Part shown: one piece after another, positions 1 to 8,601 of the stretch
Layout of the letters: every line of letters begins with the position of its first letter
Position numbering within the stretch: the stretch's first letter is position 1
DNA from: Candidatus Altimarinota bacterium
GTDB taxonomy: Bacteria > Patescibacteriota > Gracilibacteria > UBA1369
Assembly (NCBI GenBank): GCA_041659405.1
Contig: JBAZYK010000018.1
Location: 1-8,601 of the forward strand
Length of the DNA stretch: 8,601 bases
Direction: 5' to 3'
Translations under genes and position numbers: made by a program
The notes under the pieces: generated by a model
Told to the model about the DNA's origin: nothing
The model's database searches: none
What the model saw: only the letters and a program-made list of their open reading frames with translations

Positions 1-1
1 A

Positions 2-229
2 GCCACAAAATCCGGAAAAATCACCGCAATCAATAATAAACTTATTTCCCGTTATGCCCGTCTTGCCGGAGCTCCAATCAATGTGGGAGCCGGCCTTTTC
101 ATCCACAAAAAAATCAGTGACACGGTTAAAAAAGGCGACGCGCTCTTCACTCTGTATGCCGAAAACAAAGAACGCCTGGCCAACACACTTGAATACGTGG
201 ATGCCAACGCCGTTTATACGATTAAATAA
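2..229 (+). CDS. 3' end of an AMP/pyrimidine-nucleoside phosphorylase (PYNP C-terminal domain), 5'-truncated by the window edge
   Basis: Frame 2 is open from the window edge to TAA at 227-229. It reads ATKSGKITAINNKLISRYARLAGAPINVGAGLFIHKKISDTVKKGDALFTLYAENKERLANTLEYVDANAVYTIK. This fits the C-terminal domain pattern of thymidine/AMP phosphorylases (G.I..I...I......GAG...G..L..K.GD.V..G..L..L). It is not in the ORF track because it has no in-window start; the track ORF 54..239 is a different frame. It ends 6 nt before the eIF-2B-family gene. Confidence 0.7.
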   Translation, partial: ATKSGKITAINNKLISRYARLAGAPINVGAGLFIHKKISDTVKKGDALFTLYAENKERLANTLEYVDANAVYTIK

Positions 230-235
230 ATTCTC

Positions 236-1165
236 ATGACCTATCAAGAAATCATTGAAGGCATCAAATCGCTTCAAATACAGGGAGCGGAAAAAATCGC
301 CGTCGCGGCGGTACAAGCTTTTGCGCTCAAATTAGAGGAAACTAAAAACATGTCAGAGCCAGATCACACCGCCACAGCCGCTAACCAAAGCACACCGTCC
401 GCCACCCGCGCCGCCATCCTTCAACAATCCTACCAAGAACTCGCCACCACCCGCGCCACCGAACCGGCGCTTAGAAACGCGCTCCGTTACTGTTTGCAAA
501 ACTATCAACAAAATCCGGATGTGACCAATTTTGTCATAAATTATTTTTCAGAATCCAAAAAGAAAATTGCTGAATTTGGCGCAAAAAAAATCCAAAATGG
601 CATGATTATTTTTACACATTGCCATTCTTCCACAGTTGAAGACATTTTGGCCGAAGCGCTCAAACAAGGCAAAAAATTCACCGTCTACAACACCGAAACC
701 AGACCAAAATTCCAGGGACGCATTACCGCTCAAAACATTGCCAAGCTGGGAATTCCGGTTGTGCATTTTGTGGATAGCGCAGCCCGCAACTTCATGAAAA
801 AAGCCGATCTATTTTTATTCGGTTGTGACGCGGTCAGCGCCGAAGGCAAAATTTACAATAAAATCGGTACAGCCATGATCGCCGATTATGCCCATCAAAA
901 TAATGTTCCTGCCTATTCCTGCACCAATTCCTGGAAGTTTGATCCGGAAACAATTAACGGCGCGGAAGAAATTATTGAAGAACGCGACTCAAAAGAAGTC
1001 TGGGATAATCCCCCACCGGGCGTAACCATCAAAAATCCCGCTTTCGAAATAGTAAATCCGGATATCGTCACAGGAATTATTACCGAACTTGGAATTTTCA
1101 AACCGGAAACCCTGGTGACAGAAGTTCAAAAAGCGTATCCTTGGCTGGTGGAAACTCAATTATAA
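236..1165 (+). CDS. eIF-2B alpha/beta/delta-family sugar-phosphate isomerase, most likely ribose-1,5-bisphosphate isomerase
   Basis: 309-aa ORF with family motifs THCHS, TETRPKFQGRITA, GIPVVHFVDSAARNFMKK, GCDAVSAEGKIYNKIGTA, NPAFEIV and GIITELGI. As I recall, its length and the Cys in THCHS and Asp in GCDA match the archaeal R15P isomerase better than the longer MtnA enzymes; I could not align it here. It sits directly downstream of a phosphorylase C-terminus, the classic AMP-pathway pairing. Confidence 0.8.
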   Translation: MTYQEIIEGIKSLQIQGAEKIAVAAVQAFALKLEETKNMSEPDHTATAANQSTPSATRAAILQQSYQELATTRATEPALRNALRYCLQNYQQNPDVTNFVINYFSESKKKIAEFGAKKIQNGMIIFTHCHSSTVEDILAEALKQGKKFTVYNTETRPKFQGRITAQNIAKLGIPVVHFVDSAARNFMKKADLFLFGCDAVSAEGKIYNKIGTAMIADYAHQNNVPAYSCTNSWKFDPETINGAEEIIEERDSKEVWDNPPPGVTIKNPAFEIVNPDIVTGIITELGIFKPETLVTEVQKAYPWLVETQL

Positions 1166-1222
1166 ATTCAAAATTATAATTTTATAATTCAATCCACAAT
1201 TTATAATTTATAATTTCTAATT
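1166..1222 (+). promoter_or_regulatory. AT-rich intergenic region with four TATAAT hexamers; probable promoter(s) for the deaminase gene
   Basis: TATAAT occurs at 1175-1180, 1183-1188, 1202-1207 and 1209-1214. The last is 8 nt from the GTG start at 1223. No clear -35 element and no Shine-Dalgarno motif. Confidence 0.35.
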
Positions 1223-1708
1223 GTGATAACTAAAACCGATTACAAATTCCTTCAACAACTCGATAAAATCGAACCAAAAGCACTCTGCTTGCGTGCCCAA
1301 ATTGCCTGCATGATCGTAAAAAACGGCAAAGTACTGGTTAAACACACAAATGACTGGATGAAAGGGTATCCCTGCTCCAAAATCGGCTGCATTCGTAACA
1401 TCTTAAAAATCCCTTCCGGCACCAAGCGCGAAATCTGTTATGGAATTTGCGCCGAACAATGGGCCCTTTCCATTGCGGCACAAAAAGGAATTTCGGTAAA
1501 AGGGGCAACCGCTTACGTCAGCAAACACCCATGCCGAATTTGTTCGAGCATGTTGGCAGTTGCCGGCATCAAACGTGTTGTTTATCAGGAAGGTTATCCG
1601 GACGTTTTGCCAAATTTTGATATCCTAAAAACCAGTGGAATCAAAGTGGAACAAGGCCCAAATACCGAATTCAAAGACCCACGAGTTCCAAAAAGCCACA
1701 CGATCTAA
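1223..1708 (+). CDS. cytidine/deoxycytidylate deaminase-fold zinc enzyme (dCMP deaminase / ComEB-like)
   Basis: 161-aa ORF with a GTG start; an in-frame TAA lies at 1211-1213, so GTG is the first canonical start. Zinc motifs are C-A-E (GICAEQWAL, Cys76/Glu78) and PCxxC (HPCRICSSM). The segment KGATAYVSKHPCRICSSMLAVAGIKRVVYQEGY closely follows the dCMP-deaminase pattern (GATLYVT.FPC..CA..I.QAGIKRVVY). Extra Cys residues (PCSKIGC...EICYG) resemble the second structural zinc site of ComEB-type enzymes. Confidence 0.75.
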   Translation: MITKTDYKFLQQLDKIEPKALCLRAQIACMIVKNGKVLVKHTNDWMKGYPCSKIGCIRNILKIPSGTKREICYGICAEQWALSIAAQKGISVKGATAYVSKHPCRICSSMLAVAGIKRVVYQEGYPDVLPNFDILKTSGIKVEQGPNTEFKDPRVPKSHTI

Positions 1709-3706
1709 TTACAAATCAAACTGATAAACTTTGCTTGCATCCAACAAGTATAGCTTTTTCGCCGTTGTATCAACATAAAAGTCACGAACATTGTCGATAC
1801 TGTCAAAAAGATACTGCTGGGCATAAACCAAACTTCCGGTATTAGGATCCTTATAATACGACATCACTCTATGAGTTGAAGGTTCCAAAACAAAAAGCTG
1901 ATTCATATCCGCGCTGGTCAAAACTTTTGTCGGAGCGGTTAACGGATTAATTGGCGGTTTTTTAATTACCAACTTCTGATTATTGCCACGGGCAAGTTTG
2001 AGCAATGTTCCATCAGTATTCAAAACATAAACATCACTATCAATCGCAAAAGAAATACCTTGCTTTAGATCACCATCAACATTGTATTTTTCGGCAGTAT
2101 CAAATTGATCACGCGTACGGGCATATTTCCAAATTTGATTATTGGCGGGATCCAAAATATAAATTCTATTCCCATAAGCCTGCACCACATTTCCTTTATG
2201 ATAAGCCCCTTCAGCCGCAGTTAAAGAAGAAATATGATTGTCTTTATATTCCAAAACGCGACCTTCCTTGGTAAAGAAAAGCAAAGAATCCTTATCACTA
2301 TAAACCGTAGCGCTTACAACACTATCGGTATCGTCAATTGTAAAAGGATCCTGAACCTTATCCAACAAAATAGGATAAAGAGCATTATATTCATAAGCAT
2401 ACAAAGTCCCTTTTGTCCCAAGCAATCCAAGAGCACTTACATTTTGGCGTTTGATAGCTAAATCAACCACAACTTTTGGCTGAACACGAGTAACACCATC
2501 CAATTTATCTCTTTCCTGTTTGATTGAGGTTAAAAGTTCATTTGCTCTGGACCTGCTATATCCGGAATTCAAAACGCCAACAGCTTTTTGTTCGGCATCG
2601 GTCAACATTTGTCCGGCCTTATCTTTATCGTATTGACCGGTTGTTTCAGCGGAAGCAATTGTCTCTTGAACGATGTTCAAAGTCGCATTAAATTTGCTGA
2701 TTTTGTCCTGTTCTTCAGCGTTACCACGCAACCACCAAACTCCAACCGTAAAGACCAAAACAATCACAATCAAAGCACCCATAATTTTATCTTTGGACCA
2801 ATTGCTTAAAAACATTTTCTGCAAGCCAACAGTTTCACCTCCATGCACAACACGTCCTCTTTCCGGCAAACGATTAAAATTGAAGCGGCCTAAACGACCT
2901 TTAAGGTCGCCGGCTAAAGACTTGATCTGTTTTCCAAAATCGGAAATCATCACATTCATTGATTTTCTGCGATCAACACCAGCCTCCGCAAACTCTTCCT
3001 CTTTTCTTAAATGAGCAACGACCTGGCCTTTTTCTTCAGTAGAAAGTTGTGGAGCCTGTTCGACCGCACACATACCAACAAAACCAATTCTGCCTAAAAC
3101 TTCGGTTGAAAGAAAATCCTTAAGTTCGCCAAGTGAAGCAATTAAGTTACGATTGGAAGCGATTTTTCCTAAATCGGTTTTAGTTAAATATCTAAGTAAC
3201 CTGGTCGAGCTCAACAAAACAAAATCACCAACTTCAAGAGTTCCACTGGCAATATTGGTAAAATAATCTTTTGACTCCGAATCTGCCAAGCCTTCACTCA
3301 CAATACTGCAAAAACGACGACGAACCATATAAGCCTCGGCATCGCCACATTGAGTAAGATATAAAGTTCCACCAACCACTGCCACAACCAACACATTCAA
3401 AGTCCCCAAAAAATTGGAAGGACTTTCTTTTTTTAATTGATCAAGAGCTTTATTAACAGATTTCACAGCTTCTTCAAAACGGCCATATGGATCTTTTTCC
3501 AAATCGGCATAAAAACTTTTTCGCACAGTATCAAAAATAACTTCCCCTATCGTTTCCGCCTGGGCCAGGTTATTCTGAATTTCGAGATTTATGAAAATCT
3601 TACCACTGTTTTCGCCTCCTTCACCAAGGTCATAAGCGTAATTCTCAACAAAACTACCTTCGTCCCTACCGACAAAAAGAAATTCATACTGTGTTCTTAT
3701 TGACAT
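1709..3706 (-). CDS. single-pass membrane protein: N-terminal PP2C-like (degenerate) domain, TM helix, helical linker, C-terminal beta-propeller-like repeats
   Basis: 665-aa ORF. Residues ~1-215 follow the PPM/PP2C fold pattern: FEEAVKSVNKALDQL, then GTLNVLVVAVVGGTLYLTQCGDAEAYMV, then GTLEVGDFVLLSSTRLL, then LGRIGFVGMCAV. The TM helix is IMGALIVIVLVFTVGVWWL (aa 308-326, nt 2729-2785), preceded by K/R-rich sequence, so the N-terminus is probably inside. Residues ~410-665 carry about six repeats of a hydrophobic strand, turn, strand: TLYAYEYNALYPIL, SLLFFTKEGRVLEY, RIYILDPANNQIWKY, DVYVLNTDGTLLKL, QLFVLEPSTHRVMSY, KLYLLDASKVYQF. Confidence 0.6.
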   Translation of the reverse strand: MSIRTQYEFLFVGRDEGSFVENYAYDLGEGGENSGKIFINLEIQNNLAQAETIGEVIFDTVRKSFYADLEKDPYGRFEEAVKSVNKALDQLKKESPSNFLGTLNVLVVAVVGGTLYLTQCGDAEAYMVRRRFCSIVSEGLADSESKDYFTNIASGTLEVGDFVLLSSTRLLRYLTKTDLGKIASNRNLIASLGELKDFLSTEVLGRIGFVGMCAVEQAPQLSTEEKGQVVAHLRKEEEFAEAGVDRRKSMNVMISDFGKQIKSLAGDLKGRLGRFNFNRLPERGRVVHGGETVGLQKMFLSNWSKDKIMGALIVIVLVFTVGVWWLRGNAEEQDKISKFNATLNIVQETIASAETTGQYDKDKAGQMLTDAEQKAVGVLNSGYSRSRANELLTSIKQERDKLDGVTRVQPKVVVDLAIKRQNVSALGLLGTKGTLYAYEYNALYPILLDKVQDPFTIDDTDSVVSATVYSDKDSLLFFTKEGRVLEYKDNHISSLTAAEGAYHKGNVVQAYGNRIYILDPANNQIWKYARTRDQFDTAEKYNVDGDLKQGISFAIDSDVYVLNTDGTLLKLARGNNQKLVIKKPPINPLTAPTKVLTSADMNQLFVLEPSTHRVMSYYKDPNTGSLVYAQQYLFDSIDNVRDFYVDTTAKKLYLLDASKVYQFDL

Positions 3707-3765
3707 GATGAAAGTGGTGAAAATTCTTCCTGAAAAAGATACAATAAAATTGTTTTTCCCGCAAT

Positions 3766-4401
3766 ATGAAAACGCTCATAATCGACAATTACGATTCATT
3801 CACTTACAACCTTTTCCAGTACGTTGCGGAACTTGAAGGCAAGCCGGTAGTTTTTAAAAATGACAAACTCGACTTGGCAAAAATAAAAGAACTTGGGCCA
3901 TCACATATTATTATTTCGCCGGGCCCCGGAACCGTGACCAATAAAAATGATTTTGGCATTTGCGAAGAAGTGATTTTAAAATTGGGACCAACAATCCCGA
4001 TTCTGGGAGTTTGCCTTGGACATCAGGGCATTGCGCACGCCTTTGGCGGCAAAATTGAACATGCGCCACAAATCATGCACGGCAAAACAAGTTTGATTGA
4101 ATATGCGCGCGACGCAAATGGACAAGCAGCTGAGCATGTGCGTGACGCAGTTGAACCAGCGCACCCTGGCATTTTTCAAAATATCCCAAATCCGTTTATA
4201 GCCATGCGTTATCATTCACTTATAGTATCGACTCAAAATTTTCCACCGGATTTAAAAATAACCGCGTGGACAAAAGAAAAACTCATCATGGGAATTCAAC
4301 ATAGAAAATTCCCGATTTTTGGTATACAATTTCATCCGGAATCTTTTGGAACCGCAGCCGGCAAAGATATCCTTAAAAATTTCCTTAACCTTACATCATG
4401 A
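3766..4401 (+). CDS. pabA: class-I glutamine amidotransferase, anthranilate/aminodeoxychorismate synthase component II (TrpG/PabA type)
   Basis: The 211-aa ORF is colinear with PabA/TrpG: MKTLIIDNYDSFTYNLFQYV, ISPGPG, GVCLGHQ (nucleophile Cys83), HGKTS, RYHSL, GIQFHPES (His190/Glu192). TrpG and PabA cannot be told apart from sequence alone. It contains an atypical ~20-aa insertion (see findings). Confidence 0.85.
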   Translation: MKTLIIDNYDSFTYNLFQYVAELEGKPVVFKNDKLDLAKIKELGPSHIIISPGPGTVTNKNDFGICEEVILKLGPTIPILGVCLGHQGIAHAFGGKIEHAPQIMHGKTSLIEYARDANGQAAEHVRDAVEPAHPGIFQNIPNPFIAMRYHSLIVSTQNFPPDLKITAWTKEKLIMGIQHRKFPIFGIQFHPESFGTAAGKDILKNFLNLTS

Positions 4402-4646
4402 AAAACGACCTTTTTATCAACGTTATAGTTAAAACTCTTATTGGAGCAATTTTAGGAATTGCCGCCGGATTTATTCTTGGTATCGTTATTTACGGATTTT
4501 CCACTTTAATCCCACTAATAATTCCTGGTACATTTAGTTCCCCTTCTGATGCCGGTGGAATTTTCCCAATATTTGGTATGTGCTTTGGAGCCCTTTTTGG
4601 CGCAATGTTTGGAGGCCACGCAGCCTTTGGGTCAGCTAAAAAATAA
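4398..4646 (+). CDS. small hydrophobic membrane protein with two glycine-zipper helices
   Basis: 82-aa ORF. Its ATG overlaps the amidotransferase TGA (ATGA at 4398-4401), which suggests translational coupling. Two predicted TM segments carry GxxxG ladders: GAILGIAAGFILGIVIYG and GMCFGALFGAMFGG. No family recognised. Confidence 0.55.
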   Translation: MKNDLFINVIVKTLIGAILGIAAGFILGIVIYGFSTLIPLIIPGTFSSPSDAGGIFPIFGMCFGALFGAMFGGHAAFGSAKK

Positions 4647-4674
4647 CACTTTAGGACTAAAGCAAACCTTGAAT

Positions 4675-4703
4675 TTGACATAAAAAGACAAGAAAGGTAT
4701 GCT
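4675..4703 (+). promoter_or_regulatory. sigma70-type promoter candidate (TTGACA-17 nt-TATGCT) upstream of the rpmH operon
   Basis: A perfect -35 TTGACA lies at 4675-4680, followed by an exactly 17-nt spacer and a -10 TATGCT at 4698-4703. It sits in the 224-nt gap between the small membrane gene and rpmH. The predicted start near 4710 would give a ~160-nt leader containing hairpin element copy 1. Confidence 0.5.
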
Positions 4704-4762
4704 CTCACAGCCGAAACTAGGGAAACCGACCAAACAAATAAGTACAACTTAGTAAATAATCA

Positions 4763-4843
4763 GTGTTCAGTTTGAGGAATGTTGGCTGAACACATCCGCC
4801 GTTGCGCCCTGTGTATCCAGACAATATTCCTCAAACTGAACAC
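4763..4843 (+). repeat. long-hairpin element, copy 1 (22-bp outer stem, conserved internal loop); candidate structured RNA or REP/MITE-like element
   Basis: 4763-4784 (GTGTTCAGTTTGAGGAATGTTG) pairs with 4822-4843 (CAATATTCCTCAAACTGAACAC). That is 21 Watson-Crick pairs plus one G-U (G4781-T4825). An inner helix ACACA (4790-4794) / TGTGT (4810-4814) is possible. It is homologous to 6661-6740. Confidence 0.7.
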
Positions 4844-4870
4844 ACCCATATAATCACTAATTGAACCCCG

Positions 4871-5023
4871 ATGCTTACCAAGCTAAAAAGAAGCAAACAC
4901 GCTAAAACTCATGGATTTCTTACCCGCATGTCAACCGCCGGCGGACGCAAAGTAATAAGTCGTCGTCGCGCCAAGGGTCGTCATCGCCTTACTGTAAGCG
5001 ACGTTCGCTACAAAGGGGTCTAA
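4871..5023 (+). CDS. rpmH: 50S ribosomal protein L34
   Basis: 50-aa ORF, below the ORF-track cutoff: [50 protein letters not shown]. It carries the L34 signature (HGF..RM.T..GR.V...RR.KGR..LTV). It lies directly upstream of rnpA in the conserved rpmH-rnpA-yidC-jag order. Confidence 0.9.
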
Positions 5024-5035
5024 GCGGATCTTTTT

Positions 5036-5368
5036 ATGATTCCGAAAAGTCAACGTCTATCCCGCAACAGCATCCAATACCTTTTGAAAAAAGGGAAAAA
5101 ATTGGTGAGCAAAGCCTTCACTCTGAAATTTCTGCCAACGACAGGACTAAAAAGTAGGTTTTGTGTTGTAATAAGCGCAAAAACCGCCCCACTGGCAGTA
5201 ACAAGAAACCTGATCCGCCGCAGAATCTACGAAGCTTTACGTTTACAAAACCATCTTTTAGCAAAACCGCACGACATCATTATCATTACTAACAAAAAGA
5301 TTCTGGATCTTAGCTATAATGAAATCGAACAAACGCTCAAAGAAATTTTCAATTCTTCAAAAACATAA
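5036..5368 (+). CDS. rnpA: ribonuclease P protein component
   Basis: 110-aa basic protein with the RNR-type motif (LAVTRNLIRRRIYEALR). Position between rpmH and yidC. Confidence 0.85.
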   Translation: MIPKSQRLSRNSIQYLLKKGKKLVSKAFTLKFLPTTGLKSRFCVVISAKTAPLAVTRNLIRRRIYEALRLQNHLLAKPHDIIIITNKKILDLSYNEIEQTLKEIFNSSKT

Positions 5369-5377
5369 AAATCCACC

Positions 5378-6643
5378 ATGAATAAAAAAACCTTCTTAAA
5401 AGACATTCTTACAGTACTCGTCATCTTCTTGGCGCTAAATTACGTTCTTAGCTTCTTTAGTAAAGGAGACCAGACCCCAACTGTAAAAACCGGAGAAATC
5501 GCCATAGAAATGAAAAATCAGTTTGATCTTGGCAGTATTGTAGAGGCCAATATCACCAATAATACCGACAAAACCGCCATCATCAAAAATGAATGTCCGC
5601 AGGAACCTTTAAATGTTTTGGAATATACCAACAATCAATGGACTCCAAAAATTATAATCGCAGATATAAAATGTGATGGCAGCAGCGACACAGAAATCGC
5701 CCCAGGCGGGAAAGCAACAATCGCCTACTCTTCCTGGAATCATTCCTTATTTAGAGAATTTGGCCGATACAAAATCAGTGCCACTGTAACTTTAAAAGAC
5801 GCCAACAATCAAACTGAACAAAAAACCGTTGAATCTCCTGAATTTCAAATTCAACCGGAAGGCTGGTTTAGCATTTTTTGGACTAAAATCTTCTATCAAC
5901 CGGTTTATAACGTGCTCTTTTTAATCATCAAAGCAATGCCGGGGAATGACCTTGGTTTAGCCATTCTTCTGCTGACAATCATTATAAGAACAATTCTGTT
6001 AATCCCTTCCCAAAAAGCTCTTAAATCTCAACGCAAGCTTCAGGAAGTTCAACCAAAACTCAAACATATTCGTGAAAAGCACAAAGATGACCAGGAAGCC
6101 ATTGCGCGTGAAACTATGGCCATCTGGAAAGAACATAAAGTTAACCCTTTTGGCAGCTGTTTGCCACTGGTTATTCAAATTCCGGTCTTGATTGCGCTTT
6201 TTTATGTGGTTCGTGACGGCTTAAACCCGGATAATGCCTATCTTCTGTACAATGGCCTGCAAAACTTCTCATTCAATTCAATCCAGGTAAATTTTTTGAA
6301 TATTCTTGATCTTACCAAAGTAAACTATTACGTTTTACCATTAATAGTTGGGGTACTACAGTTTTTGCAGATGAAATTGGCGATTGTTAAAACCGCCACT
6401 CCAAAAGTAAAAAACAAAGAAGTTCAAAAAGAAATCAAGAAAGAAAAGAATGAAATGGACATGGTTAATGGAAGCATGACTTACATAATGCCGATTATGA
6501 TCGCCGTATTTACAGCCGGAGTTCCAGCCGGTGTTGGCTTATATTGGGGCACATCCACCCTTTATGGAATTATCCAACAATTAGTTATAAACAACCAGAG
6601 CAAAAAAGAAAAAGCCAGCGTGAAAGTTATCGAAAAAAATTAA
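5378..6643 (+). CDS. yidC: membrane protein insertase YidC/Oxa1 family
   Basis: 421 aa with an N-terminal TM anchor and a ~130-aa extracytoplasmic domain. The conserved core follows: GLAILLLTIIIRTILLIPSQKALKSQRKLQEVQPKLKHIREKHKDDQEAIARETMAIWKEHKVNPFGSCLPLVIQIPVLIALFYVV ... GVGLYWGTSTLYGIIQQ. It has a K-rich loop and a basic C-terminal tail. Synteny with rnpA and jag. Confidence 0.9.
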   Translation: MNKKTFLKDILTVLVIFLALNYVLSFFSKGDQTPTVKTGEIAIEMKNQFDLGSIVEANITNNTDKTAIIKNECPQEPLNVLEYTNNQWTPKIIIADIKCDGSSDTEIAPGGKATIAYSSWNHSLFREFGRYKISATVTLKDANNQTEQKTVESPEFQIQPEGWFSIFWTKIFYQPVYNVLFLIIKAMPGNDLGLAILLLTIIIRTILLIPSQKALKSQRKLQEVQPKLKHIREKHKDDQEAIARETMAIWKEHKVNPFGSCLPLVIQIPVLIALFYVVRDGLNPDNAYLLYNGLQNFSFNSIQVNFLNILDLTKVNYYVLPLIVGVLQFLQMKLAIVKTATPKVKNKEVQKEIKKEKNEMDMVNGSMTYIMPIMIAVFTAGVPAGVGLYWGTSTLYGIIQQLVINNQSKKEKASVKVIEKN

Positions 6644-6660
6644 AAAGTATAAATTAGAAT

Positions 6661-6740
6661 GTGTTCAGTTCGGAAATGTTGGCTGAGCACAGCCGGGGTA
6701 GGGGCCCTGTGTGCGAAGACAATATTTCCGAACTGAACAT
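6661..6740 (+). repeat. long-hairpin element, copy 2 (21-22-bp outer stem), intercistronic between yidC and jag
   Basis: 6661-6681 (GTGTTCAGTTCGGAAATGTTG) pairs with 6720-6740 (CAATATTTCCGAACTGAACAT). That is 19 Watson-Crick pairs plus two G-U (G6661-T6740, G6678-T6723), and T6660-A6741 can extend the stem. The inner helix is GCACAG (6687-6692) / CTGTGT (6707-6712). It shares GTGTTCAGTT, AATGTTGGCTGA, CACA, CCCTGTGT, AGACAATATT and AACTGAACA with copy 1. Confidence 0.7.
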
Positions 6741-6743
6741 AAC

Positions 6744-6761
6744 TTATAACTTATAAATTTC
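6744..6761 (+). promoter_or_regulatory. tandem TTATAA(C/A) motif abutting the jag start codon; possible promoter giving a leaderless or very short-leader mRNA
   Basis: TTATAACTTATAAATTTC lies immediately before ATG 6762. It is nearly identical to TTATAATTTATAATTTC at 1201-1217, upstream of the deaminase GTG. Confidence 0.3.
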
Positions 6762-7223
6762 ATGGAATCACTAATTCAAGAAACACTTCAGGAACTTTTG
6801 GAAAAACTATCTACACCTTTCCGCAAAATTCGCATTGAGAAACGTGATGAAAATACTTATCGCGTCAATATAGAAAGCGAAGAACCAAGCCTTTTAATTG
6901 GCCATCATGGTGAAAACATCGGGGCGCTCCAAAGCATTCTAAAAAGCCTAATCTGGAGCAAACAGGACGGCGAATTTAACATTATTCTTGATATTGATGA
7001 TTACCGCAAACGCCAGGAGGAAAACGTGATTAAACTCGCAGAAAGAAAAGTGGACATGGTCAGAAAAACCAATCAACCACAACCACTTCCGGCAATGTCG
7101 CCTTATTTCCGCAGAGTTGTTCATCTTCATCTTGCCGCAAAATTCCCGGACATTGTTTCCGAAAGCGCCGGTGAAGGCGATTTCCGCCACATCACAATAA
7201 AAACGGCTGCGCCACAAAGTTAA
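6762..7223 (+). CDS. jag: Jag/SpoIIIJ-associated RNA-binding protein (KH + R3H domains), short form lacking the Jag_N domain
   Basis: 153 aa. KH-like segment LLIGHHGENIGALQSILKSL. R3H-like segment RRVVHLHLAAKFPDIVSESAGEGDFRHITIK. Conserved position downstream of yidC. Confidence 0.8.
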   Translation: MESLIQETLQELLEKLSTPFRKIRIEKRDENTYRVNIESEEPSLLIGHHGENIGALQSILKSLIWSKQDGEFNIILDIDDYRKRQEENVIKLAERKVDMVRKTNQPQPLPAMSPYFRRVVHLHLAAKFPDIVSESAGEGDFRHITIKTAAPQS

Positions 7224-7253
7224 TTGCGTTTTCTAAAGTTTAAAAGCCCATCT

Positions 7254-8339
7254 ATGAAAAAGCTCAACTTGGTGCGCAAAACACTAACTTCAATCGCATT
7301 TGGCACAAGCCTGATGCTGGCTTTTGTTTTTGCTGCTCAAGCCCAAACTCCCACAGATACTCAACAAACTCAGCAAACGCAGGCTTTAACTGAACAGACT
7401 CAACAAACTCAGGTTTCAACCCAGGAAACTCAAGTCACAACTCAACAAACTCAAGCTGCAACACAGCAAACTCAACAAACCACCCAACAGACGCAGGATA
7501 CCACACCCATGTTTAGCGATATTCCGATCGGAAGCACGCACTATTATGCAATTAAATACCTAAAAGATCACAACATCATTCACGGTTATGATGATGGAAC
7601 GTTTCGCTCCAACAAAGAAATCAACCGTGCCGAGGCCCTAAAAATAATTTTAGGCGCAATATCCAAAGATCCACAAAAAAAAGATGTCCCCACTTTTGAA
7701 GATGTTAAAGAAACCGCCTGGTTTTATCCTTTTGTTTTACAGGGTTATCAAAATGAAATTATTAAAGGTTATCCTGATGAACTCTTTCATCCTGAACAAA
7801 CCATTACGCGCGTAGAAGCACTTAAAATGGCCTTGTTGCAAGAAAACAAGACAATTTCTACAGATGTAACCGTCCGCCCATACAGCGACGTGCCAATTGA
7901 TGTTTGGTACACGCCTTATGCCAAAGTTTCCAAGGACCGCGGCTTATTTGTGGAAACCAGAACCAATGGCGGCCAACTTTTACCTGCAACAACGGTAAAT
8001 CGCGGAGAATTCGCCGAAATGATGTATCACCTGATTGAAAGCAATAATGGCTCAATCTTCAACCGCGCCAGTTACTATTCTGACTTTTTTGCCGGACGGA
8101 ATACTTCAAGCGGAGTTCCTTATAATCCGAACATTTTCACTGCCGCACATAAAACTCTACCATTTGGCACGATTTTAATCGTAAAAAATTTAGCCAATGG
8201 CCAAGAAGTGGAAGTAAAGGTAAATGACCGCGGACCTTTTGCCACAGGCATAAGTTTGGACCTTTCCAAATCCGCGTTTGCCAGCATTGCCGCAACCAGC
8301 GCCGGCATAATCAACATAGAATATAAAATCAAACAGTAA
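7254..8339 (+). CDS. secreted cell-wall-associated protein: signal peptide, T/Q-rich linker, three SLH domains, C-terminal RlpA-like double-psi beta-barrel (lytic transglycosylase-type) domain
   Basis: ATG 7254 is preferred over the track's TTG 7224 because it yields a canonical signal peptide, MKKLNLVRKTLTSIAFGTSLMLAFVFAAQA|QTP. SLH-like units: FSDIPIGSTHYYAIKYLKDHNIIHGYDDGTFRSNKEINRAEALKII, FEDVKETAWFYPFVLQGYQNEIIKGYPDELFHPEQTITRVEALKMAL, YSDVPIDVWYTPYAKVS...TVNRGEFAEMMYHLI. The C-terminus ASYYSDFFAGRNTSSGVPYNPNIFTAAHKTLPFGTILIVKNLANGQEVEVKVNDRGPFATGISLDLSKSAF matches the RlpA DPBB pattern (ASWYG..F.G..TA.GE.Y....TAAH.TLP.G....V.N..NG....V.VNDRGPF...R..DLS..A). Confidence 0.8.
   Translation: MKKLNLVRKTLTSIAFGTSLMLAFVFAAQAQTPTDTQQTQQTQALTEQTQQTQVSTQETQVTTQQTQAATQQTQQTTQQTQDTTPMFSDIPIGSTHYYAIKYLKDHNIIHGYDDGTFRSNKEINRAEALKIILGAISKDPQKKDVPTFEDVKETAWFYPFVLQGYQNEIIKGYPDELFHPEQTITRVEALKMALLQENKTISTDVTVRPYSDVPIDVWYTPYAKVSKDRGLFVETRTNGGQLLPATTVNRGEFAEMMYHLIESNNGSIFNRASYYSDFFAGRNTSSGVPYNPNIFTAAHKTLPFGTILIVKNLANGQEVEVKVNDRGPFATGISLDLSKSAFASIAATSAGIINIEYKIKQ
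7344..7508 (+). repeat. in-frame imperfect tandem repeats encoding a Thr/Gln-rich low-complexity linker
   Basis: ACTCAACAAAC recurs at 7359, 7398, 7440 and 7470, with spacings of 39, 42 and 30 nt, all multiples of 3. The peptide reads QTPTDTQQTQQTQALTEQTQQTQVSTQETQVTTQQTQAATQQTQQTTQQTQDTTP. Confidence 0.8.
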
Positions 8340-8350
8340 TCATAAAATAA

Positions 8351-8601
8351 ATGTCACTAGAGGAACTAATCAGAAGAAAACACGGCAAAGTAATCGCCAA
8401 AAAAATCCCTTTCTCGCAAGAGGTTAAAAGAAGCATTTACCTGCTGATTATTACATTATTGGCGTTAATTGTTTTGCTTGGGATCGTTTTTTTAATGAAC
8501 ACAAGCCAATCCACCCAAAAAGGCTATGTTGTTCAAAAAGAACAGTTCGATAAAGATAAATTCCTGCTCAGAAACCGCGAGCTGATCAACAAAATCATCG
8601 A
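8351..8601 (+). CDS. single-pass membrane protein, 3'-truncated by the window edge (possibly FtsL/DivIC-like, unverified)
   Basis: ATG at 8351 is open to the window end: MSLEELIRRKHGKVIAKKIPFSQEVKRSIYLLIITLLALIVLLGIVFLMNTSQSTQKGYVVQKEQFDKDKFLLRNRELINKII. The layout is a basic N-terminus, one TM helix and a charged, helix-prone ectodomain. It starts 11 nt after the preceding gene. Confidence 0.5.
   Translation, partial: MSLEELIRRKHGKVIAKKIPFSQEVKRSIYLLIITLLALIVLLGIVFLMNTSQSTQKGYVVQKEQFDKDKFLLRNRELINKII

Follow-up and report, generated by a model that had tools for sequence, protein, structure and literature searches.

The window, that is, the whole stretch of 8,601 nucleotides that was analysed, contains two similar hairpin elements of about 80 nt, one ahead of rpmH and the other between yidC and jag. 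The question they raise is whether they constitute an RNA structure under selection on the plus strand, as the initial annotation had proposed, or a repeat of another kind. The host of these elements is an uncultivated CPR bacterium of the Peregrinibacteria/Gracilibacteria class; the YidC of the window belongs to Candidatus Gracilibacteria according to the source naming, and its more distant homologues are found in Peregrinibacteria.

Two hairpin elements around rpmH and jag

The ORFs of the window, intact under the standard genetic code, are an mtnA-like gene (236-1165), a deaminase gene (1223-1708), a gene for a 665-aa protein of unknown function (1709-3706, minus strand), a GATase gene (3766-4401), an 82-aa ORF (4398-4646), rpmH (4871-5023), rnpA (5036-5368), yidC (5378-6643), jag/khpB (6762-7223) and a gene for an SLH+DPBB protein (7224-8339). 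At 1708/1709, the deaminase gene (plus strand) and the 665-aa gene (minus strand) converge with zero bases between their stop codons, such that no terminator-like structure is possible there. Tandem repeats of 21 nt (ACTCAACAAACTCAR..., window 7359-7502) form a Thr/Gln-rich low-complexity linker of the SLH+DPBB (RlpA-like) protein. In this clade, AT-rich stretches in which CTAATT / TAATTGA recurs, with no evident Shine-Dalgarno-like sequence, lie immediately ahead of start codons (window 1157-1223; L032 2806-2850 and 4625-4653; L013 7243-7269), an example being TTTCTAATTG ahead of the GTG at window 1223; they may be a clade-specific initiation or promoter signal.

The first element, c1 (4763..4843, plus strand), is a full hairpin element of 81 nt in the 5' leader of rpmH and ends 27 nt short of the rpmH ATG (4871). 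Its outer stem consists of a 5' arm of 22 nt (4763..4784, plus strand), which opens with the terminal 8-mer GTGTTCAG (4763-4770) and includes G4781 of the G-U pair conserved between the copies, and of a 3' arm (4822..4843, plus strand), which closes with the terminal 8-mer CTGAACAC (4836-4843). An inner 8-mer CTGAACAC (4786..4793, plus strand) is the reverse complement of the 5' terminus of c1, and when it is paired with 4763-4772 the 5' arm folds alone into a 10-bp stem (-13 kcal/mol). The apical region TCCGCCGTTGCGCCC (4795..4809, plus strand) is situated between the conserved helix strands ACACA (4790-4794) and TGTGT (4810-4814).

Upstream of c1 lies a promoter-like TTGACA-17-TATGCT (4675..4703, plus strand), which is conserved, with ACAGC following, in three genomes that share 59-75% YidC identity. 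In its longer form, ATTTGACA-N17-TATGCT-yTsACAGC, it occupies 4675-4712 in the window, about 5038-5075 in L009 and about 5457-5494 in L013, and the version found in the relatives L032 and L033 reads TTGACA-17-TATCCT. Since this conserved site precedes c1, the element is placed within the rpmH leader and transcript.

The second element, c2 (6661..6740, plus strand), is a full hairpin element of 80 nt; it begins 17 nt past the yidC stop codon (6643) and ends 21 nt ahead of the jag/khpB start codon (ATG at 6762). In its core (6685..6716, plus strand), GA (6685-6686) lies opposite GA (6715-6716) in a tandem G-A internal loop, together with a GCACA/TGTGC helix and the apical sequence CCGGGGTAGGGGCC. 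Directly after c2 and ahead of the jag start codon, a 7-nt tandem duplication (AACTTAT twice) is found at window 6741-6754.

The homology of the two elements described in the initial annotation is evident from their alignment (89% column identity). The similarity ends at the base of the stem: identity is 83% with the flanks added, and the flanks themselves show no convincing alignment. Folded as RNA, the plus strand reaches a minimum free energy of -44.7 kcal/mol in c1 (z -11.0) and of -50.3 kcal/mol in c2 (z -9.4), with 0 of 200 shuffles as good in either case, and the outer stems measure 22 bp and 21 bp, respectively, as had been described. The minus strands are also stable (-44.6 and -38.4 kcal/mol).

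Concerning the middle of the stem (TGAGG/CCTCA in c1 vs CGGA/TCCG in c2), the compensatory change with a length difference of 1 nt per arm that had been noted before was found again: U-A is replaced by C-G and G-C by A-U, c2 has lost one A-U pair through an indel of 1 nt in each arm, and no pairing is disrupted. Equally, the three non-Watson-Crick pairs of the stems (G4781-T4825, G6678-T6723 and the terminal G6661-T6740) are all G-U on the plus strand, just as claimed. The covariation between c1 and c2, resting on two sequences only, is not statistically distinct from that of shuffles (115/500). The argument for the plus strand that had been drawn from the G-U pairs is thin within the window, because the minus strand of c1 and c2 folds very well too; both the covariation and the strand argument became stronger after further copies had been found.

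No U-tract follows c1 or c2, and the terminator scan made no call at either hairpin, in agreement with the earlier statement that they are not classical intrinsic terminators. Nor do they match an Rfam family, and the initial annotation had recognised no named family in them either: in an Rfam 15 search of the window (E<=10), the elements obtained only sub-threshold miRNA/lncRNA noise, the best overlapping matches being MIR840, a plant miRNA model (26 bits vs a gathering score of 150), and mir-725 (20.5 vs 76).

Further copies and the anatomy of the family

The source contig was walked by two protein searches and look-ups, and 38.2 kb of the 110.5-kb ENA metagenome contig k141_167353 of ERZ27249449, at the end of which the window is situated, were read. 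Three covariance models were used, built from c1 and c2 (R1), from c1 to c3 (R2), and from all five full copies (R3, the final model); R1 and R3 give c1 103 and 61.9 bits, respectively, and c2 96.8 and 52.9 bits. The search for further copies, envisaged in the initial annotation, was productive: the models independently detected three more full copies, up to 25 kb distant, and one truncated copy.

The copy c3 (L001 4038-4119; R1: 17 bits, E 0.08) lies 5.7 kb upstream of the window and folds with -39.1 kcal/mol (z -8.7). It shares with c1 the exact 11-mer TGAACACATCC as well as CTGTGT and AGRAC; its outer stem is of a wholly different sequence, such that the terminal 8-mers are absent and the termini replaced, with the long stem kept and the interior (TGAACACATCC...CTGTGT) retained, and the AUG of a PHP-domain gene takes part in the pairing at the base of this stem. 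In c4 (L029 16686-16767; R2: 60 bits), situated between ftsH and hsp20, the arms of 31 nt are 100% complementary, and all internal loops are lost, resulting in a perfect 31-bp palindrome. The copy c5a (L029 16053-16134; R2: 51 bits) follows directly after hsp20 and is abutted by the truncated c5b, which comprises the core and the 3' arm, lacks the 5' arm, and ends 9 nt short of the real start of a galU-like gene.

In total, five full copies and a partial one exist in 38.2 kb of one genome, all of them intergenic; one apparent overlap with an ORF goes back to a spurious N-terminal extension of the called ORF. This call, a 340-aa NTP-transferase ORF, begins with an extension (L029 15981-16136, minus strand) read through c5a and c5b (VYSDCKNISEHIRGRGPVCEG...), and the true start is MKIRKAVFPAAG at L029 15980; the element, when translated in this manner, thus corrupts automatic annotation. 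No copy was found in the 10-kb stretch of contig next in the walk after c3, the 10 kb after that contained c4, c5a and c5b, and R3 applied to 77 kb, including the relatives L009 and L013, detected nothing beyond the known copies; L032 and L033 contained none either. The genes downstream of the copies (a PHP-domain gene, rpmH, jag, hsp20 and the galU-like gene) are functionally unrelated. Relative to the downstream start codon, the 3' ends of the copies range from 27 nt ahead of its position to 1 nt past it; the distance from the upstream stop codon to the start of the copy is 10-29 nt for c2, c4 and c5a and 117 nt for c1.

At the gathering threshold, the sole Rfam match in 39 kb of the contig is a bacterial class A RNase P RNA (L029 12702-13134, minus strand, 143.7 bits), located away from the elements. 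A perfect 19-bp hairpin with a 10-nt loop (L029 13196-13243), situated 62 nt upstream of this RNA, is unrelated to the family.

Each element contains the 8-mer GTGTTCAG/CTGAACAC four times in alternating orientation (at the 5' end, at the inner 5', the inner 3' and the 3' end), the inner 3' 8-mer being degenerate in most copies; the order is GTGTTCAG, spacer, CTGAACAC, loop, GTGT..AG, complementary spacer, CTGAACAC. In 38 kb, this 8-mer is found nine times, eight of them within elements. From the fourfold, alternating arrangement it follows that the element is an inverted doublet of a small palindrome, which is the architecture of REPINs and hairpin MITEs. The arms, or terminal inverted repeats, measure 22-31 bp, and the termini are conserved in four of the five full copies, with c3 as the exception; the 5' ends read GTGT (c1, c2), GTAT (c5a) and TTGT (c4). 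The full hairpins of the five copies range from -38 to -54 kcal/mol; as in c1, the 5' arm of c2 alone forms 10 bp (-13 kcal/mol), and the 3' arm alone folds weakly.

The structural alignment of the five full copies was made by hand, c3, c4 and c5a having been found by models blind to them. In this alignment, 98.6% of the stem cells pair, 17 of the 30 pairs differ in both partners, and none of 500 shuffles equals this result, counts that lean towards structure because the alignment was fitted to it. The 15-nt spacers between the 8-mers vary between copies with full compensation across the arms; the stem differences in the added copies are thus compensatory, as would be expected from the initial annotation. 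Towards the loop, the interior consists of a 1x1 purine mismatch, a helix of 2-3 bp, a GA/GA tandem loop and an ACACA/UGUGU helix. The GA/GA loop is present in c2, c3 and c5a, replaced in c1 and fully paired in c4, and c5b exhibits the same GA...GCGA sequence as the copies with this loop. The apical CCGGGGTAGGGGCC is common to c2, c4, c5a and c5b.

The flanks of c1, c2, c4 and c5 contain neither a direct repeat adjoining the ends, i.e., a target-site duplication, nor a conserved flanking target, and the genes called in 38 kb include no transposase, RAYT gene or IS. A T-run is absent after every copy, and the terminator scan made no call at any of them. In the 38-kb contig there are exactly three sites of an 11-mer, AATCACTAATT, against an expectation of about 0.02, and each lies 6-26 nt downstream, in gene sense, of a copy: at 4852..4862 (plus strand), 9 nt downstream of c1; at 6766..6776 (plus strand), 26 nt downstream of c2 and within jag codons 2-5; and at L029 16670-16680 (minus strand), downstream of c4. 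This 11-mer may reflect a preferred target site, serve as a regulatory motif or belong to a larger repeat unit.

Outside this genome, the pattern TGTTCAGTTN{3,8}ATGTTGGCTGA, specific to c1 and c2, gave seven matches among the GTDB species genomes, roughly as many as chance would produce; the inner core motif is missing from all seven, and the one inspected (Vampirovibrio, L003) is coding sequence. In JGI metagenomes, TGTTGGCTGAN{25,35}AGACAATATT, also specific to c1 and c2, found only the contig of the same organism, the other 11 loci being chance matches. The family-wide 20-mer CCGGGGTAGGGGCCCTGTGT had no match in viral contigs, and distant blastn searches with c5a and c5b had none in phage and plasmid collections.

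Several other readings of the element were discarded. A translated search against 1.84 billion representatives, considering it as a protein, returned three unrelated repetitive proteins. The template and variable repeat (TR/VR) pair of a diversity-generating retroelement was rejected, since adenines are not specifically affected where the copies differ and the called genes include no reverse transcriptase. Retron, CRISPR and tRNA-like readings lacked supporting features, ARAGORN finding nothing.

Orthologous sites in relatives and the question of the strand

In the closest relative, L009 (GCA_020049755.1), whose YidC is 75% identical, the region is syntenic and the element is absent. It is equally absent upstream of rpmH and jag in L013, L032 and L033, with no covariance-model match in any of these four relatives, and, as judged by intergenic length, in two further relatives available as gene tables only. 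In the latter two as well as in L013, L032 and L033, a leader of about 30 nt directly after the conserved promoter precedes rpmH, and the gap between yidC and jag amounts to 10-39 nt where jag is adjacent. Given these short leaders and the missing model matches, the hairpins of c1 and c2 are lineage-specific insertions and not conserved leaders, and c1 is an insertion into the 5' UTR of rpmH. The reading of the initial annotation is therefore to be divided: it correctly recognised that these are no chance palindromes and that their pairing is maintained, but the implied reading as a dedicated, conserved RNA element is not supported, as the family is a multi-copy repeat confined to one genome.

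At both orthologous sites, L009 possesses a different short hairpin, AGCGAGGCC-loop-GGCCGAGCT (5133-5151 and 7030-7049), followed in both cases by ATTACTAATTATTAA, and a third hairpin, AAACGCGAGC-AAAA-GCGAGCGTTT, is situated at about 5077-5100. All three exhibit a CGAG/CGAG tandem G-A internal loop. The two at the orthologous sites are a hint that a hairpin may be needed at these particular positions.

Compared with other assemblies of the same organism, the window shows 9 differences from the ENA contig (2981, 5335, 5389, 5396, 5560, 5839, 5842, 8030, 8031), 21 from a JGI contig and 4 from a Logan contig, from which the existence of several strains follows. None of these differences falls inside c1 or c2, such that strain variation is uninformative on covariation. 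The Logan short-read contig L012 ends inside c2.

Concerning the strand, the canonical one folds better than its complement in all five full copies, by 0.1 to 17.4 kcal/mol with RNA parameters and by 1.2 to 7.9 kcal/mol with DNA parameters. Over all copies, the stem mismatches comprise five G-U, no A-C, one G-G and one terminal U-C. With respect to the flanking genes, to which the initial annotation had proposed to relate all copies, the canonical strand is the sense strand in c1, c2, c3, c5a and c5b; in c4 it is the antisense strand, an assignment based on the loop alone, as the arms form a perfect palindrome. Because the flanking genes all lie on one absolute strand, orientation to transcription is here inseparable from orientation to the chromosome. 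Furthermore, G-T wobble and G-A pairs stabilise hairpins of single-stranded DNA too, and the strand bias is therefore no proof of selection on RNA.

Origin of the repeats and comparison with known systems

Taken together, the elements are probably lineage-specific, REPIN/MITE-like palindromic intergenic repeats of about 80 nt, co-transcribed with neighbouring genes and kept as hairpins. This explanation follows from their presence in multiple copies in one genome and absence in relatives, the similarity bounded by the hairpin, the doublet architecture, the truncated tandem copy, the one loop in opposite orientation, and the unrelated genes. The family would have spread into intergenic gaps as non-autonomous mobile DNA, probably with a single-stranded hairpin as intermediate and a transposase, encoded at another place in the genome, that recognises it. 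The copies lie between co-directional genes, and a conserved promoter precedes c1; transcription of the elements within mRNAs is therefore expected. There, hairpins of about 22-31 bp may act as natural RNase III substrates and 3'-end protectors, and by analogy with the Correia elements of Neisseria they might punctuate the transcript, so that the stability or translation of one cistron becomes independent of that of its neighbour. Pairing is kept by compensatory change, and the mismatches seen are only those that are stable in gene sense (G-U, tandem G-A).

Several observations stand against simple mobile DNA: there is no target-site duplication, no transposase in 38 kb, and the mismatch spectrum is strand-biased. 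Besides, the sample comprises 38 kb of a single genome, one 10-kb stretch of it is free of copies, and the scans of collections with patterns specific to c1 and c2 revealed none elsewhere. Moreover, c3 has its interior conserved over its termini, although the termini of a MITE should be most conserved. Together with the G-A-loop hairpins of L009, these points keep alive, at a low probability, a reading in which the hairpins are RNA modules. In its general form, a dedicated cis-acting structured RNA, i.e., a hairpin recognised by a protein or RNase through a functional, conserved interior, would co-regulate processing or translation from the 5' UTRs of the PHP-domain gene, rpmH, jag, hsp20 and the galU-like gene. 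This is unlikely, even though the interior sequence is conserved where the outer stem of c3 covaries completely, the canonical strand is the better one in 5/5 copies with 5 G-U vs 0 A-C, the tandem GA/GA loop recurs in c2, c3 and c5a (with the same sequence in c5b), the copies end near start codons, c3 even pairing with the AUG itself, and L009 bears other hairpins with the CGAG/CGAG loop at both sites. The element is missing from the orthologous sites of relatives and has no Rfam match; the loop of c4 is antisense and its internal loops are lost in a perfect 31-bp palindrome; the GA/GA loop is missing in c1; one copy is truncated; and the downstream genes are functionally unrelated. The same asymmetries would, according to the folds with DNA parameters, also be selected on a single-stranded DNA intermediate. 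Rather more doubtful is the specific version in which the hairpins carry a small recognition module read by a CPR RNA-binding protein or RNase, a domesticated signal and not selfish DNA. This module, situated in the 5' UTRs of rpmH, jag and other genes, would be made up of a purine-purine mismatch, a 2-3-bp helix, the tandem G-A loop and a 4-5-bp helix, and L009 would keep the same module at both sites on an unrelated, much shorter hairpin.

Sites bound by a protein at the DNA level, with the 8-mer GTGTTCAG/CTGAACAC as operator or architectural site and the hairpin potential as a by-product, would agree with the concentration of 8/9 8-mers in 38 kb inside elements located just upstream of start codons. 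Such sites are nevertheless improbable, as the spacing of binding sites does not need 15-nt spacers that change strictly compensatorily, c3 keeps a long stem without the terminal 8-mers, and the inner 3' 8-mer is degenerate in most copies. No more credible are intrinsic terminators or attenuators without U-tract that would end upstream units (yidC, ftsH, hsp20 and others): c2, c4 and c5a do start 10-29 nt after the upstream stop codon and all hairpins are very stable, but a U-tract follows none of the copies, no terminator-like call was made at their coordinates, c1 is separated from the upstream stop by 117 nt and lies, past the conserved rpmH promoter, inside the leader, and relatives handle the same junctions without a hairpin. 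A local duplication or chance pair of palindromes without wider significance might have been suspected from the window with its two copies, and from the scans of collections specific to c1 and c2 that found none elsewhere; it has next to no probability and is refuted by the three full copies and the partial one found with the covariance models up to 25 kb away, as well as by z values of -9 to -11.

If the preferred reading as REPIN/MITE-like repeats is correct, such a palindromic repeat, present roughly once every 7 kb and lying in the 5' UTRs of the core genes rpmH, jag and hsp20, would demonstrate that proliferating miniature repeats persist even in streamlined CPR genomes. The genomes of CPR bacteria (Patescibacteria) have a size of about 1 Mb and are tightly packed, and a literature search found no REP-, REPIN- or MITE-type repeats described for them. 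The family is a natural setting in which to ask whether selection acts on hairpin repeats in their RNA or their single-stranded DNA form. It also has consequences for annotation and assembly, with one copy read as a spurious ORF extension and one short-read contig ending within c2. Were the minority reading as a recognition module true, a new RNA-protein recognition module would exist in an uncultivated phylum.

Among known systems, the RNase III signals of phage T7 are paralogous intercistronic hairpins with stems of about 20 bp and internal loops, in sense orientation within polycistronic transcripts; they are fixed parts of one transcription unit and not dispersed repeats. The present elements share with them stems of about 20 bp with internal loops between cistrons, and cleavage is here predicted. 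Hairpin MITEs or PATEs, e.g., the palindrome-associated elements derived from IS200/IS605, are non-coding, palindromic, intergenic, multi-copy and lineage-specific insertions, and their strand-specific imperfect hairpin fits recognition as single-stranded DNA. The family described here is likewise non-coding, palindromic, intergenic, multi-copy and lineage-specific, whereas no parent IS, target-site duplication or conserved flanking target was found, and the terminal repeats of the other copies are not shared by c3.

The Correia repeat-enclosed elements (CREE or NEMIS) of Neisseria carry a TA target duplication. Like the present elements, they are small intergenic inverted repeats, often situated 5' of genes between the native promoter and the gene (PMC2649163). 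They measure 70-157 bp, possess IHF sites and promoter-generating ends, and are co-transcribed, their inverted repeats forming an mRNA hairpin that RNase III binds and either cleaves or protects (PMC2649163). For repeats transcribed as long hairpins, binding or cleavage by RNase III with altered mRNA stability is the effect best documented, as in these elements (PMC2649163). In contrast, the present family has no sequence similarity to them, no target-site duplication and no -35/-10 pair called within its ends, and the step by RNase III would apply here by analogy.

REPs carry a tetranucleotide head of the GTAG type, which differs from the 5' ends GTGT, GTAT and TTGT found here. A further difference concerns the cognate RAYT (Y1 transposase) gene, which REPs typically flank and which is absent from the 38 kb read here. 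REPs exist in tens to hundreds of copies per genome, and the count of five full copies and a partial one is here that of 38.2 kb; the host is a CPR bacterium. The REPINs, i.e., REP doublets forming hairpins (Pseudomonas fluorescens and others; Bertels & Rainey 2011), are alike in being extragenic elements of about 80-100 nt in which a short palindromic unit and its inverted copy enclose a spacer; they form one long hairpin or two small ones and exist in multiple copies, with occasional clusters and truncated singlets (PMC3116915). Compensatory changes across the hairpin are common among REPINs and are equally found in the present family (PMC3116915).
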